Positions 1-64,000 are shown, numbered from the stretch's first letter. The stretch is DNA of 64,000 nt from Planctomycetota bacterium (GCA_965223265.1 OZ244999.1:3008001-3072000); one strand, 5' to 3'. Made by a program: numbers and translations. Notes: generated from the letters alone by a model not told the origin.

Positions 1-47
1 AAGAGAGGCGCTGCTAGCCCATGCGCGGGTGCATGGGAATACGAGTA

Positions 48-185
48 CTCCGCCTCTGCCTCTGCCTCTGCCCCATCGCTGCAGAGAAGCAGCGGGATTG
101 CGAGTGCGTGGGCGTGAGCGTGGGCGAGTCCGTGGGCGAGTGCGTGGGCGAGTGCGAGTGCGTGGGCGAGTGCGTGGGTGAGTGA
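48..185. repeat. Low-complexity hexamer repeats, (CTCTGC)n then (GAGTGC/GTGGGC/GTGAGC)n
   Basis: Direct reading: ctccgcctctgcctctgcctctgcc at 48-72 and gcgagtgcgtgggcgtgagcgtgggcgag... at ~100-185. The same hexamers occur at 17650-18880. Confidence 0.75.
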
Positions 186-681
186 CGCGGGCATGCCGTC
201 GTTCGGAGTGAACAACGGAGTGCGCGTGCCTGGGGCTCGGGGCGCCGTGGGCGGCGGTTCGGTTGATGGTGTGAACTGGTCGAACGCCGTTCACCGGCAA
301 ACCTCGCTCCGCGTGAAGTCCGCCGCGACTCCCCACAACCGCCGGTCGAACCCAGGATTTCTCAGCCGTTCCTAAGGAAGGAGTTGTGCACCTGTAGGTC
401 GGTTTCGACCCCGTGGCCGCGTCGGGTCTGCGGGACTCGGTCTGGCATCGGCCCCTGTCCCTCCGCCCGCTGTCTCGGTGCCAGGTAGTGTGTCCTCCTC
501 CTCTTCAACAGCGCCAGGGGTTCCGTGCAGACCTTTGCTCTCAAGGGTTTATGACATCACCGGGGCAGTCGAGAGAATCCCCCGAAAAAAGTCTGCGGGG
601 TCCGGTCGGCTCTTGCGCAGAACCAGGCAGAACACGCTGGTGACGTCAAGAATTCAAAACTTACACGAAAGGCTCTGAACC

Positions 682-1170
682 ATGTTGACTACCACGACGA
701 AACTGCTCACCGCTCTTCTCTGCGTCTCCGCACTCGCCGCTGGCTGCTCGGCCCCGCAGCGCATTCAGATCGAGTCCGATCCTTCCGGAGCCTATATCTA
801 CGTCGGTGGCGAGTACGTCGGAGCTTCTCCCTGCACGTATAAAGTCGACAACGTCGGCGCCATTGACTCACTTGAGATCAGGGCGCGGATCCGCAACCTC
901 GAAGTCGACGGTGTCGTTCTTCACAAGAAGCGTAACGGCTACTTCCCGGAGCGCTCGATGCTCGTCCTTGACGACAAGGACTATCTCGACATCACGTCGG
1001 CGCCGGCGACTCAACCGAGCGGTTCGCCGATCATCTACAATCCGATCATGGTGCCGAACAACAACAACGCGCCGAACAATTCGCCCAACAACGCGCCGAA
1101 CAACAACAATTTTGCCCCAGGTGGGCCACCGGCGTTCAACAACAACGATCAGAGCCGCACCATTCGCTGA
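682..1170 (+). CDS. PEGA-domain lipoprotein with Asn/Pro-rich tail
   Basis: Signal peptide with lipobox LAAGC; PEGA motif IQIESDPSGAYIYVGGEYVGASP; NNAPNN repeats at the C-terminus. Confidence 0.75.
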   Translation: MLTTTTKLLTALLCVSALAAGCSAPQRIQIESDPSGAYIYVGGEYVGASPCTYKVDNVGAIDSLEIRARIRNLEVDGVVLHKKRNGYFPERSMLVLDDKDYLDITSAPATQPSGSPIIYNPIMVPNNNNAPNNSPNNAPNNNNFAPGGPPAFNNNDQSRTIR

Positions 1171-1258
1171 CGCGGTGGGAGATGCGGCAGGAGATCCGCT
1201 CTCGCTCCGCTCTGACAAGTATTGACGTCTGAGATCGGCGAGTCTGCGCTCGCAAGTC

Positions 1259-1302
1259 GAGACAGCCGCAGCGACAAAAGGTCGTGCGGCTGTCTCTTTT
1301 TC
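1259..1302 (+). terminator. Probable Rho-independent terminator
   Basis: Hairpin gagacagccgca...tgcggctgtctc followed by a T-run, downstream of the PEGA gene. Confidence 0.65.
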
Positions 1303-1441
1303 TCTGACCACCGGGAATCAATCGGCGGCTGCGTCCGTTGTCCCCATAGGCGATTTCTTGCATCGGCGCGGAATCGGTTGGAAGATAGCAGCGTCTGTTT
1401 GTCGCTGATTTACGAAGATGTGCGACCGGAGGACGATCAGA

Positions 1442-2404
1442 ATGAAATCGACTTCACAGCGGAGCGCGAGACTCCGTCGTTGCTTTTCGATCGTAGTTGG
1501 CCTGGCCGCATGCCAGGCAGCCACAGCGCGGCTCGGCGCCCAAAGTGAGGCTCTGTACACCTTGAGATTCGACTCGACATGGAGCGCCGAAACCCACCCG
1601 GTCAACTTCCCCCCGGGACCGCACTTTTCAGGGCTGATCGGCGGCACGCATTCGAGCGCGGTGAAGTTTTGGGAGTCGGGACAGCTGGCGAGTCAAGGCA
1701 TCGAGAACATGGCGGAGGTCGGCAGCAAGTTTCAGCTCGCTCAGGAGGTCGAGGCGGCGATCCTGGCAGGGGATGCGTTCGAGGTGATTTCAGGAGGGGG
1801 CATCGGCGAATCGCCCGGGACCATCAGCGCTACGTTCACCGTGAGAGAAACCCATCCACTGGCGACCGTCGTTTCGATGATCGCGCCGAGTCCCGATTGG
1901 TTCGTTGGTGTCTCAGGAGTGTCGCTGTTCGAGAGCGGCGAATGGATGCCTGAGTTGACTATCGAACTTCATGCTTACGACGCTGGTACCGACAGCGGCG
2001 CTTCGTACACGTCGCCGAACGCTGACACGCAACCACCGGAGCTGATTCATCTGCTCACCAGCGGACCATTCGAAGGTAATTCCACACCCCTCGGAACGTT
2101 CACGTTTACGCTAGATTCCGTCGTAGAGCACATGATGTTTCTGCGCGGCGACGCCAACGACGACGGTCAAGTGGACATCAGTGACAGTATCTTCTTGCTG
2201 AACTTTCTCTTCGTCTTTGACAGCCTGATCTCGTGCCAAGCCAGCGGTGACACGAACTCAGACGGCGCCGTTGACATCGCGGATGCTGTATTCCTCCTCA
2301 ACCACCTCTTCGTGGCAGGCTCGTTACCTCCGGAGGCGCCCTACCCGGAGTGTGGCTTCGGCGTCGCCGATGCCGACAACTGTGAGATGTCGAACTGCAC
2401 GTAG
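1442..2404 (+). CDS. Secreted Spondin_N domain protein with C-terminal dockerin-like domain
   Basis: Spondin motifs YTLRFDSTWSAETHP, HFSGLIG, SMIAPSPDWFVG, YDAGTDSG; tail FLRGDANDDGQVDISD...DTNSDGAVDIADA...PYPECG. ATG 1442 chosen over GTG 1418. Confidence 0.85.
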   Translation: MKSTSQRSARLRRCFSIVVGLAACQAATARLGAQSEALYTLRFDSTWSAETHPVNFPPGPHFSGLIGGTHSSAVKFWESGQLASQGIENMAEVGSKFQLAQEVEAAILAGDAFEVISGGGIGESPGTISATFTVRETHPLATVVSMIAPSPDWFVGVSGVSLFESGEWMPELTIELHAYDAGTDSGASYTSPNADTQPPELIHLLTSGPFEGNSTPLGTFTFTLDSVVEHMMFLRGDANDDGQVDISDSIFLLNFLFVFDSLISCQASGDTNSDGAVDIADAVFLLNHLFVAGSLPPEAPYPECGFGVADADNCEMSNCT

Positions 2405-2701
2405 GGTGCCCGCCGCGACACTCTCTTGGCGACCGTCGTGTGAAGCGAGAGGGCCAGCCTCGAGTTTGGCGATTTCGCGCCGGCCTGGCCGGACGAGTTT
2501 CGCGGGAATTCAAAGGCCCTTTCGACTTTTTCGTACCCTGAGAACCCTTGTGCATGTTCGAAAACTCCTGTCCGGCCCTTCGGGGACCGCCAGGAGCGCC
2601 GATGCCTGCGCCCGTCCTCCGCCACGACCCGAGCGGGATCGCATTGTCGACGCTCCTGGCGCTGGCAGGCTCGACGCGAAATGGCCAAACTCGAGGTTAC
2701 C

Positions 2702-4426
2702 TCAGCGGCGCGCCTTCTCGATCTTTGCCCACTGGTCTCTGAGCGACACGGTACGGTTGAACACAGGTTTGTCGGGTCGCGTATCCTTGTCGAGGCAGAA
2801 GTAGCCGAGTCGTTCGAACTGGAAGCGCTCGTCGCTTGCGGCCGACGCCAGGGATGGTTCGAGCTGACAGTTCTCGAGCACTTCCAGACTGCCTGGGTTG
2901 ATGTTGTCGGTGAAGTCACCGCCCTCCGGGACGTCGCTCGGATTCTGCTGATTGAAGAGGTGATCATAGAGTCGCACTTCCGCGTCAACGGCGTGCTGCA
3001 CCGACACCCAATGTAGCGTCGCTTTCACCTTTCGACCATCCGGCGCGGAGCCACCTTTCGTGGCCGGGTCGTACGTGCAGTGGAGCTCGATGATTTCGCC
3101 ATCCGAGTCTTTGACGACCCCTTCGCACCTGATGAAATAGGCGTACCGCAGGCGCACTTCGCGTCCCGGCGCCAGACGGAAGAATTTTCGCGGTGGATCC
3201 TCGAGGAAATCATCGCGTTCGATGTAAATGACGCGAGAGAACGGCACTCGGCGCGTCCCCATCGACTCGTCCTCCGGGTTGTTGATCGCCTCAAGCTCCT
3301 CTTCCTCGCCCTCGGGGTAGTTGGCGATCACGACGCGCAGCGGGCGCAGCACGGCCATGCGGCGCGGCGCCGTCTTGTTGAGGTGCTCGCGCAGGCTGTT
3401 CTCTAGGACGACGAGATCGATGACGCTGTTGTATTTCGTCACACCGATCTGCTTGCAAAACGACTGGATGGCCTCTGGGGTGTACCCGCGGCGGCGCATG
3501 CCGACGATGGTTGGCATGCGTGGGTCGTCCCAGCCGCTCACGTATTCTTCCTGGACGAGTCGCAGAAGTTTCCGTTTGCTCGTCAGCGTGTAGGTCAAAT
3601 TGAGACGTGCGAATTCGATCTGCTGTGGGTGATAGACCTCGAGCTCGTCGAGAAACCAGTCGTACAAGGGACGGTGATTTTCAAACTCGAGGGTGCAAAT
3701 CGAGTGTGTGATGCCCTCGATCGAGTCGCACTGGCCGTGGGTAAAGTCGTACAAAGGGTAGATGCACCACTTGTCGCCCGTGCGGTGATGGTGTGCGAAT
3801 TTGATCCGGTAGATCAGGGGGTCACGTAGGTTCATGTTAGGCGACGCCATGTCGATCTTGGCGCGGAGCACGTGCTCACCCTCTTTGAACTCGCCGCGGC
3901 GCATGCGCTCAAAGAGATCGAGGTTCTCCTCTACTGAGCGATTGCGGTAGGGGCTCTCACGGCCTGGGCTTGTGAGAGTGCCGCGGTACTCGCTGATCTC
4001 TTCGCTATTGAGGCTGCAGACGTACGCTTTTCCTTTCTCGATCAACTGAACCGCGAAAGCGTGCAGTGCGTCGAAATAGTCCGAAGCGAAATAAAGGCGA
4101 TCGTCCCAGTCAAAGCCAAGCCAACGCACGTCATCCTTGATGGCTTCGACATACTCGTCGTCTTCCGTCGTCGGGTTGGTGTCGTCGAAGCGAAGGTTGC
4201 AAATCCCGCCGTAGTCGCGTGCCAACCCGAAGTTCAGACAGATCGATTTAGCATGACCGACGTGAAGGTAGCCATTGGGCTCGGGCGGGAAGCGGGTGTG
4301 GACGCGGCCGTCGAACTTCCTGGTCTTGTTGTCCTCCTCCACGATCGCTTCGATGAAGTTGACGCGATTCGGTTCTTCGTCGGCGTCTCGCGGCGCAGGG
4401 GCGTTGGTTTTGTTGGTGGCACTCAC
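2702..4426 (-). CDS. glnS: Glutamine--tRNA ligase
   Basis: [46 protein letters not shown] and FQFERLGYF motifs. Confidence 0.97.
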
Positions 4427-4833
4427 AGAGATACCTTTAGTGTCTTCGCTGTTGATTGGATCGCTGCCTTGGACTGCGGCTCTCTGAAACTGCCGCGTCG
4501 CGTGTTGGCGGCCCGCGACGAGCCGCCCTGCGATGCCCCTATGATAACGGCCTCATCCTGAATTGGTATCGACCACCGCGGCGCTTGAGCAACAGGGGGA
4601 GAACTTCGCAGACTTGCCCATTCGGCGCCTTCGTGCTGAGCTTGACACCCTTCGGCTGGCTGATTTAGAGTCAGACGCCGAGCGTTTACAGGACGCTGGC
4701 AGCGGCACGGAGCGGCCGACACGTCAGCGCTGGAGTGTGCTCAGCGCCACTTTGGCGACCCGCCCGTTTCTACCGTTGGCGCGCCACAGTATAGGATAGT
4801 TCCGAGAACAGAAGAGCCCGAGGCAAACCGAGT

Positions 4834-5571
4834 ATGACCGAATTGGCGCCGATCGCAGCGAGGACGTGGGAGCTACTTGAGTCACCGAGCACTGCGACGC
4901 TCACCACCGTACTCTCGAAACTCGGGCTGTGGAACACGTTTGTCACGGGCGCGAAGCCTCTCTCGCCGGGGCGGCGGATGGTGGGGCAAGCCTTCACGCT
5001 GCGCTACATCCCGTCGCGCGAGGACATCGACTTCAATCTCGTCTTCGACAACACCAAGGACCCCCAGCGCCTGGCGATTGAGCAGGTCGGCCCGCGTGAC
5101 GTGCTGGTGATCGACGCGCGCGGCGACGAGCGCGCTGGGACCATGGGCAACATACTGGCGACGCGCATGGTCGCTCGCGGCGCCGTCGGAATCGTCACCG
5201 ATGGGTGTTTTCGCGACTCCCCCGCGATCGCGGCAATGGACATCGCGGCCTACGCACGGTCGCCGCACGCCGCGACGAACAAGACCATCCACCATCCCGC
5301 CGATGTTCAGCTGCCGGTCGGCTGCGGCGGCGTCGCCGTCTATCCAGGCGACGTTCTCGTCGGCGACGACGAGGGCGCGGTTGTGATCCCGAGACACATG
5401 GCCGATGAGGTGGCGACGATGGCAGCGGACCAGGAGCATCACGAGGCGTTTATCCTCGAGAGAATCCGAGGTGGCGCGGCGCTTCTGGGCACCTATCCAC
5501 CGGACGCCGAGGCGGTCGCGGCGTACGAGGAGTATTGCCGCAGCCATCCCAAGCCGAGTCAGACGACTTAG
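4834..5571 (+). CDS. RraA-family / HMG-CHA aldolase-like protein
   Basis: GQAFTLRYIP, DVLVIDARG, GIVTDGCFRD and VYPGDVLVGDDEGAVVIP motifs. Confidence 0.85.
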   Translation: MTELAPIAARTWELLESPSTATLTTVLSKLGLWNTFVTGAKPLSPGRRMVGQAFTLRYIPSREDIDFNLVFDNTKDPQRLAIEQVGPRDVLVIDARGDERAGTMGNILATRMVARGAVGIVTDGCFRDSPAIAAMDIAAYARSPHAATNKTIHHPADVQLPVGCGGVAVYPGDVLVGDDEGAVVIPRHMADEVATMAADQEHHEAFILERIRGGAALLGTYPPDAEAVAAYEEYCRSHPKPSQTT

Positions 5572-5708
5572 CCTAGCAGCCCGTGGAAAGACGTGCTCAA
5601 ACGGAATTCGGACGTCGACGACGATTCGCTAAATCTTGTTCGACATCTCGAGGCGTAGAATACGCAAGAACTTGTTCGATGGAACCATATCGCCCACAGG
5701 GCGGGCTT

Positions 5709-5780
5709 CTTTGTTGCCTCTGTTGCCTTCTGTTCGGAAACTCTTCTGTACTTGAACAGAAGGCAACAGAGGCAACGAAG
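5709..5780. repeat. 27-bp inverted repeat (REP-like hairpin)
   Basis: ctttgttgcctctgttgccttctgttc (5709-5735) pairs with gaacagaaggcaacagaggcaacgaag (5754-5780); one G-T pair, 18-nt loop. Confidence 0.85.
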
Positions 5781-5926
5781 GGGGCGTCTTGGCGCTCTTT
5801 GCGTCAATTCTCTTCCCAAGTCGGACGTTGGGTAGACGGCTCGATCCGCAGGCAAGTAGCTACTCGCGGCGGCAGACGGGCTGACTATTTTGCTGCATCC
5901 AGTCTGCGGGCAGAGAGAATGAACAC

Positions 5927-8900
5927 ATGGGAACTCGTCCAGTTGATCCGTCGCCGTCGCGGTGGCTGAAGATTTGCCTGCGTTCGCTTGTGGCGGATCG
6001 ACAGCGCCGCTGTCGACGCCTTGATTTCTCTCGGGGGCCGAAGTCGAATCCACGGCGGCAGCCGGCTTTTTCGGTCGCTCTGATTCTCGCACTAACGTTG
6101 TCGCTGGCAATCCAGTTGCTGGCGCTGGTGCACTGTGATGCGAGCGACACGGCACCTTCCGGTTGGACGCAGGTCGAGGTGCCTTCGGCGTGGAAGAAAC
6201 CACCCGGGCAAAAGAACACCGAGGCGAATGGTTTTCATTGGTATCGCGCTTGGGTTCACGTGCCAGAGGCGTGGAAGGGAAGGCGCCTGCAACTTTTCGT
6301 CGAGTCGATGGATGACGTCCGGCAGACGTTTTTCAACGGCGCGGTGGTCGGCGTTAGTGGCAGTTTTCCGCCGCGCTATCGCAGCGGGCTTGGTGAAGGC
6401 GGGCGGATCGAGCTGACGCCGGACCGGGTGATTTTTGGCGGCGACAACTTGATTGCCCTACGGACTTATTTTCGCGATGGCAGGACCAACTTCAGCGTCG
6501 CTGCTCCTGTTCTGGCGGCGGCGAGCGGCGAAGCCATTCGCATGCGTGGCAGTTGGCAGTACCGGCGAGGTGACGATCCAGCATGGGCCGCTCCTGCAGC
6601 GACTCCGCCGCCGCAGGATCTCATCTTTCGCCGCGTCGACGCCGTCGAAGATCTCGAACTCTACGTTCGCCGCCGTGAAGGCGATCATGATGCGCTGCCT
6701 CCGAGCGAAGCGCTGAAGAAATTTCACGTCGACGAAGGACTCGAGATCGAGCTCGTTCTCTCCGAGCCGGAGATCGCACAGCCCCTGTACATGCAGTTTG
6801 ATGGGCGTGGGCGACTTTGGGTGCTCGAATACCGGCAGTATCCGAACCCCGCGGGACTGAAGGTCCTCAGCAGGGACAAGTATCTGCGCACGGTGTTCGA
6901 CCGTTTGCCGCGTCCGCCGCCTCACGACACACCCGGCACCGACCGGATCTCCATCCACGCTGACCGCGATGGTGATGGCCTCTACGAGACACATCGCGTG
7001 TTCGTCGACCGTCTCAACATCGCGAGCTCGTTCGCGCTCGGCAGCGGTGGAGTTTGGATTCTCAACCCGCCTTATCTTCTTTTCTACGCGGACGCAGACG
7101 CGAACGACATTCCGGATGGCGACCCCGAGGTGTTGCTCGAGGGCTTCGGTCTCGAAGACACGCACTCCGTTGTGAACAGTCTGCGCTGGGGCCCTGACGG
7201 CTGGCTGTATGGCGCCCAGGGGAGCACTGTCACCGGGCGCGTGCGCCGTCCGGGCAGCGAAGAGAAACCTCTCCACACAATGGGACAGCTCATCTGGCGT
7301 TATCACCCGGAGCTGCGGCGTTACGAGGTGTTCGCCGAGGGTGGCGGAAATACCTTCGGCGTCGAGATCGACCGCAAAGGGCGTCTCTTTTCAGGTACGA
7401 ACGGCGGCAATGCACGCGGGTTCCACTACGTCCAAGGTGGGTACTACCGCAAGACGTTCGCAAAGCACGGGGCCCATTCGAATCCATACACCTTCGGGTT
7501 TTTCGAGGACATGGAACACGAGGATGTGCAGCGATTCACGCACACCTTTGTGATCTACGACGGCGACGCTCTACCATCGGCTTACGGCGGTCGGCTGTTT
7601 GGTGTCGAGCCGCTGCAGGGGCGCGTCGTGATGAGCCGCGTTGAGGCGATTGGTTCATCCTTTCGCACGTCGGACATCGGCTACGCGGTCCGCTCCGACG
7701 ATCAGTGGTTTCGCCCCGTTGCGATCGCTGCTGGACCGGACGGTGCCCTCTACGTTGCCGATTTTCATGAGCAGCGTATCGACCACAGCAGTCACTTCGC
7801 TGGGCGCGTCCGCACCGACACGGGTCGCATTTATCGCCTCGCTCCACGAGGCTTGCGGCGTCCGTCAGCGTTCAACCTGGGGCAGCGTTCGACGAACGAA
7901 CTCCTCGCGCTCTTGGATCATGCGAATCAGTGGTTTCGCGACGCGGCACGCCGCGAGTTTGTGGCTCGAAAGGATCCGGGGACTGCGACGGTGGCGCGCG
8001 AGCAACTTCAGCGCCTTGACGGTCAGGCAGCGCTTGAGCGTCTGTGGGTAGCTCACTTACTCACGCCCTTCGTGGACGCTGAGACCCTTGACTTCTTGGG
8101 GAGGCACGATGACCCACACGTCCGTCTTTGGCTCATCCGGCTAGCATGCGACGACGGTCATGTTTCTCCCGCGCTATCTCAGCGCTTGGTGGAGCTCGCA
8201 GCGGACGAAACGCATCCCGAAGTGCGTAGTCAGCTGGCGGCTTCGGCGCGGCGCCTGCCCGTCGACGACTGTCTGGCGATCGTGCGTGCACTGCTCAAGC
8301 GCACCGCAGTCCAGGACGATCTCCACGTGCCGCTCCTTCTGTGGTGGGCGATCGAGGCACAAGCGGGGCACCGCGAGGAGTTAGTCGCTTTTTTCAGTCG
8401 TGGTGACTTGTGGAATTTGGAGTCGGCCCGATCCCATCTCGCGCCGCGGCTTCTCAGGCGCTATGCACTATCGGGATCGCGTCAGGATTTGCTCGCATGC
8501 GCGCGACTTCTAGGTTCGGCATCCGCCGTCGGGCCCGTCGTCACGACGCCACTTTTGGAAGGGTTCGAACTGGCGTTCGCCGGACGATCGATGTCTGGCT
8601 TGCCACCGGAGCTGATCGATGCGATCGCCGCTTGCGGTGGGGGCTCCCTCGCCCTGCGCGTCAGAAGCGGCAATCCGGCGGCGGCTATCGAGGCGCTCCA
8701 AGTCATCGAGCGGGAAGATGCCGACGCCGCCGAGCGTGAGCGCTTGATCGAGGTTCTGAGCGAGACGAGGCATGCTGCAGCGCGCGCTCCGCTACTGAGG
8801 TTGGTTGAGGAATCGTCCTCGCCCTCGGTGCGCACTGCCGCGTTGAGCGCCTTAGGCGCCTATACGGACATCGAGATCGGTCCCCGCGTTGTCGATCTGT

Positions 8901-9583
8901 TCATGGACTTTTCGAGCGATGAACGTCGTGCTGCCGAGGTGCTTCTCCTCAGCCGTACGACGTGGACACAGCACCTCGTTGATGCGATCGACGACCGTTC
9001 GATCGCACCGTCGAGCGTCAGCCGCGGCACCGTCGAACGTCTAGCAGCGCAGAATGACCCCACAATGACCGCGTTTGTGCGTCGGCATTGGGGCGAAGCT
9101 TCTGCGGAAGCGGCGCACGCCGCCCGATCGCAGATCGTACGCACGAGAGCGATACTCGCCGCGGCCGCGGGCAATCCGTACCGCGGCAAGGTCTTGTACG
9201 GACAAACCTGCGGGAAGTGTCACGAACTCTTCGGCGAAGGTCGGGACGTGGGGCCTGATCTCACCGCGCATGACCGAAACGACCTCGAGCGCCTGCTGGA
9301 GAGCGTCGTGCGGCCGAGTGCGGAGATTCGGGAGGGGTACGAAAACTATCTTGCGGTCACTCATGACGGTAGGATCCTGAGCGGCTTTATCGTCGAGCGC
9401 AGCGAGAGAAGTGTGACGCTGCGAACTGTCGACGGAAAGAACCATGTTCTCGAGCGCAGGAGCCTCGCCGAATTCCGTGCACTCGAGCAATCCATCATGC
9501 CGGAGGGCGCCTTGGACGGTCTGTCCGATCAGGACATCCGTGATCTGTTTGCGTACCTCAGGAGCACGCAGCCGCTCCCCTAG
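5927..9583 (+). CDS. PVC-type membrane-bound dehydrogenase / heme c (CxxCH) protein with N-terminal galactose-binding-like jelly-roll
   Basis: EPEIAQPLYMQFDGRGRLWVLE and LRWGPDGWLYG beta-propeller motifs, HEAT-like repeats, CGKCH plus VGPDLT and SIMPEG; N-terminal WYRAWVHVPEAWKG. Start uncertain. Confidence 0.85.
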   Translation: MGTRPVDPSPSRWLKICLRSLVADRQRRCRRLDFSRGPKSNPRRQPAFSVALILALTLSLAIQLLALVHCDASDTAPSGWTQVEVPSAWKKPPGQKNTEANGFHWYRAWVHVPEAWKGRRLQLFVESMDDVRQTFFNGAVVGVSGSFPPRYRSGLGEGGRIELTPDRVIFGGDNLIALRTYFRDGRTNFSVAAPVLAAASGEAIRMRGSWQYRRGDDPAWAAPAATPPPQDLIFRRVDAVEDLELYVRRREGDHDALPPSEALKKFHVDEGLEIELVLSEPEIAQPLYMQFDGRGRLWVLEYRQYPNPAGLKVLSRDKYLRTVFDRLPRPPPHDTPGTDRISIHADRDGDGLYETHRVFVDRLNIASSFALGSGGVWILNPPYLLFYADADANDIPDGDPEVLLEGFGLEDTHSVVNSLRWGPDGWLYGAQGSTVTGRVRRPGSEEKPLHTMGQLIWRYHPELRRYEVFAEGGGNTFGVEIDRKGRLFSGTNGGNARGFHYVQGGYYRKTFAKHGAHSNPYTFGFFEDMEHEDVQRFTHTFVIYDGDALPSAYGGRLFGVEPLQGRVVMSRVEAIGSSFRTSDIGYAVRSDDQWFRPVAIAAGPDGALYVADFHEQRIDHSSHFAGRVRTDTGRIYRLAPRGLRRPSAFNLGQRSTNELLALLDHANQWFRDAARREFVARKDPGTATVAREQLQRLDGQAALERLWVAHLLTPFVDAETLDFLGRHDDPHVRLWLIRLACDDGHVSPALSQRLVELAADETHPEVRSQLAASARRLPVDDCLAIVRALLKRTAVQDDLHVPLLLWWAIEAQAGHREELVAFFSRGDLWNLESARSHLAPRLLRRYALSGSRQDLLACARLLGSASAVGPVVTTPLLEGFELAFAGRSMSGLPPELIDAIAACGGGSLALRVRSGNPAAAIEALQVIEREDADAAERERLIEVLSETRHAAARAPLLRLVEESSSPSVRTAALSALGAYTDIEIGPRVVDLFMDFSSDERRAAEVLLLSRTTWTQHLVDAIDDRSIAPSSVSRGTVERLAAQNDPTMTAFVRRHWGEASAEAAHAARSQIVRTRAILAAAAGNPYRGKVLYGQTCGKCHELFGEGRDVGPDLTAHDRNDLERLLESVVRPSAEIREGYENYLAVTHDGRILSGFIVERSERSVTLRTVDGKNHVLERRSLAEFRALEQSIMPEGALDGLSDQDIRDLFAYLRSTQPLP

Positions 9584-9659
9584 CGCTAGCCCGCTGAGCG
9601 TTCTGGGCATTCACGGGTGGGTCGTTGGCGCGTCGAGCGCACGCGGCCACGACCACTTA

Positions 9660-12600
9660 CTACTTCAGTGAGGCGAGGTAGTCGACGAGATCCGCAGCAT
9701 CTTGAGCCGTGAATTCGCGTAGAAGCCCCTCTGGCATGAGAGACTGTTCCTGCATCGACAGGCTCGCGATGTCGCCGTGTGACCGACGAATCTCCTTACC
9801 GTCGGCGGTTTTGATGACGACCGCACGGTCGGAGTTGTCAATCAGTATACCGGCGACGACTTCTCCGTTCGTCGTCACGAGGGCGTACGAGCGATACTTC
9901 TCCTCGATTTCAAGCGACGGCGAGAGAAGCGTTTCAAGAATCTTTTCACGTGTGTATTTTTTGCCGATCTGACTGAGGTCCGGCCCGACGCTACCGCCTT
10001 TACGCTGGATCGAGTGGCAGCTCCGGCACTGGGAAGCGACGCCGAAGAAGAACGCATGGCGCCCTCGAGTCACGTTGCCGCGGCGCGACAGAACTTCCTT
10101 CGGATCGATTTGTGGTCCCAGTCGCTTGGTGCGTCGCTCCGGCGGCAGGAAGCGTTCGAACAGTTCCCGAACGTTGATGTCGTCTGCCTGGCTGCCGGCG
10201 GCGATCAGCTGCCGGCGCGCCGTGGCGACCATCGACTGCCCGCCAATCCGCGTCTGCGAGGCGAGTGCGTGAGAGAGGGCGAGAGCACGCCGTGGCGACC
10301 ACGCCCGAGGGGGCGAGTTCTCAGGCGCCTTGTTACCGTTGCTGCGAGATCGCACCTGATTCGCAATCTGTGCTGCGAATTGTTCGGTGGCCTGAGCTTC
10401 GTCGCGAGCTGCGGTCACGTCGCCGAGCGACACGATCCAATCGTGGATGAGGTCAACACCACGCTGGTCGATTTCGGTCGCACCGGCGTGTGGCATGCGG
10501 CCGCGACCGTGCTTGCTCATACGATAGAAGAGGACGGACGCGTAAGGATCACCAGCCGCGATCACGGCGGGCGCCTCGAGCCCGAAGTCTCCTTGGGACG
10601 GGCGCGCGCCGATCGTGAGTGTTTGCTCGAGCGGCAATCGGTAGTTGAGATGGATCATTGACGTGCCGCCGCCGCCGGGGCGGTGACAGTGATAACAATT
10701 GGAGTGGAGGTACGAGCGCGCCCGCGCCGTCAGACCGGCAGCGGCGTCAAAAGGGTCCACCATCGCGGCGTACTCTTTAGGCCGCTGTCGCCGGGATGCC
10801 AGCAGACCGAGGCGTTCGAGGCGTTGCAGTTGGTTCTCGCGCCTTCCGTCGTGTGAGACGTCACGATCGAGCTGGATTTCGTCGACGCCGAGCACGGAGC
10901 CAAGCTTGTCGGTGTGGCAGACGCTGCACTCTGCGCGACTCGCGATGCGCCACCCGTTGGCTCGCGACTGCGTGTTCGCATCGCTTTCGCGCCGGGCTGT
11001 CGGGTCCCTCTGCAGCCCTTCGGCCGGAGCTAGCTCTGCATCGCTCCCGGCGTCGTTCCAGATGTAGGTGTACGGTCGCCACTCTGCCGACTCGAGGTGG
11101 AGGATTTGTGTTTCGAGTCGGCGCGACGCTGATGCGCCGGCCGGCACCGCCGCCGCGACTGGCGCTGCGGATGTTGCCAGCGCTTTCACGGTAGTCGTGG
11201 CAAGTGTGTCTGCTGTGACGCGCTCGGCGCTCGCTTCCAGAGCGCCGCGAGTGAAGACGGTGCGCGCGATCACCGTGCCTTCCGGAAACGTCCAGCGCTG
11301 CGAGCTCGCGTCGATTTGCGCTTCACCGGGAATCGCGAGCAGGCGCTGCGCCACCGTTCCATCTTGCCACAGTGGTGAGTTGACCTCGTAGGGTACGACG
11401 CCAGACGCCGGTTTCAGATCACGGGTCGATTCGAACAGGCCCGTTTGACTCAACAGGCGCGGAAACTCAGCGCTTCGATCCGGCGTGTCATTGCGCTTGA
11501 GCCGGTAGATTCGACCGGTGCGTTCGTAGTCGACAAAGTAGAGTTCGCCGTGGTGATCCTCGCCGTATGCAACGATCTGCAGCGGCGTATTGACGAGCTC
11601 GACGAGCGAAGTGACGCGTTCACCGTCGTAGCGCAGGCCCCACATCTTACCAGTCGAAAAATCGCCGTAGACGTACGCGCCCGCGAGATCCTTGAGTCGC
11701 TCGCCGCGGTAGACGAAGCCGCCCGTGATCGAGCGCGACTCGTAATGATCGTGTGCAACGACGGGCGGCACGATCGGCGCCGGGCCGACGGGGTCTTCGG
11801 GGTGAACCGGCTGCGGCCCTTCGACGACGCTCCAGCCGTAGTTGTCACCTTTCTCGACGCGATAGACGAGCTCCCACATCTCCCAGCCGACGTCGCCCAC
11901 CCAGAGCTCGCCGGTGAGACGATCGAAGCTCATCTTCCATGGATTACGAAAACCGAACGCAAAGATCTCAGGCCGTGCCTGCGGCAGATGGAGGAACGGA
12001 TTGTCAGGCGGGATCGCGTATTTCAGTCCTGTCGCGCGTCGGTCTACGTCGATCCGCAGAATCGATGACAATACGTTACTGACGTCTTGGCCGACGCGAT
12101 GGCGGTCGGGCGGGTTCGGCCCGGTGCCGTCGCCGGTGGTGATGTAGAGGTAGCCATCCGGGCCGAACTTCAGACAGCCACCGTTGTGACCACCCGCAAG
12201 CCAGGAGTAGACAACCTCGTGCGTCTCCGCAATGGCGCGCGGTGGGTCGTCGCTCGTGGCGCGCATACGTGCAACGCGGCTCCCGTCGGGATCAGTCCCC
12301 GATAGCACGTAGCAGATAAAGAACGTTCGGTTGCTCTCGAAGTCGGGATGGAACGTCAGGCCATAGACGGATGCCAGATTCGGGAAGAGCGCTTTGACAT
12401 CTAAAAAGAGGTCAGGACGCTCGACGGAGGGGTCTGCCGGAAAGCTGAACACCAGCCCGTGGTTTTCCACCACAAAGAGTCGATCGCTCCCAGGTGCATC
12501 CGTGAGCGCGAGCGGGCGCTGGAATTTGAGCTTGGGGAAGGCAACCTCGAAATCGTACGGCAGAGGGGGATCCGGCATGCCGGCGACCTTGGAGGAGGCC

Positions 12601-12788
12601 CAAGGGGTCTGTCGCTTCGTGCTTTTGGGCGCGGCGTTCGACTCAGTTGCGACGGCTGACGCAGTAGCCGACGCTAAGGCGAGCAGTAAAACGATGACCC
12701 AACTGCGCGACGAGAAAGCCGTAGACGCTGCTAGAGCGCCGTCAGTCGTGAGCGTGCTGCGCGTTCCGTGCCGTGAGTGGTCATTCAT
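9660..12788 (-). CDS. PQQ-dependent sugar dehydrogenase (GSDH) family protein with multiple heme c motifs
   Basis: HNGGCLKFGPDGYLY, FAFGFRNPWKMSFD and NYGW motifs; CSVCH, CYHCH and CRSCH; C-terminal VGPDLS...SLMPEG. Confidence 0.85.
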   Translation of the reverse strand: MNDHSRHGTRSTLTTDGALAASTAFSSRSWVIVLLLALASATASAVATESNAAPKSTKRQTPWASSKVAGMPDPPLPYDFEVAFPKLKFQRPLALTDAPGSDRLFVVENHGLVFSFPADPSVERPDLFLDVKALFPNLASVYGLTFHPDFESNRTFFICYVLSGTDPDGSRVARMRATSDDPPRAIAETHEVVYSWLAGGHNGGCLKFGPDGYLYITTGDGTGPNPPDRHRVGQDVSNVLSSILRIDVDRRATGLKYAIPPDNPFLHLPQARPEIFAFGFRNPWKMSFDRLTGELWVGDVGWEMWELVYRVEKGDNYGWSVVEGPQPVHPEDPVGPAPIVPPVVAHDHYESRSITGGFVYRGERLKDLAGAYVYGDFSTGKMWGLRYDGERVTSLVELVNTPLQIVAYGEDHHGELYFVDYERTGRIYRLKRNDTPDRSAEFPRLLSQTGLFESTRDLKPASGVVPYEVNSPLWQDGTVAQRLLAIPGEAQIDASSQRWTFPEGTVIARTVFTRGALEASAERVTADTLATTTVKALATSAAPVAAAVPAGASASRRLETQILHLESAEWRPYTYIWNDAGSDAELAPAEGLQRDPTARRESDANTQSRANGWRIASRAECSVCHTDKLGSVLGVDEIQLDRDVSHDGRRENQLQRLERLGLLASRRQRPKEYAAMVDPFDAAAGLTARARSYLHSNCYHCHRPGGGGTSMIHLNYRLPLEQTLTIGARPSQGDFGLEAPAVIAAGDPYASVLFYRMSKHGRGRMPHAGATEIDQRGVDLIHDWIVSLGDVTAARDEAQATEQFAAQIANQVRSRSNGNKAPENSPPRAWSPRRALALSHALASQTRIGGQSMVATARRQLIAAGSQADDINVRELFERFLPPERRTKRLGPQIDPKEVLSRRGNVTRGRHAFFFGVASQCRSCHSIQRKGGSVGPDLSQIGKKYTREKILETLLSPSLEIEEKYRSYALVTTNGEVVAGILIDNSDRAVVIKTADGKEIRRSHGDIASLSMQEQSLMPEGLLREFTAQDAADLVDYLASLK

Positions 12789-13078
12789 GGATACTAGCGT
12801 ACTGACTTACCAGCAGAGCGTCCATGGCGCAATCGGTTGGCAATCATCGCGCGTCGGGATCGGATGTGATCTTTTCGCCACCTGTTGCCGCCTGCTAGAG
12901 ACTCCATGCGTGATGGTTGCATTGCGAGGACGATGTTTGGGAGACTTCAGAACTTGGTGACGCGCTGGCGCAGCGGCTCACGTAGGGTGTTTGGCCTGGC
13001 GAAACTCGCATGAATCCCTCACGACGAGCGGGCACCGCGCGGTACACTGTCGCCCTTTCGTGCGGACTATCAGGAACC

Positions 13079-14560
13079 ATGACAGCAGCTAACGACCAGC
13101 GATTTCCCCGCCTCGGTTCTATGACTTGCGAGGAGTTCAAACGTCACCTCGCCGTGTGCGCGGCGGACGTCCCGTGCGACGAGCGCATCTTACGAGGTGA
13201 GGAGTCGCCCTTGGCGGCGCCTTTGAAGTTCGGCCCACTCACCGTCGGCAATCGCTGGGTGGTGCATCCGATGGAGGGTTGGGACGGCACGGCTGAAGGC
13301 GGCCCGGGCGAATTGACGCTGCGGCGTTGGCAACACTTCGGCGAGAGCGGGGCCAAGTTGATCTGGGGCGGAGAAGCGGTCGCGGTGCGCTACGACGGAC
13401 GCGCCAATCCTCATCAACTCGTCTGCGTCGAGGCGACGGAGGCGGGGCTCGCACGCCTTCGCAACACACTGATCGGGGCGCATTCAACCCGCTTCGGCGG
13501 CACGGACGGACTGGTCGTCGGCCTGCAACTGACGCACTCGGGACGCTTCGCGCGGCCGAACGAAAAGACGAAGCCGGAACCGCGGGTTGCTTACCGCCAC
13601 CCGATTCTAGACCGGCGAGTGGGTATTGCGAGCGACGACGCGGTGCTGTCGGATGCCGAAGTCGACGATCTCATTGGCGATTTCGCCGCCGCAGCGAAGC
13701 GTGCTGAAGAGATCGGTTTTTCGTTTGTCGATATCAAGCACTGCCACGGGTATCTGCTGCATGAGTTTCTTGGCGCGCACACGCGGCCTGGCCGCTACGG
13801 AGGTTCCTTTGAGAATCGAACGCGCCTCTTGCGAGAACTCATCGCAGCGGTGCGGCGTGAAGCGCCGAGTTTGGAGGTATGCATTCGGGTCAGTATCTTT
13901 GACATGGTGCCGTTTCGGCCCGATCCAGCCCTCTCCGAAGGCAAGCGGCTTGGGCCAGGAATTCCGGAGGACGTCTCGCACTGCCTACCGTATCGCTACG
14001 GCTTCGGCGTGGATCAGCAAGATCCATCACAGCCGGACCTGAGCGAAGGTCGGAGGCTCTTGGCGCTTTTAGGGGAGCTCGGTGTGCAGCTCGTGAGTCT
14101 CTCTGCCGGCAGTCCTTACTACAACCCGCATATGCAGCGCCCCGCGCTTTATCCTCCGTCGGACGGCTATCAGCCACCGGAGGACCCGCTCGTTGGTGTC
14201 GCGCGCCATCTGTGTGCTGTCCGTGACTTGAAGCGCGACTTTCCGAATCTCATGATGGTCGGCACTGCGTTGAGTTACTTGCAAGACTACCTGCCGCACG
14301 TCGCTCAGGCGATCGTTCGCAACGGGTGGATGGACGCCGTCGGTCTCGGACGCATGATCCTGTCGTACTGGGATCTGCCAGCGGATACCCTGGAGCGCGG
14401 TGAGCTGAAGCGAAAGCGCGTTTGTCGGACGTTTAGCGACTGCACGACGGCGCCACGAAATGGCCTCGTCAGTGGTTGCTACCCGTTGGATTCCGACTAC
14501 GCTGGATTGCCGGAAGCGAAGGAGCTGCGCGCGATCAAGTCGGGAAGGAGTCGCGGCTAG
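13079..14560 (+). CDS. NADH:flavin oxidoreductase (Old Yellow Enzyme family)
   Basis: NRWVVHPMEG, QLTHSGR and GFSFVDIKHCHGYLLHEFL...YGGSFENRTR motifs. The stop codon TAG is part of the CTAG at the left boundary of the downstream MITE. Confidence 0.9.
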   Translation: MTAANDQRFPRLGSMTCEEFKRHLAVCAADVPCDERILRGEESPLAAPLKFGPLTVGNRWVVHPMEGWDGTAEGGPGELTLRRWQHFGESGAKLIWGGEAVAVRYDGRANPHQLVCVEATEAGLARLRNTLIGAHSTRFGGTDGLVVGLQLTHSGRFARPNEKTKPEPRVAYRHPILDRRVGIASDDAVLSDAEVDDLIGDFAAAAKRAEEIGFSFVDIKHCHGYLLHEFLGAHTRPGRYGGSFENRTRLLRELIAAVRREAPSLEVCIRVSIFDMVPFRPDPALSEGKRLGPGIPEDVSHCLPYRYGFGVDQQDPSQPDLSEGRRLLALLGELGVQLVSLSAGSPYYNPHMQRPALYPPSDGYQPPEDPLVGVARHLCAVRDLKRDFPNLMMVGTALSYLQDYLPHVAQAIVRNGWMDAVGLGRMILSYWDLPADTLERGELKRKRVCRTFSDCTTAPRNGLVSGCYPLDSDYAGLPEAKELRAIKSGRSRG

Positions 14561-14764
14561 CCCGCATTTCTCACAAGATTTCGTAGCGAGGTGCCGTAAG
14601 TCGTGTCGTGGCAAGGAAGGCTTTGCGATTCGACTGTTGAGTCCGACCGAGGAGGGAGGACGAAAGTGCTTCCTGCACATTGAGGATCGAATCGTGAAGC
14701 CTGACGCAGTCCACGACGCGACTTACGGTGCCGCAGTAGGAATCTTGTGAGAAATGCGGGTTAG
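14557..14764. mobile_element. MITE-like palindromic element A (~208 bp), bounded by CTAG/TTAG
   Basis: Left end ctagcccgcatttctcacaagatt matches the reverse complement of right end aatcttgtgagaaatgcgggttag (1 mismatch); inner arms ccgtaagtcgtgtcgtgg / ccacgacgcgacttacgg; no transposase. Confidence 0.75.
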
Positions 14765-14927
14765 CAGCCCGTTGAAAAAGTCATTCGGCCGAGAAACTGG
14801 CCTCTTCACGCCCAGATCGACCGCGGCGAGCCTCGAAAATCTCGGAGATTACCTACGTTCGCCGCGGCCGATCTGGACGCGAAGCGACCAGTTTTCGACT
14901 CGAAGCACTTTTTCAACAGGCTGTTAG
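14761..14927. mobile_element. MITE B, copy 1 (159-bp body, TTAG flanks)
   Basis: TIRs cagcccgttgaaaaag / ctttttcaacaggctg, flanked by ttag on both sides; near-identical copy at 27780-27946. Confidence 0.9.
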
Positions 14928-14966
14928 ATTCGGACCATTCGCTGACAATGGAGGCCGCCGCTGGCC

Positions 14967-16118
14967 ATGACCGACGGTGTGACAGTCCGTTCGACCGATA
15001 GAGCCGTGGAAGTCGCCTACTTCAGCGCACTCTGCGGGGATGACTACGAGTTTTTAGGCGTGCCGTCCGGGACGCTTCGCAGCAGTTGGGATCACTGCCG
15101 CAGCATCACGCTCAAGGCGGATCGACTCGGTTTCAATAACATCTTGCTGCCGAACTCCTATGTCCCGGGTCAAGACACGCTGACGTTCGCCGGCGGTATG
15201 GCTGCTCTGGTCGAGAAGATCTCACTTCTCGTGGCCGTACGCTGTGGGGAGTATCACCCGCCCATGTTGGCGCGCGCGATCGCAAGCTTGGACCATATGC
15301 TTGAGGGGCGTTTGACGCTCAACATCATTTCGTCGGATATGCCCGGTACGACACTGCCGGCAGCGGCGCGCTATGCACGATCGCGTGAGGCGATTCAGAT
15401 CCTGAAGCAGGCATGGACGCAGGAACGGATCCGTTTCCGCGGCGAGTTCTATGATTTCGACCTGCCGGCGGACCCCGCCAAGCCGTTTCAACAGAGCGGC
15501 GGTCCGCTTCTTTACTTCGGCGGTATCTCCGACCCGGCGCGGGACCTTTGCGCTGAGCACTGCGACGTCTTTCTCATGTGGCCGGAAACGGAGGCCAATC
15601 TACGCACGACCATGGTAGACATGTCGCGTCGCGCAGAGGCGTACGGACGTCGCATCGACTTCGGTCTCCGAATCCACATGATCGTGCGGCAGACTGAATC
15701 GGAGGCGCGCGCCGCGGCGCGGCGATTGGTGTCGAAACTGGACGACGCCATCGGCGCTCAGATCAAAGGGCGCGCCCAGGATGCTCAGTCGCTCGGCGTC
15801 CGGCGTCAGGACGCACTGCGGGCGGCAGCCGATGCCGAGGGGTTTATTGAGCCGCTCGTTTGGTCTGGCATAGGCCGCGCGCGTTCAGGGTGTGGAAGCG
15901 CGCTCGTCGGTGACCCCGACCAGGTCACGGCGAAGATCGAACGTTACATCGACATGGGCATGCGTGCGTTCATCTTTTCCGGGTATCCACACCTCGACGA
16001 GTGCGGGCTGTTGGCGCGGTACATCCTCCCACGACTGAAGACTTGCAAGCTCGCTCACCGGCAGGGTCGTATCGTGGATGACCCAGTAACTCCACTCACG
16101 ACGGGGAAGCGAACGTGA
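14967..16118 (+). CDS. LLM-class flavin-dependent monooxygenase, probable sulfoquinovose monooxygenase (SmoC/SquD-like)
   Basis: [65 protein letters not shown] and [11 protein letters not shown] match my recollection of SQ monooxygenases. The LLM fold is secure; the substrate is inferred. Confidence 0.75.
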
Positions 16119-17569
16119 CGCAACCGCCGGAGACTTCAGGGCGTTGGTATGCCGCGGTGACGCGTTATCAGTGGACGGTCCTCGCGATTGCATCCCTGGG
16201 GTGGGTGTTCGATGTCTTCGAGGGGCAGATTTTCGTCGCTTCGATGAATGAAGCTCTGCCGTCGCTGCTTCCCGCTGACGCGAGGCAGCGCGTGGAGCTC
16301 TACAACAGGTTCGCTCTGGCCGCGTTCCTACTGGGGGGCGCGTGCGGCGGTGTGCTGTTCGGCGTCCTCAGTGACCGCATCGGTCGAGTCAAGACCATGA
16401 CTCTCACGATTCTCGTCTACTCGCTGTTCACGGCACTCACCGCATTCGTCGACGATTGGCGACAGATGGTGGTGCTGCGTTTCGTCGTCGCTTTGGGCGT
16501 CGGTGGCGAGTGGGCTGTCGCGAGCACGCTCGTCGCTGAAGTCTTTCCGCGCCGAGCGCGAGCGTGGGTCGGTTCGATTTTTCACGCCTCGAGTGTTGTG
16601 GGTGTCTATTTAGCCGTCGCAGTCGGCATGTTCATTGTCGCAAATGAACGCCTTGGCTGGCGCTGGGGCTTCGCCGTCGGCGCGTTACCTGCACTTCTGA
16701 CGCTGTGGATTCGCTGGCGGCTCAAGGAACCCGAGGCTTGGGTGGCGTCACGTTCGAGGACGGTCGCGGATTCTGTGAAGCAGCGCCGCGGCGGACGAGT
16801 CGGTGAGCTTTTCAGCCGCCAGCTGATTCTCCGCACCATGGTCGGAGTCGTTTTGGCGGCGACGGGAATGGCGACATTTTGGGGGGTGCACATCTACGGT
16901 AGGAACGTCCTCAAACGAAGCGCCGAGCGACAATGGGACGAGCGGGCTGCGGGATTGCGAGCTGAGGTCGTATCGCCTCCTTTCCAGGACGGAACCGAAA
17001 GTGACAACGACGCCGGGGCTGAAACCGCGGCACCGGCGCCACCTGGGACGAAGGTCGAGAGCAGTGCGAAAACGCGCGCGCTGAAGAATGCCGAGATGCT
17101 GGGGATGCTGCTCGCTGCGACCGGCGGTGGGCTCGGGCTGTTTCTTTTCGGCTGGTTCGCGAACCGTCTCGGACGCCGCTGGGCGTTCGGTCTCTTTCAC
17201 ATCGGCGGCCTGGTCGCGGCGCTTCTTCTCTTCAACGTGTTCTATGATGCGTCGCCAATCACCGTGAGCGTCGCGCTGATCGTTTTCGGTTTCCTCACGG
17301 TCGGCATGCACGCCGGCTACGCGATCTACTTCCCCGAGCTCTTCCCAACGCGCCTTCGCGGCACTGGTGCCGGCTTTTGTTTCAACATCGGGCGGGTATT
17401 CGCCGCGCCGATTCTTATCCTTGGTGGCTGGCTGCAGTCCGAAGGCGGGTTGACGCTGCCACAGACCACAAGTCTCTTGAGCTTGCTCTACATCGTCGGC
17501 CTCGTGACGCTCTTCGTCGCTCCGGAGACTCGCGGGGTGGAGCTCGAGGAGTCCGGCAGCGCGGAGTAG
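16115..17569 (+). CDS. MFS transporter
   Basis: About 12 hydrophobic segments; [17 protein letters not shown] and [11 protein letters not shown] motifs; GTGA overlap with the upstream stop. Confidence 0.92.
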
Positions 17570-17621
17570 TTCCGCATCGAACAGGACGACCCGCAGGTCG
17601 TGTGCGTGTGGATCTCCCAAA

Positions 17622-18725
17622 GTAGCAGGCACACGCCGTGTGCCGTCCGGACGTGAGCGTGGGCGTGAGCGTGACCGCCTCTTCAACGTAGCAGGCACAC
17701 GCCGTGTGCCGTCCGGCCTTGTCGACGTGAGCGTGAGCGTGGGCGTGGGCGCCTCTTCAACGTAGCAGGCACACGCCGTGTGCCGTTCTGGAGGTGACCG
17801 CCGACTGTGACTGTGACCGCGCGTCGTCATCGCTCGTTCTCAAGAACTCCCAGCCTCTCCGTGTGCCGTCCGGCCTTGTCGACGTGAGCGTGAGCGTGGG
17901 CGTGGGCGCCTCTTCAACGTAGCAGGCACACGCCGTGTGCCGTTCTGGAGGTGACCGCCGACTGTGACTGTGACCGCGCGTCGTCATCGCTCGTTCTCAA
18001 GAACTCCCAGCTTCTCCGTGTGCCGTCCGGCCTTGTCGACGTGACCGTGAGCGTGACCGTGACCGCCTCTTCAACGTAGCAGGCACACGCCGTGTGCCGT
18101 TCTGGAGGTGACCGCCGACTGTGACTGTGACCGCGCGTCGTCATCGCTCGTTCTCAAGAACTCCCAGCCTCTCCGTGTGCCGTCCGGCCTTGTCGAGGTG
18201 AGCGTGAGCGTGAGCGTGAGCGTGAGCGTGACCGCCTCTTCAACGTAGCAGGCACACGCCGTGTGCCGTCCGGCCTTGTCGACGTGAGCGTGAGCGTGGG
18301 CGTGAGCGTGGGCGTGGGCGCCTCTTCAACGTAGCAGGCACACGCCGTGTGCCGTTCTGGAGGTGACCGCCGACTGTGACTGTGACCGCGCGTCGTCATC
18401 GCTCGTTCTCAAGAACTCCCAGCCTCTCCGTGTGCCGTCCGGCCTTGTCGACGTGAGCGTGAGCGTGGGCGTGGGCGCCTCTTCAACGTAGCAGGCACAC
18501 GCCGTGTGCCGTTCTGGAGGTGACCGCCGACTGTGACTGTGACCGCGCGTCGTCATCGCTCGTTCTCAAGAACTCCCAGCCTCTCCGTGTGCCGTCCGGC
18601 CTTGTCGACGTGAGCGTGAGCGTGGGCGTGGGCGCCTCTTCAACGTAGCAGGCACACGCCGTGTGCCGTCCGGCCTTGTCGACGTGAGCGTGAGCGTGAG
18701 CGTGGGCGTGGAGCATGAGCGTGAG
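17622..18725 (+). repeat. Tandem array of nine GTAG-type REP hairpins with hexamer VNTR linkers
   Basis: gtagcaggcacacgccgtgtgccgt starts at 17622, 17688, 17762, 17919, 18076, 18245, 18331, 18488 and 18645; periods 66, 74, 157, 157, 169, 86, 157, 157. Confidence 0.92.
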
Positions 18726-18794
18726 TTGCGGCGGGTGCCGCCCGGTCTTGTGAGTGTGATTGCGATCGCGTGTGAGAGTGCCTCCTCCCCCGCT

Positions 18795-18880
18795 CCGGCG
18801 TCTGCTTCTGCCTCCGCTTCTGTCATCTGCCTCTGCCATCCGTCTCCGTCTCTGCCTCTGCCTCTGTCTCTGTCTCCTCC
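18795..18880. repeat. Pyrimidine-rich hexamer tract (TCTGCC/TCTGTC)n
   Basis: tctgcttctgcctccgcttctg...tctgcctctgcctctgtctctgtctcc read directly. Confidence 0.7.
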
Positions 18881-18926
18881 GCTAGAATCCCATGCGCCTC
18901 GCACAGCCCCTTGGTAAACTACCGCG

Positions 18927-19997
18927 ATGCAACACAACACGGTTCGCTTCGGACTCGTAGGCTACGGCCTCTTCGGAAAACATCACGCTGCGGCGATCGC
19001 CTCCGCCGAGGGTGGTTCGCTCGCAGCCGTCTGCGCTCCTTCGAGCGCCAGCCAGGGCGCTGCTACAGCCGCACACCCCGGTGCGTTCGTCTGCGCCGAC
19101 TATCGACAGCTCATCCGCCGCGACGACATCGACGTTGTCGATGTGGCGGCGCCGAATCATCTTCACTACGAGATCGCTGTCGCGGCGTTGAACGCGGACA
19201 AGCACGTCTTCCTCGAGAAGCCGATGGCGCTTTGCGTTCGCGAGCTCGACGAACTGGTTGCGGTTGCTGCGGCGCGGCGGCGGCTTCTTGCGATCAATCA
19301 CGAGCTTCGCCTGTCGCGGCTGTGGGGCGGTGTCAAGGAGCTCATCGACCGGGGCGTCATCGGCACGCCACGCTATGCTCTCGTCGAACTCTCGAGATTT
19401 CCCTATCGCCAAGGTGCAGACGGTTGGCGTTACGATACCGCCCGCGTTGGCAGTTGGATTCTTGAAGAGCCGATCCATTTTTTCGATCTGGCCTGTTGGT
19501 ACTTGGCATCGTGCGGCGTACCCGAATCGATCGATGCGGCCGCAAGCGCTCGCGACGGACGGCACGAACTCGAGCGCAGCGACAATTTCTCAGCGCTCGT
19601 CCGCTGGAAGAACGGAGCCTACGCCGTCGTCTCCCAGACGCTGGCGGCATTCGGACATCATGTCACAGCGAAGGTTGCCGGTGAGAAAGGCACGATTTGG
19701 GCGCGGTGGTCGGCGCCGGACGCACGTTCCTCCGCGCCCCAGTTTGAGCTGCGTTACGGGCTTGGAGACGTTGTGCAGGAGGTGGCATTCGCTGCCGTGA
19801 CCGGGGAGCTCGTCGAGCTCGCCGACCACGTCGCCGCTATCATTCAGTGCGTGAAGCACGCTGAGTCGCCACCGTGCAGCGCCGTCGACGGCCGCTTGTC
19901 ATCCTTGCTCTGCCTCGCCGCGCTTGAGTCGGCGCGGCGGTGCGCTCCCGTAGCTCTGGAAGACTTCGCTGCGGCGGGCGGTCCCGCCGCGCCCTGA
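18927..19997 (+). CDS. Gfo/Idh/MocA family oxidoreductase
   Basis: RFGLVGYGLFG, DIDVVDVAAPNHLH, KHVFLEKPMA and IHFFDL motifs. Confidence 0.92.
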   Translation: MQHNTVRFGLVGYGLFGKHHAAAIASAEGGSLAAVCAPSSASQGAATAAHPGAFVCADYRQLIRRDDIDVVDVAAPNHLHYEIAVAALNADKHVFLEKPMALCVRELDELVAVAAARRRLLAINHELRLSRLWGGVKELIDRGVIGTPRYALVELSRFPYRQGADGWRYDTARVGSWILEEPIHFFDLACWYLASCGVPESIDAAASARDGRHELERSDNFSALVRWKNGAYAVVSQTLAAFGHHVTAKVAGEKGTIWARWSAPDARSSAPQFELRYGLGDVVQEVAFAAVTGELVELADHVAAIIQCVKHAESPPCSAVDGRLSSLLCLAALESARRCAPVALEDFAAAGGPAAP

Positions 19998-20056
19998 CCG
20001 GGCAGCGACCACTCGGGGCGAGGGCCGCGCTTTTCGCGCGTACAGACTTCGCCGGG

Positions 20057-20848
20057 TCACAGACACGTCCAGCCGCCGTCGACCATCAAGTTCGCGCCGG
20101 TGATGTAAGCTGATGCGTCTGACGCCAAGAACACAGCCGCACCCTTGACGTCTTCGTTTTCGAGCATGCGACCGATCGGCACGCGCTTCGAATACTCGCT
20201 GAGGAACGGCTCTTCCTGGTGGTTGAAGTAGCCTCCCGGGCTGATGCAGTTGGCGCGGACGCCTTTCTTACCGTAGTAGCACGCGAGGTAGCGTGTGAAG
20301 TTGATCATGCCGGCTTTGACGAAGTTGTAGCTCGGCGGTTGCTTCATACTCGTGCCGACGTAGAGGTTCGGATCATTGGCGACGACCCCGTAGATGCTGG
20401 ATATGTTGACGATCGAGCCGCGTCCCTGTTCAACCATGTCGCGGATGAAGAGCTGGCAAATGTGCAGTAGGCCGACGAAGTCGCCGTCGCCGCTGCGCGA
20501 CCAGATCTCCGGCGATTGCTCTTCGAAGCCGCCGCCCGTGTGGCCGTCGCGCGCAAGAGCGCTGTTCACCAGGACGTCTATGCGTCCAAAACGGCTGATG
20601 ACCTCCTTGTGAAGGCGTTCGATCGATTCGGTGTTCCCGATGTCGAGCTCGAAACCGTGAGCCTCGTAGCCGCTCGCCCGGAGACGCTCGGCAAACTCCT
20701 CGTTGGCGGGTAGCGATCTGGAGGCCGTGATGACCGTCGCGCCAGCTTCCGCCAGTGCTTCGCTGATGCTGCTGCCGAAAAGAGGTCCAGCGCCGGCAGT
20801 GACAAGAGCTATGCGGCCGTCAAGCGAGAAACGATCGAGGATTGCCAT
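20057..20848 (-). CDS. SDR family oxidoreductase
   Basis: IALVTAGAG, GSIVNISSIYG, YNFVK (YxxxK), VRANCISPGG and NLMVDGG motifs. Confidence 0.93.
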   Translation of the reverse strand: MAILDRFSLDGRIALVTAGAGPLFGSSISEALAEAGATVITASRSLPANEEFAERLRASGYEAHGFELDIGNTESIERLHKEVISRFGRIDVLVNSALARDGHTGGGFEEQSPEIWSRSGDGDFVGLLHICQLFIRDMVEQGRGSIVNISSIYGVVANDPNLYVGTSMKQPPSYNFVKAGMINFTRYLACYYGKKGVRANCISPGGYFNHQEEPFLSEYSKRVPIGRMLENEDVKGAAVFLASDASAYITGANLMVDGGWTCL

Positions 20849-21018
20849 GTGTCTCTCCGTCTTTCTCCGAGTCTTTTCCTTTGTTTTCTTTTCGCGAGGT
20901 TGCGGACGCAGGATTGCCAGTCGGTTACGATACCGAGCCGCGTGCGGAGTGGAGAGCGGATTCTCCTCAGTTCCGTCCAGGTCACATGAACCAGCCGCTG
21001 GGAGGATTGAGACTCAGG

Positions 21019-21789
21019 ATGCGTAGCAGTAAGACACTTGCCAAGCTTCGCGAGGGAAAACCCGTCCGCATCTGCGCTCTGGGTCATTTCATTCCGCCCT
21101 ACATCCGTCTCGCCGCCGCCAGTGGCTTTGATTGCATTTGGCTCGATCTCGAGCATCGCGCGTTCGACCCGCGCGAGGTGCAGTCGCTACTGGCGTTCTT
21201 TCACCTTTTTGACGTCGATTGCATGCTGCGGCCAGCGACTATCGAGAAGACGCCACTCTACCGCTACCTCGAGGACGGAGCCTCCGGATTGATGATTCCT
21301 CACGTGTCGACTCCGGAGAGGGCAGAGGAGATCGTGCGGTCAGTCCGTTTCCCGCCAGAGGGCGACCGCGGCCTCGACGGCGCCGGCCTCGACAGCGACT
21401 TTATCTTTCAGGGCGGTGAGCCGTATCCGCCGGCAGCGAATCGCGAGACGTTCTTGGTCGTGCAGATCGAGACGCCTGAGGCGATCGACAACGTCGAAGC
21501 GATCGCGGCGATCCCGGGCGTCGATGGGCTCTTCGTTGGTCCCGGCGACCTCGGACTGCGCCTGCGGCAGCTCGCTGCGGCTGCGACGCTTGACGACGCG
21601 ATCGAGCACGTTGCGGCGGCCGCATCCAAGCATGGCAAAGCGTGGGGAAGTCCTGTCGCTACTTCAGAGCAACTTCGCTCGCGCCGCGAACAAGGGGCGC
21701 AGTTGCTGGCGCGGGGCGGCGACTTCATGGCGCTGAAGGAAGCTCTCGAGCGTTGGGCGGCTGATTTCGACGAGTGCGGCGACGCATGA
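21019..21789 (+). CDS. HpcH/HpaI (2-keto-3-deoxy acid) aldolase family protein
   Basis: FDCIWLDLEH, RFPPEGDRG, VVQIET and DGLFVGPGDL motifs; ATG 21019 after GGAGG. Confidence 0.9.
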   Translation: MRSSKTLAKLREGKPVRICALGHFIPPYIRLAAASGFDCIWLDLEHRAFDPREVQSLLAFFHLFDVDCMLRPATIEKTPLYRYLEDGASGLMIPHVSTPERAEEIVRSVRFPPEGDRGLDGAGLDSDFIFQGGEPYPPAANRETFLVVQIETPEAIDNVEAIAAIPGVDGLFVGPGDLGLRLRQLAAAATLDDAIEHVAAAASKHGKAWGSPVATSEQLRSRREQGAQLLARGGDFMALKEALERWAADFDECGDA

Positions 21790-24518
21790 GGTGCGCGTGG
21801 CGTGCGGATGCTTGCGTCGGCGCCGGTCGTTCGCTGCGGCTGCCCATCTTATGGCTGTTACTTGTCACTGCCTGGTGGGTAGCCGGCGACCACGGTGCTG
21901 TCTGGGCTCAAGCTGAAGCGGGGCCCACGAAACGGATGTCCAGGTCGGCGAGTTCGGAGACGGACTTGGCGGCACCACACGCCATCGAGTGGAGCCACTC
22001 CACTCCTTTGCCGCGCGCCCTCGTGGGGCACTTCGCCGGCATCGTTACCTGGGGAGAGGACGGCGAGAAGCCGCTGCGTCGAGCGCTCGTCGTCGCCGGT
22101 GGGACTGGCTTCGAGGCTGTTCCTGGGGGAAGCGGCCGCCGTCGGGAATGGTACGACGCCGTCGCCGTCCTTCCAGAAGGTGCAGCCGAGTGGTCGAGCG
22201 GATTCGCCCTTGCTCGCTCGCTCGCCCACGGCGTCAGCATCGCTACGGCCGATCATCGCCTCGTCTGCATCGGGGGCGGGGACGATCGCTCGCACTCGCG
22301 CGAGGTGATCGCGCTGGGCTGGGACGGCGAGAACCTTAGCACGCAAGCCTTGCCGCCGCTGCCGCGACCGTGCGCGTTCATGGCCGGCGCGTTGGTTGGT
22401 GAGGCGATCTACGTTGCGGCCGGGCAGGAAAGTCCATCGTCTCCCGCGCCGTTCAAGGCGTTCTGGCGTCTTGCGCTCAAGCCGAAAGAGAATGGAGAGT
22501 GGGGGTGGGAGGAGCTCGCGCCGTGGCCGGGGGAGGCGCGCACCCACGCGATCGCGGCTGCACTTGGCAGCACGTTCTTCTTGGCTGGCGGCAGTCGCGC
22601 GCCAGGCGAAGCCGAAGTCGCGGCCGACGATTTCCTTCGCGAAGCGTACCGCTATTCGCCCTCTCCGCAGGGTGGGAAGTGGGAGCGGACCGCTGACCTG
22701 CCGTATGGTGTGGCCGCGGCGCCCGCGCACGGCGTCGGCAGCACTCACGTCTTCGTTTTCGGCACCACTCTCGCGCCACCGGTGAGCGCGGCTACTCGGG
22801 CGCGCGAGAACGCTACAGAGCGCCGCTACGAGGTTCTCGCCTACGAGGCGGTAACGGACACGTGGCGTGCTTTCGGGTCGGCACCGCGAAGCCTTGCCGC
22901 TGCCCCGCTCCTTATGTGGCGGCACGAAGGGCGCGAGTACTCCTTCTTGTTCGCGGGTGGCCGCGGTCGAGACGATCAACCGACGCAAGAGGCTGTGTTC
23001 GCCGAGATCGCGAGCGACCCGGCGACCTTTCAGTTCCTCGACTACGCCGCACTGGTTGCTTACCTGCTGGCGATGATCGCCATGGGGCTCTACTTCGCGC
23101 GTCGCGGCAAGACGACGCAGGATTTCTTTCTCGCCGGGCGTCGCATTCCGTGGTGGGCGGCGACTCTCAGTATCTTCAGCACGCAGCTCAGCGCCATCAC
23201 CTTCATGGCGATCCCTGGGAAGGCGTTCGCGACGAATTGGGTGTCGATGCTGATGAACCTGGGTATCGTTCTTTCAGCCCCACTCGTGGTGTTTTGGTTC
23301 TTGCCGTTTTTTCGTCGCCTCAACGTGACGACCGCGTACGAGTATCTCGAGAGGCGCTTTAGCGCTCCGATTCGACTCTACGGCAGCCTCGCGTTTATTG
23401 TCTATCAACTTGGGCGCATGGGAATTGTCCTTTTCCTGCCGTCTCTGGCGCTCTCGACCGTCACTGGATTCGACGTCTACGCTTGCATCGTGATCTTGGG
23501 TGTTTTGTGCACGATCTACACCGTGCTCGGCGGCATTGAGGCTGTGGTCTGGACCGATGTGCTGCAGACGTTCGTTCTTCTCGGCGGTGCGCTCCTTTGC
23601 CTCGGAGTCGTGATCACCAGCCTCGACGGCGGCCTCAGCGAAATCTTTGCGGTTGCACACCGAAGTGGAAAACTTCAGACGATCGAATGGTCAGGCGGGC
23701 TCACCTCGACGGTGTATTGGGTCGTCATCGTCGGTGGCCTCTTCACGCAGCTCATTCCCTACTGTTCTGATCAGTCCGTGATTCAGCGCTTCTTGACGAC
23801 GCCGACGGAGAAGGCGGCGGCGCGTTCCATTTGGATTCACGCCGTCATGGTGGTTCCATCTTCGCTCCTTTTCTTTGGGGTCGGCACGGCGCTATTCGTC
23901 TTCTACCAGTCGCGTCCTGAGCTCTTGAATCCGACGTCTGCATCGAGCGACGACATCTTCCCTTGGTTCATTGCCAACGAATTGCCCGCGGGTCTTTCGG
24001 GTATCGTGATTGCTGGGCTCTTTGCTGCGACGATGTCGAGCGTCGATAGCAGCATGAACAGTATTGCAACGGTGCTCGTGACGGACTTCTACCGTCGTTT
24101 TCGGCCGCATGCTGACGACCATCGTTGTCTCAACTTGGCGCGATCGCTCACGATCATCATCGGAGTCTTCGCGACGGCAGCAGCGGTGCTCATCGGGCTT
24201 CTCAACGCTGAGTCGCTTTGGGACCTCTTTCTCAAGAACGCGGGACTTCTCGGGAGCAGCCTGGCGGGTATTTTTCTTCTGGGCGTTCTGACGCAGCGTG
24301 CGAACACCGGTGGGACCGTCATCGGGGCGCTCTGCAGCATCGGGACGCTGGCATGGATCCAACGACTTGAACCGCAGCCGATCAATGGCTATCTGTACGC
24401 CGTGGTTGGCATCCTCGTCTGCGTCGGCGTTGGCTACGCGGCCAGCTGGTTGTTCCCAGCGCCGGGGGAGAGGATCGAAGGGCTGACCGTAGCGACTGTA
24501 CGGCCGCCGAGCGATTGA
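21786..24518 (+). CDS. Kelch beta-propeller (NanM-like) fused to sodium:solute symporter (SiaT-like)
   Basis: N-terminal kelch repeats (LVVAGG, LVCIGG, IYVAAG, FFLAGG, WEELAPWP); SSS motifs DFFLAGRRIPWW, TAYEYLERRF, AVVWTD, DQSVIQRF; ATGA overlap with the aldolase stop. Confidence 0.9.
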   Translation: MRCAWRADACVGAGRSLRLPILWLLLVTAWWVAGDHGAVWAQAEAGPTKRMSRSASSETDLAAPHAIEWSHSTPLPRALVGHFAGIVTWGEDGEKPLRRALVVAGGTGFEAVPGGSGRRREWYDAVAVLPEGAAEWSSGFALARSLAHGVSIATADHRLVCIGGGDDRSHSREVIALGWDGENLSTQALPPLPRPCAFMAGALVGEAIYVAAGQESPSSPAPFKAFWRLALKPKENGEWGWEELAPWPGEARTHAIAAALGSTFFLAGGSRAPGEAEVAADDFLREAYRYSPSPQGGKWERTADLPYGVAAAPAHGVGSTHVFVFGTTLAPPVSAATRARENATERRYEVLAYEAVTDTWRAFGSAPRSLAAAPLLMWRHEGREYSFLFAGGRGRDDQPTQEAVFAEIASDPATFQFLDYAALVAYLLAMIAMGLYFARRGKTTQDFFLAGRRIPWWAATLSIFSTQLSAITFMAIPGKAFATNWVSMLMNLGIVLSAPLVVFWFLPFFRRLNVTTAYEYLERRFSAPIRLYGSLAFIVYQLGRMGIVLFLPSLALSTVTGFDVYACIVILGVLCTIYTVLGGIEAVVWTDVLQTFVLLGGALLCLGVVITSLDGGLSEIFAVAHRSGKLQTIEWSGGLTSTVYWVVIVGGLFTQLIPYCSDQSVIQRFLTTPTEKAAARSIWIHAVMVVPSSLLFFGVGTALFVFYQSRPELLNPTSASSDDIFPWFIANELPAGLSGIVIAGLFAATMSSVDSSMNSIATVLVTDFYRRFRPHADDHRCLNLARSLTIIIGVFATAAAVLIGLLNAESLWDLFLKNAGLLGSSLAGIFLLGVLTQRANTGGTVIGALCSIGTLAWIQRLEPQPINGYLYAVVGILVCVGVGYAASWLFPAPGERIEGLTVATVRPPSD

Positions 24519-24542
24519 GACCCGATCGATCAAAGAAGATCG

Positions 24543-25964
24543 TCAGTCGCACGATTCTGACAACTTGATGAGCGAACGGAGCGCGTCGCCGAGAGCGCTG
24601 ACGCCCTCCAGGATCGCGTCCGTGGGAATCACGAGCGGCGGGCACACTTTGACCGTGGGCTGGTTGGTCTGAAAGAGCATGACGCCGTGCTTGACTCCGG
24701 CCCACGTCCAGTCGCGCGCCAGCTCCGGATCGGGTTCGCCGCTTGCAGATTTGCGGGTGTGCACGGCTTTCCGAGTGTGCACAGCGTTGAGCAGCCCGAG
24801 CCCGCTGACGCGCTCGATGTGATCGGGAAACTCCGCTTGAAGTCTCGCCAGCTCGCGGCGGGCGACGGCGCCTTTCTCGTCGGCGGCTCGAATCAGCCCT
24901 TCTTCCTCCAACACATCGAGGTTGGCGAGCGCTGCCGCGCATGAGAGTGGGTGGGCTGCATGGGTGGTCGTGATCGAACCGGGGGGCAAGACTCCGAGGA
25001 CCGATTCCGGCCCAAGAACGGCAGCGAGAGGCAGGCTTGAGGTGACGCCTTTGCCAATGCAGATCAGGTCCGGATAAATGCCGTAGTGCTCATGGCAGAA
25101 GAGTTTTCCGGTGCGACCGAAGCCGGTTTGGATCTCATCGAAGACGAGTAGAACGTCGTGCGCATCGGCCCATTCGCGAAGCCGGCGTGCGTATGCACGC
25201 GGCAACGGGAGCGCGCCCCAGCCTTGCATCGCCTCGACGAACACCGCGGCGATTTCTTCGTCGCGAACGCCGCTCGCGTTGAGGGTGGCGATGTTGGCAT
25301 CGAAGAACGCGGCCCATTCGGCATCGGAGCGTGCCTCGGCGGCGGGCGCGCGAGGAAATGGGATGTGATGAATTCTTGTCGTGCTACCCGGCAGCCACGG
25401 TTTCGCAGCAGAGGGGCCGGAGAGTTGGTGCGCTCCCAGCGTCCAGCCGTGATAGTCTCCAGCGTGCGTGAGAACGTGCGTGCGCTGTGGCTTTTGCACC
25501 AGCCCCCATTCGCACACAAGCCTGTAGGCGCACTCGATCGCTTCCGAACCCGCCGTCCAAAAGTAGGCCTGTTCACAACCCGGCGGCGCGAGGTCGAGGA
25601 GCCTCGTCGCCAGCTGCACGCGCAGCTCGGAGGCGAAGCTGAACTGCGCCAAGAGTCCCGACTCGACGTGACGAGCGATGGCTTCTCGCACCGCTGGGTG
25701 GCCGTGGCCGCTGTTGGCCATCACGGCCGTCGACGTGAAGTCGATCCAGCAGTTTCCGGCGCAATCGAAAACTTGATAACCAGCGGCGCGGTCCCAAACG
25801 ATCGGCGGTTGGAAACAGTTGACCGCGGGAAACAGCCGCCGACTCTCACGCAGTGCTTCGATCGTCGCGGGCGCCGGGAGGTCGGTCTGGATGCGTCGAT
25901 GAACCGTCGCGATGCGCGGCGTCGGCTCAGGAGTGTATCCGAACGTATTGTCGAGAATCGGCAT
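24543..25964 (-). CDS. Class III PLP-dependent aminotransferase
   Basis: GHGHP, AGSEAIE, YHGWT, LVFDEIQTGFGRTG and PDLICIGKG (PLP lysine). The start could be GTG 25997. Confidence 0.92.
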   Translation of the reverse strand: MPILDNTFGYTPEPTPRIATVHRRIQTDLPAPATIEALRESRRLFPAVNCFQPPIVWDRAAGYQVFDCAGNCWIDFTSTAVMANSGHGHPAVREAIARHVESGLLAQFSFASELRVQLATRLLDLAPPGCEQAYFWTAGSEAIECAYRLVCEWGLVQKPQRTHVLTHAGDYHGWTLGAHQLSGPSAAKPWLPGSTTRIHHIPFPRAPAAEARSDAEWAAFFDANIATLNASGVRDEEIAAVFVEAMQGWGALPLPRAYARRLREWADAHDVLLVFDEIQTGFGRTGKLFCHEHYGIYPDLICIGKGVTSSLPLAAVLGPESVLGVLPPGSITTTHAAHPLSCAAALANLDVLEEEGLIRAADEKGAVARRELARLQAEFPDHIERVSGLGLLNAVHTRKAVHTRKSASGEPDPELARDWTWAGVKHGVMLFQTNQPTVKVCPPLVIPTDAILEGVSALGDALRSLIKLSESCD

Positions 25965-26054
25965 CAGCGCGCCTCGCTCCCCGCGTCCATCATGCACAGA
26001 CGAGAAGCAGCGAAGAAGAACGGCTCCAGGTCGAACTTCACGACCCGGCTCGAG

Positions 26055-27134
26055 CTAGCAAACCATCAGCGGCTTGATCGCGTTGCCTTCGCGATCGCGT
26101 ACCTTACGGATCGACTCTGCGAGGTCGTCCAGTGCGAACGTGTAACTCTGCACGGCTTGCACGTTAACCTTGCCGCTGTGGATGAGATCGACCGCCTCTG
26201 GCCAGGTGTCTGGCGCCAGCCATGAGTAACGGATCGTACGATCCATGAGCATACAGTCCATGGCGGGGAGCGTGTGCACGTCGTTGTCCCCCGGAAGACC
26301 AAAGATGACGACGGTTGAATGGCGGCCTGTCGTTGCAATCGCCTGGTCGATGGCAGCGATTGCGCTCGTGGCCGCGATGGCGCGGTCGGCCAGCTCGCCG
26401 TCGTTCGCGTCCTTGATCGTCTGCGCCAGATCTTTCGTATAGTGCGGTGAACTCGAGTCCTTGGTGTTGACGACGAGGTCCGCACCCAGCTCTTTGCCAA
26501 CGTCGAGCCGCGCGTCGCGTGTACCAACTAGGCAGACTTTGCCGGCGCCGTAGATTTTGGCCATCTGCACCATCATGAGGCCGATGGGGCCAGGGCCGAA
26601 GATGGTGACGAAGTTGCCGGGCTCGATGTTGAGGTTGCGCACAGCGTAGAGGCCGCACGCCAAAGGCTCGGTAGAGGCAGCCAAGGTCAGGTCCATGTCC
26701 TTCGGCACCTTCACGGTCCAGAACCAGTGGGAGTTGCAGTACTCGGCGAAGCCGCCGTTGACGGAGACGCCGACGACCGTGCCGAGGTCGACGTTCGACA
26801 GACCGCGTTTGGTCCAGGGCGAGTTCGGGTCCGATTGCACCGGGTTGACGACGACTGGATCACCGACCTCGAAACCGCCCTTCTGAGCGGCGACATCGCC
26901 GACCCTGACGACGGTGCCGGAGAGCTCGTGGCCGAGAACGAGGGGGCCCTTGCCCGACTCGGTGCCGAGAGAACTCTTGCCAAAGTAGTACGCCACGTCG
27001 GAGCCACAAATCCCAGTGGAATGAACCTTTACGAGGACGTCCTCGGGGCCAGTCTCAGGCACGGGCACGTTCTCGAGGGACATTTTCTCCGGCTCGTAAA
27101 AGATCTGCGCCTTCATCGTCGTGGGTACGGACAT
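26055..27134 (-). CDS. Zn-dependent medium-chain alcohol/polyol dehydrogenase
   Basis: GICGSD, LGHE and GPGPIG motifs; the four-Cys structural Zn loop is absent. Confidence 0.9.
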   Translation of the reverse strand: MSVPTTMKAQIFYEPEKMSLENVPVPETGPEDVLVKVHSTGICGSDVAYYFGKSSLGTESGKGPLVLGHELSGTVVRVGDVAAQKGGFEVGDPVVVNPVQSDPNSPWTKRGLSNVDLGTVVGVSVNGGFAEYCNSHWFWTVKVPKDMDLTLAASTEPLACGLYAVRNLNIEPGNFVTIFGPGPIGLMMVQMAKIYGAGKVCLVGTRDARLDVGKELGADLVVNTKDSSSPHYTKDLAQTIKDANDGELADRAIAATSAIAAIDQAIATTGRHSTVVIFGLPGDNDVHTLPAMDCMLMDRTIRYSWLAPDTWPEAVDLIHSGKVNVQAVQSYTFALDDLAESIRKVRDREGNAIKPLMVC

Positions 27135-27521
27135 GAGAACACTCCTTGAGGCGAAAAGATTGCGTTTGGGTGCAGAGGGAGTGCGTCGCGGCTGCCGGCC
27201 TGCGGCGGCGCTGCGAAGCGAGGTTTCGGTATCTTAATCCTCGAGTTGTGGCCGGCGCAAGCGTCGGCGGGGAACTCTTGGTGCCCGCTCTTCGTTTGAC
27301 GATCGGGTAAGTCTCAACGGTTCGGTGCGCTGGGTGCCGGCGTGAATCTCTTGCGGGGGCTGGTCGGCCTGGCGACGAGTGCATCGACCTTTCGCATTCA
27401 GCTTGATTGACGGGACTGTGGGAACTTGGGGACGGCGACGCCGCCGGCAATGGACGGAGCGGGTCGGGGTCTCTGCGCTCAGCTCGAACGGCGTTACGAA
27501 GGAGTTCCGAAGGAGGTCGCT

Positions 27522-28362
27522 ATGCTCACCAGCTTGCGTTTTGCTGTCGCGTTCGCGTCCGTTTTCACCGTCGTGACCACGATCGAGTCAGCCGAGGCCG
27601 GGCTTCTGCCTGCGCCGCCGTCGGCCCTCGAGGCGACTGAGCAGCAGTTCGGGGTTCAGCTCGAGTGGGCGCCAAGCGCTGGCGAACGGATCGTTGGTTA
27701 CAATATCTATCGCTCGGTGGTGTCGACGAATGCGGACCCCGCCGCGCGCATCAATGCAGAACCCGTCTCGGGCACTGAACTAGCAGCCCGTTGAAAAAGT
27801 CATTCGGCCGAGAAACCGGCCTCTTCACGCCCAGATCGACCGCGTCAATACTCGAAAATCTCGGAGATTACCTGCGTTTGCCGCGGCCGATCTGGACGCG
27901 AAGAGACCAGTTTTCGGCTCGAAGCACTTTTTCAACAGGCTGCTAGTCGACGATGGCGTTTTCGTCGGCGCTTTTTTCTGCTATACGGTCCGCGCCGTCA
28001 CTGCCGAAGGGATCGAGAGCGTGGATTCCAACGAGGCGTGTTCATCGTTTCTTCCCAACGCCTTTGGCTTTTTCAAGCGCGGCGACGTGGACGGGAGTGG
28101 AGAGCTCGACATCAGCGATGCCATCGCCACGCTGAATCACCTGTTCCTCGGCACGTTTCAGCCGGACTGTCTTGACGCCGTGGATTTCAATGACAGCGGT
28201 GACATCGACATCAGCGACGCCGTCGCAAGTCTTGAATACCAGTTCTTGGGCAAGGCGCCGCCGCCGGAGCCGGGCGCCGCGGTTTGCGGTTTCGATCCGA
28301 CGCCGGACGGCGACATTGAGCTCGGCTGCAACTTTCACATCTGTGAGCAGCTCGGGACTTAG
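27522..28362 (+). pseudogene. Secreted FN3 + dockerin-like protein interrupted by MITE B
   Basis: AGGAGG then ATG 27522; signal peptide; FN3 (VQLEW...GYNIYRS). Removing 27784-27946 restores one frame: ...GTE-LVDDGVFVGAFFCYTVRAVTAEGIESVDSNEAC...FKRGDVDGSGELDISDA. Confidence 0.88.
27780..27946. mobile_element. MITE B, copy 2, with perfect CTAG target-site duplication
   Basis: ctag-cagcccgttgaaaaag...ctttttcaacaggctg-ctag; near-identical to 14761-14927. Confidence 0.93.
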
Positions 28363-28505
28363 CGCGCGGCAAGCGGCGCGTGTTTCCTCTCGACGCGCCG
28401 ATTTCTCCACAGCCCGGACGCGAAATGGGCCGCACGACCGTTTTCCCGGTTGCCCTGGCCCATCCGCACGTGTTAGATGTTCCGCCGCAAACTGCGGTTG
28501 CCTGT

Positions 28506-28587
28506 GCGAGAGTGGCGGAACTGGCAGACGCGCAGGATTTAGGATCCTGTACCGAAAGGTGTGGGGGTTCGACTCCCCCCTCTCGCA
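28506..28587 (+). tRNA. tRNA-Leu (anticodon TAG)
   Basis: Acceptor stem gcgagag/ctctcgc with discriminator A; D-arm tggcggaactggcagacgc; anticodon stem cagga-tttagga-tcctg; long variable arm; ggttcgact T-loop; CCA not encoded. Confidence 0.95.
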
Positions 28588-28627
28588 TATCAGTACACCG
28601 AAAAGATTTGTGACAAATCCGCGACTT

Positions 28628-28686
28628 TACTGACGGCAAAAAGTTGCCGTACTGACACCTCGATGTCTACCCTTACTGACGCCTCG
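28628..28686 (+). repeat. Three TACTGAC direct repeats just 3' of the tRNA (possible integrase arm-type site remnants)
   Basis: tactgacggc (28628), tactgacacctcg (28650), tactgacgcctcg (28674). Function inferred. Confidence 0.45.
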
Positions 28687-28775
28687 TGGCCAGGCGTCGA
28701 CCCGGTTCCCTCCGTCGGTACCTACGTTCCGTGACGACTTGATGGTACACTCACAAGTTATCAGGAGGTTCTGTG

Positions 28776-28985
28776 ATGAGTCCCACCCCAGTTGATGTCG
28801 AGCTGACGCAGGACGAGATCGTCCAGCGGATCGAAGAGCAGGCACAGCAGAGACGTCACATTTCTGCACAAGAGATGGTCGACGCATTCAAAGCGGGGCG
28901 CCTTGATAACCCCGGCGCGGTCATTGACCTCCTGTCGCTCGCCGGCATGCTCGACACGGACCATCCGCTTTATGTCGAGCCTTGA
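28776..28985 (+). CDS. Small protein, putative TumA-like antitoxin
   Basis: AGGAGG RBS; ISAQEMVDAFKAGRLD resembles the 'MSSxEFxxxFxxGxLxD' pattern recalled for TumA; its stop overlaps the next start (TTGA). Confidence 0.55.
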   Translation: MSPTPVDVELTQDEIVQRIEEQAQQRRHISAQEMVDAFKAGRLDNPGAVIDLLSLAGMLDTDHPLYVEP

Positions 28986-29635
28986 TCGAGCCCGACTCGG
29001 CGGCCAAATACCTCTCTGACGCGAAGACGCTCACTGAACGTTTCAAAGAGGGCACGAAGGACTCAGCGAGAGCGTTTGGGGAGCTCGTGCAGTTGTGGCT
29101 GAATCTCACCGTGCTGAAGGAAGGGCAGTCCGTCCGGTTCTTCAGCCGCAAGGATAGGGATCGGAAGAAGGCTGGAGACGTCTTCGTTGTGTCGGGACAC
29201 GACATGGAGCCGCTTCGACTCAGGGACGATCGATATCTCTGGCTGAACTTTGAGCTTTTCTTGGAAAAGAAGCCGGGTAAGGGAAGGCGGCTCAAAGTGG
29301 CCAACTCCGTGGCGTGGTACTCAGTGGATCGGGAGCGAAAACGTCGCATCTTTCGATACGAGTACATACGGGAGCCAGACCACCAGTACGCTGGAAGCCA
29401 CCTCCACATCCACGGCACGCTCGACGAGCGGGACGTCTTGCCTGAGGATAAGCCTCTCTACAAGGTTCACTTTCCGACGTCGCGAGTCTCGCTCGAGGCG
29501 GTCATTCGCCTCCTCGTCGAGGACTTCGGTGTGCCTACAAACACAGATCCGAACGTGTGGCGCCCCGTGCTCGCGTGGACGGAGGAGGAATTCCGCAAGA
29601 TCAAGCACGAGCAGATCTCCGGCCCGAGACGATAA
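28982..29635 (+). CDS. Hypothetical protein, putative TumE/DUF6516- or DUF2290-like toxin
   Basis: 217 aa with IFRYEY...SHLHIHG...HFPTSRVSLEAVIRLL motif; translationally coupled to the small upstream ORF. Confidence 0.55.
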   Translation: MIEPDSAAKYLSDAKTLTERFKEGTKDSARAFGELVQLWLNLTVLKEGQSVRFFSRKDRDRKKAGDVFVVSGHDMEPLRLRDDRYLWLNFELFLEKKPGKGRRLKVANSVAWYSVDRERKRRIFRYEYIREPDHQYAGSHLHIHGTLDERDVLPEDKPLYKVHFPTSRVSLEAVIRLLVEDFGVPTNTDPNVWRPVLAWTEEEFRKIKHEQISGPRR

Positions 29636-29645
29636 CTGCAGTCGC

Positions 29646-29879
29646 TCACCTGCCATCGAAGCAGTGCCGACCCTTGCGACGCTCCTCGATCAGCTCCGCC
29701 GCCCGGCGCAAAACGATGGTCGCGATCAGAGCCTGATCATCATCATCGAACAGCGCCGCGATCGCCGCCGCCTGCTTGGCGACGTACTTGGTGTGATGCG
29801 CGTATAGGATGAGGTATCCGATGACCGATCGGCTGTCCGAGATTCGTGAGTGAAGCGCACGGCCACGACCGCGAGTCAT
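29646..29879 (-). CDS. Small hypothetical protein (uncertain)
   Basis: 3' part of ORF 29646..30401 has protein-like helical composition (VIGYLILYAHHTKYVAKQAAAIAALF); no motif recognised. Confidence 0.3.
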   Translation of the reverse strand: MTRGRGRALHSRISDSRSVIGYLILYAHHTKYVAKQAAAIAALFDDDDQALIATIVLRRAAELIEERRKGRHCFDGR

Positions 29880-30482
29880 CAGTTCGGAGACGTTCGGCAC
29901 GTGGGAGCTTGGCCGGTTCGGAGGTACGATGAGGAAATGAACGACCATTAACCCGACCCGTGAGTAAGGGGGTACCCCGGTGAAGCGCGATTTCACAGTT
30001 TCGCTGAGCCTCATCCCGATCATCATGGTGATTGCACTTCGCGCTGCCGGCGTGGTGTCCGAAACCATCACGTCTGACGATCCGCGTTGGGTGCACGTGG
30101 TTTTTTGGGTATTCGCGGTCGCGGTCCTCCGCGCCATGACCGAACGCTCGCCGACTGTGCTCCTCACCACAGCGTCTGCAAGACACGTGGATTTGCAGAG
30201 TGTGGATTTCAGGCTCCGCACCGCATGGGGAACAGACGAGTTTCCAGAAGTGAATGAGGACGGCCGAGGGTCTTTTGCGGCCTTGGGATGGGTTTTCGTT
30301 CCGCCGAGAAAAAGTAGGTTAGTCGCTAAGCTGCCAGAGAAACCAAACCAACGTCGCAAGTCCGAATACAATCGCGAGGCCAAGAACTGCGAACGCAGCA
30401 ACGACGACGCTGTACTCTTCTGTGCTTTCGGGGGACTTGAGCCTGGATGTCGATGCCATGAACTGCTCCTACTGATTTGAAC

Positions 30483-30944
30483 CTAGTCGCGTTGCAGAAC
30501 CCACAGGAAGTTGTCAGTGTCATCCTTCGATTCGATGGCGACCGGCCGCTTCCCGCCTGCTACGTTGCTTACGCAGATCCGGAGCATGTCTCGGTTGAGG
30601 TCGTAGACCCCGAGATGCGAGTCGCCATTGGGCAGGATCATATCGAACCACCCGGGCTGGTGGTTTTCATTCAGTTGGTACACGCAAGTCTCATTGGGCT
30701 CGTCAGTCGGGAAGTGCCGGACTTTTTCGCCGTCGAAGCTGCAGTAGCGTGGGTGACTCAATGTAACGGTCTCACCGTCCTGTATCATCAAAACGGTTTT
30801 CCACTTCCCCTGGATCCTGTCTGCGTCGCTTCGGTGAATCCATCGCTGCAAGATGTTTCCCCGCAAGCTCGCCATCGCCGCCACCAGCACGACCACGGCA
30901 CTCGTAGCTAGCAAGATCGCGATCGTCTTTCCACGGTGCCTCAT
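30483..30944 (-). CDS. TIGR03067-like Planctomycetes extracytoplasmic domain protein
   Basis: N-terminal TM; DADRIQGKWK...QDG...YQLN...GVYDLNRDMLRIC...RP pattern. Confidence 0.75.
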   Translation of the reverse strand: MRHRGKTIAILLATSAVVVLVAAMASLRGNILQRWIHRSDADRIQGKWKTVLMIQDGETVTLSHPRYCSFDGEKVRHFPTDEPNETCVYQLNENHQPGWFDMILPNGDSHLGVYDLNRDMLRICVSNVAGGKRPVAIESKDDTDNFLWVLQRD

Positions 30945-31242
30945 GGCGTCACCGTACGCGTTGGAACGGTGGGATGCAACATGCGGACTCACTTGCGTCG
31001 GATGAACGCCACGTCTCACCTCCGGTATCCATCACGCCGGTAGAGCCGATCCTCCTCGCGCCGGTAGGCGGTCTCCATCCATCTCTCTTTCGACGACCGA
31101 CGTCAACCAGTCACGCTTCGCTGCTGTGGGTAGACCTTGCAGCGAGTCTTCCCCACGGTTGATCGTCTCTATTCTTTCACTTGGAGTCAATCAGACGGGT
31201 GCGAAAAACGCGTTCTCCGGATCCATGAACTACAGGATGTAC

Positions 31243-31653
31243 TCAGTGCTCGCCACCCGCGTAGATCCACATCGACTCCGTACGCCCAGCTTTCTTGAAG
31301 CCGCACCTTTTGTAAAACTCGATGGCGTCGCCGTCCGCGATGAGAACGTGCTGGTGGAAGCCGGCGTATCTCTGCTTCAAGATTTCCATGATGCGGCGTC
31401 CGATGCCCTTGCCTTGATACTCGGGCAGTACCAGCAAGTGGGGGTAGTACACGACCAAGGAGCCATCTGAGATCGCGTTGCCCAGACCGACGAGTTGACC
31501 CTCGTCCCATGCGGATACCAGCGCGTGCGAGTTCGCCAGCGCGCTTGCGAGGGCTTCGGGATGGTTCGCGGCGGACCAGTCGTTCGCCTGGTAGAGACGC
31601 AGAACGCTGTCGCGCGGGAGGTCGTGGGATTCCCTGTAGTCGATGCTTGCCAT
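31243..31653 (-). CDS. GNAT family N-acetyltransferase
   Basis: LVLPEYQGKGIG motif A; FYKRCGF. Confidence 0.92.
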   Translation of the reverse strand: MASIDYRESHDLPRDSVLRLYQANDWSAANHPEALASALANSHALVSAWDEGQLVGLGNAISDGSLVVYYPHLLVLPEYQGKGIGRRIMEILKQRYAGFHQHVLIADGDAIEFYKRCGFKKAGRTESMWIYAGGEH

Positions 31654-31826
31654 GGGCTTTACTCCAAGGTGAGGAGTCGCGACTCCGCGGACTGTGCAAC
31701 TACTGCATTCGCCCGGGGTCGCGAGATCAGCGGCCGAGTCTCGTCGTCCCGGAGAATGAAGTCGCCGACGCGCGCCGGGGGTGTGTTATGCTACGCCTCA
31801 ACGACTCGAAGGCGAAGGAACGAAAA

Positions 31827-33467
31827 ATGATACGTAAGATGATACGCAATTTGACGCTGAACCTCTCCATGCTCCTCACTGTCGCGGTGGTCGATCTCTA
31901 CGCGACCAATGACCCCGCACAATCGCTGCGCGAGAGCTATCTAGGCGCGGGTGGACTTCCGAGCGAGCAGGCTTATCTCGAGCGGCATGGCCTTGCCCCC
32001 ACACCGGGAAGCGAGAGCTATCGCTGGCAGGCTCAGTTCAAATTCACGTATCGCTCGAAGGATCTCGAGGCGCTCGGCGATGCGGTGCCTCTCGCTACCG
32101 ATTGTTATTTCACCCGCACACGAACCTACACTGCTGAATCTCGGGCGATGCCGGTCTGGGACGGTCGAGTATTCTCAGATGGAAAGAATCTCGTCGTCGC
32201 GGCCTACTCTCGGGGCGGCGAACAGATCGTCGGGCAGATCGTCGAGGGTGAGGTCAGTGTCACCGGGCGCTCGGTGGATGACTCGCGCCGCCCTCCGCTA
32301 CTCGATCAAAAGAATGTACGCTACAACCCGTTCAGCGGCCGTCTATGGAGGCCTGCCTCCGGTGGCACGATCACCGAGGAGCAACAGTTCTTCCTGCCGT
32401 TGCCGCTCATCGATGCGCAGGGACGGGTCGTGCGGCCAACCTTCGAGATCCTTCCGCGCGGCGGAACGCGCTTCGAGTTGGTGGCAAAGAACGCAGCGAG
32501 TGAAATCATACTCGCTCGCTGCGAGCTGCGTGACGCCAAACGACGTCCTGGTTATTCACCGCAGCTCGGGCCGGGGTGCGTTCAACTGACCTCCGACGAC
32601 GTGACCATTCTGGAGGTGGAGGGGCAACTGGTGACGAGTGAATTGCTCGCGACCGGTGACCGGCTTATCCTCAAGAGCTCACAGCCCGACGGGCAACCGG
32701 TGGAGAGACCCTTGGCGATCGACGGTGATTTCTCGGAGTGGCGCAACGTCGCCGGTATCAACGATCCACGCGGCGACATCCCCGGCTATCTTGAGTACAG
32801 CCCGGACACCGACCTCCTAGAATTCAAAGTCCGACACGATCGCCAGCACTTGTACTTCTACACGAGAGTGGCCGGTCGCCATGGCAACACCGAACCGGGA
32901 AACGAGCGGGACCGCTACTACTATTACGTGTACATCGACGCAGATCGCGACCCGACGACTGGCTATCTCCCGACTCGAGACGATGACTGCTACTACGGCG
33001 TCACGCTTGGGGACGACTGCGAGGCTCAGTTCGAATTCGTGGCAGGGCGTTTCGTCAAGACGTTCTTTGGTTTCACTGGCGCAGGGACGGAGCGCGATGT
33101 GCTTTCGGGGCGCGTCAAATTGGCGCCGTCGTGGTACAGCCGTCGCGACCCTGACGGGAACGTGCGTGACCGTTACAAGGTCGAGTACGTCCAGCAGGAT
33201 GGAGAGCTGAGCATCACCAAGGACTACCAGGAGGGAACGAGCGAGGACATCACGATCGCCGTGTCTCTGGACGGTACGGAGTGCGAGATGAGGGCTTCGC
33301 TCGACGGGTTTCTGAGGGACGCGTCGGGGAAGCCGATCATCGGATTGGGCCAGCGTATCGACCTGGCCGTCGGCGTCGAGGCCGCAGGCCGCGTTCATGG
33401 TAACGCCAGCTGGGGCGCCGACAGCACCGTTGCGATCCGCGGCTATTCCATCTCCGCGCGGCCTTAG
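31827..33467 (+). CDS. Secreted hypothetical protein with CBM9/DOMON-like C-terminal domain
   Basis: Signal-like N-terminus; IDGDFSEW...DP.GD...HLYFY...YIDADRDPTTG pattern. Start uncertain. Confidence 0.6.
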   Translation: MIRKMIRNLTLNLSMLLTVAVVDLYATNDPAQSLRESYLGAGGLPSEQAYLERHGLAPTPGSESYRWQAQFKFTYRSKDLEALGDAVPLATDCYFTRTRTYTAESRAMPVWDGRVFSDGKNLVVAAYSRGGEQIVGQIVEGEVSVTGRSVDDSRRPPLLDQKNVRYNPFSGRLWRPASGGTITEEQQFFLPLPLIDAQGRVVRPTFEILPRGGTRFELVAKNAASEIILARCELRDAKRRPGYSPQLGPGCVQLTSDDVTILEVEGQLVTSELLATGDRLILKSSQPDGQPVERPLAIDGDFSEWRNVAGINDPRGDIPGYLEYSPDTDLLEFKVRHDRQHLYFYTRVAGRHGNTEPGNERDRYYYYVYIDADRDPTTGYLPTRDDDCYYGVTLGDDCEAQFEFVAGRFVKTFFGFTGAGTERDVLSGRVKLAPSWYSRRDPDGNVRDRYKVEYVQQDGELSITKDYQEGTSEDITIAVSLDGTECEMRASLDGFLRDASGKPIIGLGQRIDLAVGVEAAGRVHGNASWGADSTVAIRGYSISARP

Positions 33468-33750
33468 ACGTAGAGGCACCGAACCAGCGCTGACCGCATT
33501 GGTCTCCCCTCGTCCGAATTGCGCATATTCTCCGTTTGCGGTGTGCACCGATACCTGAGCGAGGGGCAAGGGGGCTGTTCGTTCAGCGCTTGCCCATTGT
33601 GCTGATCGTCGAAGGTTCGAAGAGCACGCGTCCGGGGGCATGTGGGAGTTCGGTTGCGCCTCGGACGCGTGTTCGTTTGACGCCACACTCTTCTGCTCTT
33701 GAGCTCTTGCTCTTGAGTCGTTGAGCGTTGGCGACGTGACGGCTGCGGAT

Positions 33751-34443
33751 CTAGATCAATCGCAGCGCAAGCGAGAACACCGGGCCGAATAAGTAGGGAA
33801 ACGCCCAACATGCGGCAACCAACCCGGCGATACTCACCATCGGCTGGCCCATAAACGTCATGTAACGGCGTGCGTTCACTGGGTCGAGGAAGAGCGGCAG
33901 GATCGCGCCGCCGTCCAGTGGCGGCATCGGGAACAGATTGAAGACGAAGAGAAGGACGTTGAGCGAGAAGAGGATGGAAAGAAACAGCGCCGCGTCGCTG
34001 GCGATCGATCCGGGTGCCGCGGCGACAATTTGTGTGAAGACGCAGGTCACTGCTGCGGGTGTATGAAAGATCTCAAGCGCCACTCCGGCGCGGATCACGA
34101 CCGCGACGACGCAGACAACCAGTAGGTTAGACACTGGCCCAGCGAGTGCCATCTTCGCGGCGCGTTTCGGGAAACGCTGTGCCCAGAGCGCGTTATAGGA
34201 CGCGCTTGCCCACCCGCACATCCAGCCGAGGGACAGAAACGTCAACACGGGGACGGCGATCATACCGACCGGCTCACGCTTGAGGTGGGGGAGCGGATTC
34301 AGTGTCACCTGGCCGCCGCGGTAGGCCGTCGGGTCCCCGAGCTGCAGTGCGGCCCATGCATGCGCCGCCTCGTGGAGGACGATTGAGAAAAGAAACGCCG
34401 CGTACCAGAGAACGAGCGCAGCGGTGTCTGGGTTTGCGGTCAT
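33751..34443 (-). CDS. Site-2 protease (peptidase M50)
   Basis: HEAAH zinc motif, GDPT, ALAGPVSN and FNLFPMPPLDG. Confidence 0.92.
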   Translation of the reverse strand: MTANPDTAALVLWYAAFLFSIVLHEAAHAWAALQLGDPTAYRGGQVTLNPLPHLKREPVGMIAVPVLTFLSLGWMCGWASASYNALWAQRFPKRAAKMALAGPVSNLLVVCVVAVVIRAGVALEIFHTPAAVTCVFTQIVAAAPGSIASDAALFLSILFSLNVLLFVFNLFPMPPLDGGAILPLFLDPVNARRYMTFMGQPMVSIAGLVAACWAFPYLFGPVFSLALRLI

Positions 34444-34701
34444 ATGGTTCGCTGCCTTGCTGCTGAGGCGGCCCAAGGATTCGTCGCCCGTGGTCCGAAT
34501 AACCACCCTTTCTCCCATCTTCGGGCTCGATGGGCGCCGCTCTTGAACGAGTGTGTTCAAGCGATCAGCACGTGCGACATCGGAACTGCCTCCGATCGGT
34601 TCGTATCATTCGTGCTCGGATGCCAAACTTCCGTAGCGTGATGTGCCGGATTCATCGCGAAAGCTTCTGATAAAGGTCTCCTGTCGCGGCGGGATTTCTC
34701 C

Positions 34702-36207
34702 ATGGAACAAAAGAAAAAACGCACTGCTGTCGTCATCTGGATCGTGATCTTCGCACTCGCCTTCTTCATCTACCGCGAAGTCAAATCCCGCCAAGGCTCA
34801 ACGCACCACGTCGAGTACTCCACGTTCCTTGAAGACTTGGAGAGCGGTCGTGTCACCGAGGTCTTGGTCGACGGGAACCTCCTAACGGTTACGGTCTTCA
34901 ACCCGAATCAGACCTACACGACGTTTGGCGCCACTGGCGAGGAGTTCATGGCCAAGGTGTCGGAGTTCGGCGTTCGCGTCGGTTACGGCGACGGTTCGAG
35001 CGGCGCGAGCTCCTCGCTGTGGATGTGGTTGCCGCTGGTGATCGTTCTGGCGCTGATCATTCTTTTTTTCGTCTCGCTCAAAAAGCAGCAAGGCGCCGCC
35101 GGTAACGTCTTCACGCTTGGAAAGAGTCGGGCCCGAAGGATCACAGAAAACGACATTCACTTCTCAGACGTCGGTGGACTTGCGGAAGCCAAAGAGGATT
35201 TTGGCGACCTCATCGATTTCTTGAAGAACTCGCAGCGTTGGATCAGTTCAGGCGTGCGTCTGCAGCGAGGAGTTTTGCTCGTTGGGCCGCCAGGCTGTGG
35301 GAAAACACTGCTCGCTCGTGCAGTCGCTGGAGAAGCGAGCGTGCCGTTTTTCACGCTGTCGGCATCAGAGTTCGTCGAGCTCTTCGTAGGTGTCGGCGCG
35401 GCACGCGTGCGCGACATGTTCGACCAAGCAAAAAAGGAGTCACCGGCGATCATCTTCATCGACGAACTCGACGCGGTCGGGCGTCGGCGCGGCTCGGGAG
35501 TCGGCAGCGCTCACGACGAGCGCGAGCAGACGCTCAATCAGCTACTCGTCGCTATGGATGGGTTCGAGACCACCGACGAGATCGTCGTCATTGCGGCAAC
35601 AAATCGTCCGGACGTGCTCGACAAGGCCCTTCTTCGTCCAGGGCGTTTCGATCTGCGCATCGAGGTGGGCGCCCCCGACCAGGCGACACGTCTCGAGATT
35701 CTTAAGATCCACACGCAAAAGAAGCCACTTACCTCAGACGTGAAACTGGATGCCCTTGCTGAGAAGACCGTCGGCTTCACCGGCGCCGACCTCGAGACGC
35801 TCGCCAACCAAGCTGCACTCTACGCCGTGCGTGCCGTGCGCCTTGAGGGCGCCGCAGAGCCGCAGGTAACGCAGGCGCATTTCGACCGCGCTTTCGAAAA
35901 ACTGGCGAAGAGCGATTGCCTTTTTAACAAGCTCGACACAGCACTCATTGAGTCGGCGTCGCAGTTGTCGCAGCCGACAGGAAACGTCGTTCTGCGGGTG
36001 ACGCTTCGTGGCGGCGAGAAAGTCGAGGGGCGACTGGTGTGGGCGGATGCGGCGTTCATCAAGATCCGCGAAGCCGATGCTGACGAACCCGCCATCCTGC
36101 CAAAACTTCAGGTGCTCCGCATAGAAAGCCTCCCAGGCACCGACGCCGAGACCAACCCGCAGTCGGTGGGGGACCAGTGGGCGCATGGAGTGGCCGAGCT
36201 GGCTTGA
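34702..36207 (+). CDS. FtsH-like membrane AAA+ ATPase lacking the M41 protease domain, with a C-terminal Sm-like domain
   Basis: Two TM segments around FtsH_ext ([13 protein letters not shown]); [11 protein letters not shown] pore loop, [26 protein letters not shown]; no HExxH; ends in [18 protein letters not shown]...[11 protein letters not shown]. Confidence 0.85.
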
Positions 36208-36260
36208 CGGCGTCGAGTCCAATCACTCGGGCCGTCAAAGTGGCGCCATCGGGCTGCGAT

Positions 36261-39200
36261 TCACTCGCACGGCGACGCCCGGCACCCGAGGAGAAGGTCG
36301 CCGTCGAGCTCAAGGCTGCCGCAGTCGGGAAAGGGCGCCTGAGGCGATGCACCGCCGGTGAACGCGAATCGGAGGATGAGAACTGCGTCGGAGACGTCGC
36401 CCTCGACGCGACCGTCGGAGTTGGCATCGCACGCGGCGCGGCAGATCGGCGCTTCGCCGCCAGCGAAGTTTGCAGCCAAGAGAAAGAGTGCGTCATCAAG
36501 CTTCGCTGGGTCGCCATCACCGTTACAGTCGCCGCGGCGAAACTGAATCGACGTCGAACAGCTGCTTTCGTAGGCGCCTAAGTCAACCGAATCGCCACAG
36601 CGTCGGGGACGGTCATCGAGGTCGAACTCAGGTGCCCCGGCGTTCACGCCAGCGTCGATCGCCGGCGAGCCGATCTGCAGGCGGTAGTCGCCCGGGTCGA
36701 TGATGAAGTCCGCAATGTGATCGTCCGTGACGCGAGTGAAATCGAACGTGCCGCGGCGGATGAAGCGAGGATTGACGTTGAGGTTGCCGATTCCCTCAGG
36801 CACGTTTCTGCCGGCGACGATGCTGTGGGAAAACCTTGCGTTATTCTTGATGGCGATTCGGAGCAGGTCGTCACCCTGTCCCCAAAAGACACAATTGACG
36901 ATCTCAGCATGGGCTTCTCGCGACAGCTGCAGGTCGTCACCCTGTCCTCCCGCGTGGTTGTCAGCGAACGTACAGTTGACTAGTCTCATTGTCGTATCAG
37001 AGTCACCGTAACGGCTGTCGGAAATCGCGCCACCACCATCCGCAGCGGAGTTGGCCACGAAAAGCGAGCTTTCGACCAATAGTTCCGTGAGGACAGTGCT
37101 AAAGATTGCACCGCCGCTCCCGTTCGCTTCATTGCCGCGAAGAATACTAGAGCGAACGTTAACGCGTGATGCGATCGCCCCAATCGCGCCTCCGTTGCCG
37201 CAGCGATTCGACTCGATGAGGGAACGGTTGACGCCTAGGCGGGCATTTCTCGCGTGAATGACGCCGGAGTCGATCGCAAACGGTCTTTCATTGCCCCGAT
37301 TGCGGCGGATCTCGCTGCGATCGATCGTGAGCTCCGAGCGGATGACGATGGCGGCGATCGAGTTTTCGACGAACTCACAGTCCGCGACAGTCGCGCTGCC
37401 GTCGGCGGTGACTTGAAGACCGATTCTGTTGTTGTCAAATCTGCAGCCCGTGAGAACTGCCGCGCCGCCGGTGACGTCGACGCTATTGAGGCTCGACGTG
37501 AAGTTGCAGTTCTCCAGCTCGACCTGTTCACCACTCGCCACCGAGACCGGGCCACCGGAGACCGTCACGTTCTCCAATCGGGCGCCGGTGCGCAGGCCAC
37601 GAAGACTGCCCGCGACAACCGTTGCATCTCGGTCCACGCCGCGAAGCGAAATGCCGTGTGCTAAGTTGACGCTGGTCGTCGCCTCGTGTCGGCCCGGCCG
37701 CAGCGTGATCCGCTTCGGCGACCGCGTGCCGGCCACGCACAGTCCGAGCGGCACGCCCATGTCGCTGCCGTCTGCCCCCGAGCCCAGGCACGGCGAATTC
37801 GCGCCGAGCGCCAGGCTGAAAACCGAGAAGGCATCGGCGAGTGTTGCGAAGTGCCCGCGCGGTCGATTGGCGACCGACGCCAACTCCGGGTCAACCACGA
37901 CTTCTGCGACGGCGCCGAAGCCGCAGAAAAGCGGATCAGAGTTGATGTTTCCCGCTCCTGGCCATGGAGCGTCGCCCTCGATGCAGCTCCGCCTTACGTG
38001 GATCTGTCCGCCCTCTCCGCTTGTGATCTGAACGCCGGTGTTCGCCCACACGATGCAGCTTTCGAGCTCGACGACTCCCGTGTCAACGGCGATGCCGCCG
38101 GGAGTGTGGCTGGTGACGTTTTCGACGACCGTGCAGTGAGATAGCGTGACACGGCTCTCTTTGTCGGAGAACAAAGCTCCACCTCGCGCAGCTTCGCCCC
38201 CGAGCAGCAGACATTCTGAGAGTTCCACGTTTGATCCGTCGGTCACGAACAGCGCGCCGCCGATCGTTTTGTTCGGCACTGATTCGCTCGCAGCCCGGTT
38301 GCGCACGAACCGGCAGCGCTCGACTCTCACGTTCGATCGTTGGAGCGCTGCAATGGCACCGCCGCGTTCAGCGACATTGCCGTCGAACTCGCAATCAATA
38401 AAAACAGGTGAAGCCTCCTCGCACATGACCGCGCCACCGAATTCCTGTCTGCTGTTGGCCGCGAACGTCGAGCGTCGAAATTCCGGTGCCGAGCCCGGCT
38501 GGCACCACACCCCGGACCCCTGAGAGATGGTGCAGTCGGACACGGTCGGTGCAGATGCGCTTTCGCACACGAGGTTTTCGATCTGGCTTGCAGAGATTTC
38601 AGGTGACTCCCCGGAGCTCACGCGGACGCTACCCTGCATCGACGTGATCCGGCTCAGCAGTGCACTGCTGCGTAGACCACGAATCTCGCCTCGGATGATG
38701 GTTTCGCCCGCTGTTGACCCAACGACACCGACGTCCTGCACAAGGTTTCCGGCCTCGTAGGTCCCAGGCGCCACGTTCAGGAGCGCCGAGGACCGCCCTG
38801 AACGCTCGCAGGTGCCCAAACGAGCACCCACATCCGTCCCACCGAGTCCGCTGCCGAGACATGGTGAGTCGGCGGCGAGGGCGTAGTCGAACGTTGAGAG
38901 TGCAGCGGTGATCGAGGGAAACGGTCGCTCGCGGCTGCCGTCGTTGGCGCCGGCGTCATCAACCGCAGCGTCAACGAAGAACTCGCGTTTGGCCCCGCGC
39001 CAACCGCAGAAGCGTGGGTCGACGTTGAAGTTGCCCGTGCCTGGCCAGACGGTGTCGCCAGCGATGCAGCTGAAGGAGACCGCAACCTCCGCTTCGGGAT
39101 CGACGGTGAGGGAACCACCGACGTTGTCGACGACGATCGAGTTGAGAACTTGGAGCTGACTGCCGCGCGTGGCGAAGATGACGCCGCTCTCGAATGAGTC

Positions 39201-40853
39201 GTTCGCGCTGATGGTGCAGTTCGTCAGAGTCGTGAGGCCTGAGACGTGAAGGGCAGGTCCCTGTCGGTACAGGGCGCTGTTTTGAGTCACAATACAGTCG
39301 ACGAGATCCACTTTCGCTTGGGAATTCACGACGATGCCTTGGGTGCATCGTTCGATGCGGCAGCGGGAGAGCTCGACTTTCGAACGAGGTCGACACTCGA
39401 CACCTATGGCCGCCCCGCTGACCTCGCAGTGCTGCAGCTCCAACTCTGCATCCGAATAGCAAAGAACTCCTAAGCCGTTGATCTCCGTATTGATCAGCCG
39501 GCTGCGACCGATGACTGCGGCTGCTCGGCGAAGCACGCGAACGTTCTCGAGCGTCATGTCCCCTCTGAGCGAAACAGCGTCGAGAGCCGTTGCATCGCCG
39601 GATCCTACGAGGTGGATCGAGAATCCGTGAACCATGTTGCTCAAGTCGAAGTGTCCGGAGCCGAGTTGAATGCGGCGTCCAGGTGGGCCGACAAACTGGC
39701 AATCGCCACGGACCGCTCCCATGTCGTCCCCATCTTGGCCGCTGCGGCGGCACGGGGATTGTGCACTGAGCGAGAGTGAGAAATCGGCGAGGACGGAGTC
39801 TAACTCTGCTTGTGTAGCGACGATTCTTTCCGTCTCGCTTCCCCATCCACAAAAGAGGGGGTCGGAGTTTTGGTTCCCCGGCCCTGGCCACGGGGACTCG
39901 CCTCCGACACAAGAGAAAGCCACCTCGACTGCAGTGTTCTCGCCGTGGACGACATCCTCACCTTGATTCCAGACGATCGAATTGCGAATCTCGAGGCGGT
40001 CGCCCCCTGCCACGATGCCACGTACGTTGCCAGCGATGGTTGAGCCTTCGCTGACAATTCCTGAGGCGTCGATCGACTCGATCGCGACGCGGCATTCGCG
40101 GATGACGCAACCGCGGAGCTGAACAGATGTGTCGCCTTCCGCGGCGATTCCACGAACCGCCTGAGAAATCGTGCACTCGCTGAGCGAAACTTGTGACCCT
40201 CCTGTAGTTGAAAGTGAGCGAAGGTGGCACTGGTCGAACGTGGAGGTCGCTCTTCCACTGAGAACGACATCCGACATCGTCACCTTCCTCACAGTAGCCG
40301 CGCCCGTCACCAAAAGGCGGTGTTGCAGCTCGCACTGGTTCAGAGTCGCTGCGCCGGCGAGAGACAACGTTGACTGAAACAGACAGCCTTCGACCATCGG
40401 GTCGCCGCGAAACACTGCGGGAATCTCGACGATGCAGTCGTTCACGGTTAACGCCGCATCGATCGTGAATGTCGCGTCTCGTTCACCACGAATCGTGAAA
40501 CCACTCAAAACGGACGCCGCCGTCTCTCCGTTGCGCAGCGTGATCGAACCTTCCAGCGTCGTGAACTCCGGCCCCTCTTCCGACCGCAGCACGACGTCTT
40601 TCACTGGCGGTGCTGCAGGGTCACGTGGGTCGCGCAGGCGGTTGAAGTCGAGAGGGATGTCAGCGACGTAGGTGCCCGGTGCCACGATGATCGTGTCACC
40701 GCTTGCGGCGAGATCGAGCGCTCGTTGGATCGTCGCGGCCTCACGTGTCGGCACCCTGATCTCGCGCGTTTCGAGCGCGCCGGCGTCGATGACCGCCGCG
40801 GCTGGTGTGAGCAACGTGAGGATCGCTCCGACGCAGAAGCGACGTTGTCTCAT
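36261..40853 (-). CDS. Large secreted right-handed beta-helix (pectin-lyase-like) repeat protein with C-terminal dockerin-like domain
   Basis: Signal peptide at MRQRRFCVG; TIQRAL...IIVAPGTY; GGAI/FxxN repeats; four modules; SPAIDAG...DLGAYE; FRRGDCNGDG tail. Confidence 0.85.
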   Translation of the reverse strand: MRQRRFCVGAILTLLTPAAAVIDAGALETREIRVPTREAATIQRALDLAASGDTIIVAPGTYVADIPLDFNRLRDPRDPAAPPVKDVVLRSEEGPEFTTLEGSITLRNGETAASVLSGFTIRGERDATFTIDAALTVNDCIVEIPAVFRGDPMVEGCLFQSTLSLAGAATLNQCELQHRLLVTGAATVRKVTMSDVVLSGRATSTFDQCHLRSLSTTGGSQVSLSECTISQAVRGIAAEGDTSVQLRGCVIRECRVAIESIDASGIVSEGSTIAGNVRGIVAGGDRLEIRNSIVWNQGEDVVHGENTAVEVAFSCVGGESPWPGPGNQNSDPLFCGWGSETERIVATQAELDSVLADFSLSLSAQSPCRRSGQDGDDMGAVRGDCQFVGPPGRRIQLGSGHFDLSNMVHGFSIHLVGSGDATALDAVSLRGDMTLENVRVLRRAAAVIGRSRLINTEINGLGVLCYSDAELELQHCEVSGAAIGVECRPRSKVELSRCRIERCTQGIVVNSQAKVDLVDCIVTQNSALYRQGPALHVSGLTTLTNCTISANDSFESGVIFATRGSQLQVLNSIVVDNVGGSLTVDPEAEVAVSFSCIAGDTVWPGTGNFNVDPRFCGWRGAKREFFVDAAVDDAGANDGSRERPFPSITAALSTFDYALAADSPCLGSGLGGTDVGARLGTCERSGRSSALLNVAPGTYEAGNLVQDVGVVGSTAGETIIRGEIRGLRSSALLSRITSMQGSVRVSSGESPEISASQIENLVCESASAPTVSDCTISQGSGVWCQPGSAPEFRRSTFAANSRQEFGGAVMCEEASPVFIDCEFDGNVAERGGAIAALQRSNVRVERCRFVRNRAASESVPNKTIGGALFVTDGSNVELSECLLLGGEAARGGALFSDKESRVTLSHCTVVENVTSHTPGGIAVDTGVVELESCIVWANTGVQITSGEGGQIHVRRSCIEGDAPWPGAGNINSDPLFCGFGAVAEVVVDPELASVANRPRGHFATLADAFSVFSLALGANSPCLGSGADGSDMGVPLGLCVAGTRSPKRITLRPGRHEATTSVNLAHGISLRGVDRDATVVAGSLRGLRTGARLENVTVSGGPVSVASGEQVELENCNFTSSLNSVDVTGGAAVLTGCRFDNNRIGLQVTADGSATVADCEFVENSIAAIVIRSELTIDRSEIRRNRGNERPFAIDSGVIHARNARLGVNRSLIESNRCGNGGAIGAIASRVNVRSSILRGNEANGSGGAIFSTVLTELLVESSLFVANSAADGGGAISDSRYGDSDTTMRLVNCTFADNHAGGQGDDLQLSREAHAEIVNCVFWGQGDDLLRIAIKNNARFSHSIVAGRNVPEGIGNLNVNPRFIRRGTFDFTRVTDDHIADFIIDPGDYRLQIGSPAIDAGVNAGAPEFDLDDRPRRCGDSVDLGAYESSCSTSIQFRRGDCNGDGDPAKLDDALFLLAANFAGGEAPICRAACDANSDGRVEGDVSDAVLILRFAFTGGASPQAPFPDCGSLELDGDLLLGCRASPCE

Positions 40854-41475
40854 GTCTGCCCTTGAAATGGGTTGAGAAGATCTGTCGTTGCGGCGCCGCC
40901 GGAGCGTTGGCTGCCACAAGCCACTCAAGAGAACCTTTGAGATGATCTGCCGGCTCCGATCGTCGGGGTGGTGGGGACCGTTGTCAACATCCGTCCGTAC
41001 GGAAGTTCCGGCGACTCCGGTCGCTTGAACGGCCGCGTTGCAGCGAGCTCGGCCTCGCTCATCATCAGGCCGCACGCTCGCGCCAACGCCGCCAGAACGT
41101 GCGCCACGCGCAGGTTGGCCGTGACGTCGGGACTGGTTCGACGATTGGGATTTGTTTGTTGCGCTGGCACGGATGGGGTGCTTTGATCGAAGGGCTCGTG
41201 CAGTTGCACGGGGGAGTCTCGGGACGATCTATTCTCGATCCACGAACACTTGGGACGTCAAAGTGTGGAATGAGCGAGATGCGACCTGTCACATGAGCCG
41301 GGGGGACGAACATGCGTGCGCTTTGCGCGTCGACTCAGGGCCCCTTTGTCGGCGACCGACCCAGGGCCGTCTACCGCTCTGGGCCACGAGCGATGTGAAT
41401 AGGTAAGCCGTAAGAAGCCATCGCGCCGGCAGGCGGGCGTTCAGGCGCGAGGACGATCACTCCAAGGGGATTCCC

Positions 41476-44076
41476 ATGCAGGAACGAATTGGGACTCGGC
41501 GGCGCTTTGAGATTGGTTTGGCAAACTTGATTTCTCAGACATCGACGCGACGGGGCCCGCACCTGCCAGGCGATCTGTCACGAGCTGCGGTTGTGCGCGG
41601 CCTCTGTCTCGTCGGAGTGGTTCTCGGGGTTGTAGGAGCGGCACGGGCGAATGAGTCGCCGCAAGCGGAACTCGACTTTGTCTTCGTTGAACGACCGCTC
41701 GGAGTAGCGACCCCGGGGGGCTGGGTGGCATCCTCGTCCACCGTCGTCAACACCGTATGGGGAAGCCGTCTGACGCGACACCTCTCTAGCGGTGAGGTCC
41801 GCGTCTTGATCGACGGATCCGTCACGGACGAAAGGCGCAATGACATTCCGTTCGACGTCATGCAGCCGGACATCTCCTACGACGGCAAGAACATTGTTTT
41901 CGCTGGCCTTTCACCGACGGAGAACGCTTGGCGCATCTACACGGTCTCCGTCGACGGCAGCGGCCTGCGCCGACTGACGCGGTCGGATCGCCAGCTCGAT
42001 CTGTCGCGTTTCGGGAATCTTGCGACTGACTTCGAACACTACGACGATCTCGACCCGTGCTATCTCCCAGACGGTCGAGTTTGCTTCGTGTCGACGCGCT
42101 ACCCTGGCCCTGCCCCAAACGGCCGGCGGCGAACGACGAATCTTTACGTCATGGACGGAGATGGATCCGGTCTTCACCGCATCACGACAGAGCGTTTCGG
42201 TGCGGAGACTCCGGTCGTTGATCCGATGACGGGTCGCATCGTCTATTCACGCTGGTGGCGATCGCCGCCGGCGTCAACGCGCCGGGTGAGGCACGGCTCG
42301 AACGATTACACCGGTGTTGCCACACAACTTCCTGAGGGTACGATCCTCAGCGGCGTTGACGAAGACGCGTTCTCTGGCGTCAATCATTGGTTCTTGGCGA
42401 GTGTTCGCCCCGACGGCGATGGCCTGCGCATGTTTCAAGGCGGCGGACTCGATCGTAACGTCGCAACGGTGTACGATCCGAGCTTTCTTGCCGACGGCAG
42501 AGTGATCGCACTGGCGCTGCCGCGGACACCCCAACTGGGGAAGCCGGAGAAATCACACTTCCGTCGGCTCCAACGTACGGCGTCGGAGGTCACCTCCTTC
42601 GGCTTTCAGCCAGCGCGATTCTCGGGCGGGGCAGCCGTCGACGAGACTCATATTTTGGTGAGTGAGCTTGAGGCTGGCCCTGCGGGGTCGTACGGCATCT
42701 ATCTCCTAGAGTTCGCGGACGATCCAGCGGCAATCACAACGGAGAAAGTCGTCGGTGTCGGGGGAATGGACGCGCTCGATCCGGTTTTGGTGCGAGTGCG
42801 ACCGCAGCCACCTGCCTTGCCAGAGTCAACAGTGACGCCGCGAGGGGGCGACGGTCGTGCGGTCGATTTCATCCCGAACACTGTGAGCGAAGCGTTTCGT
42901 CGCGGAACGTTTCGTTTCTTGTGCGAAAACGTTTTTGGTAATGCCCCCGTGGATGAGCCGATGACGCACTCGCCTCCAGCCGGCAAGCGACTCTTCATCG
43001 AGTTTTATATGAATCCGCAGCGCACTGACGCGGAAGGCAACGACGAACCACTTCTCATCCGGCGGCAGGAAGTTGCCGCCGATGGACGTATCGACGTCAC
43101 CCTGCCAGCGGACGTTCCTCTCTTTGAGATCTTGCGCCGGCCTGATGATCGCCTCGGCGTCGGGCGAGATGGGCAAGTCTTTCACGTCGCCGGCCACAAT
43201 TTCGGAGCACCCGGGACGACCGCACGATGCATCGGTTGCCATGCCGGACACACTCGGCTTGACGTGCCAGCGGAACCGATCTGGACGAACCTTGCACCGA
43301 GTGCGCGCGCGACGGCGTCGAGCTCCAACGAGATTCCGGGCAGCAATGATCGATGGCGACCAGCGCCGCGCGTCACTCCCCCGAGCGTGAACGATCGGCA
43401 GACGGATACGCGCTGGGAGGCCGAGCCACGGCGAGATGGTTCTGGGCCAGCAGCCGATGACGTTCGTCTGTCGCTGCGCTGGGCAACGCCGATTCTGGCG
43501 CGTGAGGTCGTCGTTTACGGCGTGCCGAGCGACAACGCAACGACGACCCAGCCGACTGACGCCGTGGTGCACCGGTTCTCGGTCGTAACCCGCCTGGGCG
43601 GTGTCGAGATCCAGCGACGCGTGGTCAGGGACGCAGCAACTCCCGATGGGTTGCGTATCGGCGTCGACCCGTCGCGAGCCATCGACGAGGTTGAACTGGA
43701 GATCGACGCCGCCGACGTCACTGGGCATGTTCGCGGCGTCCCTGGCGTGCCGGCACTTGCCGACATCGAAGTGGTCGCACGCGTGGTGCCGGACACGGAG
43801 CCAGCGTCCCTCTTCATCCGTAGCGATGCGAACTGCGACGCCAGCGTCAGCCTTGCCGACGCGGTCGCGACGCTTAACTTCCTGTTCCGCGGCGAGGGAC
43901 CGCTTTGCTGCATCGCTGCAGCGGACACTGACGCCGACGATCGCGTCAACATTAGCGACGCGATTTATACCCTCACGTATCTGTTCGCGTTCGGCGAACC
44001 CATCGCGGAGCCGTTTCCGTTTTGCGGCCGAGCCACCGAAGGTGAGCTGTCGTGCGACGAGCACACGTGCCGCTAA
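41476..44076 (+). CDS. HzsA (hydrazine synthase alpha)-related secreted protein: TolB/PD40 propeller + heme CxxCH middle domain + dockerin-like tail
   Basis: PDISYDGKNIVF, DDLDPCYLPDGRVCFVSTR, NLYVMDGDGSG, DGRIDVTLPADVP...CIGCH and FIRSDANCD motifs. Confidence 0.75.
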   Translation: MQERIGTRRRFEIGLANLISQTSTRRGPHLPGDLSRAAVVRGLCLVGVVLGVVGAARANESPQAELDFVFVERPLGVATPGGWVASSSTVVNTVWGSRLTRHLSSGEVRVLIDGSVTDERRNDIPFDVMQPDISYDGKNIVFAGLSPTENAWRIYTVSVDGSGLRRLTRSDRQLDLSRFGNLATDFEHYDDLDPCYLPDGRVCFVSTRYPGPAPNGRRRTTNLYVMDGDGSGLHRITTERFGAETPVVDPMTGRIVYSRWWRSPPASTRRVRHGSNDYTGVATQLPEGTILSGVDEDAFSGVNHWFLASVRPDGDGLRMFQGGGLDRNVATVYDPSFLADGRVIALALPRTPQLGKPEKSHFRRLQRTASEVTSFGFQPARFSGGAAVDETHILVSELEAGPAGSYGIYLLEFADDPAAITTEKVVGVGGMDALDPVLVRVRPQPPALPESTVTPRGGDGRAVDFIPNTVSEAFRRGTFRFLCENVFGNAPVDEPMTHSPPAGKRLFIEFYMNPQRTDAEGNDEPLLIRRQEVAADGRIDVTLPADVPLFEILRRPDDRLGVGRDGQVFHVAGHNFGAPGTTARCIGCHAGHTRLDVPAEPIWTNLAPSARATASSSNEIPGSNDRWRPAPRVTPPSVNDRQTDTRWEAEPRRDGSGPAADDVRLSLRWATPILAREVVVYGVPSDNATTTQPTDAVVHRFSVVTRLGGVEIQRRVVRDAATPDGLRIGVDPSRAIDEVELEIDAADVTGHVRGVPGVPALADIEVVARVVPDTEPASLFIRSDANCDASVSLADAVATLNFLFRGEGPLCCIAAADTDADDRVNISDAIYTLTYLFAFGEPIAEPFPFCGRATEGELSCDEHTCR

Positions 44077-44155
44077 CGCGATATTCGTTGCGACTCGTTC
44101 CGTTGCTGCAGATGTCGACGCAGGTGCGACAGACGAACTGAAAAAGGCGTGGCCT

Positions 44156-44665
44156 TCACTCGCAAGGAGAATCCACACAGCTGAGGAGTAAGTCGCCTGG
44201 TGACACCATCTCACCGCATTCCGGAAATGGCGCGCCAGGTGGTGCGCTACTCGCGAATACGAATCTAAGGATGGAGATCGCGTCGGAGAGGTCGCCTTCG
44301 ACGCGGCCGTCGGTGTTGGCGCCGCACGCAGCGCGGCACGCCGGTGTTTCACCGCCTGCGAAGTTCGCAGCTAGAAGAAAGAGCGCGTCGTCAAGCCCCG
44401 CCGGGACGCCGTCGCCGTTACAGTCACCGCGGCGAAACTGAATCGGTGTCACGCAGGCGCTCTCGTAGGCGCCGATATCGACCGCGTCACCACAGCGGCG
44501 TAGATTTCCATTCAGATCGACATCGATCGCCGCCGCGCTGGCCGACGGGCCAGCGTCGATCGCCGGCGAGTCGACTTGCAAGCGATAGTCCCCGGCGTCC
44601 ACAACGAAACCGAAACTTGGGAAGCGCCGTTTGAAGTCGAAGATTCCGCGGCGGACGAAGCGTGG
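44156..44665 (-). pseudogene. 5'-truncated paralog of the C-terminus of the 36261-40853 beta-helix/dockerin gene
   Basis: PRFVRRGIFDF...GDYRLQVDSPAIDAG...GAYESAC...QFRRGDCNGDG...SPCE aligns closely with 36261-36770; no credible start or signal peptide upstream. Confidence 0.8.
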
Positions 44666-45000
44666 AGAGCCGTTCCCTCGTGTCAACCCGAGAGCTAACG
44701 CTAAGAGCGCGTCGGGGCAAAGACGGGTGTCGACGACGCGTTGTTGCAGTGGGGAGCGAAACGGACGCCCGCAGTCTTCGTGGTCCCACGCCCACGCCCA
44801 CGCAATCGGTCTTGAAGCGCTTCTCTTTCGCAACATTGGGGTCCCACACCGACTCCGACCCCACAGACCCTTCCTCCCGCATGCGATCGCGTCTATAGTC
44901 GGACGGGTCAGCCGCCTCCGGCTGCGGCAGCCTTTCGATCAGCCGGACGATTTCCGACTCAGTCACGCCAAGATTCGACCGTCGCTACAAGGCTACTGTT

Positions 45001-45399
45001 ATGCAGCGCCTCGATCACGTCGCCTTCGAAGTCTCCGACATGGACGCATCCATCCGATTCTATGCGGGGAAACTCGGTCTCAAGCTGCGATTCGACAAGG
45101 TCGACGCGGAGCATGGCGAGCGATTCGCTTTTTTTGATCTCGACGGCGCCGCACTCGAACTCGTCTCCCGCCTTGGAGCCGAGCCCTACACTCGAAGGAT
45201 GCCGCAACCGCCTTACTGTCCTCACGTCGCTCTGGCCACGGACGACATCGACGCGACGGTGCGCTTTCTGCATGAGCGCGACATACCCATGCTCAAAGGG
45301 CCCATGGAGATTCGTGGCCAGGTGAGGTGGATCTACGCTTCGGATCCCGATGGCAACGTGATCGAGTTCGTCGAATGGTGCGGGGCGACGGATTCGTAA
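45001..45399 (+). CDS. VOC/glyoxalase family protein
   Basis: LDHVAFEVSD, HVALATDDID and DPDGNVIEF motifs. Confidence 0.9.
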   Translation: MQRLDHVAFEVSDMDASIRFYAGKLGLKLRFDKVDAEHGERFAFFDLDGAALELVSRLGAEPYTRRMPQPPYCPHVALATDDIDATVRFLHERDIPMLKGPMEIRGQVRWIYASDPDGNVIEFVEWCGATDS

Positions 45400-45477
45400 C
45401 TGCAACGCGCCGAAGCCGGATTCGAAGGCGCGCGCGCTGGCTGCACCGGCTTCCCAGGAGGTGAAACCTCGATCGCC

Positions 45478-46380
45478 ATGAGAATTGATCACGTCACCCT
45501 GGCCGGACCGTCGCTTGTAGACCTGCGACGTCGGGTCCAAGCGAGTGGGCTCCCGACCGAATACGGTGGTCCTCACTCCAATGGCGTCACGCACATGGAT
45601 CTTCTGGGGTTTCTCGACGGATCCTACCTTGAGTTGATCTCGAAGGTTGAGGGGAGTCGCGACTTCTCGCCGCTGTGGAATACCGCGATCGAACGCAGCG
45701 GGGGGCCGTGCGCCTGGGCCGTCCGCGTCGAGGACATCGATGCCGAGGTGAACCGTCTGCGCGGTCGCGGCGTGCCCGTCGCGGGCCCGGAACCCTATTT
45801 CCGCGAGCGACCCGACGGTCAGCGCGTTGAGTGGCGTCTGGCGTTTCCCGGTGAGGGTGATCCCGGGTCGGTGCTGCCGTTTTTGATTGAAGACACGACC
45901 CCCCGCGCGCGTCGCACCATGCCATCGACGGTGCTCGAGTCGTGGGCAGCCGATGATGTGTCTCCCTGCCGCGTCACCGGTGTGGCCGCCGTCGTCCTCG
46001 CGGTCCGTGACATCGAGGCCACGATCGGGCTTTTTCGCCTTGCCTACGATGTGCCGCCGCCGCGGTTTCACGCGGGTGTTGCCGCATTCGATGAGATTCC
46101 CGTCATTCTCGAGACCGTGGTCGCCGCCTTGGATGCGACAGAGGAAGCTGGTGTGTCGCGCAGCATCACGGCTCGTTTGACGGAGTTCGGCGATGCACCC
46201 AGTCGTTTTCTTCTTGGCGTGAATTCGCTCAAGACTGCTCGCGGACGCTTAAAGCTCAGCCGACCCGTCGTGTCATGGGCGGGACGTAGCGTCGCTTGGC
46301 TTGATCTGGATGCGGACGTCACCGCACGGTTTTCAGAGCTGCCGTCGATTGGGTTCGTTGAGGGACGCTCTGCAGAGTGA
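45478..46380 (+). CDS. Glyoxalase_3-like (VOC) protein
   Basis: RIDHVTL, GGPH..G.TH, YLELI, RERPDG..VEW and PFLIE motifs. Confidence 0.85.
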   Translation: MRIDHVTLAGPSLVDLRRRVQASGLPTEYGGPHSNGVTHMDLLGFLDGSYLELISKVEGSRDFSPLWNTAIERSGGPCAWAVRVEDIDAEVNRLRGRGVPVAGPEPYFRERPDGQRVEWRLAFPGEGDPGSVLPFLIEDTTPRARRTMPSTVLESWAADDVSPCRVTGVAAVVLAVRDIEATIGLFRLAYDVPPPRFHAGVAAFDEIPVILETVVAALDATEEAGVSRSITARLTEFGDAPSRFLLGVNSLKTARGRLKLSRPVVSWAGRSVAWLDLDADVTARFSELPSIGFVEGRSAE

Positions 46381-46627
46381 GTCGATCGTCGAGCGTCGCT
46401 GGTTACGTCTGATTGCGGGTCCCGCGTGGGAAACAGCCATGGAAAGCTCAGGTTAGTGCTTCGTTGAGGCGAACGCGGCGACTTGATGCTGTATGCTGGT
46501 AAGGTCGCGGCGTCGTGCAACGTCCAGGCTCAGTGTGAACAGCGCGGCTAGCGGGCGTAAGAATGGGAGCGATACACCGTGAGTGATTGCGTGATGAGGT
46601 TCGACCGAGGACGATGAAGAAGTGGCG

Positions 46628-49288
46628 ATGAGAAATTCTCGTCACGTGGTTGCTCAGAAAAGTCCGCCGCTCGGCCTTTTCGCCTGCGTGCTTACCGCCG
46701 TTTTGCTCAGCGCCGCGGGGTGGATCACCGCCGCCGATCCGCCGCCGCGCCCACCCGCTGAGTTTCTCGCCCGACCTGTCGGTACCGACTTCAAGCTGGC
46801 GGACTGGAGTCAAATCGTCGGCTACATCGAAGAACTTGACGAGCGTAGCCCCGCGGTGCGCGTCGAGCGAGTCGGCAAGACGACGGAGGGGCGAGATCTC
46901 CGCATCGTCATCATCTCCAGTCCGCAGAATCTTGAGCGACTCGATGAACTGAAGGCGATCTCGAAGCGACTTGCTGACCCGCGCGGACTTAAGCGCGCGG
47001 AACGCGATGCGTTGATCGAGCAGGCGCGACTCTTTCTCTTTATCTCGGCAACGATCCATTCCACTGAGGTCGCAGCGGCGGAGATGTCGCTGCAGCTGGC
47101 GTACGACTTGGCAACGAAACATGCCGAACCGTGGGCGACCACACGCCGCGAAATGGTCGTCGTGCTGATTCCGAGCGTCAACCCAGACGGACTAGAACGC
47201 GTCGTGCGCTGGTACCGAAAGATCCGCGGCACGCCGTACGAAGCGGCCCGTCTCCCTGAGCTCTATCAGACCTACGCGGGCCACGACAATAACCGCGACT
47301 GGTTTCTTCTCTCGCTAGCGGAGACGCGTATCGTGACGCGCCTGCTCTACCGTGAGTGGTTTCCACACGTCTACTGGGATGTTCACCAACAAGGTCCGTA
47401 CCGCGAACGTCTCTTCGTGCCGCCGTTTCGCGACCCTCTCAATCCCAATCTCGACCCTGAGATCATGGCTGCAATTGGCACGCTTGGGGCGCGCATGATG
47501 TACGATTTGACACAGGCTGGGTTCAGCGGCGTCGCCACGGGCGTGACCTACGACATGTGGTGGAACGGAGGCAACCGCAACGTCCCAGTACGCCACAACA
47601 TGATTGGTTTCCTTTCGGAAGCTGCTTCGGCGAACCTAGCGAGCCCTCTGTTTATTCCAAGAGAGCGTCTTGAAGGCCCGCGAGGGTTGAAGAACGGATA
47701 CGCGGCGTCCAATCAGTTCCCGAAACCTTGGCCGGGGGGGTGGTGGCGCGTCGGGGACATCGTGAAGTACGAGCTCGCGTTGGCGGAGTCCATCCTCGGT
47801 AGCTTGTCGCGTGAACCTAAATTGTTCATGAGTACGACAGCCGCCGCGGCGCAGCGTGCCGTTGAGCAGGGCGAGAAGGATGTGCCGCGCACATGGTTGA
47901 TCCCATCACCTGCGGGCGACCGAGGGGGCTTGAAGCGCATGATCGCGACGCTACTCGACGGCGGTGTCGAGGTGGACGTAGCGCTGGAGGGGTTCACCGT
48001 CTCCGGTCGACCTTTCAGGCGCGGAACCGCCGTCGTACGGCGAGCTCAACCGTACGGTAACTACGCGAAGGATCTCCTCGAGTTGCAGCAGTATCCCGAC
48101 GGGCTACCTCCGTATGATGTGACCGGCTGGACGTTGCCGCTTTTGATGGGGGTGACGGTGATCGCCATGAATGAGGCGCTCGAAGTGCCGACGCGGCGCG
48201 TCGAGTCAGCACAGGACCTGCTCGCCCTGCGCCCCAAAGGGGTGCGGCTGAGCTCGCCGTTACATCTGGATGGTGCAGATTCTGATAGCTACCGTGGCGT
48301 GATCACGCTTTTGCAAGCACGCTTGCCGCTCCTCTTCGATGCCCGTCCGGACAGCGCTGTTTCGGGTAGCTGGATTCTTCCTGGAAAAAAGAGCCAGCGC
48401 GAGGAGGCGCTCGCGCATCTTCGCGAGCTTGGGCTCGAGGTTGACGGTGACGTCGCCTCGCCGCTCACACTCTCAGCGGATGACGCTGCCGTATCACGAG
48501 ATCTTTTGATCAAGCTCGAGAGGTTACCGCGGGTTGGATTGTACGCGCCGTGGACCGCGAACAAGGACGAAGGTTGGCTTCGCTGGATGTTCGATCGATT
48601 CGACCTGCCTTACGTGACAATGCGTAACGAACAGATGCGCAGCCACAATCTACACGAGCTCGTCGACGTCATTGTCGTTCCCAGCGTCAGGCCTGACGTG
48701 CTGCGCGATGGCCGTCATGAAGGTGAAGTATTCCCGCAGTACGCCGGAGGTATAGGACGCGCTGGCGCGGTTGCGTTGGACGCCTTCGTTCGTCGTGGCG
48801 GCACACTGATCTGCATTGACGAATCGACCCTCTATGCCATCGAGCTCTTCGACCTGCCACTCACAGACGCCACAGCGAGTCAGGATGAGACGTCGTCGTT
48901 TAGCTGTCCCGGTTCCATATTGAGGACGGTTACTAAATCAGCGTCGCCGTTCGTCGTGTCGCTTCCGACGTCTCAGCCCGTTTACTTTTCAAGCTCTCGT
49001 GCGTTTCGCGTTGACGAGCTCCAACCCAACGCCGGGATGGTCCTTCTTGAGTATCCCAGGGACAATATTTTGCTCTCGGGCTACCTCGGTGGCAGTGACG
49101 AGATTGCGGGGACGGCGGCATGGGTTAGGACGCCTGTTGGCGACGGGGCAGTGCATCTCTTCGGGTTCCGGCCGCACTATCGTTCGTGGACTCAGACCAC
49201 GTTCAAACTGCTCCTGCGCGCGATTCTTCTGGACGCGCCGACGTTCATCGGCGAGCGTGAGGCTGCAGAAGCGAACACCAAAGAGTGA
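46628..49288 (+). CDS. Secreted M14 zinc carboxypeptidase
   Basis: GKTTEGR, IHSTE (HxxE), NPDG, DNNRD and DVHQ motifs; C-terminal class I GATase-like domain. Confidence 0.9.
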
Positions 49289-49701
49289 GATCAGTGCCAG
49301 AGAGACCCCACACCTCATCGTCTGAGGCGACCCCTGCGACAGGCACGACGCCAGCCTCTGGTGTCGTCGGAAAGCTTGGGATTGACGTGGCCGCGAGGCA
49401 CATCTTCCTCTGCTGCGATCAAACCAAGCCTAAGTGCTGTCACAAGGATCGCTCACTGGAAGCCTGGAATTATCTCAAGGCACGTTTGAAAGAACTCGGC
49501 CTTGCTGAGCGTGGTGGCGTCCAAAGGACGAAGGCGAACTGCCTCCGCATCTGTGAGGAAGGGCCGATCGCTGTGATCTATCCCGAGGGGGCGTGGTATC
49601 GTCACTGTGACCCGGAGGTTTTGGAGCGTTTGATCCAGGAACATCTGATCGAAGGTCGCGTCGTCGAAGATCATCTGATCGTGTTGCGCCCTTTGAGCTG
49701 A
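49285..49701 (+). CDS. Thioredoxin-like [2Fe-2S] ferredoxin
   Basis: HIFLCC...CC...[20 protein letters not shown]...EHLIEG; overlaps the M14 stop. Confidence 0.9.
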
Positions 49702-50013
49702 CGAAAGCCTTCGCAGCCTCCGGTTACGGTCCCGAATGAATTCGCGCGATGTGTGAATTCGGGGCATTCGACGCGGTCGCCGTCTCGACGTCTAAGAGTT
49801 GGACGTAGCGGTTTTTTCCCGTTCACTTTCAGCCGCTGGCGTGACGTCAAGCGAGATCTCGACTTACGCAATCTGCTCGAAAAGTTCAAAACGATTCCAC
49901 TGTTGCTGCGTTGAAGTCCTCTGCAGGGACCTGTAGTAGATCCGACCAGCGACGGCTGGCGTGGTAGTCTTTGGCAGTCAGCTTCCACTCATCGTGAAGA
50001 GAACGGAGGAATC

Positions 50014-50532
50014 ATGCGTACTTTTCTGCTGATCGCGGCCTGTAGTCTTTTGGGTTCACCGACGATCCTATGGTCGCAGGATGATGCCGAGGGTGTACGT
50101 GATCGCCGCGAGGATGCGCGTGACCGCCGCGAGGACGTGCGTGACCGCCGCGAGGACGTGCGTGATCGCCGCGACGACGCCGTGCGGGAGCGGCAGATTC
50201 GCCAGCTTGATCGTCAGATCGAGCATCTTCAGGAAAAGGGTGCCAATCCGACGGCCATCGCTAAACTGAAAGCGAAGCGAGCGCGTCTTGTGGAGGGTGC
50301 CAAGCGCGACCGTCGCGAGGACGTGAGAGACCGCCGCGAAGATATTCGTGACCGTCGCGAGGACGTGAGAGATCGCCGCGAAGATGTTCGTGACCGTCGC
50401 GAGGACGCCCGGGAACGCCGCGAGGAGAAAAAAGCTGGCAAGGACCAAGCGCGCGGTGGGAAAGACAAAGCCAAGCGCAGCAAAGCAAAGAAGACGCGCG
50501 GCCGCTCAGGCGGTAGCCAGTCCCGCCGTTGA
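50014..50532 (+). CDS. Secreted highly charged protein with RDRREDV heptad repeats
   Basis: GGAGG RBS; signal peptide; two blocks of 21-bp repeats (cgtgaccgccgcgaggacgtg); basic tail. Confidence 0.8.
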   Translation: MRTFLLIAACSLLGSPTILWSQDDAEGVRDRREDARDRREDVRDRREDVRDRRDDAVRERQIRQLDRQIEHLQEKGANPTAIAKLKAKRARLVEGAKRDRREDVRDRREDIRDRREDVRDRREDVRDRREDARERREEKKAGKDQARGGKDKAKRSKAKKTRGRSGGSQSRR

Positions 50533-50614
50533 TTCTCCACCAACGCGCACGAGAACGTCGGCCGACCGCTTCAGGCAAGAGGCGGTTCGCCGACGTTCGC
50601 GTTGGCACTGGTCT

Positions 50615-51271
50615 CTACCGCGTCCCGTCCGATCGTTTCCCCGGATTTTTCGGCGGGCAATGTTCGCGCGGCGCGTACTTTTGCAGTTTTCGCTGCAGGG
50701 AACGACGGTGAATGCCAAGGCGTCGCGCCGCCCTGCTCACGTTGCCGCCACAGTCTGACAACACGCGTTGGATGTGCTCCCACTCCGCTCGCGCGAGAGT
50801 CGGCGCCTGGTATTCGGATGTTGGCTCTAGAGGTGCCTTCTCTTCACGTGTGAATGCGGCAATGATCTCGTCTGCATCTGCCGGTTTGGAGAGGTAGCCG
50901 GCAGCACCCAATCGCATCGCCTCGACGGCTGTTGCGATGCTGCCATAACCGGTGAGCACTATGACGCGTGTGGAGGCGTCGATGCGGCGTAGATCGCGCA
51001 GCAGTTCAAGTCCCGATTCACCAGGCATGCGAAGATCGATGACCGCGAGCTCTGGCGACTCCTCGCGGGCAGCGGCGCGCGCAGCAGAGGGATGAGCTGC
51101 TTGGCGAACGTCGTAGCCACGACGCTGAAGTGATCGCGCCAAACGTTCACGAAAGATGTCGTCGTCATCAACGACCAGCAGGGTGCGCGCTTCGGTAGAC
51201 GGGTGTGCCCCCAAGCCCTTAGAATGGGCTTCACCCGCGATCACCGGGGCAGCGTCAACTGGCGCTCTCAA
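50615..51271 (-). CDS. regA: RegA/PrrA/ActR-type response regulator
   Basis: LVVDDD, DLRM, VLTGYGSIATAVEA and EWEHIQRVL..CGGNVSRAARRLGIHRRSLQRKL (Fis-type HTH). Confidence 0.88.
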   Translation of the reverse strand: MRAPVDAAPVIAGEAHSKGLGAHPSTEARTLLVVDDDDIFRERLARSLQRRGYDVRQAAHPSAARAAAREESPELAVIDLRMPGESGLELLRDLRRIDASTRVIVLTGYGSIATAVEAMRLGAAGYLSKPADADEIIAAFTREEKAPLEPTSEYQAPTLARAEWEHIQRVLSDCGGNVSRAARRLGIHRRSLQRKLQKYAPREHCPPKNPGKRSDGTR

Positions 51272-52875
51272 AACCCGACTCCGGCCATGGAGCCTCCGAC
51301 GAGATTGATGATCTCCTCAATTCCCATTGGCGTCAGGTCGAGTCGAAGCAGACCCTTCTTTTCGGCAGAGGAAAACTTCATCGCCTTCATGACCTCGATC
51401 ATCTTCTGGAACACCGGGAGCGGGATTCGCTGCGCCATCTGTTCCATTTGAGCAATACCCTCTTTCAGCTTGCCATCGAGGAACGTGGTGACGGTCTCCG
51501 CCTGGTCTTGGTCTTCGAATGCTGCTTCCACACGTGCACGGATCTGATCCTCAGCCGGGGTTACCTGAAACTCAGCTTCCTTCATCCCCCTAAATGCGTC
51601 GACAACCTCGGGCGAGGTTTCGCGTTCGAGTTCTCGATGGATCTCGGACGTCAGCTCTTCTCCGGTAAGCGCCAGGCCTCGGATGTGATAGTTTGATCGC
51701 AGCGTGTTGAGGAATTTCGCCATGCGTGCATTCGCAGCGAGAGAGTTCTCTTTTGCTTTGAACGCCTTGATGTATTCCTCGAGCGGAAAGTTCTTCGAAC
51801 CTTCGTCAGGTAGCAGGAGCATGTTGCGCGAATTGAGCGACACCAGGCGAACGTGGTTGCCGGTGTAGACGGGGACCTTCGAGTGCATCTCTCGAGACCA
51901 CGCGCCGTCTTTCTTCATCGCTCGGTCGAATTTATTTCGTTCGAATTTTCCTTGGAAAAGAATTCCCATCCCACCGCCGGAGTCGTCGAGCTCACCAGCA
52001 TTGACGACGAGAATTCGTTCGATTCTGACGTTGCCGTACGTGCGAGTGAACTCCAAGATCCCCGCTTTGGCGGAATCAATCTGGCCGGTGAACATTCCAC
52101 TTTGAGGTCCCTCAGGAAGTTTTTCCGCGACCATCTTTGCCAGACTCGACAGGGTGTGTGTCTTCTTGCCAGGGGCAGCAAGCGGGAGTTTGATCGCGAT
52201 CAAGAGGTTGGTGGATGCTGGAAGGCAGTCGACTGGGCGCAGCTCCCACTTTCTCGCGCGGGTCTTGACCGGTTCGCCGGTGAGTGCGTGAAGCGACGTC
52301 GTCGCGGCGTTCTCTACGAAGACATTCTTGTCATCGACGCTTTCGCGGATCGCCGCTGCCAGCTCCTTGATTCCTTTCTGGGCTGCGGCTCGGATCGCTA
52401 GAATCCGGAGCAGATCGCGATCCTCCTTGTTGCTGGCTTCCTTCGCTTTCAACCCTTTGAGGACGAGCTTCGCCTCCTCAGAGCGTCGTTCGTCGTTCGC
52501 CTCCAGCTCTTCGATGCGCTCGCGTATGGAGGGGCCGATCGCAATCAAAGTTTCTCTCGCCCGTTGACGGGTCTTCTCGCTGCGACTCGCAAGGTTTTGA
52601 ATCGCTCGTTCGATCTGTTGTTGTTCCTCCGCGTCTCCACCATCCGAAGAACTTGTTGAGGTCGTCGCCGCGGTAGGTGGAGGCGCTTCGCCTGCGATGA
52701 GTTTCGCCAGTGTCTCGCGATCGTGGGCCTGCCCCATCTGTTCCAGCGCTTCGACAGGATCGAGAAGGGCCAAGAAGTCACCGGAGAGTTCAGTGTCGGG
52801 GGCTAGCGTCAGAATCAAGAACATCATCGGCCTCATTGCCATCACTGCCATCGTTCGATCCTCCAGTTTCGCCAA
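51268..52875 (-). CDS. Hypothetical exported protein with HEAT-like repeats
   Basis: 535-aa ORF with a hydrophobic N-terminus; IERAIQNLAS...RARETLIAIG HEAT-like unit; stop overlaps the regA start. Start may be ATG 52851. Confidence 0.7.
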   Translation of the reverse strand: MAKLEDRTMAVMAMRPMMFLILTLAPDTELSGDFLALLDPVEALEQMGQAHDRETLAKLIAGEAPPPTAATTSTSSSDGGDAEEQQQIERAIQNLASRSEKTRQRARETLIAIGPSIRERIEELEANDERRSEEAKLVLKGLKAKEASNKEDRDLLRILAIRAAAQKGIKELAAAIRESVDDKNVFVENAATTSLHALTGEPVKTRARKWELRPVDCLPASTNLLIAIKLPLAAPGKKTHTLSSLAKMVAEKLPEGPQSGMFTGQIDSAKAGILEFTRTYGNVRIERILVVNAGELDDSGGGMGILFQGKFERNKFDRAMKKDGAWSREMHSKVPVYTGNHVRLVSLNSRNMLLLPDEGSKNFPLEEYIKAFKAKENSLAANARMAKFLNTLRSNYHIRGLALTGEELTSEIHRELERETSPEVVDAFRGMKEAEFQVTPAEDQIRARVEAAFEDQDQAETVTTFLDGKLKEGIAQMEQMAQRIPLPVFQKMIEVMKAMKFSSAEKKGLLRLDLTPMGIEEIINLVGGSMAGVGF

Positions 52876-53043
52876 ACGAACGGAAACATCTTCAGCCAGA
52901 CTGTTAGCATAGATGGCCGATCACCCTGCGACAACAACTATCAAACGTATCGGCAGCGATCCTTCGGTGTGAAACGCTTGCGTCTGCGTCAACGCCGTCA
53001 AGGCGAGTCGATCTTCTCCTTCAACGGACGTGTATGAGCCGTC

Positions 53044-54417
53044 TCAATTGCTGCTCAGTGGGAGAGCAATCGTAGCGATCGTGCCGGTAGTCGGCACCGA
53101 CTCGAGATTGAGCGTGCCGCCTATACGCTCGATGATCGTGCGCGCGAGAAAGAGTCCAAGTCCCATGCCGCGCCCCGGTTCTTTGGTCGTGAAGAAGGGC
53201 TCCCCCGCACGCGCCAGCGTTGCTGCATCCATGCCGCTTCCTTGATCCCACACTTGAACTTCGAGGACATCGTCTTTCGTTCGCCATCGCACCACGACGT
53301 TCGTGTCGTCGGTGGAGGCGTCGAATGCGTTTTTGACCACGGCGCTCACCGCTCGAACCACGGCACGCGGAGGCACGTACAAGATACACGCTTCGCTGCT
53401 CTCGACTGGGTCGAGGCGGATACGATCTGTGTCGGCGACCGCGGCGATCGCTTGCTCTAGGAGGTCGCGAGGGGTCATCCGTTCAGGCGCCTCCCCGGAG
53501 CTTTGTCCAGCTTCGGCTGACAGCTGTTCAAGGATGGCGCGGCAGCGGTCGACTTCGGCGCGAATCAACTTTGTGTCTTCGACTGCCGGTGTCGACTGAG
53601 CGCCGCCCCCGAGCTCGATTTCGAGATCGCGCGCGACGACGGCAATCGTCGACAGCGGCGAAGCCAACTCATGCGCCGCTCCCGCCGCAAGCGTCGCCAG
53701 CGCCTGCAGTTTCTCTCCTTGGGCTTGGCGGCGCCGTGCCTCGCGCAGGTCAGATTCCAGCCGCGCAAACTCGGTGGAGAGGTGAAGAATGAAGTAGACG
53801 ACGACAACTGCGGCAGTGCCGAATGCGACCATGATCCCTTGCAAATAGAGAAGGCGCGCTGCCGCCTCACCGTCCCCCTCCGGCACCGTCAGTACGGCGA
53901 GTTGGGTCAGGTCGCCAAGAGCCTCCAGTGGCATGTGAAAAAAAAAGAGAAGGACGAAACAGACGAGAGTCAGTGTGCCGAGAACGTAAGCCCAACGGCC
54001 GCGCAGGATGATTGCTGCGAGAGTCAAGTGGACGAGATAGAAGATGGAAAATGGGTTCGACGGGCCGCCTGAGACGTAGAGAAGAGCTGTCAAGAGCAGA
54101 ACGTCGAGCAGCATCACCCACTTGATCACGTTGCGTAGACGTCGAGCGTCTTCCTCATTGCGACGACGCTCGCGGCGCGACCAAACGACGAGGCCGACAT
54201 TGGTGGCGGCAGCGACAGCGATGATTGAAATCAGCGCAGCGAGCGGCAGGGCGACCCCGAAGACGGTCGCGACGATGTACACGGTGACCAACTGACCGGA
54301 GACCGCAGCCCAGCGCAGACGGAGAAGCCAAGACATATTCACGAGGCTGCGGCCTATGAGCGACGGCGCGCTTGGAGGACGGTCAGCGTCGGGGAGATCT
54401 GGCGTCGGCGGGACCAT
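53044..54417 (-). CDS. regB: RegB/PrrB/ActS-type sensor histidine kinase
   Basis: LRLRWAAVSGQ, quinone-binding GGxxNPF (GGPSNPF), H-box AAHELASPL, redox Cys in RCRAIL, EPFFTTK and GMGLGLF. Confidence 0.88.
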   Translation of the reverse strand: MVPPTPDLPDADRPPSAPSLIGRSLVNMSWLLRLRWAAVSGQLVTVYIVATVFGVALPLAALISIIAVAAATNVGLVVWSRRERRRNEEDARRLRNVIKWVMLLDVLLLTALLYVSGGPSNPFSIFYLVHLTLAAIILRGRWAYVLGTLTLVCFVLLFFFHMPLEALGDLTQLAVLTVPEGDGEAAARLLYLQGIMVAFGTAAVVVVYFILHLSTEFARLESDLREARRRQAQGEKLQALATLAAGAAHELASPLSTIAVVARDLEIELGGGAQSTPAVEDTKLIRAEVDRCRAILEQLSAEAGQSSGEAPERMTPRDLLEQAIAAVADTDRIRLDPVESSEACILYVPPRAVVRAVSAVVKNAFDASTDDTNVVVRWRTKDDVLEVQVWDQGSGMDAATLARAGEPFFTTKEPGRGMGLGLFLARTIIERIGGTLNLESVPTTGTIATIALPLSSN

Positions 54418-54671
54418 GTGGCGAGTGTAACCGCGTTGGTTGGCTGGGGTAACAGAGGGGTGGGAGAAACTTAGCCTCGAGGGCAGGTCTTGGCGTTGGT
54501 CGTGGCCTGGGAACAGACACGAGTTCAATCTGGACGTCTCGAGCTGTGCGCCACACCCTCAAACGGGCGCAACCTTTGAGTTGCCGTGGGGTTGAAATTC
54601 TATAAAGCCGTTCAAACGGCGTCGAGTTGACGCGACAATTGTGAGCGGAATCACGGCAATGATCCTCGGTA

Positions 54672-56564
54672 GTGGCGGTGCTCATGATCTTGAACCGACG
54701 GCGGTTTGCTCACGGTAGCTGGATGCGAGCGGCAGCGCTGATTGCGCTTTGGCTTCTCACGCCGTGCGAAGATGCACGCGGGGAAGATCTTCTGTCGCCG
54801 ACTGATGCCGCCCGCCAGATCGATCTCTTGCTTGCGGAGCACGACCCCGCGCTAGCCGCGTCGATCCGGCGCACCGACGATGCGACGTTCTTGCGCCGCG
54901 TCCGTTTGAAGTTGACGCATGAACTCCCCGGGACAGACGAGCTCATGCTATTCGCGCTCGACACGCTCCCCGATAAACGTGAGCGTTGGGTCGATCGCAT
55001 TCTGTCTTCAAGCGAGGCCGCCGCAGCGTGGGCGAGATCGTGGCGAGATGTCGTGTTTTCCAGAAGTCAGGATCCCCGTGCGCGATTCGCGGCGCCGGTC
55101 TTCGAAGCGTGGCTAAGCGCTCAGTTTGCCAGCGAAGCAGGATGGGATGAGGTGGCAAGTGCCATGATCACCGCCACGGGGGACGTGAGGCGAAACGGGG
55201 CGACGGCGCTTTTTCTCGCACAATCGGCAGAGGCGACCGAGGTCGCGTCAGAGACGGCGCGAATTTTTTTAGGCGTTCAGCTTCGCTGCGCCGAATGCCA
55301 TGACCATCCCTACGACCAATGGCGCCGCCAACAGTTTCATGAGCTCGCCGCATTCTTTCCACGGGTGCGCATTGAGCGCAAGCGGTCGGCTATCGAACGT
55401 ACATTCGAGGTCGTCCCTTTCGACCGTGAAGGCGGCCTTGCTATCGCGCTTCTCGACGATCCGATCGATTTTTTTCGACGCCATGACGCGAACTCCGACG
55501 AGATTCTCGATCGACGCGAGCTGCCCCCTCAGCTACGACCTCGTCTCGGACGCCTTCTCCGCCTTGCCGACGCCAACGGCGATGGCCGATTGGCGTTGAC
55601 CGAAGTGCAAAACGCCCGCCTGCCACGCGGCCGACGCTTCGCCGAGCATTTTATGCCTGACCTGGAGAATCCTGAGGCACTTGGCACCTTGATGCAGCCG
55701 AAGTTTTTTCTCACCGGTGCTCAACTCGAACCGGGTGCGCCGGATTCGGAGCGCCGGCAGGCGCTCGCCGACCACATAACGGCTCGTGAAAACCCTTGGT
55801 TCGCGAAGGCTTTTGTCAATCGTACGTGGGCTTACATGGTGGGGGTCGGCTTTGGGTCGCCTGTTGATGACTTGGGTCCGACGCGTCCGACGCAGGCTGC
55901 CGAAGCGTGGGAGTTTGTCGCCGAGCAGTTCCGGGTCAGCGGTCACGATCCGAGTTGGCTTTTGGCGACCATCGCAGCAACACAAGCGTTTCAAGCTCAC
56001 AGTCTCGAGGCCCGCGATGTTGACGCGGCGACGGATGCGGCGCTATCGCCAGGTCGTTTTCAGATCACCCGTTTGACCGCACACGAGTTGATTGGCGCCG
56101 TTGAGGATGCTTTCGGTAGGCAATTGAGCGAGTTGGCGTCACTGGGCCAGCGGCGTCGAGCGCCGCAGCGTCGCGCGCTCGCGGCGCGCGAAGTGTTCGA
56201 GCAAACGTTCGGCTTTGATCCTTCGATGCCAATGGACGAAGTCAACAGTACGGTGCCCCAATCGCTTCTGCTCTTGAACTCACCACTCGTGGAAAAGGCG
56301 GTGCAGCTGGTTGTCGCAGAGACTCTCGAGGCTGCCGCTGTCGATCTGGCGGAGCTCTCAGCTAACGACGATGAAGCGTCGCCACCCGGTGGATTCTCCG
56401 TCGCCGTCTCAGACCTCTACATGCGCGCTCTGGCCCGCGGGCCATCCGCTCGCGAAGAACAGGTTGTCGTGGGCTATCTGAACGGGAGCGATGACGTGCA
56501 GGAAGCACTCGAGGATCTCTTCTGGAGCCTGCTCAATTCCACCGAGTTCTTGCATCACCGATGA
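54672..56564 (+). CDS. DUF1549/DUF1553 (PSCyt2/PSD1) planctomycete protein with EF-hand insertion
   Basis: DDATFLRRV, FLGVQLRCAECHDHPY, NPWFAKAFVNRTW, QSLLLLN and LLNSTEF; inserted DANSDEILDRRE and DANGDGRLALTE. Confidence 0.9.
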   Translation: MAVLMILNRRRFAHGSWMRAAALIALWLLTPCEDARGEDLLSPTDAARQIDLLLAEHDPALAASIRRTDDATFLRRVRLKLTHELPGTDELMLFALDTLPDKRERWVDRILSSSEAAAAWARSWRDVVFSRSQDPRARFAAPVFEAWLSAQFASEAGWDEVASAMITATGDVRRNGATALFLAQSAEATEVASETARIFLGVQLRCAECHDHPYDQWRRQQFHELAAFFPRVRIERKRSAIERTFEVVPFDREGGLAIALLDDPIDFFRRHDANSDEILDRRELPPQLRPRLGRLLRLADANGDGRLALTEVQNARLPRGRRFAEHFMPDLENPEALGTLMQPKFFLTGAQLEPGAPDSERRQALADHITARENPWFAKAFVNRTWAYMVGVGFGSPVDDLGPTRPTQAAEAWEFVAEQFRVSGHDPSWLLATIAATQAFQAHSLEARDVDAATDAALSPGRFQITRLTAHELIGAVEDAFGRQLSELASLGQRRRAPQRRALAAREVFEQTFGFDPSMPMDEVNSTVPQSLLLLNSPLVEKAVQLVVAETLEAAAVDLAELSANDDEASPPGGFSVAVSDLYMRALARGPSAREEQVVVGYLNGSDDVQEALEDLFWSLLNSTEFLHHR

Positions 56565-56639
56565 AAGTGACTGCCGCCGACGCCAACCGCGACGGTTCTC
56601 TAGCAGCGTTGGGGACAACCGAAAAAACCGGAGAAGACC

Positions 56640-57944
56640 ATGTCTGACGCGAAGGCCCGACGTTCCACTACCGTCCCCGCGAATTCTCCCTTGGCACGAT
56701 TCGTTCGGCGTCGCGACTTCCTCCGACTTGGCGCCGGCGCTGCATGCGGACTTGGCTTCGCTCAGATGGTACGAGGTGCCGCTGAGGACATGCGGCGTCA
56801 GGGGAAAGCCTGCATCCTCCTGTGGATGCAAGGAGGCCCGAGCCAACTCGAGACCTTCGACCCGAAGCCGGAGCACGAGTCCGGTGGTCCGACCCGCGCG
56901 ATTTCGACGAACGTCGCCGGCATCCGCTTCGCTGAGCATCTTCCTCAGCTCGCTCAAGTGACAGAGCACGTCGCGATCATCCGTTCGATGACAAATCGCG
57001 AAGGAAATCACCAGCGGGCGACCTACCAGCTCCACACCGGTTACTTGCCGTCGAGTGGCGTTGATTATCCGAGTCTTGGGGCCGTGACCGCGGACCGTCT
57101 CGGCGCCGAGCGCGCCGAGTTGCCGCCCTACATCACGGTCGGCTCCTTGGGGCCGGGCAGTTCGATCGGCGGCGGCTTTCTCGGGGTGAAGTACGACCCA
57201 CTTCTCGTCAGGCAGGCAGGGCAATTGCCGGAGAATGCTCGAGTCGGCGTCGACGATGGGCGCTACGAGCGGCGCTTGGGGCTGCTCGCGCGGCTTGACG
57301 ATGAATTCGCAGCCCAAGGCGCTGAGCGTGCTGTTACCGCGCATCGTGACGTCTACAACAGCGCGACGCGATTGGCGCGGAGCGAACAGACCGTAGCGTT
57401 TGAAGTCTCGCGTGAGCCGGAGCAGGTGCGCGAAGCTTACGGCGACACCGAGTTTGGCCGTGGCTGTCTGCTGGCGCGTCGGCTGATTGAGGTCGGCGTG
57501 CCCTTCGTCGAGGTGCGACTGCGAGGCTGGGACACGCATCAGGACAATTTTGAACGTGTGGGTCGTTTGGCGCCCGCCGTCGATCAAGGGTTCGCTCAGC
57601 TCTTACGCGACCTTCATGTGCGCGGACGACTTGAGAAGACGCTGGTGCTTTGGATGGGCGAGTTCGGGCGCACACCGAGGATCAATCCGCGCTCGGGACG
57701 TGACCACTTTCCGCGCGCCTTCAGTGTCGCGATGGCTGGTGGCGGCGTTCGAGGCGGGCAGGTGATCGGCGCAACCAGCAGCGATGGCATGGAGATCAAA
57801 GATCGACCTGTGACGGTTCCTGATCTTTTCTGCTCCGTCTGCCATAGCCTGGGGATTGATCCACGTCATGAGAATCAAGGCACACTGGGGCGCCCGATCC
57901 GCATCGTCGACGGCGGTGAGGTGGTGCGCGAGCTTTTCGCCTGA
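56640..57944 (+). CDS. DUF1501 family protein (Tat signal)
   Basis: RRDFLRLG, WMQGGPSQLETFDPKP, GWDTH, GEFGRTPRIN and GRDH motifs. Confidence 0.93.
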   Translation: MSDAKARRSTTVPANSPLARFVRRRDFLRLGAGAACGLGFAQMVRGAAEDMRRQGKACILLWMQGGPSQLETFDPKPEHESGGPTRAISTNVAGIRFAEHLPQLAQVTEHVAIIRSMTNREGNHQRATYQLHTGYLPSSGVDYPSLGAVTADRLGAERAELPPYITVGSLGPGSSIGGGFLGVKYDPLLVRQAGQLPENARVGVDDGRYERRLGLLARLDDEFAAQGAERAVTAHRDVYNSATRLARSEQTVAFEVSREPEQVREAYGDTEFGRGCLLARRLIEVGVPFVEVRLRGWDTHQDNFERVGRLAPAVDQGFAQLLRDLHVRGRLEKTLVLWMGEFGRTPRINPRSGRDHFPRAFSVAMAGGGVRGGQVIGATSSDGMEIKDRPVTVPDLFCSVCHSLGIDPRHENQGTLGRPIRIVDGGEVVRELFA

Positions 57945-58066
57945 CGCCGCGCTCAGCCATCTTGTGGTGGCGGCAACTTCGGTGAGTGAGTCACGAGGAT
58001 CGCTGCTGCCAACCGCCGCGTAACCGAATTCAAAGAATATTCGACCCGGAACGTGAGGATACCGCT

Positions 58067-59164
58067 ATGAAGCTTTTTTACACTCTGTTCGTTCTGCCAC
58101 CTTTGCTTCTGTTTGTCAGCCGAGGTGTTTCTCTTGCGGGAGATGACAACGAGACGGGCCAAGACGCTGCTGCGCCTTCTGAGCGCGGGGCGGAGATCTT
58201 TCAGCAGCTCGATCGAAATGGCGACGGAGAAGTGGCTCTGGACGAGGTGGACGAGCCTCGGCAGAAGTTCTTTGCTCGTTTACTCAAAGGCGGTGATGCC
58301 GACGCCAACGGCAAGTTGAACCTCGAAGAATTTCGTACAGCCCTCGCGACCTTGCCGCGCGGTGCCCCCAGAGCTCTCCGTGGCAGCGACCGTGCGCGCG
58401 GTGATCGCCCTCGGCCGAGACAGATTTTTCGCCGCTTTGATAAGAATCGAGACGATCGTATCACCCGCGACGAGCTGCCACCGCGGGCGCGTGCCCGGTT
58501 CGACGAGTGGCTGAAGCGTGGCGATCAGGACGGAGACGGAGCGCTGACCCTGCAGGAGGTGGCGCGCGCCCTGCGAACGGATCGAGCGCCGGCGAGCGAC
58601 CGCCCGCCGACCGACGCGGCCCCCGGGGCGATCCTTTTTGCGCTCTTGGACGGCAATCATGACGGCACCCTCACGAAGAAGGAATTGAAGCGCGCCCCGA
58701 AGTTGATTCACCGTTTTGACCTCGATGGAGACGGGGCGCTGTCGGCGCGGGAGCTTCAGCAGGCTCGGTCTCGGGGCGATCGAGCCCCGGGGCGCCGGCC
58801 CGGCATGGTGATTCGGCGACTTGACACCGACGGTGATGGAAGGATTTCACGCGAGGAGGCGAAAGGGCCCCTGAAACAGCGTTTCGACGCCATCGACCGT
58901 AACGGTGACGGCTTCCTTGGGAGGGGCGAATTGAGGCAAGCCTGGCAGGACCGCCAGAGCGCGAAAGCAGAAAAGGGTAAGAAGGGCAAGAAGGGAAAGA
59001 AGGGCCGCAAAGGGAGAAAAGGCAAGAAGGGTAAGAAGGGCAAGAAAGGAAAGCGCGGCGGGGATGAAGCTGCGTCGAGCGACAACGGGGCTGAGACTGA
59101 CGAGCGTCGCTCTGACGTGGAGATCGACGTCTCGGGGAACTCCGCCAAGGTGCGAGAGTTTTAA
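58067..59164 (+). CDS. Secreted multi-EF-hand protein with (KKG)n tail
   Basis: Eight DxDxDG-like loops (DRNGDG, DANG, DKNRDD, DQDGDG, DGNHDG, DLDGDG, DTDGDG, DRNGDG); KGKKGKKG... near the C-terminus. Confidence 0.88.
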   Translation: MKLFYTLFVLPPLLLFVSRGVSLAGDDNETGQDAAAPSERGAEIFQQLDRNGDGEVALDEVDEPRQKFFARLLKGGDADANGKLNLEEFRTALATLPRGAPRALRGSDRARGDRPRPRQIFRRFDKNRDDRITRDELPPRARARFDEWLKRGDQDGDGALTLQEVARALRTDRAPASDRPPTDAAPGAILFALLDGNHDGTLTKKELKRAPKLIHRFDLDGDGALSARELQQARSRGDRAPGRRPGMVIRRLDTDGDGRISREEAKGPLKQRFDAIDRNGDGFLGRGELRQAWQDRQSAKAEKGKKGKKGKKGRKGRKGKKGKKGKKGKRGGDEAASSDNGAETDERRSDVEIDVSGNSAKVREF

Positions 59165-59319
59165 CCTCCGTCATGGGAAAAGGCTGCTAAGATAGGCCCC
59201 TTTATGTTCGCGCCGTCGAGTGCCGAAGAAGTCAGTATCGGCATCGTCGACTCGGTCGCGCCGAGCACAACCTCTCGTTGGACCCTATCTAAGAGCGCCC
59301 TCGCGCAGAGTTGCAACCC

Positions 59320-62300
59320 ATGGCGAATGAAAAGGAAGCGGTCGGTACGCACCGCTACGGCGCGGACCTCGCGAACCGCGTCGAACGCAAGTGGCAGGTC
59401 TACTGGGAAGAACATCAGACGTTTCATGTCGGCAATCCGGGTGATCCGGGCTTCGATCCCCAGAAACCGAAGAAGTTCATCATGGATATGTTTCCCTACC
59501 CCTCTGGGGTCGGGCTACATGTCGGGCATCCGCTGGGATACATCGCGACGGATATCTACGCGCGCTACTTGCGTATGACGGGGCACAACGTCTTGCACCC
59601 GATGGGATTCGACGCCTTCGGGCTGCCGGCAGAACAGTTTGCGATTGAAACAGGGCAGCACCCGCGTGTGACGACCGAGAAGAACATCGCGACGATGCGA
59701 GAGCAGATGACACGTCTTGGACTGGGTCATGACCCGCAGCGCTTCATCGCGACGATCGACAGAGAGTTCTACGGCTGGACACAGTGGATATTCTTGCAGA
59801 TCTATTCGTCTTGGTTCGATCCCGAGTCGAAGAAGGCACGGCCGATCGCCGAGCTGATCAGCGAGCTCGAGGCTGGCACGCGTCCGCCGGTGGACGCTGA
59901 GGCCAATCCCGAGGCGCGGTCGTGGGGTGAGCTGGACGCCGCGACACAAACTCGCATCGTCGACAATCAGCGCCTGGCCTACCTGGCGGAGGTGCCGGTG
60001 AACTGGTGTCCCAGCTTGGGGACGGTACTGGCGAATGAAGAAGTCACGGCGGAGGGGCGCAGTGAGCGTGGGAACTTTCCCGTCTTCAAGCGTCCCCTGA
60101 AGCAGTGGATGATGAGGATCACCGCTTACTGCGATCGACTGCTCGAGGACTTGGAGCCACTCGACTGGCCTGAACCGATCAAAATCATGCAGCGCAACTG
60201 GATCGGTCGCAGTGAAGGAGCTGAGGTCGACTTCTATGCCGGCAGATTGGAGAACGAGGACGCGTGGTTCGGTGCTCGGCAAATGGACGGTTGGCCTTTA
60301 CGAGTGGCCGATGGCGAACCGACGATCCGCGTCTTCACGACCCGTCCGGACACGCTCTACGGCGCCACTTACATGGTGCTGGCACCGGAGCATCCCTTGG
60401 TGGACGAGCTAGTCGCGCAAGCGTGGCCCGACGGTAGCGACCCGCGGTGGCGTGGCCAATTTCCGGGTGTACCCGGAGGTGACGCCTCCCCGCGTGACTA
60501 CGTCGCAGCCTACCGAGCTTATGCGGCGTCGCGTTCGGACATCGAGCGGCAAGTGGAAGCGAAGGAGAAGACCGGCGTCTTCATCGGCGCCTTCGCTATC
60601 AACCCGGTCAATCGTCAGCCGATCCCCGTATTCATCGCCGACTACGTCCTCATGGGCTATGGTACCGGCGCCATCATGGCGGTGCCGGCTCACGACGAAC
60701 GCGATTTCGAATTTGCGACGCAGTTCGGTCTCGACATACCGGTTGTCGTTATGCCGCCGGAGTCGTGGCTACGAGAGCAGATCGGGTCACAACTCCGAGC
60801 TGCTGGCATCGAGAGTCCGAGCAGCGAAGATTTGGAGGGTGCTTACCAACACGCCGGGGAAAGCTCGCATCCGCTGGGGTGCCATTGTCGGCGATTAGCC
60901 GCTTTTGCCGGCAGCGGACGATCCGTTGCGTCTGCAGCGATCGAAGGGCGCGAAACTGCGGACGCGAAACGCCGAATCACTCGCTGGCTGAGCGAGCGAG
61001 GAGTCGGCGAGGGTACGGTGAACTATCGTCTGCGCGACTGGTTGTTCAGCCGCCAGCGCTACTGGGGTGAGCCGTTTCCCGTGCTCCACGGAGCTGACGG
61101 CGAAGTCGTTCCTCTGGGCACTGACGAGCTGCCTCTCGAGCTCCCAGCGATGGATGATTTCAGCCCGGAGATCAACGACGATCTCGACTCTGAGCCGAGC
61201 CCACCGCTCGGGCGCGCTCGAGAGTGGGCGGGCGTCGAGCGTGACGGCAAGGTGATGACGCGCGAGCTCAACACGATGCCCAACTGGGCCGGGTCATGCT
61301 GGTACTACCTGCGCTATTTAGATCCTCACAACAGTGCCGCACTCGTCGATCCGAAGGTCGAGAAGTACTGGATGGGCACCGCCTCAGGCGACGGCGAAAA
61401 AGCCATCGGCGGTGTCGATCTCTACGTCGGCGGCGCAGAACATGCCGTGCTGCATCTACTCTACTCGCGCTTCTGGCACAAGATTCTCTTTGATCTTGGC
61501 CACGTCTCGACGCCCGAGCCGTTTCAGCGCCTGTTCAACCAAGGCTACGTGCAAGCTGCGGCCTACAAGGATGACCGCGAAGTCTATTTCGAGGCGTCTC
61601 GAGTCGTCGAAAAAGACGGAGAGTTTTTTTTCGACGGACATCGAGTCAAACGCGAGTTCGGCAAGATGGGGAAGAGCCTGAAAAACGCTGTCACTCCTGA
61701 TGAAATCTGCAGCGAGTACGGCGCCGACACGCTTCGTCTCTACGAGATGTACATGGGACCCCTTGAAGCCTCAAAACCGTGGAACACACGAGATATCATC
61801 GGTGCCCATCGATTTCTTCAAAGGCTGTGGCGAAACCTCGTCGACGAGGATTCTGGGACGCTCCGAGTGAGCGACGCGCCGCCGAGTGATGCGCTGCGAA
61901 AGCTGCTGCACCAGACAATCGCCGGCGTTGAGCACGATATGCGCAGCCTGGGTTTCAACACCGCGATCGCTAAGCTGATCGAGCTCAACAACGCACTGGT
62001 GGCGCTGGACAGCGTGCCGCGCGAAGTTGCCGCGTCTCTGGTGAAGATGCTAGCGCCGCTGGCGCCTCACATCGCTGAAGAGCTCTGGGAGCGCCTAGGA
62101 CATGTCTCCTCCGTTGCCTACGAGCCTTTTCCCGAGCATGATCCAAATCTCTTGAGGGAAGACGAGATTGAGATTCCCGTCATGGTCAACGGGAAGGTGC
62201 GTGCGAAGGTGAACATCGCCGCTGGAGTCGATCGTCAGGCGCAAGAGACGGCAGCTCGGGCGAACGAGAAGATTCAATCGTTCATCGCCGACAAGACGGT

Positions 62301-62349
62301 CAAGAAGGTCATCGTCGTACCCGGAAAGATGGTGAACTTTGTCGTCTGA
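59320..62349 (+). CDS. leuS: Leucine--tRNA ligase
   Basis: [62 protein letters not shown] and KMGKS motifs. Confidence 0.97.
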
Positions 62350-62561
62350 GCGCCGGATTGCGACGCGCTAACGGTTCGGTACGGCGTGCCTGGTCGTGGG
62401 CTGTTTGCCTTTCGTTTTGCCGCATCGTCCGCAGCCCGTGTTATGCTCGCCCTTCTGGATGATGAGGTGCGTCGGCACTCTTCTGTGCGTCGACGGCGCG
62501 GCTTATTTACGAATCAGCGCCGCTGCTCGTCGACGGCGCGTTGCTTGCGAAAGGTTGGGTC

Positions 62562-64000
62562 ATGAACAACGGCGTTAGTGTATGGGTCTGGAGCGCGCTT
62601 CTCTCGATGAGCATCGGAGCGAGTGCCGAATCACGTCTCGAAGGTGCGGTGCGCTCGTTCGTCCTCGTTAAGTTCTCAGCAGACGCGCCAGCTATTGAAC
62701 GACAAGCAGCCTTGAATGCTCTTCGCCGCAAGGCTGTAGAGATCGATGAGTGGTCGGGTTTTCAGTGCGGTGTCAACAACAGCCCCGAAGGGCTGGACCA
62801 GTCGTTCACGCATGGGTTCGTGGTTACGTATCCCGACAGGGACGCCGTCCAGAGGTATCGAAACGGCCAAGACGCAGAGGAACTGAGGGGCGTTTTCGCG
62901 CCGCTCGTGGAGCGCGTGTTCGTCTTCGATCTCGAAGTCGAGGAAGCGGCACCTGCTGCTGAGCCGGGGCGAACACATCACTTGGTGTTTTTTCGCTACA
63001 AGGCGAGCGTCAATGCTGAGAAGCGCCAGGAGATCATGCACGCCTTTCGTCGCTTGCCGCTGCACATCCCTGGGTTGATCCAATGCGAGGCAGGAACCAA
63101 TGTCGGGCCGGTAGAGCTCGGGCTTGGTTTCGACCACGGGTATCTCCTGACGTACGTGAATGCGCGAGCCCGTGACGACTATTTGCCACATCCGAAACAC
63201 CAAGAGTTCGTCGACCTCGTCAAGCCGGAGCTCGACGGCGTTCTTGTACTCGATTTCACAGTCGCCCCGGCGGACGGGGCGCTCTTTGTGACGCAAGGGC
63301 TCGAGCCATATCGTGTCTACCAGCGCAACGCGCAGGGCGTCGCAGACATTGCGTTCGCGGGGACGTCGGGTTATGACGGCGTGCTCCAAGGGCGTGTCTT
63401 GAAAGGCCGGCGCATCGTCCCTGAGTTCGATTGGCAACCAGTTGGCGAGGTCGCCGGAGGTGTGTTTGACGCTCAGCTCACGGCCGTACCAGTTGGCGGC
63501 GAGTACAGTGTCGAGCTGCGACAGCTTGATCGCCTCGGGAATGTGATTCGCAGCACCTCCGTGCATCACGTGCTGGTCGGTGATTTGTGGATTCTTGCCG
63601 GTCAGTCGAACATGCAGGGGGTGGGATTGCTGCACAATGCCGAGACGCCGAGCGATCTCGTTCACGTCTACAGCATGGCGCATCGCTGGGAGCTGGCTGT
63701 TGAGCCACTTCACTGGCTTGTCGATTCTCCTGACGTCGTCCACTCGGGGCGTTATTTCAAGTCGCCAATGAACGAAGCCGCACGGCACGCGGTACGTGAC
63801 TCACAGCGAACAACTCGTAGTCGTGGGGCAGGGTTAGGGCTCCCTTTTGCAAAGGAACTCGTTCGGCGTACCGGTGTGCCAGTGGGCCTCATCGCCTCAG
63901 CCCACGGCGGTACCTCGACTCGACAATGGGATCCACAGCTACGCGACAAAGGAGGCGAGTCGCTCTACGGGTCGATGTACAAGCAGGTCCTGCGCGCCGG
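62562..64000 (+). CDS. Secreted fusion: two Dabb (stress-responsive A/B barrel) domains + SASA/DUF303 acetylesterase; runs off the window end
   Basis: Not in the ORF track. Manual translation from ATG 62562 is open to the end: GVNNSPEGLDQSFTHGF; HHLVFFRYK...FDHGY...YLPHPKH; VGDLWILAGQSNM; VPVGLIASAHGGTS. Confidence 0.85.
   Translation, partial: MNNGVSVWVWSALLSMSIGASAESRLEGAVRSFVLVKFSADAPAIERQAALNALRRKAVEIDEWSGFQCGVNNSPEGLDQSFTHGFVVTYPDRDAVQRYRNGQDAEELRGVFAPLVERVFVFDLEVEEAAPAAEPGRTHHLVFFRYKASVNAEKRQEIMHAFRRLPLHIPGLIQCEAGTNVGPVELGLGFDHGYLLTYVNARARDDYLPHPKHQEFVDLVKPELDGVLVLDFTVAPADGALFVTQGLEPYRVYQRNAQGVADIAFAGTSGYDGVLQGRVLKGRRIVPEFDWQPVGEVAGGVFDAQLTAVPVGGEYSVELRQLDRLGNVIRSTSVHHVLVGDLWILAGQSNMQGVGLLHNAETPSDLVHVYSMAHRWELAVEPLHWLVDSPDVVHSGRYFKSPMNEAARHAVRDSQRTTRSRGAGLGLPFAKELVRRTGVPVGLIASAHGGTSTRQWDPQLRDKGGESLYGSMYKQVLRA

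Follow-up and report, generated by a model that had tools for sequence, protein, structure and literature searches.

A predicted SmoC-type monooxygenase gene grouped with MFS transporter and Gfo/Idh/MocA oxidoreductase genes points to a possible non-canonical sulfoquinovose module in a planctomycete

The window analysed here, a stretch of 64,000 nucleotides, comes from the genome of a Planctomycetota bacterium, which consists of one contig of 9.18 Mb and is 91.65% complete by marker genes. ORF calls place four co-oriented genes on its plus strand between positions 13079 and 19997, and both their positions and their Pfam domains agree with an earlier note made on this DNA. The first encodes an OYE-like NADH:flavin oxidoreductase (ORF 13010-14560, or 13079..14560 from the in-frame start preferred in that note). 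Its Pfam Oxidored_FMN match is partial (83 bits, residues 68-300 only), and homologues of 476-500 aa cover 92-95% of the 516-aa ORF, which agrees with the later start. The second gene (14967..16118) encodes a 383-aa LLM protein, predicted to be an FMNH2-dependent sulfoquinovose (SQ) monooxygenase, and its stop overlaps by 4 nt the start of a gene for an MFS transporter of the organic-anion/H+ symporter type (16115..17569; Pfam MFS_1/Sugar_tr). The fourth (18927..19997) encodes a cytoplasmic Gfo/Idh/MocA oxidoreductase, here called GfoA, and is followed on the minus strand by an SDR gene (20057-20848; Pfam adh_short_C2).

Repetitive DNA occupies two of the intergenic regions. Two large palindromic, MITE-like elements (14553..14926; inverted repeats I1-I3) lie between the OYE and LLM genes; a 205-bp palindromic element at 14561-14765 gives 49 genomic matches, itself among them; many are partial or arm-to-arm, and about a dozen align over most of the element at 70-95% identity. 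A REP-like array (17618..18876) forms an insertion between MFS and GfoA, where TRF detects a palindromic repeat with a 157-nt period together with runs of the hexamer GTGAGC. The genome contains 126 copies of the 25-nt core of this repeat, 78 in forward and 48 in reverse orientation, against none for the reversed control, and in the related loci L005, L007 and L020 the MFS and GfoA genes are adjacent, with no array. The 1.26 kb of repeats that part MFS from GfoA here count against the three-gene module favoured below.

We assign the LLM protein, a single-copy member of Pfam PF00296 (Bac_luciferase, 172 bits), to the SmoC-type SQ monooxygenases on the strength of its sequence. Its best PDB matches are 7OH2 and 7OLF (468 and 466 bits), which the text of PMC8795539 describes as RoSmoC and SmoC (AtSmoC), as against 214 and 191 bits for the SsuD/MsuD structures 7jv3 and 1m41, and it is about 60% identical to characterised SmoC enzymes. 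The SQ-recognition constellation described in the same source, Trp206-Arg236-His238-Tyr341-His343 in RoSmoC numbering, is retained at all five positions (W205, R235, H237, Y340 and H342). On the NCBIfam SsuD equivalog model TIGR03565 the protein scores 248.3 bits, below the 518.2-bit cut-off, while the true SsuD sequences P0146 and P0151 reach 586 and 605 bits. In a careful maximum-likelihood tree of 56 sequences, two of them NCBIfam-verified SsuD equivalogs, it falls within a clade of eight Planctomycetota sequences (support 100/99) nested in a clade of 33 (100/99). The larger clade also holds the LLMs of Ruegeria TM1040 and Rhizobium SL42, both encoded in clusters that include AKR, flavin reductase and GH188-type Gfo genes, and a branch of length 1.1 (100/100) parts this clade from the sequences that include the SsuD equivalogs. 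PDB scores, SQ residues, tree and SsuD score thus agree with the earlier placement in the SmoC/SquD subfamily, and the protein groups with LLMs of canonical smo clusters, far from SsuD.

We consider it improbable that this enzyme desulfonates some other sulfonate, such as a different sulfosugar or a sulfonated amino compound, with the MFS protein and GfoA serving that substrate. The idea draws on a 58.7%-identical LLM from a Spirosoma plasmid that sits beside SusC/D, amidohydrolase, amino-acid permease and SoxC genes, not sugar genes, and on the lack of a sulfoquinovosidase in this genome, where PF01055 finds no GH31 match and the best match to the GH188 enzyme SqgA is the window's own Gfo protein, at 25-27% identity. 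It is opposed by the five retained SQ residues, by the nesting among LLMs of canonical smo clusters, by the recurrence of sugar-type, NagC/Mlc-like ROK regulators in these clusters, and by the company that GfoA and the MFS keep with a homologue of a structurally characterised SQ dioxygenase (see below).

The earlier note described the oxidative pathway as known mainly from Alphaproteobacteria, which holds for the literature but not for the family: a search of species-representative genomes gave 482 relatives of the LLM, the best 80 of which come from Planctomycetota, Verrucomicrobiota, Myxococcota, Spirochaetota, Bacteroidota and further groups. Synteny was counted in those 80 loci, which were chosen by likeness to the window LLM; kin among them are not independent. 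An MFS orthologue adjoins the LLM gene in 37/80 loci and GfoA, at 46% identity or above, in 23/80, so that the MFS and Gfo/Idh/MocA genes are conserved neighbours, and the LLM-MFS-Gfo association is non-random and conserved across phyla. Numerous LLM-MFS loci among the 80 carry neither GfoA nor an AKR. The MFS protein is probably an SQ importer; its best NCBIfam matches, none of which reaches the cut-off, are to subfamilies of aromatic acid, metabolite and sialate H+ symporters.

Synteny gave the opposite result for the OYE and SDR proteins, which had been suggested as FMNH2 supplier and as a possible product reductase: neither is a conserved partner of the LLM. The SDR is found in none of 83 loci; an OYE occurs near the LLM in one of the 80, as a weak match (31% identity, about 10 kb away), and in none of 21 further GfoA or TauD loci. 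The OYE protein is therefore probably not part of the module, and we give little credence to the view that it feeds FMNH2 to the LLM. It is true that its gene is single copy, co-oriented and only 406 nt upstream of the LLM gene, and that this genome has neither a PF01613 (Flavin_Reduct) protein nor an orthologue of the SsuE-like reductase found beside the LLM in Verrucomicrobiota. However, apart from its absence near the LLM in 79/80 loci, the family is very large and numbers more than 8000 homologues across many phyla without SmoC, OYEs bind their own FMN tightly, and two palindromes of the repeat family stand between the two genes. Other possible flavin reductases are also encoded elsewhere, namely two FMN_red genes (PF03358), which lie more than 1.6 Mb from the cluster, and two nitroreductase-family genes.

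As had been observed, classic flavin reductase, AKR and GH31 genes are missing from the window, which thus has neither the linked flavin reductase (SmoA/SsuE) nor the linked aldo-keto reductase (SmoB/SquF) of canonical sulfo-SMO. For GH31 (PF01055) and Flavin_Reduct (PF01613) the absence extends to the whole genome. A sulfite exporter, a sulfite oxidase and a linked flavin reductase were not found in the genome with the queries used; the protein most like Ruegeria SmoB shares 31-33% identity with it and is encoded far from the cluster.

GfoA, which is single copy in the genome, combines the GFO_IDH_MocA and C-terminal Pfam domains (structure model pLDDT 89.2) and belongs to a tight subfamily, with a mean column identity of 69% over the 23 sequences of alignment A1. 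Where the NAD-dependent enzymes 4hkt, 3ezy and 3q2k carry Asp and SqgA carries Glu, GfoA has Ala or Val, and its [K/R/P]-S...R/Q pattern aligns with the S-T-S-A-E-R stretch of 1,5-anhydro-D-fructose reductase, an NADPH-dependent enzyme. We read this cofactor site as NADP(H)-type. Together with the gene association, it suggests that GfoA is probably a 6-dehydroglucose reductase. The usual targets of Gfo/Idh/MocA enzymes are ring carbons, not a C6 aldehyde, and since the fold differs from that of AKRs, substitution for SmoB/SquF would be a non-homologous replacement.

Identification of GfoA as the GH188 sulfoquinovosidase SqgA was considered and rejected. Identity to Ruegeria SqgA is 24%; GfoA scores 61 bits to the SqgA structure 8qc3 against 89 bits for its top PDB match and 387 bits for a true GH188 member, and 8qc2 ranks sixth when profile A1 is run against the PDB. 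The catalytic and sulfonate-binding residues of ArSqgA are Lys107, Tyr136, Arg166, Lys172, Glu189 and His193 (PMC10755693). By pairwise alignment, with the correspondence counted by hand, GfoA holds an incomplete set (K98, R157, E180 and H184): Leu, Met or Phe stands in place of Tyr136 in 23/23 sequences, and Gly in place of Lys172. Judged by these residues and scores, GfoA is not a GH188 sulfoquinovosidase.

The occurrence of GfoA together with SQ oxygenases was counted in a sample of 401 Planctomycetota genomes, among which GfoA is present in 15, a SmoC-like LLM in 2 and a SqoD-like TauD protein, whose best PDB match is the SQ dioxygenase MaSqoD (9YUT, 259 bits), in 15. One or other oxygenase is encoded in 11/15 genomes with GfoA, compared with 6/386 without it. 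In five TauD-GfoA clusters (G222, G390, G339, G253 and G238) GfoA lies within about 3 kb of TauD in every case, with ROK in 5/5, the MFS in 4/5 and TauE in 3/5. No AKR occurs in the 13-17 kb around GfoA in these five, while in four TauD genomes without GfoA an aldose-reductase-like AKR directly adjoins TauD. That AKR is present elsewhere in the G222, G390 and G339 genomes, and an AKR lies 3 kb from GfoA in G190. The window genome has no orthologue of the TauD-linked AKR and no second GfoA. Beside the LLM, an AKR occurs in 5/23 loci with GfoA (L036, L043, L046, L064 and L066) and in about 17/57 without it, so that the two reductases are not clearly exclusive; both also lie near the LLM in G414. 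Four of the 15 GfoA genomes (G004, G006, G043 and G366) showed neither LLM nor TauD, and in G366 a 3-keto-disaccharide hydrolase accompanies GfoA.

This distribution bears on an unlikely alternative, that GfoA acts before C-S cleavage, on SQ or an SQ derivative, and that an unlinked enzyme reduces 6-dehydroglucose. GfoA could then be a 3-keto-SQ reductase or a partner in oxidative (3-keto) release of SQ from glycosides. Its co-occurrence with a SmoB-like AKR in the five loci and G414 looks as if the two functions were independent; of the genome's Gfo paralogues it scores highest against a true GH188 SqgA (53.6 bits), with which it shares the E...HFFDL block and the sulfonate-binding Arg (ArSqgA Arg166); and it neighbours a BT_2158-like Gfo protein, GfoB, in L124, L127, L129 and L130, in addition to the hydrolase in G366. 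Against this stand the low SqgA identity and PDB score, the replaced Tyr136 and Lys172, a cofactor site without the acidic residue typical of NAD+-holding enzymes, and the lack, next to the window cluster, of any gene for GfoB or for a sugar-isomerase-like TIM-barrel protein. A still more doubtful extension is that PVC bacteria split the sulfoquinovosidase into three proteins that feed a SmoC-type monooxygenase or SqoD-type dioxygenase: SQ glycosides would be oxidised at C3 by GfoB and lose their aglycone to a 3-keto-disaccharide hydrolase or a sugar-isomerase-like TIM-barrel protein, and GfoA, as a cytoplasmic NADPH enzyme, would turn 3-keto-SQ back into SQ. If true, three proteins would do the job that GH188 does with one, as a third kind of sulfoquinovosidase.

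With moderate confidence, we favour a non-canonical, three-gene sulfolytic module for SQ, a sulfosugar abundant in plants and algae. The MFS protein would import this anionic sugar in its free form by proton symport; free SQ would be the form used because no sulfoquinovosidase is encoded. The LLM, to judge from its identity to SmoC and the five SQ residues, would then use FMNH2 and O2 to oxidise C6, yielding sulfite and 6-dehydroglucose. In the cytoplasm, GfoA would reduce 6-dehydroglucose to glucose with NADPH, a step suggested by gene association and cofactor site, and would so take the role that the aldo-keto reductase SmoB/SquF has in known pathways. FMNH2 would come from an unlinked reductase, the OYE and SDR proteins being bystanders. 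The cluster would thus be a planctomycete variant of a known SQ route, in which a transporter of its own and an unusual sugar oxidoreductase take the place of the standard partners.

Among characterised enzymes, 1,5-anhydro-D-fructose reductase (2glx, 4koa) is one of GfoA's best sequence and fold matches (105 bits to A1, TM 0.83, rmsd 3.0). The cofactor patterns are similar, and both lack the NAD-specifying Asp; however, the two are 22-24% identical, the reductase targets a ring ketone rather than a C6 aldehyde, and the D/ExxxH motif of GfoA carries Glu in place of the Asp that is usual in the family. Among pathways, sulfo-SMO was described in Agrobacterium tumefaciens C58 as smoA-I (Sharma et al. 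2022, in the text of PMC8795539). The window LLM is the same type of key enzyme, with scores of 466-468 bits and the same five SQ residues, but its cluster lacks a SmoA-type flavin reductase, SmoB, the GH31 enzyme SmoI and an ABC importer, and the MFS and Gfo/Idh/MocA proteins occupy the place of these missing partners. An LLM of the same 33-sequence clade also belongs to the sulfo-SMO type with GH188 SqgA of the Ruegeria sp. TM1040 megaplasmid and Rhizobium sp. SL42 (Kaur et al. 2023, PMC10755693). There too a Gfo/Idh/MocA-fold gene adjoins the LLM gene, but it encodes a true GH188 (387 bits to 8qc2), to which the window protein is 24% identical; the latter lacks both the catalytic Tyr and the acidic residue of an NAD-type site. 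Genes for an AKR, flavin reductase, TRAP transporter and GntR regulator are further components of those clusters. In sulfo-SDO, cleavage is by the SQ dioxygenase SqoD (MaSqoD structures 9YUT-9YUX), and the organisms described in the text of PMC12951627 are Gammaproteobacteria with GH188 or GH31 sulfoquinovosidases. A search of the window genome found no SqoD-like TauD, yet in other Planctomycetota GfoA, in most cases accompanied by this MFS, is paired with a SqoD-like TauD (259 bits to 9YUT), and the accessory module is therefore shared between the two kinds of SQ oxygenase.

The window LLM, a luciferase-like monooxygenase gene at 14967-16118 on the forward strand, is, judged by its sequence, a SmoC-type enzyme, SmoC being the sulfoquinovose (SQ) monooxygenase of the sulfo-SMO pathway. 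Against all PDB sequences it scored 468 bits to 7OH2 and 466 bits to 7OLF, identified in the available part of PMC8795539 as RoSmoC and A. tumefaciens SmoC; the scores for 7jv3 and E. coli SsuD were 214 and 191 bits. The same portion of that paper describes a SmoC that uses SQ and is inactive on SQ-glycerol and HEPES, with an SQ-recognition constellation of Trp206-Arg236-His238-Tyr341-His343 (PMC8795539); all five residues are present in the window LLM as W205, R235, H237, Y340 and H342 (alignment, positions checked). The NCBIfam SsuD equivalog model gave 248 bits, under its cut-off of 518 bits. The gene is single-copy in its genome, where we found no SsuD-like paralogue at E <= 1e-5.

The earlier note had placed this LLM with SmoC/SquD rather than SsuD, and the phylogeny agrees. 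In a careful maximum-likelihood tree of 56 rows that we chose ourselves (they include 28 of the 80 loci described below, 23 cluster representatives of full length and 4 loci from plasmids), it falls in an 8-row Planctomycetota clade (support 100/99) nested in a 33-row clade (100/99). The larger clade includes the Ruegeria TM1040 and Rhizobium SL42 LLMs, and the annotated clusters around both carry genes for an aldo-keto reductase (AKR), a flavin reductase and a TRAP transporter as well as a Gfo gene; the Gfo gene of the Ruegeria cluster is shown here to be a GH188. The next sister (100/96) is the LLM of a GH31/AKR cluster in Novosphingobium, and two verified SsuD equivalogs lie beyond a branch of 1.1 (100/100) from the SmoC-type rows. 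As a separate observation, two Pirellulaceae LLMs (L065, L068) cluster with an Opitutus LLM (L064) outside the main planctomycete clade (SH-aLRT 100 in a quick tree), which suggests cluster transfer between PVC phyla. A 58.7%-identical SmoC-like LLM on a Spirosoma oryzicola plasmid (NZ_CP089541.1, L086) sits among SusC/SusD, amidohydrolase, amino-acid permease, cytochrome c and SoxC sulfite dehydrogenase genes, neighbours that hint that the substrate in Bacteroidota is another sulfonated compound.

All genes of the locus were found where the earlier note had put them, each with its family confirmed by Pfam. An OYE-like ORF of the Oxidored_FMN family (13010 or 13079 to 14560, forward) precedes the LLM; the MFS gene (16115-17569, forward) starts 4 nt inside the LLM stop; a Gfo/Idh/MocA gene (18927-19997, forward), which with its tight subfamily we call GfoA, comes next; and an SDR gene (20057-20848) lies on the reverse strand. 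Two kinds of repeat, unmentioned in the earlier note, lie between these genes. Between the MFS and Gfo genes lies a 1.26-kb REP-like palindromic array (17618-18876) built of a hairpin core, GGCACAC-GCC-GTGTGCC, and runs of a GTGAGC hexamer; its 25-nt core occurs in 126 copies in the genome, a single 9.18-Mb contig, against 0 for the reversed control, and elsewhere often forms tandem clusters. Between the OYE and LLM genes, two large palindromic elements adjoin each other (14553-14926), one of them a 205-bp MITE-like element with 49 genome matches (the query counts as one, and many are partial) and a best other genomic copy at 95% identity. A simple promoter and terminator scan gave no signal exceeding shuffled controls. 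PVC-type marker families within the window (TIGR02604, DUF1501, PSCyt/PSD1) and the nearest LLM relatives in the tree fit a planctomycete origin. Further downstream (20842-24518), a gene for an HpcH/HpaI aldolase overlaps one whose 914-aa product joins a Kelch/NanM-type mutarotase domain to a sodium:solute symporter; with the divergent SDR, the pair resembles a sugar-acid uptake system in its own right.

We next asked which of these neighbours accompany the LLM in other genomes. Taking one genome per species, we found 482 LLM relatives and kept the best 80, a set biased towards kin of the window that covers Planctomycetota, Verrucomicrobiota, Myxococcota, Spirochaetota, Bacteroidota, Hydrogenedentota and others; the cultured Chthoniobacter flavus Ellin428 is one carrier (L026). 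In these best 80 of 482 (tblastn, query coverage at least 50%), an MFS gene lay beside the LLM at 37 loci, GfoA at 23 (46-63% identical to the window Gfo), an AKR like SmoB, the reductase of sulfo-SMO, at 22-23, a ROK regulator at 21, an SsuE-like FMN reductase at 7, and GH31 convincingly at one (L027, 52%) with two further weak matches. Two more Gfo matches (L023, L033), outside the 23, are GH188-like and 46% identical to the SQ glycosidase SqgA of Ruegeria. Of the loci, 15 carry the label Planctomycetota; the MFS gene is present in 13 of these and GfoA in 6, one of them (L010) with a partial copy. LLM, MFS and GfoA are contiguous with no repeat array in L005, L007 and L020; the planctomycete LLM loci examined by Pfam held no flavin reductase. 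The partners proposed in the earlier note, in which the OYE feeds FMNH2, Gfo or the SDR reduces the product and the MFS imports the sulfosugar, divide: MFS and Gfo recur, while the OYE has a single match in the 80 loci (L018, 31% identity, about 10 kb off) and the SDR none in 83 (unfiltered run). We conclude that the conserved unit is LLM-MFS, often with GfoA, and that OYE and SDR are bystanders.

The OYE-like protein (13010-14560) belongs to a large, uncharacterised family of about 490-aa proteins with more than 8000 homologues scored, the best 120 of which range from 447 to 579 aa (476-500 aa for most), are 59-72% identical and come from Planctomycetota, Armatimonadota, Latescibacteria and others. 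The Oxidored_FMN profile covers only its residues 68-300 plus a short C-terminal piece near 429-457, a split match that implies an insertion of about 130 aa. In Verrucomicrobiota, seven SmoC-like loci (L042, L071, L082, L074, L070, L034, L053) carry a BT_2158-like Gfo dehydrogenase of about 450-500 aa, here GfoB, mostly also with a YeiH-type 'sulfate exporter', and five of them (L042, L053, L071, L074, L082) have a sugar-isomerase-like TIM-barrel gene directly 3' of the LLM. These GfoB/TIM-barrel loci may represent an oxidative route freeing SQ from glycosides.

We then took 401 Planctomycetota genomes, drawn evenly as a single sample, and searched them for GfoA, the SmoC-like LLM and a TauD-family protein that scores highest in the PDB against the SQ dioxygenase MaSqoD (9YUT, 259 bits). 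GfoA orthologues (334-585 bits) occurred in 15 genomes, the LLM in 2 and TauD in 15; one or other oxygenase was present in 11 of the 15 genomes with GfoA and in 6 of the 386 without it. All counts given here include related genomes and lack independence. No more than about 3 kb separates GfoA from TauD in G222, G390, G339, G253 and G238, and the two are direct neighbours in G222 and G390; these five clusters hold the same MFS in four, a NagC/Mlc-like ROK regulator in five and a TauE sulfite exporter in three. The full order ROK-TauD-GfoA-MFS-TauE is seen at L124 (5664-11176) and L127, and with some members absent at L129, L130 and L125, although the SqoD pathway has so far been assigned to Gammaproteobacteria; in G414, GfoA faces a ROK-AKR-LLM-MFS operon, and one genus has an MFS-GfoA pair with TauD unlinked in 3 of 5 genomes. 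GfoA and MFS so appear to serve two non-homologous enzymes, both predicted to turn SQ into 6-dehydroglucose and sulfite.

This distribution bears on the reaction that GfoA would catalyse. Four TauD genomes that lack GfoA have an aldose-reductase-like AKR immediately next to TauD, no AKR was found within the 13-17 kb fetched around the five TauD-GfoA clusters, and neither an orthologue of the TauD-linked AKR nor a close SmoB was found in the window genome. Taken together, this distribution favours a role for GfoA as the 6-dehydroglucose reductase. GfoA may instead act upstream of C-S cleavage: of the 23 GfoA loci, 5 have an AKR near the LLM as well, as does G414; in G190 the two genes are close neighbours; three TauD-GfoA genomes have the AKR elsewhere; four GfoA genomes show neither oxygenase, and in one of them, G366, GfoA is accompanied by a GfoB-like gene and one for a 3-keto-disaccharide hydrolase; and several verrucomicrobial LLM loci have GfoB and the TIM-barrel gene in place of either reductase. 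That an AKR always takes the place of GfoA was rejected as a strict rule, since both occur together in some loci and genomes.

The favoured reductase role is consistent with the GfoA cofactor site. With a mean column identity of 69%, the 23 GfoA sequences are a tight subfamily; its invariants include EKP, H125-E126-x-R128, R157-x-P-Y160, GWRYD and LEEPIHFFD. A profile search of the PDB found no close solved structure, the best matches being inositol dehydrogenase 4hkt (130 bits), 3ezy and 3q2k, with 1,5-anhydro-D-fructose reductase (AFR) at 105 bits and SqgA 8qc2 sixth at 100 bits; a structure model (pLDDT 89.2) matched AFR 2glx (TM 0.83) and SqgA 8qc5 (TM 0.82) by Foldseek, a generic family fold that does not discriminate. 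The cofactor site lacks the acidic residue that NAD-dependent relatives and SqgA have, and resembles that of AFR. AFR uses NADPH. The site thereby points to a reductive, NADPH-using role. GfoA as a GH188 sulfoquinovosidase was rejected on all three of sequence, residue and profile comparison: its identity to a true SqgA is 24%, and of the catalytic and sulfonate-binding residues that the accessible part of PMC10755693 names for ArSqgA, among them Tyr136 and Lys172, the former position is Leu, Met or Phe in 23 of 23 GfoA sequences and the latter is Gly.

Elsewhere in the window genome we found no match for PF01613 flavin reductase or for the LLM-linked SsuE-like reductase, and the only candidates for the FMNH2 source are two FMN_red genes at a distance and two genes of the nitroreductase family. 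The queries used found no sulfite exporter or oxidase there, and no SqoD-like TauD, TauE, YeiH-type exporter, SoxC, SmoA (the sulfo-SMO flavin reductase) or GH31. With neither GH31 nor GH188 in the genome, the substrate would be free SQ.

Planctomycetota and Verrucomicrobiota are common on algae and in soils, and the module places both among likely SQ desulfonators. SQ production is put at about 10 billion tonnes a year in the literature available to us, in which surveys assign SQ sulfolysis to Alpha-/Betaproteobacteria, Gammaproteobacteria, Actinomycetota and Spirochaetota. The accessible part of a 2026 ISME J survey names Pseudomonadota, Actinomycetota and Spirochaetota and calls sulfo-SMO only where SmoB and SmoC are co-located (PMC13372026), a rule that SmoC or SqoD with MFS and GfoA and no AKR would escape; a 2026 review, in its table, lists sulfo-ASMO for Alpha/Betaproteobacteria and sulfo-ASDO for Gammaproteobacteria. 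'Planctomycet' and 'Verrucomicrob' are absent from the main texts of PMC13372026, PMC13436972, PMC12780224, PMC8795539 and PMC10755693, as is 'Planctomycet' from that of PMC12890257, and the accessible portions of the literature joining sulfoquinovose with Planctomycet or Verrucomicrobi, or 6-dehydroglucose with MocA, describe no such cluster. The SQ monooxygenase module is real and probably functional, and naming a specific, well-conserved Gfo/Idh/MocA subfamily makes its function directly testable. Set beside the known systems, this is a known pathway in a new form, a SmoC-type module with GfoA-MFS, and its main interest lies in that accessory pair, common to SmoC-type and SqoD-type sulfolysis in PVC bacteria.
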